A stretch of DNA of 61,962 bases, counting the filler, from Choristocarpus tenellus KU-1152 (lineage: Eukaryota > Protista > Phaeophyceae): assembly GCA_964200185.2 (NCBI GenBank). It is 11 parts of 11 records of this genome, joined end to end, with 100 filler letters (N's around TTAATTAATTAA, not from the genome) between each part and the next. Parts side by side here need not be neighbours in the genome. Positions count along the whole stretch, not along the records: positions 26,080 to 42,904 come from CAXNAD020000764.1; 10 more parts are not named here. One strand, given 5' to 3'. How positions within the stretch are numbered: the stretch's first letter is position 1; every line of letters starts with the position of its first letter. The position numbers were made by a program, and so were the translations under genes. This document shows, piece after piece, positions 1-61,962 of the stretch. The notes below the pieces were generated by a model. The model ran no database searches. It worked only from the letters and a program-made list of their open reading frames with translations, and was not told the origin of the DNA.

Positions 1-173
1 TACAAGGATTTTTGCAAAGAGGCAATACGGGTGTATCCTGACGACCCTTCCAAGCGGGTAAGCAGGGCGCACTTCCTCCGATTGCTCAGAGAGGACAGGT
101 CCAACATCAGGGTGAGGGTACGAGGCGAATTTATGAAATGTGACATATTTGTCACGTTAAAAGAGAAGCGGCA

Positions 174-440
174 GAGTCAAAGTATGTTAGAGGTTAGAGT
201 CGCGTCTGTTTGTTGTCTGTTTGGGGCAAAATCCAATGTTGCGATTTTCATTAAATTTTGGCTGTTGTGTTGTTAGGAAGTGTCAATATCCTTGTTCCAT
301 ACACACCTTTTCATAACATAGATATTTCACCTACTCAAAAATATTTCGGAGTAGGAAAATGTCTTTAAAAAAAACGTGGGAAGCCAAGCCCCAAACGGAC
401 AAACAGGGCAAAAATCGTACCCTCTAAGACACTTTCACTC
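174..440. mobile_element. MITE family A copy, TSD GGCA
   Basis: Termini GAGTCAAAGTATGTTAGAGG ... CCTCTAAGACACTTTCACTC; GGCA on both sides. Confidence 0.9.
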
Positions 441-1580
441 GGCACGGTGCACCTGGTGTAAAACCCACGAACGACTCCACCGTCCTCGAGTCCATCAACA
501 AGGAGCTGTCAGACCATCGAGAGGTAGGTGTTCAGCGTTAATTTTGCGACAAGCGTACAGTGGCAACATGCCGCCGTCATTGCCCTCCATTGGGAAGAAC
601 ATCTGTTGCCTTTTGCGAATGAAGACCCCCACGCAGGTGCTTATGGCAGCAGCAGCAGCCTCACTCACCGCAAAAATGTTGTTATTAGCTGCCCAAACAC
701 CTTGTATGATAGACTGCTTCCCGGTTGTCTACAACGGGCTGTGGGAGGGACAGATTATGTAGCGGTCTTCCGGCCCTGTTCATACGTAATTCCTACCATC
801 CCGATAATACTATGTTTGTCTTGAACGCAGCATTCAAAAACATGTCCAAAGACAAACATTTATTGCTACCTACACTCCATTTTTGTTACTAACCTGATAC
901 GTGTTAACAAGTGGCCATTTTTTTACAACTCTGAGCAGATTTATTTTATTTACAAATGTGATGTTGCTCTCCCCCATTCGCCAGATTATCCAAGCGGATC
1001 GGCTGGTCATCGCCAACAGCACCAGCAGCGCCATACGGGCCAAAGCCGACAGCAAACCTCTCGGCTTCGTGTTCATGCCCATAGATGCCGCGAACCAGAC
1101 ATCACACGCCCTCCCAGCACTTTACCCACCTACCCATGGCGGTGACAGGTAGCCACACACACGCATAGTCCATCTGTCAACAAGTTTGCAGCCGCACGCG
1201 GAACAGAATAGACGACCCCGTTTTATTCTACGAATGAGTCCAAAGTCCCAAGAAATAATCGCCAAAACAGACATACATAATTCCACTACCTATTCCGTTC
1301 ATCATGATGAGGACGCACCGTAGAACCTTTCTTTACACTTTTCTTTGGTTCATGTCCTTCTTATCAGGGGCTACTCCGAGCGCCAGAAGATCATGGCCGC
1401 ACACATCGAAGGCCAGTTCGCGGAGGTGTTCTTTACTCCTATCAATCTTGGAGGAGGTACGTATTGTGGGTCGTGGCAAACAATCACATGACTGAATAGA
1501 TGCTGGTTGCGCACGCACCACTTGATTTACCGTCGTGGCGAGTGGACCTGCTGTAGGTTAGATACCTGAGGATGAGTACA

Positions 1581-1837
1581 AAGTGAAAGTATCTTGGAGG
1601 GTACGAGATTTGCCCTGTTTGTCCATTTGGGACTTGGCATCCCATGGGGTTTTTTAATGACATTTTCCTACTCCAAAATGTTTCGGAGTAGGTAATATGT
1701 ATACGTTATGAAAAGGTGTCTGAAATATGGATATTGACAATTCCTGATAAACATGATAGCCAAAATTACATCAAAATCGCAACATTGGATTTTTTCCCCC
1801 AATGGACGCGGCTCTACCCTCCAAGATACTTTGGGTC
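1581..1837. mobile_element. MITE family A copy, TSD TACA
   Basis: AAGTGAAAGTATCTTGGAGGG ... CCCTCCAAGATACTTTGGGTC; TACA on both sides; opposite orientation to 174-440. Confidence 0.9.
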
Positions 1838-3730
1838 TACATGCTTATACGATATGTCTACAGATACCGCAGGCCTAGTGAACAGTCGATTAACTGATCA
1901 TGCGCTGTGCTCCCCTGCCCTCCTACGCCTCAGCTTCGGAAGGGCGAGAGGAGCGTAAGAGCTAATCAATGAGAAGGAAAACCCACAGACATGTATATCA
2001 GCCATTCGGGTTTATGTGCTCTACGTTGCAAAAACAAATTCCATCACCTCTCTTTTTATATCCAATTAAACAATGCGTAAGTAAGCAGAGTACTATTTGC
2101 CAACTAACAACAGACATCATCGTTCGCACAGGACTGACCTTGTCTGCACAGTCACCCACCTTGCCCTCACAAGGCTTATCGACAAGTACCACAACAACCT
2201 CGATCACGCGGGGAGTTGCATCATCCAGCACGCGCATTGGCAGGTAAGAAAGTTTCATCTTGACACGACCTACTCGACATATACTCGCTGAATACCGGTC
2301 ACCAAGTAACTAACTGCACGGTATTTAGTTTTGGTTTGTGTGTTGCAACCTGCATGTATGATGGCGGTGATGTAGAGCTTGCGCTCTAGCACTACTGGAA
2401 ACACGCCCTGTTCCTTCACGAAACGCGGCGAAATGGGCTGAAATATCGGCCTCACGCCTATCCCTCCCCCACTCCCAACTCCCCAAACTGGCCAGGTCGA
2501 CACACTGCGTCTCAGAGAACAAGAAAAAATTATTTCTTGGATATGCGAGGATGTTGGTCGCGGCGAGTGTCATTCGTGTGGTCGAGATACATTTTATGAT
2601 GGTGGGGCACATGCACATCAAAATCGATCAGATCTTCTCCAGGTAATTAGGCAAGATATACAAGCGCGATAGCCACAGAGTGTTTTTATACGGATAGACA
2701 CTGCCTTGAGGCTTACAATTCACGCTTGTTGCATCCATGGAAGGTTTATGGTCATACTTTGTAAGTGATTGATTGACTTTTGATTTCCCCACAACAAAAT
2801 TGAACGATAAGAGCATCTGCCAAAACTATCTCGTAACCTACTCTAGAAACAAAACAAAAAATAAATGTACGCATCACCCCTTTTTATATTTATACTTCCA
2901 TATACATGCATCGGAGCATGTGCCTGCATATATATCTTGCTTCTCCACTTCGTTTCTTTCGCCCCAGCCTCAAAATTAACTTGCTTGCATTTCAACTTCA
3001 GGTTCTCACGTGGTATAAAAGGGAAGAACATATTCACAAGAACACAGCTGGGTGAAGAGCTGCAGGCCTCTTACACGGAGGTTCCGGTCTACTGCAAGAC
3101 CCTACGGAACGAGGGCATCTTCAAGGGACTCCTTCGCGGTCGCGTCAACCGTGTTCCCAATATCACGAGCTACAGGGCTTTTCGCATTGAAAAAGGCCGT
3201 GATAGGTGGGTTAAGGTTAGCGTAAAGCAATACATGCACAGCACCAAATGGAGCGGGATAGGTGGAGACCTTGCTATCGACCCCAACGCCCCTCCGCACG
3301 ACCTCTTCATCGCCCACCCGCCTCGTCTCCAAGATGCACCACCCTACCAGCTCAAGAGCGTTCCCGAAGACGTCATCTTGAAGATGGAGCAGCGATACCA
3401 AGCGTTGCACGAGTGCCTTGCTGCTGCATACCCACTGGTTAAGTCGAACATTTCGTGAGGGGAGTTGATGGCTAATTTTTGTATTCGGTAGCAGCCAAAA
3501 AAATCTGGTACAACCTCTGTACGAGGCAGCCTTTACAGCCCTTACAAAATCAATCTTGAAAAATATTCCATTCTCATGCGTAGTGATCGTCGCATGTTAC
3601 AATAAAAAAGTACTATAGATTACCCCCGATAAATGTTTTGAGGGTACCGGTCTTGTACTCAACAGACACGAATCCGACGAAATATACACCCTCCCTCTCA
3701 CTGCATGCTCCCCGAGCACATTCGTGAAAC

Positions 3731-3830
3731 NNNNNNNNNNNNNNNNNNNNNNNNNNNNNNNNNNNNNNNNNNNNTTAATTAATTAANNNNNNNNNNNNNN
3801 NNNNNNNNNNNNNNNNNNNNNNNNNNNNNN
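3731..3830. other. Artificial contig spacer (N44-TTAATTAATTAA-N44); also at 8924-9023, 11898-11997, 15140-15239, 18414-18513, 21150-21249, 25980-26079, 42905-43004, 46081-46180, 53972-54071
   Basis: Identical 100-bp structure ten times; the core gives stops in all six frames. Confidence 0.97.
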
Positions 3831-4535
3831 CCCCGACACACACACATACTTTGAGCCTATCCCCTTGCTGTAGGTGGTAAGGAAGGCATCTCAGCCAGGA
3901 TTCGATCCCATAACCTCCGATTTTGCATAAGTTTGACAGGGCCTACAAGATACTTCACCGAACTTTCTATCTGTACATATTGGGCTCCTCATCTGAGCAC
4001 ATAGAGTAATGATGTGACATATTTAAAAAAATTGACAAGGGAGGTCCGTACCCTGATCTTTGGATCTGCATCCTACCAGTGAACTTTACTTTTTATCATG
4101 CACCGTATATATCACGAGGTCGCACTATTCCCCTCCTCCAAAAAAAAATGAGCACAACCATGGTGCACCCAACCAACAAGAAGCTAAAACTTGGCAAATG
4201 GGCATCATCAGGGTGATAGTAAATGTATCCACTGAAGTACCGCGATGATAGGGCAAGGTCACAAGGACACAGAAGACGCAACACCACATGGGTTAGGGTT
4301 AGGGAAAACTGCAAATTGAATACCACTGAAGGGCGGATAGAAGGTTAGTACCAAAAACCAGATTAGGCACGAACTTTCTTTGAGTAGGAATTTACTATGA
4401 CCAAGATACATTAATCCCCTTCAAGAGTCAAGACCAGCAGTGACCCTAACCCTAATGCTGCATCACCAACAGAGGAAAACAAAGACCGAAAAATATGACA
4501 AATGGCTATTCGTACATATTCAAAACGTTTCTCAC

Positions 4536-6117
4536 CCTCTGATTCAGCCCCAGTTCCTCCCGCAGGACCTCAGCTACTGGTGCATCATCCGCCAGCATGC
4601 TGTCCCCCACCCCTTGCCCTGAGAGACCATCCTTCCGGAGGACTTTATCCAAGGCCTTGGCCACCTGACTCAGGGGGCGAGACGGCAAGGCAAAAACAAG
4701 GGCTCGCCCCTCCCCCAGAGCAGACTGGTCCCCGCCTGCCATAAGTTCTCGCTTGACAAGTGAGCGCAGAATGGCCAATTTTTTCTCTTTGGGGCATATG
4801 ACGTAATAGTGAGACAGGGAAGAGGGCATTGCCTCTTTCCTATGTACTTGAATGTGCACCGGCTCTGACAGGGTCCACTGCCTCTACTAGAGGGGAGGGG
4901 GGTCGATAGGGTTGTACCAACAGAGGGGAAGGGAGGTGGAGGGTGGGAGTGGAATCGAGGAGTGACTTCCTTGCGGAATGGAATGTACGTCAAAGGGCAT
5001 CCTAATGTAAGACCTGATCAAATATGTGCAAGATGGAGAGGATAGATTTTGCACATGCGGGTAAATATGCACACTATCCTGCTGGATGGTGAAAGACTTT
5101 ATTTTCTCCGCTCTCTTCTTTGGGAGGGATAACAGTACCTAATCCTTCCCATTGCCTGTCTCGCTCAGGACACCGTAGTATTTATACCTGCATGCACTGC
5201 TTAATGAAGTGATTGTGTTGAGGTACGGTGGCACTTGCGAAAACCGTCTGTCGATCCCGCGGTTTACGTCGCAGTATGTCGTCTCCCAGGTCATCTTCGG
5301 CATGCGTTGGCGATAAGGATTTGGCCAGCAAATCATGGAGAGAGGCACGTGTGTCTACGGATAGCAGGCAAGCGTCCACCTCGTCGACCACCACGTATTC
5401 AACAGAGTTAACTCGAATCGCGTGGGATGAAACGAGGTGTGATAGACTGTCTGGGTTGCCAATGACTATGTGAGGGGGGTCGGCCCATGCCCAGGCTTTC
5501 TGGCGTGTGTTACGTGAGCCCTCAAGCACAGACATGACTTGGATACGACCTCCGATCTCAACACCTGTGGCAGCCGCTAGGCGTTTCGCCACCCCAGCGA
5601 CTTGGAGACCCAGCTCCCGCGTAGGGACAACCACCAATGACTGCACTGCCGAGCGAGATGGGTCCAACGCAGCGAACATGGGCAAAAGAAAAGCCAAAGT
5701 TTTTCCACTTCCTGTCTGGGCATGGAGAACGGCGTCGTTTCCGTCCAGTAAGAGATCCAAGGCCTTGCGCTGTACCAAGGTTGGGGTGTGGAAGCCCAGC
5801 TCCTCGAGACGATCCAGGAGCCAGGCTGGGAGCCGATTTGAGTACAAACCACGGAAAGTTGGTTCTAACGAACCGAAAGCCGAAGTTTCTCCTTCATAAT
5901 GTACGGGTTCAGGCGAATTCGTTGCACTACACCACGTCTTGGTTAAGGGCTGACACCTTCGCACACCCCGCCCGTTGATTCCTCGGGCCCTGTTGGTCGA
6001 AGCCAGATTCCTATCAGCCCTCCAGTACGATCTTGTCGCCATAATAAAGCCATGTGTCGGCGAAGGTTGCGCCACCATGAGGGTAAGAGCAAGCACTCGG
6101 ATGAGTAACCGAGTCAT
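4536..6117 (-). CDS. DEAD-box RNA helicase, probably plastid-targeted; exons 6117-5188 and 4883-4536; 3' part missing at contig end
   Basis: Q motif GFHTPTLVQ, motif I AQTGSGKT, Ia VPTRELGLQ, II VDEVD, III ASAT. Exon 2 continues in frame (RQWTLSEPVHI..SHYYVIC..ALVF). N-terminal hydrophobic signal peptide ends THG-F. Confidence 0.9.
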
Positions 6118-6333
6118 TGTTGAAGTCAACTAAGACACTCTCTTGTAATAGCGATAAAGGTTTCCCAAGACATTCGAAGCTTTGAACCTGTGCCAACGTT
6201 TCATAGCATTCAAATCGGACTTTATTGGAGTGATCAACTGTTGAAGCACAATCTAACTCAAGTACGAAGGTGGAACATCCTGGTGAAACCAAAGAACTCA
6301 TAGTGCTTTGCAGGTTTTACAGGAGTGGGAAAT
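6118..6333. promoter_or_regulatory. Putative bidirectional promoter / shared 5' region
   Basis: Only about 216 bp between the divergent ATGs of the helicase (6117) and the DnaJ gene (6334). Confidence 0.55.
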
Positions 6334-8755
6334 ATGGCTACTGCTCCAGAGCACCCTGACTTCTACAAGAGGCTCGGACTGCAACGTGCTGCTTCTGATG
6401 CTGAGATCAAGAAGGCGTAAGTGTCAGGATATCGAGCATTGTATGAGCAGTGTAGCATTTTCTTGCCGTTTAATGCCCTACCCTAATGAACAGTGCTTCT
6501 GGATGTAACGTAAGGCCAAGTCAGATCCATGTAGTATATCAGAGAGCATTCCAATATCCCTTTGAACTCCGGCCTTCATCTTAATCGCAGATATCGCAAG
6601 CTAGCCATGAAGTGGCACCCGGACAAGAATAAAGATAATGCGGTGAGCACCTTTGAGTCAGGGAGCAAGAGATAGCATTTTTCCCTCGTTGGTGATGATT
6701 TGAAGAGTTTGAGGTCCACCACACCACGGTGTGCTGAAGCAAACTGAGTACTTCAGAGCGCATTCTTCTTGTTCAAGGACTGACAATTGTAGCAATCAAG
6801 ACATTCCTACCATCGCAATGGTAGAACTTGAGTATGTTTAATCACTAGAAATAGCCGATATCAGCCATATTATCAGCTAGAGCTGCCTAGCTTATGCTGA
6901 ACGATAAATATTTGTGTGTGTTCGTGTTTTGTACAGGACAGGAGAAAGCGCTTTGACAGTAGTAGTAGGTATTGCTGGAGTCTCTCCTAACACTAGACAA
7001 ATTACATAACCTCTAAGTCCACCTTCTACGAAAGATTCCGTCAAATTGGAACATCTTTCAACTCCTTAACGTCAGCTGAAACGCCGCCAACAAGCATTGT
7101 CCACTTTCGTAACGGCACCAGCGAGAGGCTTCAAAGACATTCCAGGATATTGGGGAAGCCTATGACGTGCTCAGTGACAAGGAAAAGCGGGCAGTATTCG
7201 ACCAGTACGGTTATGAAGGTCTCCGAGATGGGGTGAGTTCCAAACGCACGCCACTTCTACTGCATGTTATCTGGATCTTTCGTAGCCGGCTGGTTCCATT
7301 GTTTGTGTAGCCTAGATTTATTTTGTCCATCTGTCTTGCATGATAGCACATTCACCACAAGGTGAACTCCAAAGCATTGCACATTGTTACACATTTGGTT
7401 TTAGAATGAACTGCAAGGCTAAGAGTTTCACCCACTGCCCAATGCCCTTACAATTGTAAGGAAGCCAAGTTACCTGAGCGAAAAGCATCTTGATGTGAGT
7501 GGAAAAGTCAGAATCGCCTCGAGTCTCAAACACTCTTCTTATGTGTTACCTGAGTTGGTACATCTATTGTGCAACAATTTTACGACTTCCTTATTCGGCA
7601 CATTTGTGTGCACCGTCCATTTCGTACCACCTCAGGTAAACAACTCTGGAAGCGGCAAGCCACAGGGCTACCACTACAAGCAGAACGCACAGGTGACCGA
7701 TGCTGTGATGATAGTGAAGCGGACTATCCTTCCATGTGTGCAATCTTCACCAGCAATACTCAGAAAACGCGATGACTATAGTACGTGGTGCACCCTAGAT
7801 TGCTCCAAGACCAGTTCCCGAGGTATCATAAGCTTTTGTTGCATATAGATAAGAGAGCATCAGTCGTTGATCATCTCCACCACCCACCGTCCTCTCCTTT
7901 CCTATCAATGCAGGAGATATTCGAAAATTTCTTTGGAACCCAGAACCCGTTCATGGACTTTGCCTTTGGCGACACGATGCCCTTTGCTTCCCGACTTAAG
8001 AAACCTGGACCCAAACAGCCTGACCCTGTAGTACAAGACCTTGAGTGCTCCCTGGAGGAGCTCTTCAACGGATGCACAAAAACGCTCCGGGTAACACGCA
8101 AGGTGGGTCAAACAAGTGAGATATATCGTCCCCAATGGTGTCCCTCTGGAGGACTCAGGTAGGGCAGCTTTCCTTTCTGGAATGGGAGGGACAGCGACTT
8201 TAAGTGCAATTCTCGTGCTGATACAGTCACATAGGTTCCTTTCACACCAAACGCTCGGCCAATAAGAGTGGAATACACTGACCAAAAGCACATTAATTTT
8301 CGATCCTGTTCATGGTGAAGGTCAGCCGCTGGAAATCAGACAAACTATTTACAGCACACGTGCCTGAGAGGTAACCTCTCTCTTTCTCTGCAAAAGAACT
8401 GCTACTATGGTCCACACCCTAACCCTAAACCTAACCCCAACCCTACTACAGTCCACACCCTAACCCTAACCCTAACCCTAACCCTAACCCCAACCTTACT
8501 ACAGTCCACACCCTAACCCTACTAACAGCGCCCTCCCAAGGCCACCTCTCTCAATCTCTCCTCGCCCCCTCCTCGTTGCCGAGGAGCATTCAAGCAGAGG
8601 ATGACGCCGGAGGGGAGGCTGAAAGAAGCGTCCAAAGAGCTCACGGTTGCAGTCAAGCCAGGCTGGAAGAAGGGCACCAAGATAACATTCCCAAATGAGG
8701 GCGATGAGGGGTCTGGCATTATCCCGGCAGATGTGGTGCTTGTGGTTTCAGAAGG
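6334..8755 (+). CDS. DNAJB13: Type II Hsp40, DNAJB13/RSP16-like; exons 6334-6416, 6591-6652, 7122-7232, 7636-7692, 7914-8102, 8598-8755; truncated by contig end
   Basis: Spliced J domain [48 protein letters not shown], then [28 protein letters not shown] and [18 protein letters not shown]. All introns are GT-AG and phase-consistent. The subfamily call is from recalled similarity. Confidence 0.85.
8403..8527. repeat. Intronic telomere-like (CCCTAA)n composite repeat
   Basis: Three units of (ACTACA)GTCCACA+(CCCTAA)n; another CCCTAA run at 8792-8818. Confidence 0.85.
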
Positions 8756-9023
8756 GTGAGGCGCCTCCCTCGCTGAGTTCAACGACAATATCTAACCCTA
8801 ACCCTAACCCTAACCCTATAAGTACTGAGTTCAACCAGAACAACTAACCTGATATAATTGCGTCAGTTCAGTGGGGAACTCAAGTTGACAAATTCACACC
8901 ACTTTGTTTCATGGGGGGGGGGGNNNNNNNNNNNNNNNNNNNNNNNNNNNNNNNNNNNNNNNNNNNNTTAATTAATTAANNNNNNNNNNNNNNNNNNNNN
9001 NNNNNNNNNNNNNNNNNNNNNNN

Positions 9024-9068
9024 TTGCCCCAAATGGACAGCGACCTCCCCCCCCAGATACTTTGAGCC
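9024..9068. mobile_element. MITE family B terminus (contig start); another at 3831-3857
   Basis: CCCCAAATGGACAGCG..CCCCCCAGATACTTTGAGCC matches the family B end. Confidence 0.75.
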
Positions 9069-9245
9069 TGTGTCAAATAGCAGATGGTCACCATCTCTGT
9101 CAATGTATACGAAAATGTTCCCGGAGGCCACGTTCGTCCCGAAAGTTGTACTCACTGCTCTCGTTAGTGTATCGAATGTGACGTGTTCTTAAATTTCCAT
9201 GACTCTTAGATGGCCTTGCAGCTCGACTTTGACCCGGTGATACAT
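9069..9245 (-). pseudogene. Degenerate PB1-domain-like coding fragment
   Basis: MYHRVKVELQGHLRVMEI*EHVTFDTLTRAVSTTFG...FVYIDRDGDHLLF: N-terminal Lys strand plus OPCA-like YxDxDGD motif. One in-frame TAA; cut by a MITE. Confidence 0.5.
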
Positions 9246-10315
9246 TTTGCGTACTGTTTTGTAGTTATGATGTCTGAAGGACTGACGATGGGGCAGCAGA
9301 AGTAAGAAGTAGTAAAGAAAGGGACATGTTAGTACCAACAGGATTTCAACGTTGTCTCGACGAGACTTACATTACATGCGTTTAAAATGGGAGTTCTTCA
9401 TCAGTTATGGAATGGTACAAACGAAGGGGTAGATACACTTGGAATCGTCAAGTTAGTCGGAAGTTGTTATTGGAACCTGAACTTGCACCTTCTTGGGGCG
9501 TGCACTAAGCAGATTAGAGTGGGTAATTTTCTCCTTCGTTCTCACTCTCACCTGTAATCAATAATTTCCTCCTGCAGGACATACTAGTTGTAATTGATGG
9601 TGTGTTGATCAAGGTGGAGCGGTGGAAGGAAGGGTGGGTGGTTTCTGGAACAAAAAATATATTTCAAATATTGTTTTTATGGAAGTGTATAGAACATAGG
9701 GAATGCTCCAGGACTAGTATTCCATATGGTGTATTATGACGTTACATCTATAGTGGGTGTAGTTATTTATATAAGAGAGGGTAGGGTAAGGGAACTCTTT
9801 TCTCTTAAACCGAGTGATTGTGATAAGAGAAACCTACATTAGGTCCAACAACAGTGGTTGTAGGGACTTTGTACTTTTCTCCAAACGATGATAGAGTGAC
9901 GCCCTTGCTGTATGTACGTCCCATATGCCTTCAAAAGTAGTCACATGTAGATATTTATTGAATATTGCCCTCGGTGACCCAATTCGATGAAACTGGGGTG
10001 GTGCAGCAAGCACCACATCTATTCCACCCCTGCACAATATACCACTATGATAAGTATACTCATTACGATGTATTCACTCATATATATTGTACACCTTCCC
10101 AAGAAAAGCATTCGCAAGCTGTTGGATGGCTAGACAGACGACTCGCAGTTCAAATCAAGTCAATGTCCAAAGACAATGTCTGTTCGATGCCTTGCCCTAT
10201 GTATTGAATTGCACTCTACAAGGATATTATACAATAAACTATCAAAAACACCACCGTGGATCAAATGCAGCTGCACCGCCATGCACCCCCCATCGCACAC
10301 ACTGAGTAAAACAGC

Positions 10316-11384
10316 TTAATCACTGATAAAAAAAATCGCGACTGCCAAAAAAATCGGGGATACTTGTTTGATTGCCCTTGCCTCGATTGCGCTGAGCCAA
10401 GCCAGCTTTGCTTTCTGGAGAATGCACGAAACATCGTTCGTGCTGCACTCTTTGGTGGTTCTTTCTAAGCTTGCAAACTCGCCAGTTACTTGAGAGTTTG
10501 ACGGTGGAGGAATCGAGAACACTGAAGAGGCTGCTCCTTTCCTCACGACCCTGATGCGCTGCCCCCCCTCATAACCCATCGTCATCCTCATCACCCGAGC
10601 TTTCATTGCCTGTCTGGTACAAGGATTCCTCGAGCAGCTGAACTTTAATGTCCTCTAGTAACGCATTGACCACTTTATCATTGCCTTCCACACCGATCCA
10701 CGCTCTCGCTGCGTCGATGGAAGCCTGAGACGGTTTTCCGATAGTTCGGAGGTGCAGAGAGTCTAGAACGTCGGAGAGATCCCCATTAATATATAGGGAC
10801 ACCTTGTGGGATGTACCGAGGAAAATGGCCACCTGTTATACTACAGTACACAGTACAGACTAATTTTTAAAAAAATCGATCATGATCCTCATTAGCAGAC
10901 AGTGCAGAAAGACAATTCAATCAGGATCACAATCAACCTACGTTCAGACTTTCAATCCACGCTCTCACGCACCTCGACATTTTTTGCACCCTTCGTAGTT
11001 TTGGTGTCAGGCTTCATCATTGTCTGCGCTTTCTCCATGATGGTTGTTGCCTCCTTCTTCAACTTGTAGAGGGTGCTGTGACCGATTTCAAACTTTTGAG
11101 CAACCTCAGTTCCCTTCATGGTCTTCAGGAGTGTCAACGCTTCCACTTCTCTGGAAAGTCCAAGCGTTTACGATTGTCGGCACCAGGCTTGTAGGACGCG
11201 CCTTTCTCCGTAGATTTATTTGGCAACACCTTCCCTTTGCCCTTGTTGTTATCGTCCGGCGCTTCGACGCCGTGTTGTTGTCACTGGCTGGAGGACTCGA
11301 AGTCTTGTGCTTGGTGGGGCTCACGCACAATTTGCACTCGCGTTTCATTTCGCTGGCGCCAAAAGGATTCATGAAGATAGCCAC
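10316..11384 (-). mobile_element. Internally deleted pogo/Tigger-like relic (CENP-B/psq HTH plus acidic C-terminal region, no DDE core seen)
   Basis: NRKRLDFPEK/(frameshift)VEALTLLKTMKGTEVAQKFEIGHSTLYKLKK resembles a psq-type HTH; acidic tail ESSGDEDDD at about 10570-10610. Confidence 0.5.
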
Positions 11385-11997
11385 TACAAACGCAACACTT
11401 CTGGCTTGTATAGTATGGCGGACCAGGAGAATTTCTCTGTATGTTTTAGCTGGATCTTGATGAGCAAGGCATTGCTATATCTGTATAATACAGTCATCTA
11501 AACTTGATGTGATATATTGTATGTCCTGTACTGTGTGCGCAGTAGTGTGGGAGACAAAAGGCTGCTATGCTGTGTACTGCTGGTCTCGATCATCTTTGTG
11601 CCTTATTATATTTTCCTTAACTTTGGCTTTTTGGTAAACCTGCTCAAGTAGTAAAAAAATGAGAGTTTGGTCTATATAAAAGAGAATTGACAGGAAAACG
11701 TTCAAACCTCTCTTGTATCATGAAAAGTAGTGATACCGCAGTATAATTTCTCTTATATCCCATTTTCTCTCATATCAGCCTCTATTATATACATACACCC
11801 ACTACACCCACATTTTTTCACCATGTTACTACTACAGTACCTACCCCGATTTTGTTCACCCATGGGCATGCCCGAAAAAAGCGGCACAGAATTGATGNNN
11901 NNNNNNNNNNNNNNNNNNNNNNNNNNNNNNNNNNNNNNNNNTTAATTAATTAANNNNNNNNNNNNNNNNNNNNNNNNNNNNNNNNNNNNNNNNNNNN

Positions 11998-14900
11998 GTG
12001 GAGGGTGCGGGATGGAGCTGGAGAATTTGGTAGGAGCATAAAGTTCCAACGCATGCTAACAGAGCGAGGCGTCAAATGGCGTAAGAGCCCCCCACACACC
12101 CGATATAAGCTATAGGAAGCTGAAACGGGCAATAATATCATCATTGTCGTCCCAACAACTTGGACCTGCACCTTCGACACAAATGGGAAGTTGGAGGCTA
12201 AGCAGACATGGGATATGGTACAATCAGTAACTAAACCTCCACCAGAAAGAAAGGAGGAGTTAACTTCGGGGAGCCTGGGAGCACTCTAGCCGCTGGGACC
12301 ATAAACTCGCGGAAGAGAAAACAGAAGGTCAGCGGAGGAGGCGGACAAGGTACCACTGGTCAACGTACGGACCATATCACAACAGGATCCCCTGCCAAAG
12401 ACAAGATCAGGACCAAGAGAAGGAGCTTAAACTGTGAACTGATTAAGCATATTGGCCCTTGGTTCTTTCGAAGGAATATGCTACAATGGAGGTAAAGGAG
12501 ACCTTCAGATCATTTGTCACCAGAGGAGAGCGACACCGTCTAAAGAGGCAGAAGAATTAACTCGACCAGGTACCCAGAGCACATCCTGGAGCAACAATGG
12601 ATGAAAGGAACATTTATAGAGGGAGAGGTTTTGACATGGGGAAGAAATCCTGTCAAGACTAAATCTTAATTTAAGACAAAGCCAACAGCTGAGGGGACCA
12701 CTGAACAGTTCAAGGCCAGGTTGGTGGCACAGGACTTCACTCAACAAGAGGATGTACAAGACATTCAACAAAAGAAACAATGGACAATGGGGCCTGGTCA
12801 GGTATGGAGACTCAGACTGGGGGCAATGACACTACATCAAGGCGGGGCACGACAGGGCATCATTATGCTGGAACGTGTAGGAAGACAAGCTGGTGACCTC
12901 AGCACAGGTGACTTTCCAGCCTGAAGCCAAACTGCTGGAGCTAGTGGTGGAGCCAGAGCTGGACATACTGGAGGAATCAGAATTTGATGAAGACATAAAT
13001 TTGGATATACAAAACGTAGAAGAGGCTTCCACAACAGGGAGTGAGGCAGACATGGTTGGGGGTGAGAACCCAAATATTGGACGTGGGACTCCAAATGCAA
13101 AGCGCCCAGCTTCCCCACACAGTCAAGAAATTCCCAGGATGGGACAACGCCAACGCATGGATAGGGCTGCACAAATGGTAACCAAACGCTTGGCCCCACA
13201 CTCTGAGAGGCGGAAATCTGCCAGGCTGGAGCAGCGCCGGCGGATGGCCCACACATGCCAAATGTGTGCCCAGGAAGAGGATGAGGAAATGGAAATGAAC
13301 CACTTCGTATCAACCCTTATGCAGCAGAACAACGAAGAAGTGTACTGCCTTATGGGTCTCATGGGGGAAGTAACAGCAGGTCCAGAAGAACCATCTACAA
13401 CCAAGGAGGCCTTGAATGGGCCAGATGCAGATCAATGGCAGGAAGCCATGGAAAAGGAAATGGCAGGACTTTGGCAGAAGGGGACATTTAGTGACAAAGC
13501 CCTACCCCAAGGAAGGAAGGCAATCAAGACACGATTTGTTTTCAAAATCAAGTACTCTGCAGACGGGACAGTAGAACGATATAAGGCAAGACTCGTGGCA
13601 CGTGGGTTTACCCAAAATGCAGGAGTAGATTTCTTTGAAACCTTCAGCCCAGTAGTGGGATACGACACACTACGATGCGTCATATCAGTCGCAGCGTATA
13701 AAGGTTGGAGCATAGAAGCCCTAGATTTCACACAGGCCTACCTCAACGCAGATCTGCAGGAGGACATCTGGCTGGAGCTTCCAGACAACTGCATCGTCAA
13801 GGCTGAGAAAGCAATCTATGGGCTGAAGCAGTCAGCCATGGAATGGTTTCATGAATTAAGGGGCACTATTCTCGCAGAAGGATGGACAAGTAGTCAACAC
13901 GACGAGTGTCTCTACTTCAAGAAGAGTGAAGACTGACGCATTGCGATCCTCACTACCTACGTGGACGACACTGCCACCGCTGGAACTTCACAGAAGAGAT
14001 CCAAAGGATGAGGTCATCACTACTATAAAAGTACGAAAGACGAGACCTAGGTATGCCAGACAAGCTGATTGGAGTGAGCATCACTGTGGGTGAAGATGGC
14101 GTCACTCTGGACCAACAACTATATGCAGAAAGTATTATCGTGGCCGGGATGGGCTCTATGGAAGTACGAGAAAGATTTACACCACTGGACCCTGGCATGG
14201 ACCTCTCTGCCAGACAAGATCATGAAGAGGAACTAGATCCCATCATATACCCCTGTACCAGTATTCTTGGGAAACTCATGTTCTTAGCAGGCATGACTCG
14301 ACCAGACCTGGCTAATAGTGTTCGTGAACTAGAGGGTAGAGCAGCATCTCCATGCATGCGACACTGGCGCGGATTACAGCACGTTCTGCGCTACGTAGCA
14401 GGGACATTGGATAGCTGCATTCACTATGATCGAGGGAACAAAGATATGAACGAGAGAGAAGAAGAACTCCTGGTTGGGTATGAAGATTCTGACTGGGGCA
14501 CAGACCAACAAACATGCAGGAGTGATACAGGGTTCATAATCCTGCTCAACGGATCACCGATCGCCTGGCGCTCTAAGCTTCAAGGTGGTGTCAACCTCTC
14601 CAGCTCGGAGGCAGAGTGGACGGCAATGCATACGGCATGCGTCACTGCATTTTCCTTCAAGGCATTCTGGGGGAGATTGGCATATTACAGAAACAGATTC
14701 CCTGGTTCTGTGATAATCGTGGTGCTATTCAAGCGAGCAGCATCACAGGATTCAATGGAAGGACCAAACATGTGGACATGAAATTAAAATGTACAAGAGA
14801 GTATGTAAATCAAGGAATATTTCATATAGAATATGTTCCAACGTCAAGACAATTAGCTCACATTTTGACTAAGTCTTTGCGTAAGAGTCTTACTTCTGAT

Positions 14901-15139
14901 TTTGTACATTCTGTACTTTCACGTCTAGTGTGAGCCTTTGTCAGCAACTTTGCTGCACGCTCATGGGGGAGTGTGCAATATAGACTAGTTATCTATATGA
15001 TTTATAGTATAAAAGTGAATGAAGTAATTTAACTTGAACTTATAAGTGACTGACGTAGTGTAACTGTCACAAACATGTTTAAACATATGTCTGACGTGTT
15101 TGATGACGAATGAATTAGATAACAAGGGAGAGCACCACC
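11998..15139 (+). mobile_element. Degenerate Ty1/copia LTR retrotransposon (integrase fragment, RT, RNase H, PPT, start of 3' LTR)
   Basis: Integrase remnant DGAGEFGRS..GVKWRKSPPHTP at about 12000-12100. RT with YKARLVARGF, DFTQAYLNA, KAIYGLKQS, a stop at 13934 and YVDD at about 13958. RNase H with DSDWG, SSSEAEW, CDN, RTKHVD. PPT GGGGGAG followed by TG at 14972. Confidence 0.93.
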
Positions 15140-15361
15140 NNNNNNNNNNNNNNNNNNNNNNNNNNNNNNNNNNNNNNNNNNNNTTAATTAATTAANNNNN
15201 NNNNNNNNNNNNNNNNNNNNNNNNNNNNNNNNNNNNNNNCTGTTACGAATGTTCGTATTTCCTGAAACATAATAAGAAAATGTTCGCGCTATTCGCGTGT
15301 AACAAACGCTTGCACTTCGTTGAAATACAAGAAGAAACTCTTGCGCTATTCGCCTGTAACA

Positions 15362-15470
15362 GATATTGACACTTCCTAACAAACACAATAGTCAAAATTA
15401 CATCAAAATTGTCGAATTGGATTTTGGACCCCGAATGGACGCAGCTCTACCCTCTAAGATACTTTGGCTC
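15362..15470. mobile_element. MITE family A right end (partial)
   Basis: ATATTGACACTTCCTAACAAAC ... CCCTCTAAGATACTTTGGCTC. Confidence 0.85.
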
Positions 15471-16429
15471 ATGGGAGAAGCAAAGCAGAAACAGAGTCAA
15501 CTACTACAACACAACACTAAAAGTTATTCGGTAGAATTATTCAAACACTACACAGCCTCTTGTACTACATTGATGATAATATAAAAGAAAAGAGAGGGGA
15601 AAGACTCTTCTTCTTGTGGTTAAGGACAACCTGTGGGAACGTTATGGGATATGCGCAAGAAATTGACTCAGGGGAAAGGTGACGTCATAACCATGACGTA
15701 GATCCACGTGAAACAGTGGGTGGAACGACCAACAGTGTCGATGAAAGGGTCAATATAGAGTAGGTGGAAACGCTGGTACAGAGAGAGATGCCAATCTCAT
15801 CACTCCCCCTCCCTAATGTAGTTTGACTGTAAGGGGGTGTAAGTGGTCATCGATACAATCAAGACATACTCTAAAATGAATTGCAGATGAAGATCAAGTT
15901 CAGCGACCCCTACATCAACAACACATGTAAGGATGAAGAAAGACCACACCACAAGTTCGGCATTGGAATTTACCTTCGCTCGATCAGATCATCTGGCCTC
16001 AACTCAAAATGATTTCACGAACACCCAACCCTATGCACCTACTAAATTACATGACACTTGCGAATAGTACACTAAATTATGTTCCTTTGACTCTGTAGAG
16101 TTCATCAGCTATCTCGATTCAAACTTGAAAACCACAACACCAATCCTTCGGATTCCACCTTCAACCCCCCCACCTTCCTTCATTGCCTGTTTTTTGTGTT
16201 GGTGTCAAATTTTATAACCCCCCTTCAGAGATTACGTGATTACTTTCATATGGGCCAACCGTCAACCATCTCTAATTTATATTTTTGTCTAACAGTTAAG
16301 ATATATCAAGAGTGGTTGGTGCGAGACAAGATAGTACTCAAAATACATAAATAATGCTGTTACAGCAACCCTTTTATTGTAAGCCAAATTAGAGATGTAT
16401 TCCTTGTATCTTTTGAACCGTAACCTTAG

Positions 16430-16930
16430 AAGGAACAAGTGTGCGTTCTGATCAGGGTTGATGCAAATTGAGTGTGATTGTATCCTGTGAAGTTTAGGAG
16501 GGATGTTCCCAAGGAAAACAAGATACGCATGGATCACACTTGGGATAGGGATGATCGGAACTGGAGACCCATTATTTGTAGGCCATGTCATAGGTGTATC
16601 CTTTGTGAAGTTTGAACCAGACGTCCAAGAGGATCAAGTATACACTCAGATTAGCCCAGAGGCAATTTGACTGAGATTGCCTCCTGTGACATGGTGGACA
16701 GACGTTTTCAAAGGGAACATGGATATAACTTAATCACATTTGTGGTTAGGGAGATCAGAACTGGAGACTCATTTATTGTAGACCATGTCGCAGATGTACG
16801 CTTTGTAAATTTTGAAGGTGCGGTTCAGAAGGAACAAGTGTATCTCGGATTAGGCCAGATGGAAACTGAATCTGATGGTATTCTGCGACCCTTAGCACAG
16901 ATTCTCCCAAGGAAATCAAGAATATTTGTT
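16430..16930. repeat. Degenerate ~200-bp tandem repeat (2.5 units)
   Basis: AGGA(A/T)CAAGT at about 16431, 16630 and 16830; ACTGGAGAC..GTAG(G/A)CCATGTC..CTTTGT at about 16560 and 16760. Confidence 0.65.
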
Positions 16931-17399
16931 TTTCTGTTTTGGGTCCCGTCGGAGTTATATATTTTTTAATATGAAAGTGTATACTCTGATTTGATCAAGC
17001 ATGTATTGATTCTGACTGTGTCTTTGGCTTCAGGAGAATCATTCCCAGAAGAAACAAGGAGAAATGTCTATCATTGTTGGAAACAACCGGTTAATTTGGA
17101 ACTGGAACCCTGTGTCCGAAACATTTGGTTATGTTTAAACTGGAGTCCCTGTGAAACCCATTTGAAGTCCCTCTATTGGAAGAACTGGGAAATTTGGAAC
17201 TGGAGTCCCTCTGTCATCCAAATGGCAACCAGTACATTTTGCTGCAGCACGATTGAGGTGATAGACGACATCTATTGTCTTAACACATGACAATTGCCTG
17301 TGGTAATTTCTTACCAAAGAAAGAAACAATGTATATCATGTCTTACTTTTTCACACAAGAAATGGAAGGCAAACAGATGTTATACAAATCGTATCAACT

Positions 17400-18413
17400 C
17401 GGCCACCTTCAAAAGAACGATAACTTCCAAGATCAATTAGTGGTACCCACTGAGATAAAAGGCTCAATACTTCATGCCCTTCATGATCATAATAAGGTCT
17501 CAGGACACCTTGCATTCAAGCATACTATTGACCGAATTCGTGACCGTTTTTGGTGGCCCACTTCACATAAAGATGTTCGAGCTTAGTTTGAAACATGTCA
17601 ATCATGCCAAAGCCGCAAGATAACCCCTTCGAAACCATCAAACCCTCCAGGGCATATGCCAGTAACACGCCCATTTCGGAGAGTGGCAATTGATTTGGTA
17701 AAGTACAAGACTCAATCAGAGAAAAATACTTATGTCTTGTCTGCTGTCGATCATTTTATGAGGTTTGCTTTGCTCAGTGCTATTCATGACAAACGAGAGG
17801 CAACTGTAGCAAAAGCATTAACAGAACAAGTGCTTTCTATGTTTGGCGCCACAAAAACATTACACTCAGACGAGGGTAAGTTTTTTTAATATATACTGAT
17901 CCTAGAACTTCAAAAGATCTAAGAATACAAGAAAACAAACATAACACCGTATCGACCTCAAGGTAATGGCATTCTTGAAATAATTCATAGCACAATGCAT
18001 GGCATGCTAGCTATGTATTCCAATATGAAGCAATCGGATTGGGCGTCATTATTGCCTTTTGTGCAACTGACTCACACTACCGCTAATAATACCACTGTAC
18101 AAGAAACGCCCTTTTATTTAATGTTTGGGAGACGTCCCACATTACCAATCGATATCATTTTGGGAGAACCAGACGCCATGCCTATTTCTAACCTGGAGTA
18201 CAGTAAACAAACAGTGGATAATTTACGACTGGCATAAGAACTGACTAGACAGAATATTGGTGAGATGGTTTTGCGCAGCGAGTCAAAGACCACTGAACAC
18301 ACCATTCCTATTTACGAAGTTGCTGCTAAGGTGTGGCTACACAAACCCCACACTTCGGCAGACGCTCCTTGTCGAATAACCTAGTGTTATCCTTACGTTG
18401 TTTGTGCTGACAC
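17400..18413 (+). mobile_element. Degenerate Ty3/gypsy integrase region
   Basis: H2C2 zinc finger (HDH..SGHL..RFWWP..CQSC), core PFRRVAIDL..VDHFMRF..LHSDEG..PYRPQGNG, and WASLLP..ETPFYLMFGR; multiple stops. Confidence 0.9.
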
Positions 18414-18513
18414 NNNNNNNNNNNNNNNNNNNNNNNNNNNNNNNNNNNNNNNNNNNNTTAATTAATTAANNNNNNNNNNNNNNNNNNNNNNNNNNNNNNN
18501 NNNNNNNNNNNNN

Positions 18514-18689
18514 GTCAAAGTTTCTGGGGGGGGGTGTCGGCGTCCGTTTTTCACCCTTTTTTCGATTTTTGCTTTTTTGGTGTGATCTGGTCGCACGTGT
18601 CGGATTTAAAATGTCAGTAAAAAAAAAAGTTGTTTGACCGAAACGGACGCCCATCACAAACCACCACCCCCCCCCAGATACTTTGACCC
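18514..18689. mobile_element. MITE family B copy
   Basis: GTCAAAGTTTCTGGGGGG ... CCCCCCAGATACTTTGACCC terminal inverted repeats. Confidence 0.8.
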
Positions 18690-18739
18690 AGTTCAACACT
18701 GACCCTCCCATCTCCAGGGGTCTTGTTGTCATGAAAGGA

Positions 18740-19600
18740 GCGCGAAAACAGTCAGGTCAAAATGAGGATGAGCAACAAGGTGAAGGGTAACACTGGGGCA
18801 GCGCCAGTAGTGGTGTATGGTCTCATGCTGACGATGTCGACGTCGTCCATAACAAGACCCAAGGAAGATTATAGCCAGGATAATAGCAGTGATTGTGGAG
18901 ATGACCAGTTCCTTTGGACTAACCGTGTTGGAGTTGAAGACAGAGCAATCTGACAACGGGGTTCACCTTAGAGGAACCAACAGTGATGAAGCTGGCATTA
19001 CCGCCGAGATCAGTCAGTGGATTCAAAACGTCTGGGATTGTTTCCGTGAGAACCGCACGAGTGTATCGCTCGAGCTTGCATACCCAAATGCTCAAGGCTG
19101 AGGTACTTGAGGTGCTGTTAGATGGTTGTGTGAGTAGGTGGTTATGTGACATATACACTCTCCCCCAAGTCTTTTCTATTAACCTTCGATCTCACCTTCA
19201 TAATTCCTCCTATGCTGCATCAGATTTCGTAAATGTGAGCACACCAATAACAAAATGTCCTAACAAATAGGCCCTCCTGAAGATTGAGTATCACAGTATC
19301 GACCTGACTGTTCAACAAGAAGTCAGTTGAACGCGTGGGGATGGTCGACTCCCAAAGGTATTGATATTTGAGGAAATTGCAAGATGGAAGCTGAAGAGAG
19401 GTGGACAGGAGAAGAATTGCTCAGTGTGCCTGCAGATGACTTTGAGATATTTAAGATTACCGTTTGAAAGGAATGGAGTACAAGTACAACAAACTAACAG
19501 ACATGGTACGAGTCTATGATTGGCAGCACAAAGACCTTTGTTGACAAGCGACATGCCAGGGAAGCTATGATAGCACACTTTACATTGTGCTAAGATTGCA
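18740..19600 (+). mobile_element. Degenerate non-LTR retrotransposon (RTE-like LINE) RT C-terminal fragment
   Basis: HADD (YADD-like) at about 18824, IVEMTSSFGLTV..KTE, MLKAEVLEVLLDGC; many frameshifts. Confidence 0.7.
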
Positions 19601-21060
19601 ACTACGGCAGCCCGAGCAGGTCAAGGCACATATGGGCACTCACCTCTGCCCTCTTGAATACCGCTTTTCTCGTTGTCTCTTTTTTGGTTGATATTTCTTC
19701 TGTCCCTCTTTTCTTTTTGTGTAATTTTATGGAAATGCGATTAGTGTTATTCGGATTGGATGGTCTAGGGCTTTTCACCAGAACTGGTAAACGTGACGGG
19801 ATAGAAAAATATGCTCAACGGGACCAGTACAGGGTCACCATTGTCTTTCCCAGGCCAGTCCAGTTGTCAGCCTTGGATAAAGTATTTTTTAGCAGGGGCA
19901 GTCCAGGACTGTGAGGGATTTGAATTGGACTGGAACGTCCAACTTGCATGTTTGACCAAGGTTTGACTGTATTAGTCAATTTCTGGGTGTCTCAAGGAAT
20001 GTGCCCCGTTGTTATTTGTGATGTAAGGCAACATACTTGAACATGCTATGCCTGAGCTATTTTTATGCGAATGGCTTCCAGTGTATTAGTAATAATAGTA
20101 GAACACATTGATTTTCTTGTGCACATATTGCTAACACTACGTTGCATGCAGAACCTCTTTGCCAACCAGGGCTGCGAACGTACACATTCAACCCTCCTGA
20201 TTCCACCCCTTCATTGACTCGCACCGAGGAGCGGTCAATATAAATTATGATCTTGCCGTTAGAGATTGCCTATCTCAATACAGGTCGTGCATGAGCATCC
20301 TGCATTTAACTTTGCCTGCTTCACGATCTGCACATACATACATCTTGCATGCATTTCGTTATACGCAGATCTAGGGCTTCAAATAAGAGTGTTCAACCCT
20401 CCCCATACCACACCCACCCTTGTTGTCTTGTTGAGTCCGTAGCGAACTCACATGCCCATCAACCTCTCTTGGATACATCTTGTTGTGGGTAGTAGCTAAA
20501 TTTGCTAACACTCTCGTTCAACCATTCCCATAGCCTATCCAAATTTGTTGACTTAATGACCCACTGACCAAGACGACTTAATCCCCATCCGTTCCCTGCT
20601 GGACTTCTGCTAGTTCACATGTTGCCCTTCTCACAGCCATTTGATGTCCAATTCATAGGACATAGCAGCATTTCAATACCGACCCATGCCTCGGATTTGA
20701 AGGGGTGTCAGCCAAGCTACAGCGGATGCCAGTCCTTTATGTGATGACGTCGAGCCTGCATGGGTAACGGCAACATAAACTGAATGAGGAAATAAGTATA
20801 TTTCCGTACTAACAGTAGCAAGCAGACGCCAATCACGCCCTCACCAGGCTTGAGGGTCCTTTGCAATCACCAAGGTGGCTATTGGTCGTAGAAAATGAGT
20901 ATTGACAAAGAAGCAAGCTATCTGACCAAAATACACTCAGTCTTGCCTATATGTAAGCCTCCGTTGAAGCACTTGGCAATGTGGAACATGCCTGCATTAA
21001 GGCTATTAGGTGGTTTCAACAGAACGATATCTAATGAAGTCGTAGTTGATGAAATTCTGT

Positions 21061-21149
21061 GGCTCAAAGTATCTGGAGGGGGCGGCGGCTGTCCATTCGC
21101 GGTCCATTGTTCCATGTCGTAATGACCCAAAGTATCTGGGAGGGGGGGG
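21061..21149. mobile_element. MITE family B left end(s) at contig end
   Basis: GGCTCAAAGTATCTGGAGGGG.. followed by a second CAAAGTATCTGGGAGGG. Confidence 0.75.
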
Positions 21150-21249
21150 NNNNNNNNNNNNNNNNNNNNNNNNNNNNNNNNNNNNNNNNNNNNTTAATTA
21201 ATTAANNNNNNNNNNNNNNNNNNNNNNNNNNNNNNNNNNNNNNNNNNNN

Positions 21250-21698
21250 CCGGACCCCACCCTTGCCCCTCTCCCCTCGTAGGACGTATCCCCATCCAGC
21301 AGAGTATCTCGGTAGCTGCTGTCTGGGGGCCGCAAATCTGATGGTATGCGAGTATTACACATCTCACACGACGTGGCATCAGGTTTGTTCTCAAACGTGC
21401 AGGCTCTGCAAGCACAGGGGCGAGATTCTTCGCTCACCTCATCCCTCAATACTCCTTCAATGGTGTGTTCTCTCCTTAGTCCACATAACTCCCCTTCATC
21501 TGCGGTGTGGAACCTTTCCTGTCTCCCTGGACCAAACTCCACCACACGCCATGAGCTTGGTGAGAGTTCTTGGGCATTGCTATTGTAGGCGCGTCTGACC
21601 TGATCGTCAGGTTGCGACTCAGCAGGAGAATCTGCGTGCATATTACGATTTCCTCCGTTACACCTCGACTGGTGTGTCAACTGGTTGTTGATCGGGAC
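21250..21698 (-). CDS. Exon with RanBP2-type zinc finger (possibly a UBX-domain adaptor); truncated by contig end
   Basis: CRACTFENKPDATSCEMC, then LRPPDSSYRDTLL; CAG acceptor at 21699-21701. Confidence 0.65.
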
Positions 21699-22643
21699 CT
21701 GCATGGCACGGACAGAAAGGTTTCCAATGTTACGTGCGCTAAAAACAAATTTTGAGCAAAAAAGGTCTAGGGTACCACAAAAGTAACTAGGAAAACGGAT
21801 CACGAGGACAAGCCATAATATCGGGAGGGAACATGTAAGAGAGGAGAAAGAAATGTTTCGGAAAAGGGTAGAGAGAATTCACCTCGTGCCAGCAGTTAGG
21901 ACAAACCCAAAACTCAGCCTCCATGTCCCCCTCTCTGTCTCTTCCAAATTCAGCAAAAACCTTTGATATAATAACTGATTTGGAAACAGGGCATGCGTTG
22001 AAATTGAAAAGTCAAGCCCTATCCCAATGTGGCATAAGTTCCGAGAACTTGCTCCTTGGTTCGAGTTATTGCAGATGTGAGTGAGATGGCACACAATATC
22101 AAAAACTAGTATGATACCACCAACCTGATTAGACTCACAGTCCCTTGTATACCTTAATTTGTCGTTCTGGAAGGTGTACTTTCCATATGATGTTCGTGTG
22201 TAGATCCGAAGATTTTTATAATTGTTTTTTGTAATATGGTACATAAAAACTTCCTAATTCCTACGTCAATCATCACTACAAACAAACAAAACAACAAAAC
22301 TGGAAAAAGATCAGTTTTATGTATTATTTTTTAGTGATATGGGTAGATGTGGTTTGTATTTGGAAATAATATTATAAATAATTTGCCGGTTGCGGGTACA
22401 ATTTTCTGTAACGTGTGACAAATATAGGTCATCAAGGTCAGTTGGAGAGGTTTGGAGGTGAGGGTAGTATTCTGGTTCTTTGAGAAAAGTAGAGTTCTGG
22501 AACCAAACCAACTATAGCATTTACCCACACACCTCTCACTTCTGATCACCGTTATCTGTTTCCGACTTAGGAGGACACAACAGTTGGCGAAGTAGCGCAC
22601 GGGAACTGAACTTTTTCTCTCGCAGCCAGAACTCATCGAAGAC

Positions 22644-23117
22644 ATGGCTTCTACAGAGGGGCATACCCATGCTGACAACTTGACTGTGTCGAAGTTCGAC
22701 CAGAGTTCGGACCCTATCCCCAAAGTGGTTCCACCCCGCGGGTCCAAGGATGCGCGGTCATTCCGACCGTCCACCCTTGCCGAGGTGAATGTCATGAGCA
22801 ACTACGAACCGTTAACTCTACAATGCGGCAGTAGGTCGATCCCCATCGGCTGTGGTAACAACGTGGAGGATCTTCTTCTCATCTCTTCTTGCTTGATGGC
22901 TCTGTGGTGCTTTCTGCTCGGCATCTTTGGGCTCATGCTAAAGTCCGCTGTTGATTCGACTGACAGTCACACAGCCCTTTGGGTCTACTTCTGGCTGTTC
23001 ATCGCTTTCATCTTGATGACAGGGGGCATGATCGCCACAGGTCAGGTGGAGCGTGCCCGTGCCGAGAAGGAGGCTGAAGTGATCGCCGAGGGATCGACGG
23101 ACAACCTACTTGTTTAA
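22644..23117 (+). CDS. Small hypothetical membrane protein (157 aa, two TM helices)
   Basis: Clean ATG-TAA single-exon ORF, GC3-rich, with two hydrophobic stretches (LLLISSC...IFGLML; ALWVYFW...GGMIA). Confidence 0.6.
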   Translation: MASTEGHTHADNLTVSKFDQSSDPIPKVVPPRGSKDARSFRPSTLAEVNVMSNYEPLTLQCGSRSIPIGCGNNVEDLLLISSCLMALWCFLLGIFGLMLKSAVDSTDSHTALWVYFWLFIAFILMTGGMIATGQVERARAEKEAEVIAEGSTDNLLV

Positions 23118-26100
23118 GGGACGTAAGATTGAAGTGCCTCCAATCTGAATCGAGTTGACCGTTGACCACTCCCTTCTACAAAGTGGCGGGGGGTTGGGGG
23201 TGGTTGCGAAACTGGCGCTGGTTTCAGGCTTGTTATGGCATACAAAATGAATGAAATCGGCTAACAATCACCTGTACAATGATACACCATGGCTTGAAGA
23301 AGTGAGCTTGTACATGGCCTGGCAATCAATGAGCATAGCGTCACAGTTGTTTTAGTCGTGGAATTTTTTCTCCTGTGCGCGCTAGAAGGAGGGTGAGATA
23401 GGGGTTGGGGCGAACGGAGAACCTTCGCCATAATCTTTATACTCCCCTTCTGCAAGGCAGGTCGTAAGGAGTGTTCAACCCCCCTTCACCCCCTTCGACT
23501 GCGCACACCTTGCGCGTTTGGTCTACTGTAATTTTTAGTGTGTGTTGGTGGGTGGGTGCTGTATAGGTGAATTGTGGGGATATTGAAATGGAAATTGCAG
23601 TGGAAGGAGTAGTTACCATTCCACACTGTCAATATTGATGGACTGGAGCTTAGGGGTCTGGTTTGCTGCTGTCCAGACATGCTTCTGGCCTAGTGCAGTC
23701 GAAAGGTTCGTTTTTGGGATTGCAATTTTATTCTGTTTTTGCAGTGAACTAGTGGAGCAGGGCAGGCTGGTGGAATGGTGGAATGACAGAAGTGTCAGCT
23801 TGGTGATGTGTGGAATTTGTTGGCAATAAATAATAAAAAGGTTCAAGTACACAAAATACACTCGCCATTCTGTTTTGTGTGGGTGCACACTTATGACAAA
23901 AAGGTGTTCAATTATTTCTCCATTTGCACTTTCCTTTTCTCATGCATTCGTTGTTGTCGAATAACTTTGCTGACCTCTGAAATACATAACGGTGGGGATA
24001 AAGTGAGGTGATTTACGATTTCAGGGGTTTTACGTTCTGCAGCATTGATCACTGCACAACCCTTCGTCATTCACTCTAATTTGATGTAGGGAGCACAGGT
24101 GCATGGAGAAACAAGAGTATTGATGTCAATTCCACGCTACTGCCACTTCCAAGAAATTCTAGTGCAATCACAAAGGTGGAGAATCAAGTGAGTTAATACC
24201 CCCCAAGCAGTTTTGATCAACATGTGGTATGGGGGTGAAGAACTATGCATAGTGGCATGACTTGAGGATGGGAGACAGGTCACTTTCCTTCTTCCTGCTC
24301 TCTTTGTGTATTACTCCTGTTACCTGTTTTAGGCAGGTACTGTAAATATGGTATGACAATACTCACATTCTGCATTTCGAAAACTGAACCCTCAGTATGC
24401 CTGCCCTTGTCAAGTTGTTGAGAGGAGTGGGACAAGTATGTATTGTTTGTGCATTTTCCCAATCCTTAATTTTACTATTTTTCAACTTTGGTTACAACCA
24501 TTAAGGTCTTTCTACGATAGTGTTTCCTACAAATGAAGTTAGAAGTCTTGTTGAGCAAACAGAAATCAGTGGTAGTTTCAACATCTTTTCTTAGCAGTTT
24601 AGATCTAGTCAAATTTAGGATCAACAAGCAATCTCTTTTATTTCACCAGTGATCCTCTGCACTCCAAATAAACCCCTCTATTTGTGGTTGAAGCACGAAA
24701 CAATGCCTGCCCAAGGAACAGATATTGCATACATGGTTCCTCCAAAATGACCCACAATATTTATAAATGAATTTACAGAGACTTTTGGCCACAAGGTTAC
24801 ACAGTGACATCAATCGTTGGTTTGAGAAGGGAAGGCAAGGAGCTCAGTAGCAGCTACAAGAACCGTACACCCGAACCACTTGTCCTTCATTCAATCACCA
24901 GCCGACCATCCTTACAAGGTTCCCAACAATAGAGGCTTGTCCTTAAGTGACTGTCCTGCAACAAGCCCTGGGAGGAAGGCACTTACAGAAGGAATCAGTC
25001 ACAGAAAGGGTACAACAAGAGGATCGGCGAGTTGATGTTCCAGCACCACCTCTCCCCTGGCAGGTGATAGAATTTTTCCACTGCCCAACCCGCACATAGA
25101 ATTAACAACAGAAGTGCACAGACTTTTTTTGCTCCAAACTTCATATAGACACACCACACATGGGGTTGTGTGCGTGAGTACATACTCTCATGAGACATGC
25201 TCTCACAAGACAGGCAAGACAAACAGAAAAATCTAAAACAGAAAAAAAAGAAACGGGAGACAAAACACAGACACAAAAAACATCATTACCAACACGTTTC
25301 GTAACACCTCTGCTCTTTTCATGGCATGGCATGGTGTAAGTTGAGGGGGACTGTAGCACCGCAGGTATTCTAGTCACAGCACAACACCAGGCCAGGTGGA
25401 AACAGGCGTACAGCGTATATAGACAACCTCGTAGCTATGTGACATAAGAGGTATACTGCAGGTTGGCATGATCGCCAAGTGGCAGATACTACCAGGAAAG
25501 AACTGGAGATGATAGTCATAAAACCGTCAGTTCAATCTGTAACTCCTGTCAGTCAGCAGACCTCATAAGCCCCACACCCCAATACATCCTCATTGGAGTT
25601 GTTTCTCCATTCCCAGAAAACGTTTTTCCATCATAATACTACTTTTGTAGGGGATGGGGGGGGAGGGGGGGGGTACCGATGCAGTGCTGTCGATATGTGC
25701 CCAAGGGCAACTTCCTCTTCATCGAACATCAAGAATAATTCCCAGTAACATGTCCCTCCCCCCTGCTACAATAGCTCCCTGTTGCTTCCCCCACCACCTG
25801 ATCGAAAAACCAACTCGGAGCATCCCTAACCTTCCTCCTTGCCCCACACCATCCCCACCCACTACGACTTCAAGAACACTTGTCACAACACCCCGTCACA
25901 CCTGTCCCCCCCCCCCCCCCCCACCACCCACGCCCCGGGACAACAAAAAAAAACCCCCCGGGCCCGCTCGGCAAAGGGCNNNNNNNNNNNNNNNNNNNNN
26001 NNNNNNNNNNNNNNNNNNNNNNNTTAATTAATTAANNNNNNNNNNNNNNNNNNNNNNNNNNNNNNNNNNNNNNNNNNNNGGAACCTCACTCGGTACCAAG

Positions 26101-27073
26101 GTATAACGGTGTATGACATACGGCAATAACGGTATAATAACAAACATGCTTTCCACATGTAATATATTTTTATGCCCTCTGAATTTCTTCTATATTTGCA
26201 CTACAGTGAAAAAAGAAGGGAATAAAAACAAAAACAAAAAATCCTCTGGTGCCAACATGCTCCTTCAATCCTCCGGTAATATACTAGAGTTTGATATCAA
26301 CAAATAGGTGGGGGTGGCTCTCCCTTATTACGGAAGCAACATGGTTGTGGAGTGAAGGGGCGAGGTAGGACATAATTCCGTGATCAACGATGAGATACAT
26401 CAGCTATGTGTGACTGCTAGATGGTTGGAACGCACCTTCGTGTTAGACTTTTGTGTTGAATACGATTGTTCAAGGTTGTGAAATGTTTGATTTGAGAGGG
26501 TTGAAATTACGATTGAACCATGTGGTGGGGTTGTGACATGTGCTACCGATTCTACAAGTTCATACTCTGTCCCTATATATATTTTTGGTGTGACGTCACT
26601 GATGAACTGGACAATGTTGCGTAGTCGTGGAGGCACGTGTTAGTTGAGATCACGAGCAGTAAATTGCAATGCGAAAATCCATCATGAGGCATATGAACAA
26701 ATCCTGTGACTACCACTGATTAAGAACCTATAGGCTGCTGTATTACTGTTAAAAACGCGAAGTATTAGTCAAAAGAATTGAGAGGTAGGCAGGGTTGCAT
26801 TTTAAGGGTCCCAAGAAAAGGTAAAACATTTCATTTTGTAAATTAATTGCAGCAAAGAGTCTTTCTTTGATGAATTGTAGTGCCGTCACTTTATGTGTGG
26901 GAAGGGGAATATAAATTTTGTGTAGACGCTATTGCGCGCACAAATCAATGGAAATAGAGTGTGTATTGTGCAGGGTAAGAATGATGACTTGGAATGCAAA
27001 AGGGTCCAAACCTGCCTACCTCTCAATTGGCTTGCCTCTACGTCGTGGTAAAATGGGAAATTTTGAACTGTAA

Positions 27074-27434
27074 GAGTCAAAGTATCTTAGAGGGTAGAGC
27101 CGCGTCCGTTTGGGGGCCAAAATCCAATGTTGNNNNNNNNNNTCGGTTGTCGTCTTAAAGGTGTTTTTGAGCGATATGAGTTCACTAGAAGGACTAGCAC
27201 GAGCGCTCTCTTTCATGGGGCCAAAATCCAATGTTGCGATTTTGATGTATTTTTGGCTATTGTGTTTGTTAGGAAGTGTCGATATCCTTGTTCTGAACAC
27301 GCTCTTTCATAACATACACACTTTACCTACTTCGAAACATTTCGGAGTAGAATTAGTCTTTAAAAACCCGTGGGAAGCCAAGCCCCAAATGGACAAACAG
27401 GGCAAAATTCGTACCCAATAAGATACTTTCCATC
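27074..27434. mobile_element. MITE family A sequence spanning a 10-N scaffold gap (probably two partial copies)
   Basis: Left TIR at 27074; family body 27215-27430; the GGGGCCAAAATCCAATGTTG segment occurs on both sides of the gap. Confidence 0.8.
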
Positions 27435-29599
27435 CTAAACAAGGATTCTGTTTGGAGACAACTTACTTTTCTTTGCTTATTGCTCCTCTGTTAGTCTGCA
27501 ATTGTATACCCCTTTCACCGACAACAATATAGCGTTCAAGTCAGACTGTACAAAATGTTGTGCATGTCCTACTTGCTTTTCTTTAACACAAGTTGAAACG
27601 CGTAACATTATAGAATGTGCTATGCAAATCCATTTGTACTTCTTCAACATCATTATTTCAAAAGGTAGAAAGAGGGCTCAGAGGTTTTAGATATGACACA
27701 GAGCACCTACTTTACCTCTTTTGTAACCTACAACTAACAGATCCATACTCCACACCTCTCTCCTTGGTGCATTGTAACCTGTGCACCCCTCGTTTTTATG
27801 TCCCTGTGTTTCCCTTCTATATTAACTTCTCGCCCCCTCCTTCTTTGCTTGGCACTCGTTGGGTGTTGATTCAGAAGAGATTCGTCAACTGGTTGACGGA
27901 TTTAAAGCTGAAAATAGGGGATTGCTATACTACAAACGGAGAGCTCGTGTTGTATGTTATAAACTGTAGCAACTAGTCGGTAACTTTCGTCTTGTCTTGT
28001 TGATATGTTATGTCACGTGAGATATCATGAGAACTGATAAAATATGATGCTACACTTCGTTTCGAAATTCACTAACCCGCAAAATCAGATCAAATTAGAT
28101 TAGCTCAATGAACTACACTGCCTCATTGACTCCTAAGTCCTAGTATTTGATACCATAAATGGAAGGTAAAACTTCATGTCGTTTCAGTAGCGTATAATTC
28201 AGTTCTAAGTTGGGTACAAGCAAGACCTTGACTTGTAAAGCCCGGTTGAAATATTTATGTTATGTTATATTTGAAGAATATAACAATGAACTCAGCACAA
28301 AGAATGGAAAGTTGAGAAAATGTTACAATGGGTATAATGACATTCCCCTATTTAAACCGAGAAAATACAAAACTTAGGCACTGACTAACGATTATGATTG
28401 TGAAAACCCCTGTTCCTATGAAGCTAATGATTTTATTATCAATATTTGATCTTTCCATTCCTTCTTCATCTAAACAATCTGCAATACAGTTTGTTTCGTT
28501 GATTTGCTTACGAATATTTCACTTACATATTTCTTAACCTACTTGAGGAGTCATGCGGAAACAGGATGTAACTAAATAAAGTTTGAGATAACCAAAGGGA
28601 AGGGGTTGCGACAGTGTATCTGGCAATGGTGCTCGAGCTTGCCTTTCATCCCAACCTTTTTGTCCTGGTCTATAAAATGAAGACCCTAACTCCAGAGCTT
28701 GGAGTTAAGGTTTCAACTCTTCAAAAGAAATGTGTTACGATTTTCGACATTTCAATAGGTTTCAGTTCGATTAATTGAGAGTATAACTGAAAAAGTGAAG
28801 TTCAGCTTTAAAAAAATCACAATATTTAACCAGAAGTGTGACTGAACGTGTCAGAGGTAAGAGAACCACACAACCTAATCATTCGTCCAAAGGCTTCACT
28901 ACCCATAAAGCATTACAAATTCATGACTTGGGATCTGGCTCAGACCATAGACAAATGTTTGCACCTCCCGAGGGGCTCTATTCAAGTCAGGGAGCTTATT
29001 GCCTCCTGCACCAACAGCTCAACCAAGTTATTATATTTATTCTAACTCAATGCAGTTTAATTGGAAACTCTTTCGACTTACAGACCTAAAAAAACTGAGC
29101 AAGCCAAAGCAAATAATGACTGGCAGGGTAACCTGAAAGGTCTCTTGCTGCTCTGTTCCTCAAGAGTTCTCTAGCAATTTCTTCAGATGGGACAGGGCCT
29201 CAGAGTGATGGCTTTGTATAGCATTGTGGAAATGTTAAGAGCTCGCGCAGGTTGCTGTCGTCCAAAATTAGAGCCGGTACCCCCTTCCTATTAGTCTTCC
29301 TTCCTACCTATTAGAAGTACCCATTTACCTTTTGTGTCTCACACTAAAGCAATAGAAACTCTCACTCTTGTCTAAAATAAAACCTCTGCTCTACAACAAC
29401 AATATACCATTGTCTGGAAATTCCATATTATGTACCATAATTCCATGCTGGGGTACTGTCCAACTTAGTCACTGCTCCTTACCAAAAAAGGTCCTAGTGC
29501 CATGTAGCCTTTCGCAGAGAGGTTAAAGAAAATTTGTCGTCTAAAAAGACTCATCTATGAACAACATTGTTCCTGATGCCGTAGCTCAGGTCCTTAAAC

Positions 29600-29850
29600 C
29601 CAACTACTGCCATAGTCTTAACCTCAACACCTTCACTGTAGAAATATTCGGGCATCTTGGTACACAAGCAGAGCAGTTCCTGGATGAGGTGGCTATTCAT
29701 GCCGGGGGTGGTAGGGGGGCTGGGAGGATTAACGGGTAGGGAACAGTGAAGACACGCTTGCAACAGATTGTGTCCGTCACAGTACAATACAAGCGGTGAT
29801 TTGAGGCATGTCGTGCATTTCAAGCTAGAGACTCTGGAGCGAGTATGCAA
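29600..29850 (+). mobile_element. 3' fragment of a CRE/NeSL-like (RLE-type) non-LTR element
   Basis: TFTVEIFGHLGTQAEQFLDEVA...KTRLQQIVSVTVQ resembles the C-terminus of RLE-clade ORFs. Confidence 0.55.
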
Positions 29851-31409
29851 TATAGAACTTTTCAGAGTCGTGGAGCCTTTTTTCTAGACCGCCTTCATAG
29901 TGCAAGTTTTGGAGTAGTTTTCAGCTGTAGTACTTGTTTTAGTAGGTTTCTTGGTTACTTCATCCTTGATTATTCCCAACTGCAACACCGCAACACTACA
30001 ATACTACAAGACTACGTCACTACAACAACCCTGGTGTACCAGAGGTCGTTTGGTAAGCAACTCTGTTGTTGTTGTACTGTATCCATTGCCTTATATAGTC
30101 TGGAGTATGTCCCGCTTCTTGTTCCCTCCATGAAAACACTTGCAAAATTAGTGACCAAAATAGTATTCACTATCTATGGAGAATATATGTATTACAAATA
30201 TTAATAATTCTGGTATAGAGGGTCTTGACGAGGAGTTAAAATATCGCAAACTTTATCGTGCCCAGTTACATTTTACACAGATGTTGTCAAGTGAGGGGAC
30301 AAGAAGAAGCATGTAAATATATAGCAAAGACTACAAACACGACAAAAACAGAACTTGTTTTCCTTGCAACAATATCTAAACACGGTAACTCCCCTATGTG
30401 TGTATAAGGTGTTACTACTGTTTCTCGTATCGGACTTCTAGATTATGGTTTACCATTTGAAGCAACCTCAAACAGTAGGTTCTACAACTACAAAACATCG
30501 AGAAGTTCACCAACGACTCCACATCAGCAACATATACAATAACGAACATCACCACACCTGCAAACTTTACAGCACAAATCACATCTTCACTCCATAGCAT
30601 CATCTATCCATCATTTCGACCTACTTAACTAAACATTTGACCCCGTGAACCTGTGAACCCAACCAGTCAACCATTTCACAGCACCGATACGTATCAAGTC
30701 CATGTGAAACTACGTCCTTAAACCTAACTCAGATAAGAGAGACAATCAGCATTCATTTGATTCGAAACAACTGATCAACAACCCCGACAATCCTTCACCT
30801 TCAATCTTCTTCACCTCATCTCTACTACATCCACAATGAAGGACTGTGATATCCACCTATTTCCTGTAGTCTAACTTAATGGTTATAGTTCCCTGAGTAT
30901 TGATGCAATAACATGTGTTTGGTTTTGTGTTATTGGATCACTTTATCACATGCTTTCTCCAGACGACGAACCCAGATCATGTGTGTGGGGAACACACAAT
31001 GTGATGTCTATTGTAATAATGTATATTTTTGAATAGCAACAAATTGTTTCTCCCTGCACTGGATGATGATGAGAAAGTATTCCACTCTACACTTTTCCTC
31101 AATAATAGTGAAGGAGAAATTGTTGTACAATTGTATCACCGCATCGTTCCTTATGATATTTCCCGATCTCCAAAATATGTGTGATTTTCCATTGATCACT
31201 TGTAAATATATTGTCATATCGTCTGACATTTTTCTGATGCCAGGGGTGAAATCATGAATATATATATTTTAATTATTATGCCCTCTGAAATTCTAGAGAT
31301 GTGTAAGGAGGGAAACCAATTAGAACCGTTCACACGTCAATATAAGCCCTAAAGAAACAAAAGGTGTCACAAGTGTGAAAAGCATTATCCATTTGCTATT
31401 TTGCTATGT

Positions 31410-32200
31410 CACACCACTACCTTCCTGCCTCTCCAATCTACTTATTCCTGTGCCTCAGGGTGAAGAGCTAGGAAGGCATCCTAAGAATCCAACAAACCCC
31501 TCCGTGCCCATCTCCCTGGTGACCCCAGCTTAAAAGCATGACACGTCTAGAAAGTGCCACTTGTGTAGTTACTGAGAAAATTTGGTGCACCAGGATTTAA
31601 CCGTTCCTTTCCTGCTATATCCTCCGGTTCCTCTCCCCCCCACCATGTGTGTAGCCAGCTCATCCAGGAAGCATTCCCCTTGCTTGCCGAGGCGCCCAAA
31701 ACTTTCCCACCGCGAAGGCGTTGAGATCTATTTATTTTTATCCCTCTGACATTTTGCATATGTGTCAGGGGAAAAATCAACAACAATTTACATGTCAGAA
31801 TAAACCCTAAAAAAGTAATACTTGTCATAAATGTGAAAACATTAATCGATTCGCTATTTTACTACCAGTTATGCTACAGTGTTCCCTTCCCACCTATGCC
31901 TCTAACCTAGGTAGTCCTGTACTCGAGGGTGAGGGTCGAGGGAGGCATCCCACGAATCTAAACAAGTCCTTCCTTGCCCATCTCCCTGGTGTCTCCAGCT
32001 TAAAGGACATGACCCATCTGGATAGGGTTATCTGTGTTGTGACATGAACTATCTGTCGTAGACGGGATTTGACAGCCCCCTTCCTGACATAACCTCCTGT
32101 CCCTCTCCCCCCTACCGTGTGCGTATCTAGCTCATCCAGAAAACTTTCTGCTTACCTACCGACGTGCCCAAAGCTTTCCACTCCAAAGGTGTTGACATTA
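31410..32200 (-). mobile_element. Two further copies (about 31410-31725 and 31885-32200) of the same CRE-like 3' fragment
   Basis: The two are direct duplicates. The minus strand reads ELDTHGRGR..KSRLRQIVHVTTQ..VMSFKL, homologous to 29680-29825. Confidence 0.55.
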
Positions 32201-33306
32201 TTATGCTTTCGTGACAGTTTGTTTGCAGATGTGTGTAGTAAAAATCAGTTTTTTAATATATATTATTATTATTATGATATTTATTTGAAGGGTCAATAAC
32301 AAAATATATTTATCAGAATTGTCAATGTTGTCAAAGCAAAATGAAAACCTCAACTATAATAATATATTTGTGACATTTTATTTCCTTAGGGGTACTACCG
32401 ACATGTGAATAATTCTGATTGGTGTTCCCCCTCACACATCTGGAAAATATTTGAGGGCATAATAATGAAATAATATTTTATGTAACATCTACAATATTTC
32501 AGATTTTATAGTAATATATAATAAATAACTCATAATATATAATATCTATAACCACTCGAGCTTGTGAGGGGGGGTTCAAAATCAGTGGTTGGAGGAGGGG
32601 TATGAGGTTGTGCCTTCGTTCTGAACGGCGCAACAAAATTAAATATCCTGCAACAATATGAGTTGAGTATAAGTTACCACCCTTTGTGGTTTAGTATGGA
32701 ATTCAATAGTCTTTGGAGGGTATAATAATATTATAATTATTAATATAATCTTTCGTGGATATATACATAATGCATATATATAGTTTTCATTGGATTCCTC
32801 GTTGACACATCTGCAAAATGTCAGAGGGCATAATAATAAAATATATAGATACTATTATGGGTATAAATATAATCTTTCTTATAATCTATACTGTATCACC
32901 ATAAATATGAAAAGAGAAAGATGGATGGAGGGGAAATATTATATTATTATTATACTTTTGACATTTTGTAGATCAGGGAAAATGAAGAAATATTAATATT
33001 GATACTCAGAATGTGAGGATAAGAATATATCTCCACTCTCCAAAATCTCCACTTTGTGTATGTGACATGATAGAAATATTATCGAGAATTGAACATGGCA
33101 AACTCCCACAACCCTAAACTGTATGAAATATCCCGAGTTCTGGTGTTTTTCAAGGAAGAAATACTTCTATGCTGCACCAATGAAGCAAAAATAGTTCAAC
33201 GAGTTGCGTTCACAGAGATTTTCGCAATATGGTCTTCGACTGGGTGCGCATTTTGTGAAGCAGATGAGAGACCTGGGTACAGTTAATTAAGATTTCCTTC
33301 GGCGAA

Positions 33307-33536
33307 ATGCAGCCAAATTTGAGTAGCCTGGGCTGCCAGAGTCATCTTTTACGAGTGTTGTTAGGAGCATGCTGTTTGTGTATGGTGTCAAGTCAAGTTG
33401 TTTATAATACTCCAGTCACAGTGGAGGCTTATGGACAGGATGGGGAGTATCTCAGCAGCCTATGGGGCGACACTTCGAGCTGGAAGCAGTCCGACATTCA
33501 TGCTGGGTTCTATTATCACCTCGACGCCAAATACTA
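33307..33536 (+). CDS. Probable first (signal-peptide) exon of the solute-binding receptor gene
   Basis: MQPNLSSLGCQSHLLRVLLGACCLCMVSS-Q hydrophobic leader; ends at a strong GTGAGT donor. The join to downstream exons was not resolved. Confidence 0.45.
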
Positions 33537-34200
33537 GTGAGTCCGAGGGGGATCACTGTTTGCTCTAACCCATTTGAATTTCTTTGTCCGCTGAAGGCGT
33601 GGGGAGGTGTAGGGACAATAGAGGTACGTTACCCGTGGAGCGCTTCATCTCTAGTGCAGAACTGTCGATAAAATGAGGTTTCAAGATTATTGTCAGAGGA
33701 AGTGTGGCTCTATAGGGAATGAGCGAAGGACGGCGGTTCAACCTACTGTTTTGCACCTAGGTGATTTTCTTCATCAACCGCAACACTAAGCGAGGCAGTA
33801 AACGGTGTTTAATACCCATCGTTTGTGCCAACAAAAATAATCACCACGTCCTATGATCGATGGTCATGTTAGCCATCATGACAAAACAACTGGTCATTAT
33901 TAACTTTGCGAGGTATCGAGACACCTCCATGCCCTTTCCCCGACGTTGTTTCAGTTTCGCAACGGTCGCACGTCCCTTCTCTTGCCGTTGAAAACAATTG
34001 TGTCACAGGCGAAGGATTTGAAATTGCTCTACTTGCAGCTGGTAAACGAGCGATGAATTATCGATTATGATTTTCCCCCTAAATAACCCGGAGGTCTAAG
34101 ATAAAATGCATAATGCTCTGCTTCCTCCCTGCAGTCTTGCGTGGATATTTTTGGTGGCAGTATAGCCCATGGATGGGTGGATTGATACGTTTGTCTCTAG

Positions 34201-37200
34201 GATCGCTACTGGAGTAGAAGGCGTGAAGATTTGTTACCAAACAACCCAGATTTTCCCGCTCTATTCAGAGTGCGCACACATAATTTACTGATCAAGTGTG
34301 AGTACCAAATCTTACCCCTCGCCTTCCATTCGTCACACAGCCCTTCCTCAAAACGTCTATATACACTCCCTCGTAAACCTTTTCGCAAGTCTTGTGGGTA
34401 CAGGCCCAGAGGTTATGGAATTTTGGAATCCATTCGAAGAGGATAGGGGTGGAGGGGAGCCTACGGCGGTTCACCTTAAGGCAGTCATGGATTTCGTCTT
34501 AGAGGTTAGTGCCTTGTCAAGGTGGATTTCCCACTATTCTTGGAATATTCATAGTCTTGTGACATGTCGTGAGATTTTTCAGGCTCAATGTATCTGGGGG
34601 GGAGACCACTGTTCATTCGGGGCCCTTTTTTCCATTTCGCGATTTTTGGGTGATTTGGTTGTATGCGTCTGACGGATAATGTAAGTTAACTTCTCCTGGT
34701 CAGAACCCGAAAGGACACCCTGGTGTAGACCCCCCCCCTCCACAGATACTTTGGACCTTAATTTTCCCACATGCCTAGAGAATTTTTTTCCTCCTACGTA
34801 AGTAGTACTTTCCTAGATATGATGTCAATGTCACTTGGGTCCACAGCTTTACTGTTGGAGTGTGCAATTGTTGAAACACCACAACAGCAATTGGTGAAGA
34901 AATGAGGGCTGCTTTGTTACCCTGATTAATAACATTTTGAACCACTTAAGTGTAATGTGCTTTTCAAGTCTCCAGATTATGATTCAATTTGCATCCAGTG
35001 GCGAGGCTCTCCACTTGCACGATGGTCAAAAGTTGAGATATTTCAGCTACTGATTTGTATCTAATTAGTGCACAAATGTTGTAATGCACCATCGCATCTC
35101 CAACATGTCGCCAACATGTCGCCTCAAGTGGATCAAAGCACAGTCCTATGGCGATCCCTCTGGCAAAGCTTTGTTCTGCTAACTGTTATGCATGGCCAGT
35201 AAGCCAGTTAAACAGGTTGGCACATTGTGCTTGTGTCCTACCATGCTAGGCATTACCTCTTGTTGCAATTTGATAGTGTGGTCGATTTGGCTACTACCAC
35301 TACGCTTGAAAATTCCAAGCATACTCTGTCTTCAATGAGAAGAAAAATACTCTTGTGGAATGCTTATTTTGGAACTCAATGGCACTTCTGTTGCATAATC
35401 TAGGAACGGGGAGGGGCAGATCAAGCAGATACCTTGACCGTGAAGGTGATCAACAGGGGATGGGGGGGGGTTGTTTCTGACACCGTGTGTGATGGAACTG
35501 AGGATTGCCCGGCGCTGGTCATGATTGGAACAACACAGGTATGCTACTGCAACAATTATTTCTTGCGTGCACTGGGGCTCATACTATTTTTTTTCTTGTC
35601 TGGTGATGGTTTGCCAAAGATATGGATCGCTCTTAATGCTGCAACCATCCGTACACTATACAAGGACTTCTTCTTTACAAAAGAGGTCGCTGCTATCCCC
35701 CTGAGAATAACAAAAAGCAGATGTCAACAATGGCATGGTGAGCTCAGCTGGTCTGTCCGTTTCCATTCGACGAGCATCTTCGAATAGATGATATCTACCA
35801 AACATTTGTAGTGCCAGATAGGATGTTCATGTGTGCTCTTGTTTGCTCTGCTCGATCCATGGTGACAGTCCCTGTTCATTTTTGTGCGCGTTGAACCTTC
35901 CCATTCATCTACTCTGTGGCTGCCCTGAAGGTGGCAACACGGTATGGCCATGGTGATGTGGCCTCCCTCAACAGTTACCTTGATGAATTTCAGGCAGAAT
36001 TTGGCTACCCTCTCTATGATGATGTGAGTGCTGCCGTTTGGCATTCAATAGTTATCTGTATTTTGCTATTGAACGACACCGATGGTCATGCACTACATGG
36101 AACTGTGGCCTTTTCCAAGTCACAGGTGCTCTCCTTCCAACAAGCACGTAATGCATGGCATTTGTTGCAACTGTGAAGGCCTCACTCTAGTACATGCACT
36201 TGATGTGAATGAGTTACTCTTAGTGTGTGCACTCTTTGGCTTTGCTGTTCAGTGTGAGAGCATACTGTAGGGCCATTGAGTACATTTTCAATATGTCAAT
36301 AGGTAGACCCGTTCCACTCTTCACCTTCACGAAGGCACAGATGGAGTTTATCATACCTTGTCATGTGTGTGGGCATGAGACACTTGTCTTTTCTGCGGTT
36401 GCTTTGTTCGAACTTGTCCACTTTGTTATCGCATTGATGGCATCTTATTCAAGCTCACCTGCCTACTCCTCTCTGCATCTCGATGTGTATTGCAGTTCAT
36501 CAAGTATTACTTCTACGACTTCAATAAGGCTGGTTCATGGATTGCGGTACCATTGGTATCTGACATTAGAGTGCTTGCATTCAACAAGACAACCTTTGAC
36601 AGGTGAAGTCTTGATGACAGGTCTTGGGTGCTTCAATGTTTTGAAACGGTGGTGGCATATGTGAACAAATTCTACCTCGAGGCGGATTGCTTCTTCTTTT
36701 TTTCACTAATTCTTTCAGTTTGCTGAATCTCTGCTTGCAGCCTTGGACTTGAATATCCTCCCCCAGAGGGCGCATGGACCGACCCGTACTCATCCTCCTG
36801 GACATGGGAAGTGTTTGCTGAAGTGAGTCTTCGAGAGTACATTGTCTTGTGTTAACATCCAGAGTCTGCAGACTAATGAGAGAAATTTAGAACAATTGAT
36901 GGCTTCTTTTTGTTGTCTTTGGTATCGAATTTTGTTGTCTTTAGTTCCTCTTGATGGCATACAAGTCGAATCTCTTGTTCGCATTTGTCATATTGTGTGT
37001 GTCTTTATCTTGCACTCTTCTTTTACACGCACTTAAACTGCAATGAAACATGCGCAAAACCCCTCAACAAGTTCTTGCCGGGAGACGGTGATACTGGCGA
37101 CTGTATTTTAAACACTTACGTGATTGTTTTTTGTTTACCTTTGCTTTATTCTCTTTTTTTTTTGTTTGGTTCACAATGTCGCTGCTGTAATTGCAAAGGC

Positions 37201-40200
37201 ACGAAAATCCCCTGACCAAGAACTCTGCAACTATGAAAGCTATGCACTCTCTCTTGGGTAGACAAGTGTAAAGTGTTACAACCCAAAGAAAACAGGGAGT
37301 CAAATGCCCAGCGGAAATTTGGTGGCTTTGCTCTTGGCAGTGATGCCGAAGCGCGATAAGCAACTCCTGATTGGCTCGTTGTCTGTATTTCTGTTCTTAT
37401 CTCTGTGTTGTATTGGAGAATAGCATGGAATAATCACTCAAGCATTGAAGTACTTGGTAGTGTACTTTGTGGTAATCCTATGATGCAAATTTGGTGTGTT
37501 TAAGTAGAGGCAATATCAAGCGGAACCTTTGAATAGTTCTGTACAGGTTCTCCTCGTTTGCATAAATGACGATGATATTGTGTGACTGACTTTGGAGTCT
37601 GACAAACCTTGCATGCTTGCAGTAAAAAAAAAAAACTTGCATTAAAAAAAGCATGTTTCGGTGCATGCCCCAAGACTCTGGGTGTGGGTACATAGGTGCT
37701 CTCAGGACATGAGATCAGCCAATTGATCAACTTCAAGTCACTCACAAAACTCCAAGAATTATGAGGGTACCTGCGGGCTTTCCCACAGAGATGCTTCACC
37801 ATTTTGAGTGTTTGCTGCTTTTGTCATGTCTTAAACATCACGATGATATTGTGATTGACAATCCTACTGCTGTTGTATGCTTTAAATGCCAGTGTCATTT
37901 CTATGGCGAATACAGTATTGATCTATTCGTAGCCCTGTGGAGTGCGCCCATTCTTGTGCCACATTCCCTCTGGCATGGAAAAAACGACCCTTCTCACCTA
38001 CAATCCCCTCCCCCCGCTCAGCTTGCTGAAAAGATCACGAGTGCGACAGGAGAACCCGGATTCTACTTCCCCGGAGGATGGGACGAGGAACTGAAACTTA
38101 GCATGATGATTGGGCGTAACTGGGGTGCCACCCTCTATGCTAAGGTTTGGCATCCTTCCCGGCCCTGGTTTTGTGTTGAAGTGCCCTCATTGTTTTGTGA
38201 GAGGGGACTTTGTCAAGTTGTCAAGGTATCATAAATGTATTACACTGTGCCTACAAGCGTCAAGTGGTCATATTTTTTTGTGTCATCAAAGTACTGCTAA
38301 TGTCATGTTACTGCAGAAGTGATGCTTCATTCCCCTACTTCATTGTGCTCTTTTTTGTATTACTTGTAATATATGTTACCCCTTCACACAGCTGCACCTG
38401 TTCCTTCGATGTAGCAAAGCAAAGGAACTGTAATGCAAAAGTGTGGATTACTGACATCTGCTCAACAATCACATGCAAATTCGCATGTGTTAAATAAGAC
38501 AAAAAGTAAATGGGTGCAGTAAGTGGGAGAAAGAAGTTTGTTTGTCAGGCAGTCACCTCTACTCAAACTCATCTCTATCAACATTGATATCCCCCCGCCT
38601 TCCCCTACCCGAATAAAACCTACCGTTGGCTTGAGGAAGGATGATGTAAATGAAGACATCAAGAGGTCCGCACTTCAAGATGATGGCAAGTTTGCTGTTG
38701 CTATATCAAGCATCATGCTGCCCATGCTCACGAAAGGTGTTCTGGTAAGTCCCTCATGATTGTTTTTTGCTTTGTTCAATGAGCGTAGTCCATAGTAATG
38801 AGTCAAAGTATCTTAAAGGGTAGAGCCATGCCCGTTTGGGGGCTAAAATCCAATGTCGTGATTTGATGTAATTTTGGCTATCATGTTTGTTAGGAAGTTT
38901 CGATATCCTTGTTCTGGGCAGACCTTTTCGAAACGTACACATTTTACCTACTCCAAAAAATTTCAGAGTAGGTAAAATATCGTTAAAAACCCATGGGAAG
39001 CCAAGCCCCAAACGGACAAACACGGCAAAATTCTTAACCTCTAAGATACTTTCACTCTAATGTATGCTCACACCGGAAGCTTTACATGCTTACACCTGTT
39101 GTGAGCTCCCTACACCTTTCCCCTGGCTATTGAAAACAACGCCAAAATCCCTGTCTAACATGCAAATGGCCTTCCAAAATACAGCACGACAATAGCTACT
39201 GCATGGGATGACATGTGTGCATTGATCTCAATCACTCTTGTTTCTCCAGTTCAGATTTGAACTCAACCACGTTTTGCACTCGTATATGATATTCTTGGAT
39301 CTTTGATGTTTGCTCAAGCATAACAACTTTTGCATATCCCAACTATTGTACTACTAAAAGTGTCCGAAATAGATTCCCTTTATGAGCAGCAACACTACTG
39401 TCTGGATCAAGCATTCCACGAAATTTTGCTCACCTGATCTTGACTCTTTTTTCTGCCATCTATTGCACACAGGGTCCTTCTGATGGTTTTATACCTACAC
39501 ACTCCAGGGAGTTTGACACGTGGAACAACAGTGATCTCATCTTAGATCCAACCCAAGCTACATCCAACTTTTGTTGTCGGGACATCAATCTTGAGAAGGT
39601 GATGCAAAATGATAGAAAAAGAAACTTCTTTCTGTTGCGATTTCTTTTTTCAAGATTTGAAAGGGGGATTTCGAGTGTGCATATGTTGGTGTTGTTGAAA
39701 CCAGGGGGGGAATCATAGGGTCCTTGTTAGGTGTCAAAAGCGTGAATATATTATGTTATGCCAGGTTCATTTGAGACCTATCCGATACATCTAGAAACCA
39801 TTTGAAGTGTGATGGGTTGGTACTTAGAATTGTGTTTTTTCCCCTTATGGTTGGTTGGACCTGACTGGCCTTCAAATGTGGAAGAAGTAGGGGTAGACAT
39901 CCCTTTCCTCTTCCTTGGGCATTCTCCCATTCTTTCAACTTTTGTCCTTGACCGTCCCTCATCCTCTCTGTCCTGCTTATATATTTTATTTCCAGGACTC
40001 TGTCGTCGGTATGTCCATCCTTCCACCATCGTTCTTCAATGAGTGGGAGGCAGCTAACCAAACAGAGATGAAAATGGCTTTTCTTCCAGGGTGAGATTTC
40101 GCACCACGTTTCCAGCGTCAGTGTCAATCATAGGACAAGATGGGATAGGTACTGAGTGTATGCAGGTAGTATTTCTTAGTTGTACTTTGTGGAATTGTTG

Positions 40201-42548
40201 CGAAGATTGCGCTATGTACTCAAGTGTTGAATGTTGTTCAGTACATTATGTTTGTTCATAATTATGAATTGGCTCTTTAGCAGTGCTACTGGAGGTCATT
40301 GGTCAGTTGGACTCCGGTCAACTATTCTGTACAATTATGTTGTGAACACCTTGCAACAAGAAAGGAATATAAGCCAAAACCGACCGAAACACAAGTCAAC
40401 ACCAGTCCTTGAATTCTTCTTGATAGTACAAAGAGATGGAGACAAAGTCTCCCCCAACTACAACGACCAAAACCAATCCAAACTCCATCTGTTTCCGTGT
40501 TAATCCTGTCGATATGGAGTCACTCTTGAACCCATTATTATTGTAACAATTTTCAGAACATCTCTGTTGACGTTTTCTGTCTTGGTGGTACCTTCTGAAA
40601 CACCCCAGTCGGGATTCTTTCCTTGGTGGATCGGGTCTTTTCATTCCTGAGCGTACGACCACAAGGCAGCGGGATTTAGGGTGGTCTCTCCTAAAGAGCA
40701 TGGTAAACATGGCTACAGAGTATGGATTGGTGGTAAGGTCACCACCACCATTTGAGGTAAGTGTTTGCTATGGTAGGTTAGTACGAAATGTTGCCCCAAC
40801 TCCACCTATTTGTGAGGTACTCTGTCATAGGACTAAGGATTTTCAACTGGCTCAGATTACTGGACAAGTTGCTGACTCCATATTTTGTCTCCTTGTCTGG
40901 ACTTTGTATTAACCGCTTTTTCAGTCTACAATTAGAATGACACACAAGTGGGCCTGTTATTTGGACGTCTAATAGGGATGTACAGGTTCTACAGGATTTA
41001 TCCAAAACACATCAACTTTACCCTTATCCTGTGCTTCTGCCCCCCTCATTACCTTTTTCTGATTTTATTTTAATCAACAGAACAAGCTGCTGGAAGAGCC
41101 CTGGATCTCAGATGCGTGGGCCACCTCGATCACTCAACTCAGAGCTTCTGTCCCCCCTCAGTGTGAGCCGAGAAAGAAACTAATTACTGCTGCAATAGCT
41201 TTAGCAGATGACGTTTTCTAGAGCTCCGAGTTATAGAATTTGGTACCGTTCAGACCTAGTCAAGCTCAATTCATTTTTCGTCAATCACAGCAGTCACAAG
41301 CTCTTGAGGAAATACAAAACATGAGAATTACCCCCCAACTGACCACGACTCCCTCTCTTCTCCTAACCTTTGGGAACCTTAATCAATTCCCCCATTGCAG
41401 ACCCAGAGCCATCCTTCTCTGAAATGGGTGAGATTGAGAGTGTCAAGCCTTTTAGGCTCATGTGGATGGAGGTAAGACTAGCCGCAGGAAATTGCCAGTG
41501 CTAGAGTAATTTGTTTTTGGAGTACGGGAGGTCAGAAACCATTGAGTACATCTTGTATCAAGTGGAACAATCACTAGAGTTTGTACAGAGTATGGTAATG
41601 CTATGGCAACAAGAGTTTTTTGTTCAAAACATTGAATCAGATGGACAAAGTCTTGCCATGGGAGTGCAATGTTTTTGACTATAATCTTTTCTTATCTGTA
41701 TGTGAAATACGACAGGGGGGTAGAAGCCTCCCGTTGGTTGTACTTTCAAGAGTGAAATTTTTGTCAAACGCAAAATGTGGAGACTTGAAAAAGAGTCAGT
41801 TGTATGACAGAGATAACGCCCTCTAATCACATCCTATCCCAATTTCATCAGATGAAATACAAGAGCGTGAGTGTAGATATTGGAGTGAACCGTACGTCAG
41901 CCATCCTGGACAATATATTTGAGCCTGAGTGAGTGCCATGCCAAGGTTGACATTGACCATACTTACGCTAGGATCTCCACTGTTCATCTCCCCACTACAT
42001 TATACTTGCATGGATTTCTCCGTCCTATTCCACTCTGCTGTGACGTCTACAAATACCTCATATACAAACTTCCTCTAAACGTTTCTTGACCAACACAACC
42101 TGTGATCCACACGTAAGACCCTCAGTGCACATGCAGAAGGTGCTCTGTGCATTTGGCTTCTGCTCCATCACACAAGAGTATGTTTTGCCTCCATTGTTTC
42201 TGTTCATGCTCGCCTCCTTCACCATACTTTTGCAGTGAAACATCTTTGCATTATTAGTTTATTTCCTCCGTCTGGTCCTGTGATATTATGGACTAGAGTA
42301 CAACTTCTCGTTGCCACTCCACATGGAAGAAAACAATGATAAACAAAGTAGGCTCGAGTATTTAAATATACGTGCCAATAAGCACATTCCATCCCCTTCT
42401 CCCTTCTGTGTTGATTGCTCCATTAAGTTGCCTGGAGGGTATCAGTAATTTGGCATGTGTTCCATGCAAGCCAGAGAGTTTCCACTTCAATATCTCTTCC
42501 TGCGAGTCAGCCACCCAAAGGCGGCTAGTGACATTCTACATTGACGAG
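34201..42548 (+). CDS. Extracellular solute-binding protein (family 1, periplasmic-binding type II) with Cys-rich linker; probable class C GPCR-like receptor; 3' end beyond contig
   Basis: 15 GT-AG exons splice in frame (1563 nt): 34201-34297, 34404-34504, 35404-35538, 35931-36023, 36496-36602, 36741-36822, 38022-38144, 38640-38744, 39473-39598, 39996-40090, 40609-40756, 41081-41162, 41401-41471, 41852-41928, 42428-42548. Motifs: CPALVMIGTTQVA, WIAVPLVSDIRVLAFNKTTFDSLGLEYPP, WTWEVFAELAEKIT, FLGGSGLFIP..GWSLLKSM. Confidence 0.85.
34582..34757. mobile_element. MITE family B copy in an intron
   Basis: GGCTCAATGTATCTGGGGG ... CACAGATACTTTGGACC; flanks TTCA/TTAA (imperfect 4-bp TSD). Confidence 0.75.
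38800..39057. mobile_element. MITE family A copy in an intron, TSD TAAT
   Basis: GAGTCAAAGTATCTTAAAGGG ... CTCTAAGATACTTTCACTC; TAAT on both sides. Confidence 0.92.
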
Positions 42549-42830
42549 GTGAGCTACTTGTTAGAGAACCTAAGCTTTAGTCTAACACTGATGTCGGGAT
42601 ATTTCTTCTGTTCTAAGTAGTATACGGTCAGGGATGCATACCTCAGTCACTAGCCCTTCGGTTTGTGCATCGCTCTATTTCCATGCTGTTCCAATGCAAC
42701 CTAGAAAATCGTGACCTGTTTAACTAACCTGCTCATGCCATTCAATTACACACAGCTCTTCTGTGAACTGCAACACCCATCCATATTTCCCAAGACTATC
42801 AGGCAGAAGTCAAGTTCATGTCACAGCACT

Positions 42831-42904
42831 GAATGAAAGTATCGTAGAGGGTACAAGTTTTGCCCTGTTTGTCCATTTGGGGCTTGGCTTCCCATGGGTT
42901 CTTT
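42831..42904. mobile_element. MITE family A end at contig break
   Basis: GAATGAAAGTATCGTAGAGGGTACAAGTTTTGCCCTGTTTGTCC. Confidence 0.85.
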
Positions 42905-43144
42905 NNNNNNNNNNNNNNNNNNNNNNNNNNNNNNNNNNNNNNNNNNNNTTAATTAATTAANNNNNNNNNNNNNNNNNNNNNNNNNNNNNNNNNNNNNNNN
43001 NNNNGCGCCGGTCGCTGAAGCGTCATTGGTAGAAAACTCCAGCGCATCATTGTTGGCGGGCTGATGAGGGGGCAACACAGGGGGCGGTGCAGGCGACAAA
43101 AGCCACCCCCTTGCTGTGGGAGCGACTGTCATGGTGTTTTCGGG

Positions 43145-44210
43145 TAACAGGCGGTCTTGGGCAGTGAGAAGGTCTAGGAGTGAATTGAATTCGAAGCTGG
43201 GCGTACAATGTTTGAGTTTGAAGAGACCCGTCGGACCAAATAAATTCCGTGTTCTGGAAAACGCGTTTATTTTCGCTGTGATGAAATAAAAACTAGATTC
43301 TAATCTGGTCTCAGGCAACAGTCGGTCTTGGGCACGATAGAATTGAATTCGAAGCTGGGCGTATAAACAATGTTTGAGCTTCGGGCGATCCATGGGACCA
43401 CCCTGAGATCCATGATCCGGAAAACACGTGCATTATGGTTTTTAGAAATTAAAAAATCGATTATATTCGTAATTTCAATTTTTTTAAATACAAAGCACAT
43501 ACTTAATTGATCTTGTAGGTTTCCAATGTTCCGAAACCAAAAGGTAAAAAAAAACTGAGACCCTCTAATTGTTTCAAGTACAAAATCTTATATTGTTCGA
43601 CATTTGTATATTTATAAATACAAATGTCGACAAAAAGCGGTTTTTGAGTTTCGGGCAATCCGTCGGACCATCCGAAACCCTTGAATCGCCAAAACACGTG
43701 CATTAGGATTTTTAGAATAGTAAATCTGATTATATCCGTTCTTACAATTTTTTAAAATAAAAAGCACGTACTCTATTGGTCTTACACGTTTCCAATGTTC
43801 CGAAACTAAAAGATCACAAAAAACTGGTACCCTATAATTTTTTTAAAATACTAAAACCGCTTTTTGTCGACATTTGTATTTTTAATAATACAAAAGTCGA
43901 CAAAAAGCGGTCTTTGAGTTTCGGGCGATCCGTCGGACCACCCGAAACCCTTGAACCGCCAAAACACGTGCATTAGGGTTTTTATGAAATGATAAAAATA
44001 TTGTATTATTAATATCAACAAATACGAATACAAACCACATACTTCATTGATCTGATACGTTTGAAACGTTCCGGAACGAAAAGGTCACAAAAAACTGATA
44101 CTCTCTATCTGTTTTAAATATGAAATCGTATACTGTTCGATATTCGCATTTTTTACAACACAATTATCAACGGAAAGAGAAATCTGAGTTCTTTGGGGAC
44201 CGACCGACCA
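43145..44210. repeat. Tandem arrays: ~171-bp unit x2, then 270-bp unit x3
   Basis: CGGTCTTGGGCA at 43152 and 43323; AAAACACGTGCATTA at 43421, 43691 and 43961. Confidence 0.85.
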
Positions 44211-44326
44211 AATGAAATAAAGCAGCACCTCCCAGCCCTCACTACTCATTTCCATTCCTTCCCTTCTGCACATACCACCAGCAGCTCTTACTGATCTATC
44301 CCCGTCACCCCCTCCCAATCTTCGCC

Positions 44327-45160
44327 ATGTCCAACATTCGCTCAACAACGACCCCCCTGCCTGCCAATGGCGCTGCCCACAGATCGAGAGCGTCGTACAG
44401 CAATGCCAAGGGCATGTCCTCACTCCTCAAACATCACTACCTCGGCACGTACAAGATGAAACTCGGCAACATCACATGCACGGAGATGGTGCGTCCCCTG
44501 AGCGAGCGTGGCCTTGCGCGCGTCAGCAAGTTCATCCATGAAAAAGGCTGGCTCGAGCAGTTTGCTCCGTCCGTCGTCATCCAACAAGACTGCTTAGGCA
44601 ACGGGGACCAGCTCACTGCTGACACTGCGCTTGCCGTTCAAGGACGAACACTGGACGGAAACCATAGAATAACGGTGTTGAAGAGAGAGTTTGATCCTGA
44701 ACGTGCTTTCATGATGTGGGTCTACATGGAGCTCAACCAAGCAGAAGAGAGGCTAGTTGCCAACGGTGGGTGATGGAGTGTTGTTGTTGCTCCATGATCG
44801 CCTGATGACTCTTCTGATCTACCAAGTTGTTGCCGTGTTTCCTTCGTTTGGTTCATCGTCAGTCAGCCCGTTGTTGATCTTTTCGTTGTTCTTTTTTTTC
44901 CCTCGTGGTATTTCTGTTGGCAGCAACAAGTTGCTCACTACTGCCTGCCGTGTGTGTCCCGCGACCGCTTCCCACCTACCCCTTGCCCCGTTCGCCCACT
45001 GCACCGCCACGCTTATAGCATTCAACGACACGACCGAGAGTGTGGTTGAGCGCACGCTGTACGATAAGGTATATTTTCAGCATGAGCTCGAAGAATCTAT
45101 CAAGCGACAGACGAAGAAAAAGAAGTGTCACTAGCAGAGATCCGCAAAATGTACAAAAAG
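44327..45160 (+). CDS. ParB/Sulfiredoxin-like N-terminal domain protein; exons 44327-44765 and 45019-45160; possibly a pseudogene
   Basis: VRPLSERGL..IHEKGW..PSVV..LDGNHRITVL. The GT-AG intron is in frame (ANAFNDTTES). Apparent frameshift in the A-rich tract near 45120-45130. Confidence 0.6.
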
Positions 45161-45656
45161 GTGAGGGAGTTGTCAACGTTAGTGGGATGGTGGCGCTCTA
45201 CTCCTCCTGTTGGGTTACAGCTGTTTTGAAATCTCTCTGTGTCCTCCCATTCAACCTAAGTTGAGGTAGTGATCCCGCGTTTAGCAACCCTGTCAACCAA
45301 ATTCTTGAGTTTCGGGTGACCATGTAGTATGTGTGTGTGCAAAATCATAGACGAAGTGAACAGGTTTTTCTTTCAGCACTAGGTAAGCCAGGCCGCTGAG
45401 TATCATACCACCTCCCCCCCCCCCCCCCCCCCCCCAAGCGCCCCCCCGTCCCGCGCCCGCCTCGCGTTGGTTCCATTATNNNNNNNNNNGTTGATGGCTT
45501 TTTCTTTAATCACTAGGGAAGCCATGCCGCTGGCTCTCCTTCCCCCTCCCCCCCCCCCTCCCCCAGGTAAGGTCCACTCCTTGTCCGGACCATTGCGGTG
45601 TTGCCTGAATTAATAAACACACAATGCGTCATTTCGTGAACCAAACCCTCTCCTTC

Positions 45657-45915
45657 GAGTGAAAGTATCTTAGAGGGCACGACTTTTGCCCTGTTTGTCC
45701 ATTTGGGGCTGGGCTTCCCATGTTTTTTTTTGTGACGTATTCCTACTCGAAAATGTTTAGGAGTAGGTAAAATATATACATTATGGAAAGGTGTGTCCGG
45801 AACAAGGATATTGACACTTCCTAACAAACATAATAACCAAAATTTCATCAAAATTGCAACATTGGATTTTGGCCCCCAAATGGACGCGGCCCTACCCTCT
45901 AAGATACTTTGGCTC
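45657..45915. mobile_element. MITE family A copy
   Basis: GAGTGAAAGTATCTTAGAGGG ... CCCTCTAAGATACTTTGGCTC; the flanking CTTC(G) duplication overlaps a terminal base. Confidence 0.9.
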
Positions 45916-46726
45916 TTCGTGGGCAACCACATGCTGTGTCTGTGTTGTATACACTCGAACAATAAAAAGCGTTTTTGTTTGTTTATCGTTAGGCCAGGCC
46001 ACTGAAGAACACCCCCCCCCCACCCAAACATACCCCGCTGGCGTGGTAATAACCATGCCTCATCCTGGCTGGGTGGGTGCNNNNNNNNNNNNNNNNNNNN
46101 NNNNNNNNNNNNNNNNNNNNNNNNTTAATTAATTAANNNNNNNNNNNNNNNNNNNNNNNNNNNNNNNNNNNNNNNNNNNNGGGTGGTGGGGGGGAGGGGG
46201 GATGTGTTATTGTTAGTAGGAAGATTTTACTGTGGAATCGGCAATTGGAGGGGGGGTGGGAGGGATTTATGATGCTTGGGCTTTGGGGTTTTGTTTGTGA
46301 ATGCCTTCAGAGTGTGTGGCAACGTGTGTGTTTGCAGTCTGGGTTATATGACATTTTTTTTATTTGTGTAGTTGGTTTTGCAAGGGGGAACTTGGATTGT
46401 TTTGTACTCTGGTATTTATCTGAAAAAGATACACAGGCTTCCTGCTATGATATGCCCAACAGGTGAGGGAAGAGGTGAATGCATTTTTGTTTCTATTTCA
46501 AAAAAATTCTTGGTGTTCTTGTGTTGACAGATTTTGTTTCTTGTTTGGCACTTGCACCTGTCAGGGGTACAATGCACACCATGGCAGAGCTATCTCCCCT
46601 CTCCCCAATCACAACTTTGGTCTTGCCTCCTCTCTTATGTTTATTTATTTATATATATATATATAAACCTCTCTTCCACCCTAACCCACAATCTGTGCCC
46701 CAATCAAAATGTGTTGTCTTTGGCAG

Positions 46727-47747
46727 CCCCCCTTGGGGGGAGTGTATCAAGCAGGAAGGCAGAAAAAGGTATTCCTCGAGCAGCGATAGCCCTGTTCGGA
46801 CAGGAGCTCAGCAGGCACAGTATGTTCAAAACATGCAGTTAACTGATATTTCCAGAAGACAGGTTGGTGGCCAGAGTAGCATCTCTTTGATGTCAGGTGG
46901 TGCTCCTGGAGTGGTTCATGAGTGCACTCCCTCTAGCTCTTCCAGCAACAGCCTGGGGACAGTTGGAAGTACTGGAGGGGTGACATTGTTGGAAAGATCC
47001 CCACAGGGTCATCAAAGGTGAGCCTTAAAGATTTTTGAATCCGTAACATTTTTTTTTTTTCAGCTGGTTGTTATCACAATAGTGTTAGGATTTGTACTGT
47101 ACCTGCACTAAAAGGAGACCAGGGGTAAAGAGAAGTTAAGGGTTGGTCTTGATTTTGTGATAGAGCTGCCTTCGTAAGGCCTTGCACCAGGCCAGTAAAT
47201 TTAAATGTTGCCCTTTGAAGGCCGGGCCAGTCCTGTAATCTTCTGACATGTCTGGACCATGTCCGCTGGCCAGTTCAACCTTCTTCTCTGGCTTGTCTGG
47301 ACCGTGCTATATATGTGTTGGGTTAGTTAGTCCAACTCTTCAGTTTGTATGTGTTGGGTTAGTTGGTCCAACCCTTCAGTTTTTATGTGTTGGGTTGGTT
47401 AGTCCAACTCTTCAGTTTGTATGGTGAGGATATCCCTAGGATATATTCAGTTTGCCATCAACTGTTTGGACATGGTGTCCACGGGCATCAACTGTAATGC
47501 TGGCGGTGGACATGCTAATTGCGAATCCAGCAGAAAAATCATTTGAATTTATTTTGAATTAGAAAAATCATTTGAATTTATATTGAATTAGAAAAGTCAT
47601 TTGAATTTATGTTGAATTAGAAAAGTCATTTGAAAATCTATTGAACCGGAGAAGAAGTCATTTGAAGAAGCACATACAGTGCATCAAGCATCCTACACTG
47701 TAGAGTCAGTTGTTGCCTGTAAGGTTGGCCAAACTGACTGCAATCGT

Positions 47748-47810
<63 letters not shown>

Positions 47811-50800
47811 TGCCTGACGTCATTGTAACAGCTCCTGTTCCACTGCCAGCGGAAGTTCGGCAGGTGGTGATATCGAAACTTCAAGGATTAGCAAAGAGAC
47901 CTCCAAGAGAGAGGAGAGGAACAAGTCGGGAAAGGGGTTCAATGTTAGGGCAGCAGAGTGGAAGCGCAAGATGCAGATGAAGGCCCAGGAGTCAAACAGC
48001 ACCAATTACTTGGTACGCCTCCTCTGATTCCTGCTGTGCTATTTATAATGTAGTACAAAATTGGGTAGATGCTTGCATGCTGGGAGTTTTGTCTGCATAT
48101 GGAAGGCGTGGTTGTATGTTATATACTAATGTAAATGAGGGGGAGTGGTTAAGTCATGGAGCGAAAGAGATTCATTAAAAAAAACTTTTGTGTTGTATTG
48201 GGTTAGTTGATAGGGTGAGATTTGCCTGTGTATACTATTTATACTATTATTCAACCCCAAACTGTTTTTTCTTTTTTTCTAAAAAGTTTGTTTGCGTGTG
48301 CACTCCTGTCCAGTTGATGCGACCATTCAGGGGTTTCTATACCTGGCAAGCGTACGCGGTTTTGAAAGAACTGTCTTCCAAAAGTACACGGAGCATGAAA
48401 ACCCCCCGTAACGTTGGGCGTGTGTGCTATGTTTGGTGTATGTTTGGTGTATGTTTGGTGTATGTTTGGTGTATGTACAGAGATGAAATGCACAACTACG
48501 TCGAGGGTTGGCATTGAAGGGTTTTTGGAGGGTTTGTTTTTGGTGTTATTGTGAGAAGTGAATCGAACGGGAAGGCGTTTTGAACGACCCAAGTGACTAT
48601 CTCTCGTGGGATGAAAACATTTTGTTTTTATTTTTTTGCAAACGAACAAAAACATCAGGGTTTTTTTTTTTTTAACCTCCAAAGATAACGCTGGCCCTGG
48701 TTTGTTGGTTGATAGCTAGCTGTAGGTGGCGGTCCTTTTCGTGGATTGTGTTACATGATTGACTTGCCACTTGGTTTGGATGTACCCTCGAGTGTGGATG
48801 TAGTATTATTCTACGTAGTACATAGAAGAGCTTGAAAAAAAAGAGATAAGTATTCCGATTTTTTGATTTGCTGACCGTTGTTGTCGGGTAGGGGGTATGT
48901 ATGCCTGCCTAGTGCTGAGTTATTCCTGACTAAGACAGGCGTACAAAAAGAGGTTCTCGTTTCTGGTAACGGGCTATGGACATCGTTGTCTATCTGTTGG
49001 TCTTGGTGTACTTAGGGACAGACAATGTCTCATGTTCATCCTGGTGCTGTTGGAGTGCCATGGTTGCCTAACGTATGGTGGAGTCTGACCTCCCTCAGTT
49101 TATTGAGTTGATCAAAGCAGATTAGCGTTCTTGTTAAAATCTCTGATGTGTTTTGATTGGTCCAACTACGACGTCCAGAATTTTGTCAATCCCCGTGACA
49201 GTTCGAAATTGATGACAAGCTTTACTTGCAATGTCGATCCTTGTGGTATGGGCATAGAGATAAGGAGTCACTCAAGGCCAGGTGGAGTTATTGTTCAGAA
49301 CTCCAACCCCCAATCCTCATTTACAGATCACAGAGCCCCAATGAGAGGGATAGGAAACTATCTATGGTTTGGGGGGAGTAGATGTGGCGAACCACTCTTG
49401 GGTTGAGTGGAAGGAGCTTGCCGTGCTTACCTCTCAGCATCTCATCTCTGAGAGGGCTGCTACCCTCCTCATTTGGCTTGAGCTCAACCAACCCCGACAA
49501 ATCTGTATTGGTAATTGAAGAGTTGATACGTTGTTTTGTGGTTGACCTCAGATCAAACGGATCCTTTTGAACAGCCACGGCATGCTATACATGTTTGTGA
49601 GATGCGCTGGAGGGCTTTGCCTGATGTGAATGCCTCTATAAATATGAAAACTAGAAGATGGTACATGGTGACACTTCCAGTTGGGGGCTGTGTTGCTGTG
49701 GTGGATGTGGAATGTAGGGTTCAGTTGACGGCAAGCGTTTTCATGAGGATGAATGTGTCTGAGTGTCCCAGGTGGATACATGATAAGTAGATTGGGTTAG
49801 AAAAGGAACATTATTGTTCCTTTTTAGTTTGTTCTTTGACAATTTTTTTGTGGTGTGTAGAATCTGATAACAATGTTTTGACATATGGGGGTAAGGTGGG
49901 ACAGTAAGGCTCTTATTATACTTGGCATACACCAACGTCGATGTCTTGGGCAAGTTGGTGAGTCTTACCAGATGTGAGAACATTGCTGCAAGAACTTGAT
50001 GTTGTTCATGATGTCCTTCTCATGCCATCAGACTTTTGCGCCCACCCCCCTGGTTGTGTTGATCACGATTGCCTACTCCTGTAGGGAGTCTGTGTATATT
50101 GGTTTTTTGGATTATGATACATGCAGAGATGCAATAGCAGGTTGTTTTTCATGGCGAGCTAGGTGGTTCATCCTGTGGTTCAACCTCATGTTTCTGGGTA
50201 TGTGGGATTTTGTAGCTTCAAAGTCTGCCCTAGATTATATGCTCACTTTCTAGCGTGTGAGAACTCTAATCCTTAAAAGTTAATTTTGTCCTTAAAAGTT
50301 AATTTTGTATACTTTGGTTCTGCAGAGGAGATGCCTTTCATTTTAAAGACCTTTGTCTGTCCTATCATCTTTAACCTTGACATCAACCTTCTTACATCCT
50401 GTGCCACCCTACCCTGCTCTCTGTATCCCTCCCCACCCCCTGACTCTCTTTAGTCCTCCAACGATATAACCACTTCTGTCTCTGTGTTGACTATGAGCCC
50501 ACAAAGGCGGAACACTTCACCTACTTCAACTACAGCAGCATTCTTGGACCAGGATGGTACCCCCACCCAAGGACAGACATTACAACTACAATGGCCAAAC
50601 CAATTCCATCCTCAGCAGCACGCTCACAGGGCTCCCACCCTGTACCCACAACGAACTCCCCTTGGAGGCCCAGGTGGAGGGGGTGGAGGAGGAGGCCAAG
50701 CATACCAGTATCACCAACTTGGGGGGGTGGGGGGTCAAAGGGAAAGCCCGCAGGGGCAGAATGCTCAACAAGAACATTCTCAACCCAGATTTGCAGCATT

Positions 50801-51602
50801 TGAGAGCCAGCAGGCTCTGGATGGCACCAGGCCCCCCAATGCTGCAGGGGCAACAGCAAGCTGTATTACTGGAGATTGTGAGCACAGCAGCAGAGCAGGG
50901 TCTTCTATTTCTTCAGAGGTGAGCCTTTTCCTCCCCAGGGACAACCGGAACTGGGCGGGTTCAAGGGAGGGGGGCCAGGAGAGGATAGAAGGCATTATGG
51001 GGGGTGAGGAGATGGATGGGGAGGTGAGACAAGGTTCTATTCTGTGTCTTTTCACCACCAGAGCCGATAAGGTAACACCATGTGTGCAGATTTCAGAGTA
51101 AGGGTTAGGGTTAGGGTTAGGGCTAGATTGATTCACATTGGTGAAGTATAATCCTATAATTTTCTGAGTTTTTTTATTCATTTGTGCGGAGGGGAATGTT
51201 CAGCAGTTTGTAGACAGAGAAGTGTGGTATAGACCTTGGGGTTAGGTTTAGGGCGATGATAGTGTTGCAGTTGTTGGAGCATAAATGGCTTTTCTGATAA
51301 TCGTACCTTCCACAGTTATGACGTGTAGTACTCTCTTGGTACGAAGTTTGCCGATCAGTGGATGCAGGGTGTCCAAATGCATTGTGCTCTTTCAAATGTA
51401 TGCTGGTAGGCCTTCTTACCCACAAGTGTTGTCTTTCTATATGCATGAAAATCCATTCTAGACATTGCCATGTCCATGTGAAGATTAAGGACTCGTAGAA
51501 GGACATATAATTCCTGGTAATAGATTAATTATTCAATGCAATGTATATATGCCCAACTGTAATACATCTATTGAACACTCTTTGCAACAGGTATGGCTCT
51601 AG
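46727..51602 (+). CDS. 3' portion of an unidentified multi-exon gene
   Basis: Phase-consistent GT-AG exons 46727-47017, 47832-48012, 48314-48407, 49327-49401, 49552-49592, 50454-50918 and 51591-51602 (VWL*). Mostly S/G/Q-rich, with one ordered block LMRPFRGFYTWQAY..NYLWFGGSRCGEPLLDQTDPFEQPRH. Confidence 0.6.
47312..47635. repeat. Intronic minisatellites (35-bp x3; 29-bp x~3.5)
   Basis: TATGTGTTGGGTTAGTT..CTTCAGTTT x3; AGAAAA(A/G)TCATTTGAATTTA.TTGAATT units. Confidence 0.85.
47748..47808. repeat. (CA)n microsatellite
   Basis: About 30 perfect CA units just upstream of the acceptor at 47831. Confidence 0.95.
48428..48475. repeat. 11-bp tandem (TATGTTTGGTG)x4
   Basis: Directly visible. Confidence 0.9.
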
Positions 51603-54071
51603 AGCTCTATATTTGCCCAGGAGTGTTTTTCAGCACGATGATATGTCACTGATCCACTTTTGGTATTCTGGTTCTCCTATGTTATCATTTTGATACCTGC
51701 AGACAACACCAGTCTTACAAGCAGGCAGTCAAGGATCAAGGGTCAAGAGTCCTCAAGGGTCAAGAGTTCCGCAAGTTCATCCTTGTATCTTTGCCATAGG
51801 TCGTCTTGTGATATGTCAACACTGCACCATGCTGATACTCCACCCTAACCACCGACTCCGCCCTCCCCCTCCAGTTGTCACACACCTCATCTCGTGATTC
51901 AAATTTTCCTTTCCTATGACCCCTGTTGTGATACTACATGTGTGTTGATGTAGGGGCAGTCTAGGATGGCTAATCCTTGCATAGGTCAGGAGCAAGCGAG
52001 AGCAAATGCTCTGCCGTTTGTGGTACAGTCTGACAAGGGAGTGAGTGCAAAAGTAAGGCTCACAACAACAGTGTTGCCATCAGAGTTTGTAGTGAGTGTT
52101 TGTAGTGAGTGTGGTAACAGCTGAGACAGTGAGGGGGTTGGTAGATCTGCCATGATTTGTTGGCTGTAAGGCACGGGTGATATTGGTCCTGGGGAGGAGG
52201 GAAATGGATCCAATTGGTTACCGAGATAGGAGTTTAATGTGTCTAAGTTGGTTTGCGTAAGGTGGTGCTGGGTTAGAGTTAGTGGAAGAGAGGAGGTTTG
52301 GGTGGTTTAATGTCGGAATGAATTTTGTTATATTTATGTTTTTTGTGTGATTTTGTTGATGTGCAGGGTAATTGATTGCTTGTGTTGAAAGTCTTGTGTG
52401 AGGTCTTAGTTTGAGTGTTGTTTTTTTGGATGATGCAGGGCAAGTTATTCGCTTATTGTTGTTGATGCCTTCTTGTGAGCATCATTACTGTATTGGTTGC
52501 TCTCTTGACAGCACTGTAAAATCCTATCACTGAGGAGCCCCACCTGGGCTTGTTAAATTGGTGGTACTTTGAACTGAGAATTTTGTGATTGTTTGGGAGA
52601 TGACCTGAAACAGGAGAAGTTAACATTGTCGCAGTCTTTTTTTTCATCCTATGATGCAATTTCAAGAGGGACAGACAGCAAGAATGCCTGACTTGAGATG
52701 GAAGAGAGAGGGTTCTCGTTGTGGGTGTTTATGTCGATGAAGGGTAGGGTCTTAAATCTCTTCAACATGTTGTAGCTGCTTGGGAAACGATGCGTGTGTG
52801 GCCACACATGTGACGAGAGTGGCAATGCCTCATGGTGTGGAAACCTTTTTTTTTTTTCTAGGTCTTTTGTAGTCATGTGTACAGCAAGTAGATATCTGCA
52901 TTCGGAGGTGAACTTTGTTGAGATTCAAGTGTACTGGGTGTACCGTATTTTGTCAGTAAGTATGACACGTTGAAGTGTCTACTTGCTTCTTTCTTGACAG
53001 GGTATCCACTGCCTAGAGGTCTTTGCCTTTGAATGAATCAGATTACTGCATCTTACAGAGTGTTATTAGCGTCCTTAGCAATATTTGTAAGGAGGCGGTG
53101 CAGGTCTCCCTTTGCAGCGGTGTTGTCCTAGGTCTCTTTATTCACAGGGACGAACGCTTGTTCAAGACATAACAAGGCAGTGTCTCACATAGTTCACCTG
53201 CCACCGAGCGTTCTCACCACACCCCTAGCTCCAAGTTGCCTTTCAAGGGATGTTTATTGTTCAACAGACTTCCAGTATGGGTTCAATTGCATCGAAATTA
53301 TGGTATCAGGATTGTTCTTACCACCCTCCACGATGCCTCTACCTTGCTTTTACTCCTCTACCATGACTGAGTAGTCCAGCATTTCACCCACAGAAGATGC
53401 CTTGTGGCTCATCGAGCAACCTTCAGAGGAGGCGTTTCAGGAACGACCTAGGATTTCAGTCCCTAAGTCAGGCGTGATTGGTGAAGATTTTGACGATTCC
53501 TCATCACCTCTTACTGACAGTAAGCTTGGAATGTCCTTCAGGTAGAGTAAAGAGAGAGTGCACTGTCTTCCTCAGTATCAACTGTTGACCATGGTGTGGA
53601 AATTGGTGGAAGGTGTACTAAAAGGAGAGGTATGGGTACAAGGGTTCTGTCTTGTGATGCAATCCTGGCTGTCCCTTGAAAAGAGTTTGAGGGTTTTGTC
53701 ATGAAGAGAGAGCAGTTACTGAACAGATTTGACTTGTTAAGTGTCTTCTTGAAATTGTATGCAGTCTATTCTTGGTGTAGCCCCTGAAATGAGTATGCTG
53801 AAAGTTTCACAGACCTTTCCATAAGGAAAACTGTACAATGTCTACCTTTAACCTCATGAAGCATTATGCACATTTCTTTTTTTTTGCTTGAGTGGTTAGG
53901 TAACTATTGGTACTTCAAATTGGTTTTAATATTATGACTCGATCACTAATGAAAATATTACCCCCCCCCCCNNNNNNNNNNNNNNNNNNNNNNNNNNNNN
54001 NNNNNNNNNNNNNNNTTAATTAATTAANNNNNNNNNNNNNNNNNNNNNNNNNNNNNNNNNNNNNNNNNNNN

Positions 54072-54164
54072 CCGGGTGATGGTACACCTATTACTGTCAA
54101 CATGTTGATGGACTCCCGGGTGATGGTATACCTTTTACTGTCAACATGTTGATGGACTCCCGGG
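54072..54164. repeat. 44-bp tandem duplication at contig start
   Basis: CCGGGTGATGGTA.ACCT.TTACTGTCAACATGTTGATGGACTC x2. Confidence 0.85.
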
Positions 54165-56967
54165 ATATATGTAAACTTTTCAAACCTCGAGCTTAGAGGA
54201 GATTATAAAATGGTCAAGTGCACTGATAGTTGTAATATATATATATATATATATAATTGCTCCATGACCAAAGACAATTGCATCAGAAGTGAGAAAGAAG
54301 GTTGGGATAGGCAAAAAGCCAGTCAGGTTTTCAAGGTCTACCATGTACTGAAGCTGATAAAAATCATGCCCATGAGGTCTTGAGCCATGCAAAGTTGAGA
54401 AGGGCACTACAGTAGAGCTGTTACGACCTACCTAGCTCTTATCTCGACATGTAGCACTCTTATCTCCTCCAACAGCACGTACATTGGTACCATGGGCAGG
54501 ATCATATTGACTGTCATCCAGAGTTATATATTATACTACTGCAATGGCAAGGTGAATTCATTCCATGGTACTCCAGAGGGGGCTTGACACGGCTGTTTTC
54601 ATCAATGATGTACATCTAAAGCTGTTCCAAACTTTATCACTGGACCTTCTTGCCCCTAGTGTCCACTTAACAGCATTGTGTCCTACCCGTTGCAAAGCTT
54701 GAGAGCTCTAGTGCAATTCAATCACATGGCCTGTCGGGGTCCTAGAGCTCTTGAACGGTTCAATCATAAAAAAAAATAGAATTATTAAACTGCATTTTTT
54801 TTTCTCTTAAATATATATATATTTTTTTAAAGGACGCGTTGTTTGTGTAAAGCAGGAAAACTATTCAGAATAACTGAAATAAATAATGCCAAAATGGAGC
54901 ACTGCTCCCCAAAGCACAATCAGCAAGCATACCCTGTCCCAACAAGAACATGAGACTGTCAAAGACAAACAAACAACACGCAAAGTTCTCACAATAAAAA
55001 TATTTATTGAGTATTGGAAAGATCGAGACCCCAGTGTTGCTCTACAGCTGTCCTGCTTTTCTTCAGGGTTAGGGTTAGGGTTAGGGTTAGGGGTTGCACA
55101 GTGGTGCCTAGATGTGGAGTCGTCTGTTTTTGGGTTTTGTCAAATCGAGGATGGAATAATCTCCTTGAACTGGCGTATTTCAACATTCCAACAAAACAAC
55201 GACAAATTTCTTGATGTGGTAGTTGGCAACTGCGTCGGGCGTACCATGGTCTCAGAAAAATAATATAATAATAATAATAATATATTATTATACTAAGGCA
55301 ACGGATTCACAAATTTCAGTGTCATCCACGAGACATACGTGACCCTCTACACATATGAGAGGACTTTACAACAGTATAACAACAATAAAATAAATCACAG
55401 TCAGAGATGAGAGGACTTTACAACAGGGTGTATTGTGGTCAAGCGAAAGCCCTCGCGTTCCACAGGCTAGGTATATTTTTCGTCTTCAGGGGGGAGTCCT
55501 AGCGATCACACACTGGCAACTAGAGGTTGGAATTTTATTAGAGGTTGGAATTCTATTTTCCGTGCTGTACTCAGAATGATGGGATAGTTTTCGCCATGAA
55601 TCTCAAAATGCTCTGCTATCTGTTAATACATTCTATATGTGTACTTCGCCGTGAACACTTCATCATCCATGGCTTTCACTTGCATTATAAACATAACGCA
55701 CTACATGATATACATACATATATATATATATGTATATATTATACATAAACAATACAATTATCAAGTTTATTGAATATAAGGAGAGGTTGTTTGGGGGAAT
55801 TGTTCTTTTGGGTAGGGAAGAACATTGATGTTCAGATGTTCAGATGTTCAATGGAGAAATGGATGCTTCCATGTAGTACCCGGAAACTATGCATGGCCTC
55901 CCATGGTCTCAGATTCACACAGTTCAAAGCCATTCTAGAGATACAAAAGTCATCATGCACAGGGGTATCACAATCAGGGTTCTGAGGAACTTGCCATACG
56001 CTGGATCATGGGGAAGCAAAAGTTAGGAAAGAAGGTGGGCAAGTGACTGAATGAGTGAAAGGGGAAGGACGTAAAGGTTGAGTAACTATCTTCGAAGAGC
56101 ATTGACTAATGTTCTCAGACAAAAAAGTTGAAGCTGAAGGCAGCCAAGGAGGATGAAGAGAGCGTTCTGAGGGAGGAGAATAGCATCGCTATTTTGGGAC
56201 TGAGGATAACATCCCCATAGTGTTAGAGATTGAGGAGGATTTAGAAGAGAAAGGCAGAAAGTAGGAGTAGGATGTGGACAAACAGGCAAATGGAGAGATG
56301 GCAGCCAGTGTAGACACATGAATGAGTAGTTGTGAGCCTGCATGAGCACAAAGTACCCCAATGCCTCATTTCTTTGACTCCAACATCAATGAACAAAGGC
56401 TTGGAAGGCCAGCTCCACACAGTATAGTAACATGCAGGGATACATATTATTTAGTGTCTGCCACTAGCAGAATGTGCCAAATACCAGTGCTCTCTTTGCT
56501 TTTATATGTCTTGTATACCATCCAACTCAAAGTAGTTCACTGCTACCCCAGCAGTAAACGCTGTACTTCTCAAGTCCTGTAACACCCCCAACAGCACAAC
56601 CTATACCTTTACATACAAGTGTCTTAACATACAGACTCTGCCAGTCAGTATATATGAACTATAATTTGTAGCTTCTTTTTACTGGCAATGCACTATATCC
56701 ACCCCATTCCAAGCTCAAAGCACTTGTAATTGTTTTTACCCTTGTGTTACCTATCAAAACTCAGTTTTCCTCAAAAACCACCAGACGCCCCCCCCTTGCC
56801 CTCAGATTTCATCTCGTACCACATCATACATTTTATTCATTTGGGTAAGAATTGCTAAAGGTATAGTCGTATGCCTACATGGTAATTCCTTCCGAAATAG
56901 TATAGATATGTATATAATCGAAATCACACACCAACAGGCCACATATGATGATGTTACACTCACGTCT

Positions 56968-57227
56968 GAGGGAAAGTATCTTAGAGAGTATGAGTTTTGC
57001 CCTGTTTGTCCATTTGGGGCTTGGCTTCCCATGGGTTCTTTTATAGCATTTTCCTACTCCAAAATGTTGAGGAGTAGGTAAAGTGTATATGTTATGAAAA
57101 GGTGTGTCCGGAAATATGGATATTTGACACTTCCTAACAAATACGATAGCCGATATTAAATTAAAATCGCAACATTGGATTTTGCCCCCAAATGGACGCG
57201 GCTCTACCCTCTAATATACTTTGGCTC
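56968..57227. mobile_element. MITE family A copy, TSD GTCT
   Basis: GAGGGAAAGTATCTTAGAGAG ... CCCTCTAATATACTTTGGCTC; GTCT on both sides. Confidence 0.92.
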
Positions 57228-58405
57228 GTCTTTGCAAAGGCATCAATAATTCCTGTCCCGCTTTGGTGGCATTTCCATTTTCTGTCCTCATGATTTTGTA
57301 GCATCCTTCTCCGCCCTTGCTTCTATTCGTCCAAAATTCCGCCCACTGTACACATTGGAGGGGAGTGGTGCCAGGGAGAAATGAGGCGAAAAGGGCAACC
57401 AAGCGAACGGAGGCAGTATAAGGCGGAAACACAGGATTGGTGTGTGTGTGTGTGTGTGCGCGCGTCATGGAGAACTAAGGTTTGGATACACAAGTCCCAA
57501 CAGACATGACTTGAGCGAAAACACCAACATGAACAACGTAACGCGCAAAGACAACTCAGATCAAGAGAACGATCTACGAATGTAAACAACGGAATTTCTT
57601 TGCCAGTTGTAACAAATACTCCTTTCTGGCATGTAAAGAGGGCACAAGAAACTAGGAGCCAAGTAGTAGACGTCGGGGTAGAGTATACACACTAGCGTTA
57701 GGGGCTGACGGAGCAGGTAAGTTCCTTATTGAGGGGTATATGGTTCCCTTTGGATATCATGACCAGTCGCGTGTTCCATACTATCAAGATGAACAATTGC
57801 TCATGCCAAAGAACTACGCAATTGCAAAGGGGAGAACGAGGTAGTCGTGTAGATTTCTGGGCCGCTCTTGTTGCTTTTGCACTTACATCTCCACATCAAA
57901 CAGTTGAGCAAATAGTGGCATTGGAGCACGCACCTTCTCTTAGCGGGTTCTAACGAGGTGCTTACTTCTCTCATCTAACGTTAGGGTATGTGACATCAGG
58001 GTCAATACCACCCCCATCTTCTCTCTAGCAACATGTACCTCGACGAGGCTCTGATTGAAGACGTAGATGGAATAAGGAGTCATCATATACGGGATTTCGA
58101 GTCCAATATCAAGGGTGTCGTATATACACTACCCCTCCTGTACATCGCCTATGAGTAAACAATTGCATATTTTGGCCCCTTGCAGCCCCCTGCCAGTCGT
58201 GCAGGGTGGTCCTGGCGTTGCCCAAGAGGGCAGTACCTGCAACTTACGCCTCTGATCATAATCTTCAATGAAGGGGGAGGAAGGGATTTGTTGTGATGTG
58301 AAGTGGCAATATATGGAAAGCGCACCGCGCGCAGATCTGTGAGCGAGTTGATACTCTCAACCACTATATATACCCAACTTCCCAGTCAGATTCCCATCAA
58401 ATCTA

Positions 58406-59829
58406 ATGGGCAGTCGGTTCTTAATCCACACTGCAGTGCGGCGTGTACCGTTGCGACCGTTCGCTGGTGGTCGGTTTTTCTTTTCGGTGCCTGACGCGTC
58501 AGGTATACATCAGTCGCGAAGTTTGGTGTACTCCAGAGGTGGTTTCCGCCGATGTTCTACACGAATTATTCAAGATCAGGCTAATGACCAACAAGCCTCA
58601 TGCCGGTCGTACATAAATAGGACTTCAGCTGCTGCTTGTTGTTCATATATAGTTGTTTCGCGTCCGAGATGTAGGCAATTTTGTACCACCAAGAGTGTTC
58701 ATCAAGATGGAGAACGGACTGCGAGGAACGATAGCCAAATGCAAGGTAGATCAAATGTTGGTCATGGTGTGGAAGAGAGTTTAGTGCTGAGACTTTTAGG
58801 TCCACGCTGGAGTCCATATGGACGTCTGATCAGGATTGACAAGCCCGCTGGGGCATTATTGTTGCTCCTTCCCTGCTGGTGGAGTATCGCCCTAGCTGCT
58901 CCAATTGGGTCTTGGCCAGACCTGAAGCTCATGTCACTCTTCGGCGTAGGGGCTCTGGCAATGAGGTGGGCGTGCCAGTTGGAACCTATTCATCTGTATG
59001 ACATGATCTCCTAGAAGAGTCGCCATCCTTCTGCCTGGGACCTAAGATCAGAATAGTACCCAAATTGTCACACACTAAGTGAACTTAGGAGTTGGTTCCA
59101 AACACACGCACCCCTGATCCCTTTTCTTGCCTCAGGTCGGCCGGTTGCATAATAAATGACCTGTGGGACCAGGACATTGATCGGCAAGTGGTCCGGACGA
59201 AGGGGAGGCCACTTGCGTCAGGAGAGATTGGCACAACACAGGCTCTCGTTTTTCTTGGTGGACAACTCACAGCGGGACTCGCAGTGCTACTGAACCTCAA
59301 TGTGGAGTGCATCAAAATGGGATTCGCAGTGATGCCTCTTGTGGTGGCCTATCCTCTCATGAAGCGCTTCATTAATTGGCCAGCAGCTTTCCTGGGTCTG
59401 TCCTTCAATTCGGGGGCCTTCATTGGTTGGACGGCAGTCCATGGAGACATATCATGGCAGCATACATTGCCCCTTTATGGAGCGGGGATCTGCTGGACCA
59501 TTGTGTACGACACGCTTTATGGACACCAGGACAAATCTGGGGATGCAAAACTGGGCCTTAAGTCCACCGCCCTGTTGTTCGGCAGCAGGACAAAGCCTAT
59601 CCTCGCAGGGTTCAGTGTAGCCACAATTGGGCTGCTGGGAATGGCAGGTCATGCTGCCAACTTGTCATGGCCCTTTTACGCTGGGACTGCCGTTGCTGCA
59701 GGGCAGATGGCCTGGAAGGTTACTGCGGCGGACCTAGATAACCCAGAGGAACTCTTTGAGACCTTCAAGTCGAACACACACTTTGGTGCAATTGTCCTTG
59801 GCAGTATCATCGCGGGTCACTTGATGTGA
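58406..59829 (+). CDS. COQ2: 4-hydroxybenzoate polyprenyltransferase, mitochondrial (UbiA family); exons 58406-58965 and 59136-59829, about 417 aa
   Basis: [79 protein letters not shown]; Arg/Ser-rich N-terminal transit peptide; in-frame GT-AG intron. Confidence 0.95.
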
Positions 59830-61891
59830 CTAATAGGTGCACTCTGCTGTTTGATGGAATATATCACGTTGGATAGTTTGGATAGTTTGGTCAGTATCTC
59901 CCATTATTAGTGTTGTTCAAAAAATCAGGTAAATAGGGCATGGTACAAAAGTGGAAACATGAACTCGAGATTCCTAATGTTCAAATATTTTCTTGGAGGA
60001 TATCCTTGAGAAAGGAGAGTGTGAAAGGTTACTCAAGCGTTAACTTGGTGAAATGACAAACAAAACCCCTACCAAAATGAACATAGCTGTCGATTTTCAG
60101 TAAAGAATAGACTCTTATATTGCAGGATTTTTGTCAGAGACCCATGATTTGGAACCGGATAATAACTATAGCATTTGTTGAGTTAGAGGTATACAACTAT
60201 CTCTGCGACTTCTCTGTTTTCACCAATTTGCTTATCTTACCCAAGAAATGATCCCTACCATTCGGAAACCTCTAATAAATGTGGAGTTATATGTGGGTGC
60301 TCACAGTCCAGATAGAACCACTACAGCAGGAGGACTCATTCTTTGAATTCCTCCTTACCAAGTCATGTTACTTTTTAGAGAGGAAATTTTGATTTGCATA
60401 CATCTCCCAAGGATGCAGGATAGCATTGAGATCCCATATCCTGCTCTCAACATCATCACGGCACATTAAAATAATCCATCCTCCTTTCTCTCTCTCTCTC
60501 AATGTGGCATAACAAGGATAACATATGACAGCATTTCTGCGTCGAATGAACTACAGTTAACGTTATGTTGGTTGTATAATGGGCGGTTTCAATTTTGAGG
60601 GAATGTAGGTACATACTTCTTTCCGATCAGGAACCGGGCTGCTCCAGTGGAATTCTCTCTACTGAGTTCCCCAGTGCCATCGTTGTGAAGATAAGATGTA
60701 GTTCGACATTTGAAGCCTCAGTGTTTACTACCGCTTGGTCCATTTTAGGAAGGACTTCCTCCTTCATCAGTAATGTATGGATCCCTAACTATGCCTCAGG
60801 GCTTCTTCGTCCATCATCTCTTACAACCAACATCAAAAAGAATTAATAAAAAAGTTTACCTTCGACCTGCTTGGGCTTGGCCTTAAGTCCTCAGTGTCAA
60901 AAAGGAAAGTCTCCTTGGTGGTCTATAGCTGCATGATGCACCGTTTGTAATTTTGTTGCACTATTATTCCTTCCTCTTGTATTCTTTTCCTCTTTTAGCA
61001 TCAGGTTGGAGTAAGAATAGTGCATAATAGACGAAGAGCCGGTATCCAACACACAAAAGAACACAACCATGTTTACCAATAAAAAAACTACTCGGAGAGC
61101 TACTTATAATAATTCTTGGATAAGTATTACAGAGTGTCTCCATGTTGTTGTCCAACTATAATACTTCGAACTATTAATTTTAAATAGCGAAATTGGATCG
61201 CACATTTTGTGAGAGCCATCTTCCACAGAAGGTATACCCTGAAGGTAACCTATCTTGAACATTATGATATTCATATGACATTTGTTCTTGCATGTTGAAG
61301 ATAACATCTTCTCGAAGTAAGATCGGGTGGTTTAAGGGGACCTTACAAACCCCCCTCGTTCAGTTACCACTTGAAAACTCTTTTCCTGAGTGATCTTTTG
61401 AGGGATTGCTCTCCCTCTTTGACTTGTCTCTCTTTGATCTTGCCTCCTGTGGGTCTTCCCGCTCCCCTTCATTTCAAAGAATCTGTCGGCTTGTTTCCAT
61501 GTGTCTCACAATTTCAATTAAATATCTGATGGGCAGCAGTACAAACAGGGTTAAGGATCCTCCTAACGGTAGTACAACAGACAACAGTATTAAACAAAAA
61601 GTGATAGTTAATAGTACAAGCAATCATTATATATGCTACGAAGTATATGCATGCGTGTTCCCTCTATTGTGAAGGGAATGATTTCAGGCTGAGTCAACCT
61701 ATCCTAGAGATGAGGTCTTCTATTTCGGCTCTTTTGAGTATTTAAAGCTTTTGTGTGAGCCTTCTGCCTGACTCCCCATTCTCATCCCTAAAATTCAGAG
61801 ATACGCCCCCCATTAGGAGACTATGTATGTAGAAAAGATCTCGGTTTGTCCATAATATGATGAACGCGAAATCACCTTCAGGGTGCAAGAA

Positions 61892-61962
61892 GGCTCAAAT
61901 TATCTGGGAGGGGGTGGCGGCTGTCCATTTGGGGTCAATTTTTTCATGTCGCGATTTTTGGG
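61892..61962. mobile_element. MITE family B left end (window end)
   Basis: GGCTCAAATTATCTGGGAGGGGG..GGCTGTCCATTTGGGG matches 21061 and 34582. Confidence 0.75.

What the first reader, a model, noticed from the sequence alone, without database searches (positions are those of the whole stretch)
33307..42548. Hidden micro-exon gene: bacterial sugar-binding-protein domain in a probable algal cell-surface receptor
Seen: 15 short exons (71-148 nt) with GT-AG ends and matching phases splice into a stop-free reading frame of about 521 aa, and a signal-peptide-like exon lies upstream. Established: the motif series (MEFW; VKVINRGW; CPALVMIGTTQ; WIAVPLVSDIRVLAFNKTTF..LGL..PP..TW..F.E.AEKIT; VGMSI; FLGGSGL.IP..W.L) follows the order of family-1 extracellular solute-binding proteins of prokaryotic carbohydrate ABC importers. 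Canonical class C GPCRs instead use a type I Venus-flytrap domain, and SBP-7TM fusions are reported from anaerobic gut fungi. Inference: this is a fully intronised, long-domesticated SBP used as the ligand-sensing ectodomain of a sugar/oligosaccharide receptor in a stramenopile alga, a sensing system I do not recall being characterised in this lineage.
Basis: partly seen in the sequence, partly recalled or inferred. Interest (0 to 1): 0.88.

Follow-up and report, generated by a model that had tools for sequence, protein, structure and literature searches.

The report
Algal receptor with sugar-binding-protein ectodomain
This is the front two-thirds of an intact-looking, intron-rich algal gene whose outer part derives from bacterial sugar-binding proteins and whose closest relatives are seven-helix cell-surface receptors, a receptor design already described in fungi and a rhizarian protist, although I found no report of what any of them senses.

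Summary
The gene is real. Fifteen GT-AG exons at 33307-42548 (+) give 570 stop-free codons; the piece ends in a high-copy repeat inside intron 15, so the gene is cut. Tested exon by exon, 13 exons match, in order, a family whose full-length members carry SBP_bac_1/8 plus 7tm_3. Nearest are Phaeothamnion (CAM9149949.1) and Chattonella proteins; intron 1 is shared with Phaeothamnion. A model of the Phaeothamnion ectodomain has the type II sugar-SBP fold (Z 25). No 7TM lies in the piece: the last exon stops inside a six-cysteine stalk, about 25-30 residues before TM1 of the relatives. A GABA-B-like class C receptor is inferred (about 0.85); a carbohydrate ligand is likely (about 0.6) but untested; no RNA run exists. 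The architecture is published for Allomyces, gut fungi and Plasmodiophora, and ochrophyte relatives are in public databases unnamed. New member of a known kind.

The parts
33307..33536 (+). Exon 1: start codon, signal-peptide-like hydrophobic stretch (residues about 14-32) and start of the family's small N-terminal beta extension; donor phase 2
   Evidence: (hydropathy 1.95); intron position shared with the Phaeothamnion gene; homology alone weak
34390..34504 (+). Exon 2 (corrected acceptor): start of the SBP domain, MEFW motif
   Evidence: (26.6 bits)
35404..35538 (+). Exon 3: pocket Trp (GW), family Cys pair, GTT motif
   Evidence: 46.2 bits
35931..36023 (+). Exon 4
   Evidence: 18.1 bits
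36496..36602 (+). Exon 5: most conserved block (AVPL..D.R), first hinge strand
   Evidence: used as query, 74% identical to the Chattonella protein
36741..36822 (+). Exon 6: PPP and W.W motifs
   Evidence: 31.2 bits
38022..38144 (+). Exon 7: WDEELKL motif
   Evidence: 37.5 bits
38640..38744 (+). Exon 8: fills the gap between exons 7 and 9; acceptor uncertain
   Evidence: not significant alone
39473..39598 (+). Exon 9
   Evidence: 15.2 bits
39996..40090 (+). Exon 10
   Evidence: 12.2 bits
40609..40756 (+). Exon 11: FLGG motif, second hinge region
   Evidence: 45.3 bits
41081..41162 (+). Exon 12
   Evidence: 15.8 bits
41401..41471 (+). Exon 13
   Evidence: 24.4 bits
41852..41928 (+). Exon 14: last helix of the SBP domain
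   Evidence: 8.6 bits
42428..42548 (+). Exon 15: first four of six cysteines of the membrane-proximal stalk; ends at a phase-0 GTGAGC donor; the gene continues beyond the piece
   Evidence: (8.9 bits)
42831..42903 (.). High-copy interspersed repeat in intron 15, at which the piece and the public contigs end

Best explanation
An intact-looking nuclear gene of an ochrophyte alga for a class C-like (GABA-B-like 7tm_3) cell-surface receptor. Layout: signal peptide, small beta extension, type II solute-binding domain of the family-1 sugar-SBP kind (about 460 aa), six-cysteine stalk, then (outside the piece) seven helices. Likely working: a small extracellular ligand, most likely a glycoside or oligosaccharide, binds in the cleft between the two lobes; the lobes close; the disulphide-braced stalk passes the movement to the 7TM bundle, which acts on a heterotrimeric G protein. 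Shown here: exon structure, open frame, family membership of the ectodomain and stalk, fold and 7tm_3 in the closest relatives. Inferred: the 7TM of this gene (about 0.85), sugar ligand (about 0.6), lobe closure (by analogy with bacterial SBPs), G-protein coupling (about 0.6), expression.
For: Exon 5 alone retrieves 13 related eukaryote-type proteins among 15 hits. Exons tile positions 56-526 of a profile of these relatives almost without gap. Summed per-exon scores: Phaeothamnion 1204, Chattonella 1182 and its close relative 1153, all others 826 or less. These three carry 7tm_3 at E 1e-44 and 4e-35, nearest in the PDB to GABA-B2, E 7e-20; two come from transcriptomes, one an uninterrupted 911-codon frame. 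The relative's ectodomain model matches sugar SBPs: Foldseek E 5e-14, VIA Z 25.2 with 5YSB over 362 residues; the family profile hits 21 PDB sequences, sugar- and glycerophosphate-binding proteins, best Lin1841 E 2e-16. Trp, GTT, D/E-x-R and LGG of Lin1841 align with the family and are kept in exons 3, 5 and 11. Exon 15 matches the stalk and stops before its last two Cys. Intron 1 is at the same codon and phase as in Phaeothamnion. Stramenopiles hold most GPCR pathway parts (PMC3971589; six G-alpha genes in Ectocarpus, PMC3879662).
Against: No 7TM in the piece; no RNA; the window protein itself was not folded. Identity to solved SBPs is only 13-18%, and the top Foldseek hits bind a dinucleotide, others glycerophosphocholine, so the fold does not fix the ligand. 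Whether stramenopile G-alpha needs a receptor is disputed (PMC3971589, discussing Bradford 2013), and one relative ends in a weak RGS match.
Confidence: 0.8

Rival explanations
1. Same receptor, but its ligand is not a sugar (a nucleotide, glycerophosphodiester or other small solute), or it binds nothing and works as a partner subunit, as GABA-B2 does.
For: Best Foldseek hits are a dinucleotide-binding protein; UgpB ranks high by fold and sequence; identity to any solved SBP is under 20%. The family has diverged in eukaryotes for a long time.
Against: Best profile hit and best VIA hit are the beta-1,2-glucooligosaccharide binder; most top rows bind oligosaccharides; the pocket-side Trp and GTT are kept.
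Confidence: 0.3
2. A 7TM protein with another output, such as a 7TM-RGS that switches off a self-activating G-alpha.
For: Relative P0012 has this ectodomain, a hydrophobic multi-helix region and a weak C-terminal RGS match (E 0.002, below cut-off).
Against: P0012 is distant (summed exon score 723 against about 1200); none of the three closest relatives has an RGS match.
Confidence: 0.07
3. A secreted or singly anchored SBP without 7TM, as also reported in gut fungi, that holds sugars at the surface; reading through the last donor gives a 23-residue tail and a stop at 42618.
For: Such proteins exist in gut fungi (PMC5168858); the 7TM is not in the piece.
Against: The read-through tail is only mildly hydrophobic (1.0), cuts the stalk before two conserved Cys and skips a GTGAGC donor like the other donors of the gene; every close full-length relative has 7tm_3.
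Confidence: 0.06
4. A recently silenced gene or pseudogene.
For: No RNA evidence; repeats inserted in introns 8 and 15.
Against: 570 codons without a stop, 14 canonical introns, exon GC 0.49 against intron 0.43, conserved motifs kept; the four single-copy differences listed from public contigs all lie in introns (too few to be significant).
Confidence: 0.05

Closest known systems
Unnamed ochrophyte SBP-7tm_3 proteins: Phaeothamnion confervicola CAM9149949.1, Chattonella subsalsa EP00638 P015322 and a close MMETSP relative
   Same: Colinear match over 13-15 exons, roughly half the residues identical in the aligned blocks; extra Cys pair at the start of the stalk; intron 1 shared with Phaeothamnion.
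   Different: 14 introns in the ectodomain against 3 in Phaeothamnion, only one shared; two Cys kept in most relatives (290 and 517 of CAM9149949.1) are both Ser here, probably a lost disulphide (inference); 7TM not visible.
Type II SBP-class C GPCR fusions of early-diverging fungi (Allomyces, PMC3251606; Neocallimastigomycota, PMC5168858) and Plasmodiophora brassicae (PMC4815078)
   Same: Same architecture in the relatives; exon 5 retrieves Paraphysoderma and Piromyces proteins directly; no ANF or nine-cysteine domain.
   Different: Other supergroup; the ochrophyte-containing branch is separate in a tree of the relatives (97/99). Whether the Plasmodiophora proteins are the same sub-family was not tested.
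Diatom class C GPCRs with PBP domains (Phaeodactylum tricornutum, PMC3727952)
   Same: Stramenopile 7tm_3 receptors, three with N-termini similar to sugar ABC binding proteins.
   Different: Drawn there as PBP1, shorter, without a Cys-rich region; no named diatom protein came up in my searches, so probably a separate fusion (inference).
Bacterial family-1 sugar SBPs (Lin1841/LiSO-BP 5YSB, MalE, UgpB, GacH)
   Same: Type II fold (Z 24-25, rmsd about 3.2 on the relative's model); W, GTT, E/D-x-R and LGG motifs.
   Different: 13-24% identity; no ABC permease or ATPase nearby; cleavable-type signal, five N-glycosylation sequons, disulphides, beta extension and stalk added.
Metazoan class C GPCRs (GABA-B, mGluR, taste receptors)
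   Same: 7tm_3 of the relatives is nearest to GABA-B2; large two-lobed ectodomain.
   Different: Type II domain in place of the type I ANF Venus flytrap; the stalk is not NCD3G and weakly resembles the juxtamembrane Cys module of ELAPOR1.

Membership tests
Eukaryotic type II SBP-7tm_3 receptors | Ectodomain homologous to family members over its whole length | tested here: met
   13 of 15 exons significant and colinear against a profile of relatives; tblastn
Eukaryotic type II SBP-7tm_3 receptors | Signal peptide and Cys-rich stalk before the membrane | tested here: met
   hydrophobic stretch in exon 1 (hydropathy only); exon 15 aligns to the stalk, three invariant columns
Eukaryotic type II SBP-7tm_3 receptors | C-terminal 7tm_3 domain | tested here: inconclusive
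   absent from the piece, which ends first; present in all close full-length relatives
Family-1 solute-binding proteins (SBP_bac_1/8) | Pfam match and type II periplasmic-binding fold | tested here: met
   met through relatives; single exons too short for Pfam, exon 5 leans to SBP_bac_1 in the Atlas at 0.87 (lead only); joined protein not tested
Prokaryotic ABC importer binding proteins | Encoded with permease and ATPase genes, intronless, lipoprotein or periplasmic | tested here: not met
   14 spliceosomal introns, no such genes in the piece
Family-1 solute-binding proteins (SBP_bac_1/8) | Binds a carbohydrate | not testable with these tools
   motif conservation only
Canonical (metazoan) class C GPCR | Type I Venus flytrap (ANF_receptor), with or without NCD3G | tested here: not met
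   neither Pfam family in any relative; fold is type II
Canonical (metazoan) class C GPCR | Dimer that activates a heterotrimeric G protein | not testable with these tools
   needs experiment
Micro-exon genes | Exons of a few to about 50 nt (usual definition, own knowledge) | tested here: not met
   exons are 71-230 nt

The most novel reading that the evidence does not exclude
The ochrophyte branch of this family is a true carbohydrate receptor that lets these algae sense glucan oligosaccharides (their own wall or storage breakdown products, or bacterial beta-1,2-glucans) through G proteins: the first ligand-defined GPCR of the raphidophyte-phaeothamniophyte-brown algal line.
Probability: 0.2. 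Interest if true: 0.7.

Novelty: new member of a known kind. Interest (0 to 1): 0.36.

Why it matters
The design is not new, but I found no ligand reported for any member, and nothing on the ochrophyte members in the papers I could search. The ectodomain is a self-contained SBP that can be expressed and screened, so the family offers a practical route to what non-animal class C receptors sense, and to whether algae detect oligosaccharides from neighbours, bacteria or their own walls. The Phaeothamnion or Chattonella proteins, which are complete, are better test objects than this cut gene. This locus adds one more ochrophyte member, with heavy intron gain or retention.

Tried and rejected
Pfam on 16 single exons: nothing real; PDB and plasmid searches with exon 5: none; exons are too short. 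RNA runs: none on record. The homologue search with the alignment returned only its first member, so the family's range is undersampled and absence from annotated brown algae is not shown. Candidate exons at 33660, 34135 and 34201 and the 34404 acceptor were rejected: a stop at or soon after the junction and no homology. The other frame at 42475-42541 was rejected: it stops and does not match the stalk. Recent transfer from bacteria into this alga rejected: best bacterial match of a relative is 24% identical, E 3e-6, against 25-44% and E below 1e-42 among the eukaryote-type proteins. The Lin1841 structure paper was not held, so pocket residues come from an alignment and a later paper. Two low-complexity hits (P0009, P0010) were ignored.

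Full report
Scope and limits. Only places 26080-42904 were used. Following the operators' note, the spliced model was tested exon by exon, by reference; the joined protein was not searched, folded or put in a tree, so domain, fold and tree results come from database relatives. No RNA run holds the stretch; two DNA runs of one study do.

The observation. Listing AG and GT sites around each gives a chain in which all phases fit. Its 5' end is wrong. The signal exon 33307-33536 ends in phase 2; joined to 34201 or 34404 it forms TAG; joined to 34390 it forms Tyr and continues with the residues that follow the same Tyr in the relatives. The Phaeothamnion gene has its first intron in that very codon, also phase 2. 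The corrected model has 15 exons, 1710 nt, 570 codons, no stop, 14 GT-AG introns of 138-1199 nt (mean 538), exon GC 0.49 against 0.43 in introns. Exons of 71-230 nt are short but not micro-exons.

More than chance. Exon 5 alone found 15 proteins among 1.84 billion, best E 5e-8 and 74% identity; two are low-complexity noise. Against a profile built from the relatives only, 13 exons score 8.6-66.9 bits and tile profile positions 56-526 with gaps of 0-4 at most junctions (138|139, 169|170, 204|206, 232|234, 372|375, 422|425, 449|451, 473|474). Exon 5 is circular in this test, the others are not. The 13 best of 745 six-frame segments are these exons; the best minus-strand segment has 1.9 bits; 34201-34296 has no match. 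Exons 1 and 8 are not significant alone but align at the expected places; the acceptor of exon 8 is the weakest site.

What it is. The full-length relatives carry SBP_bac_1 or SBP_bac_8 followed by 7tm_3. Named ones are from Chattonella subsalsa, Phaeothamnion confervicola, Paraphysoderma sedebokerense and Piromyces; others are unnamed, some on plainly eukaryotic contigs. Summed per-exon scores put Phaeothamnion (1204) and the two Chattonella-like proteins (1182, 1153) well ahead of the rest (826 or less; a Listeria SBP 404). In a tree of the relatives these three group with two unnamed proteins (97/99), and an extra Cys pair at the start of the stalk is shared by the full-length members of that group and by exon 15. 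The source is therefore most likely an ochrophyte; it was not identified further. A model of the Phaeothamnion ectodomain (pLDDT 69) shows a small beta extension, then residues 67-526 with the type II periplasmic-binding fold: Foldseek E 5e-14, VIA Z 25.2, rmsd 3.2, 362 residues with the Listeria beta-1,2-glucooligosaccharide binder 5YSB, tied with other oligosaccharide binders and UgpB. The family profile also ranks that protein first by sequence (E 2e-16). Its Trp, GTT, E-x-R and LGG align with columns that are invariant or nearly so in the family and are kept in exons 3, 5 and 11. By my offset of the chain numbering the Trp lies in the loop near residue 70 that lines the pocket in that structure (PMC13731917); this is an inference. 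The 7TM of the Phaeothamnion protein is nearest to GABA-B2 (E 7e-20).

What is missing. Exon 15 holds four of the six stalk cysteines and ends at a good donor about 25-30 residues before TM1 of the relatives. No 7TM segment is in any frame of the piece. The piece ends in a repeat that also lies in intron 8 and at 27074-27430; its summed contig depth is above 100,000 against about 20 for the gene, and the public contigs stop at 42863. The receptor part is thus inferred from relatives.

How it most likely works. Ligand in the cleft, lobe closure (shown for bacterial SBPs such as Lin1841, PMC13731917), transmission through the disulphide-braced stalk to a GABA-B-like 7TM, output through a heterotrimeric G protein, parts of which stramenopiles have (PMC3971589, PMC3879662). 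I put the 7TM at about 0.85, a carbohydrate ligand at about 0.6 and direct G-protein activation at about 0.6. Rivals: a non-sugar ligand or ligand-free partner subunit (top Foldseek rows bind a dinucleotide); a 7TM-RGS output as hinted by one distant relative; an SBP without 7TM; a silent gene. A model of the stalk alone best matches the juxtamembrane Cys module of ELAPOR1 in two searches (E 0.013; Z 4.7, rmsd 2.1, 46 residues, 28% identity): weak, but same position next to the membrane, and not the nine-cysteine domain.

Origin. Relatives of eukaryotic type are 25-44% identical to each other at E below 1e-42 and share features absent from bacterial SBPs, while the best plasmid-borne bacterial match is 24% at E 3e-6, in a sugar ABC operon with glycoside hydrolases. 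One ancient fusion or transfer between eukaryotes cannot be told apart with one bacterial outgroup.

What is known. SBP_bac_1 on 7tm_3 was reported in eight Allomyces proteins (PMC3251606), in about half of some 100 gut-fungal class C receptors (PMC5168858) and in Plasmodiophora (PMC4815078). Diatom class C receptors with sugar-ABC-like binding domains were reported in 2013 (PMC3727952). I found no paper on the raphidophyte or phaeothamniophyte members, and none giving a ligand; the library searched lacks most subscription journals.

Verdict. A real gene, correctly recognised in kind, with a corrected 5' end and an unseen 3' end. It is a new ochrophyte member of a described, functionally uncharacterised receptor architecture. 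Interest 0.36; a defined glucan ligand would raise it to about 0.7.

Noticed in passing
window 27074-27430, 38800-39057, 42831-42903: Copies of one very high-copy interspersed repeat of roughly 250-350 nt (84-91% alike, both orientations; summed contig depth above 100,000 against about 20 for unique DNA); the copy near 27134 holds an assembly gap. Probably a non-autonomous transposon.
   Followed up: partly
window 29560-29862 (+), tail near 29985-30030: Broken reading frame (two stops) followed by short tandem CTA-like repeats; from memory it resembles the C-terminal end of non-LTR retrotransposons common in brown algal genomes. A lead to the organism, not tested.
   Followed up: partly
window 31209-32878: Cluster of degenerate inverted (59-104 nt, 75-78%) and direct (44-115 nt, spacing about 470) repeats just upstream of the gene, in AT-rich DNA; likely nested transposon remnants.
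   Followed up: no
window exon 8 (38640-38744) and exon 14 (41852-41928): Two cysteines kept in most relatives are both serine here, suggesting the paired loss of one disulphide.
   Followed up: partly
P0012, locus L006 8001-12335: A distant relative joins the same SBP ectodomain and a multi-helix membrane region to a weak C-terminal RGS match (E 0.002): a possible SBP-7TM-RGS receptor in an unnamed eukaryote.
   Followed up: no
P0004 residues 539-586 (stalk); window 42428-42548: The stalk model best matches the juxtamembrane Cys-rich module of ELAPOR1 (residues 857-902) in two fold searches, weakly.
   Followed up: partly
L005 201-4677: The intronless relative P0006 lies 46 nt downstream of a hybrid histidine kinase gene (HisKA, HATPase, response regulator) on a compact contig of an unnamed organism.
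   Followed up: no
window 34135-34297: Intron 1 holds exon-like stretches with good splice signals and open frames that fit neither the phase nor the family; possibly decayed or alternative exons.
   Followed up: partly
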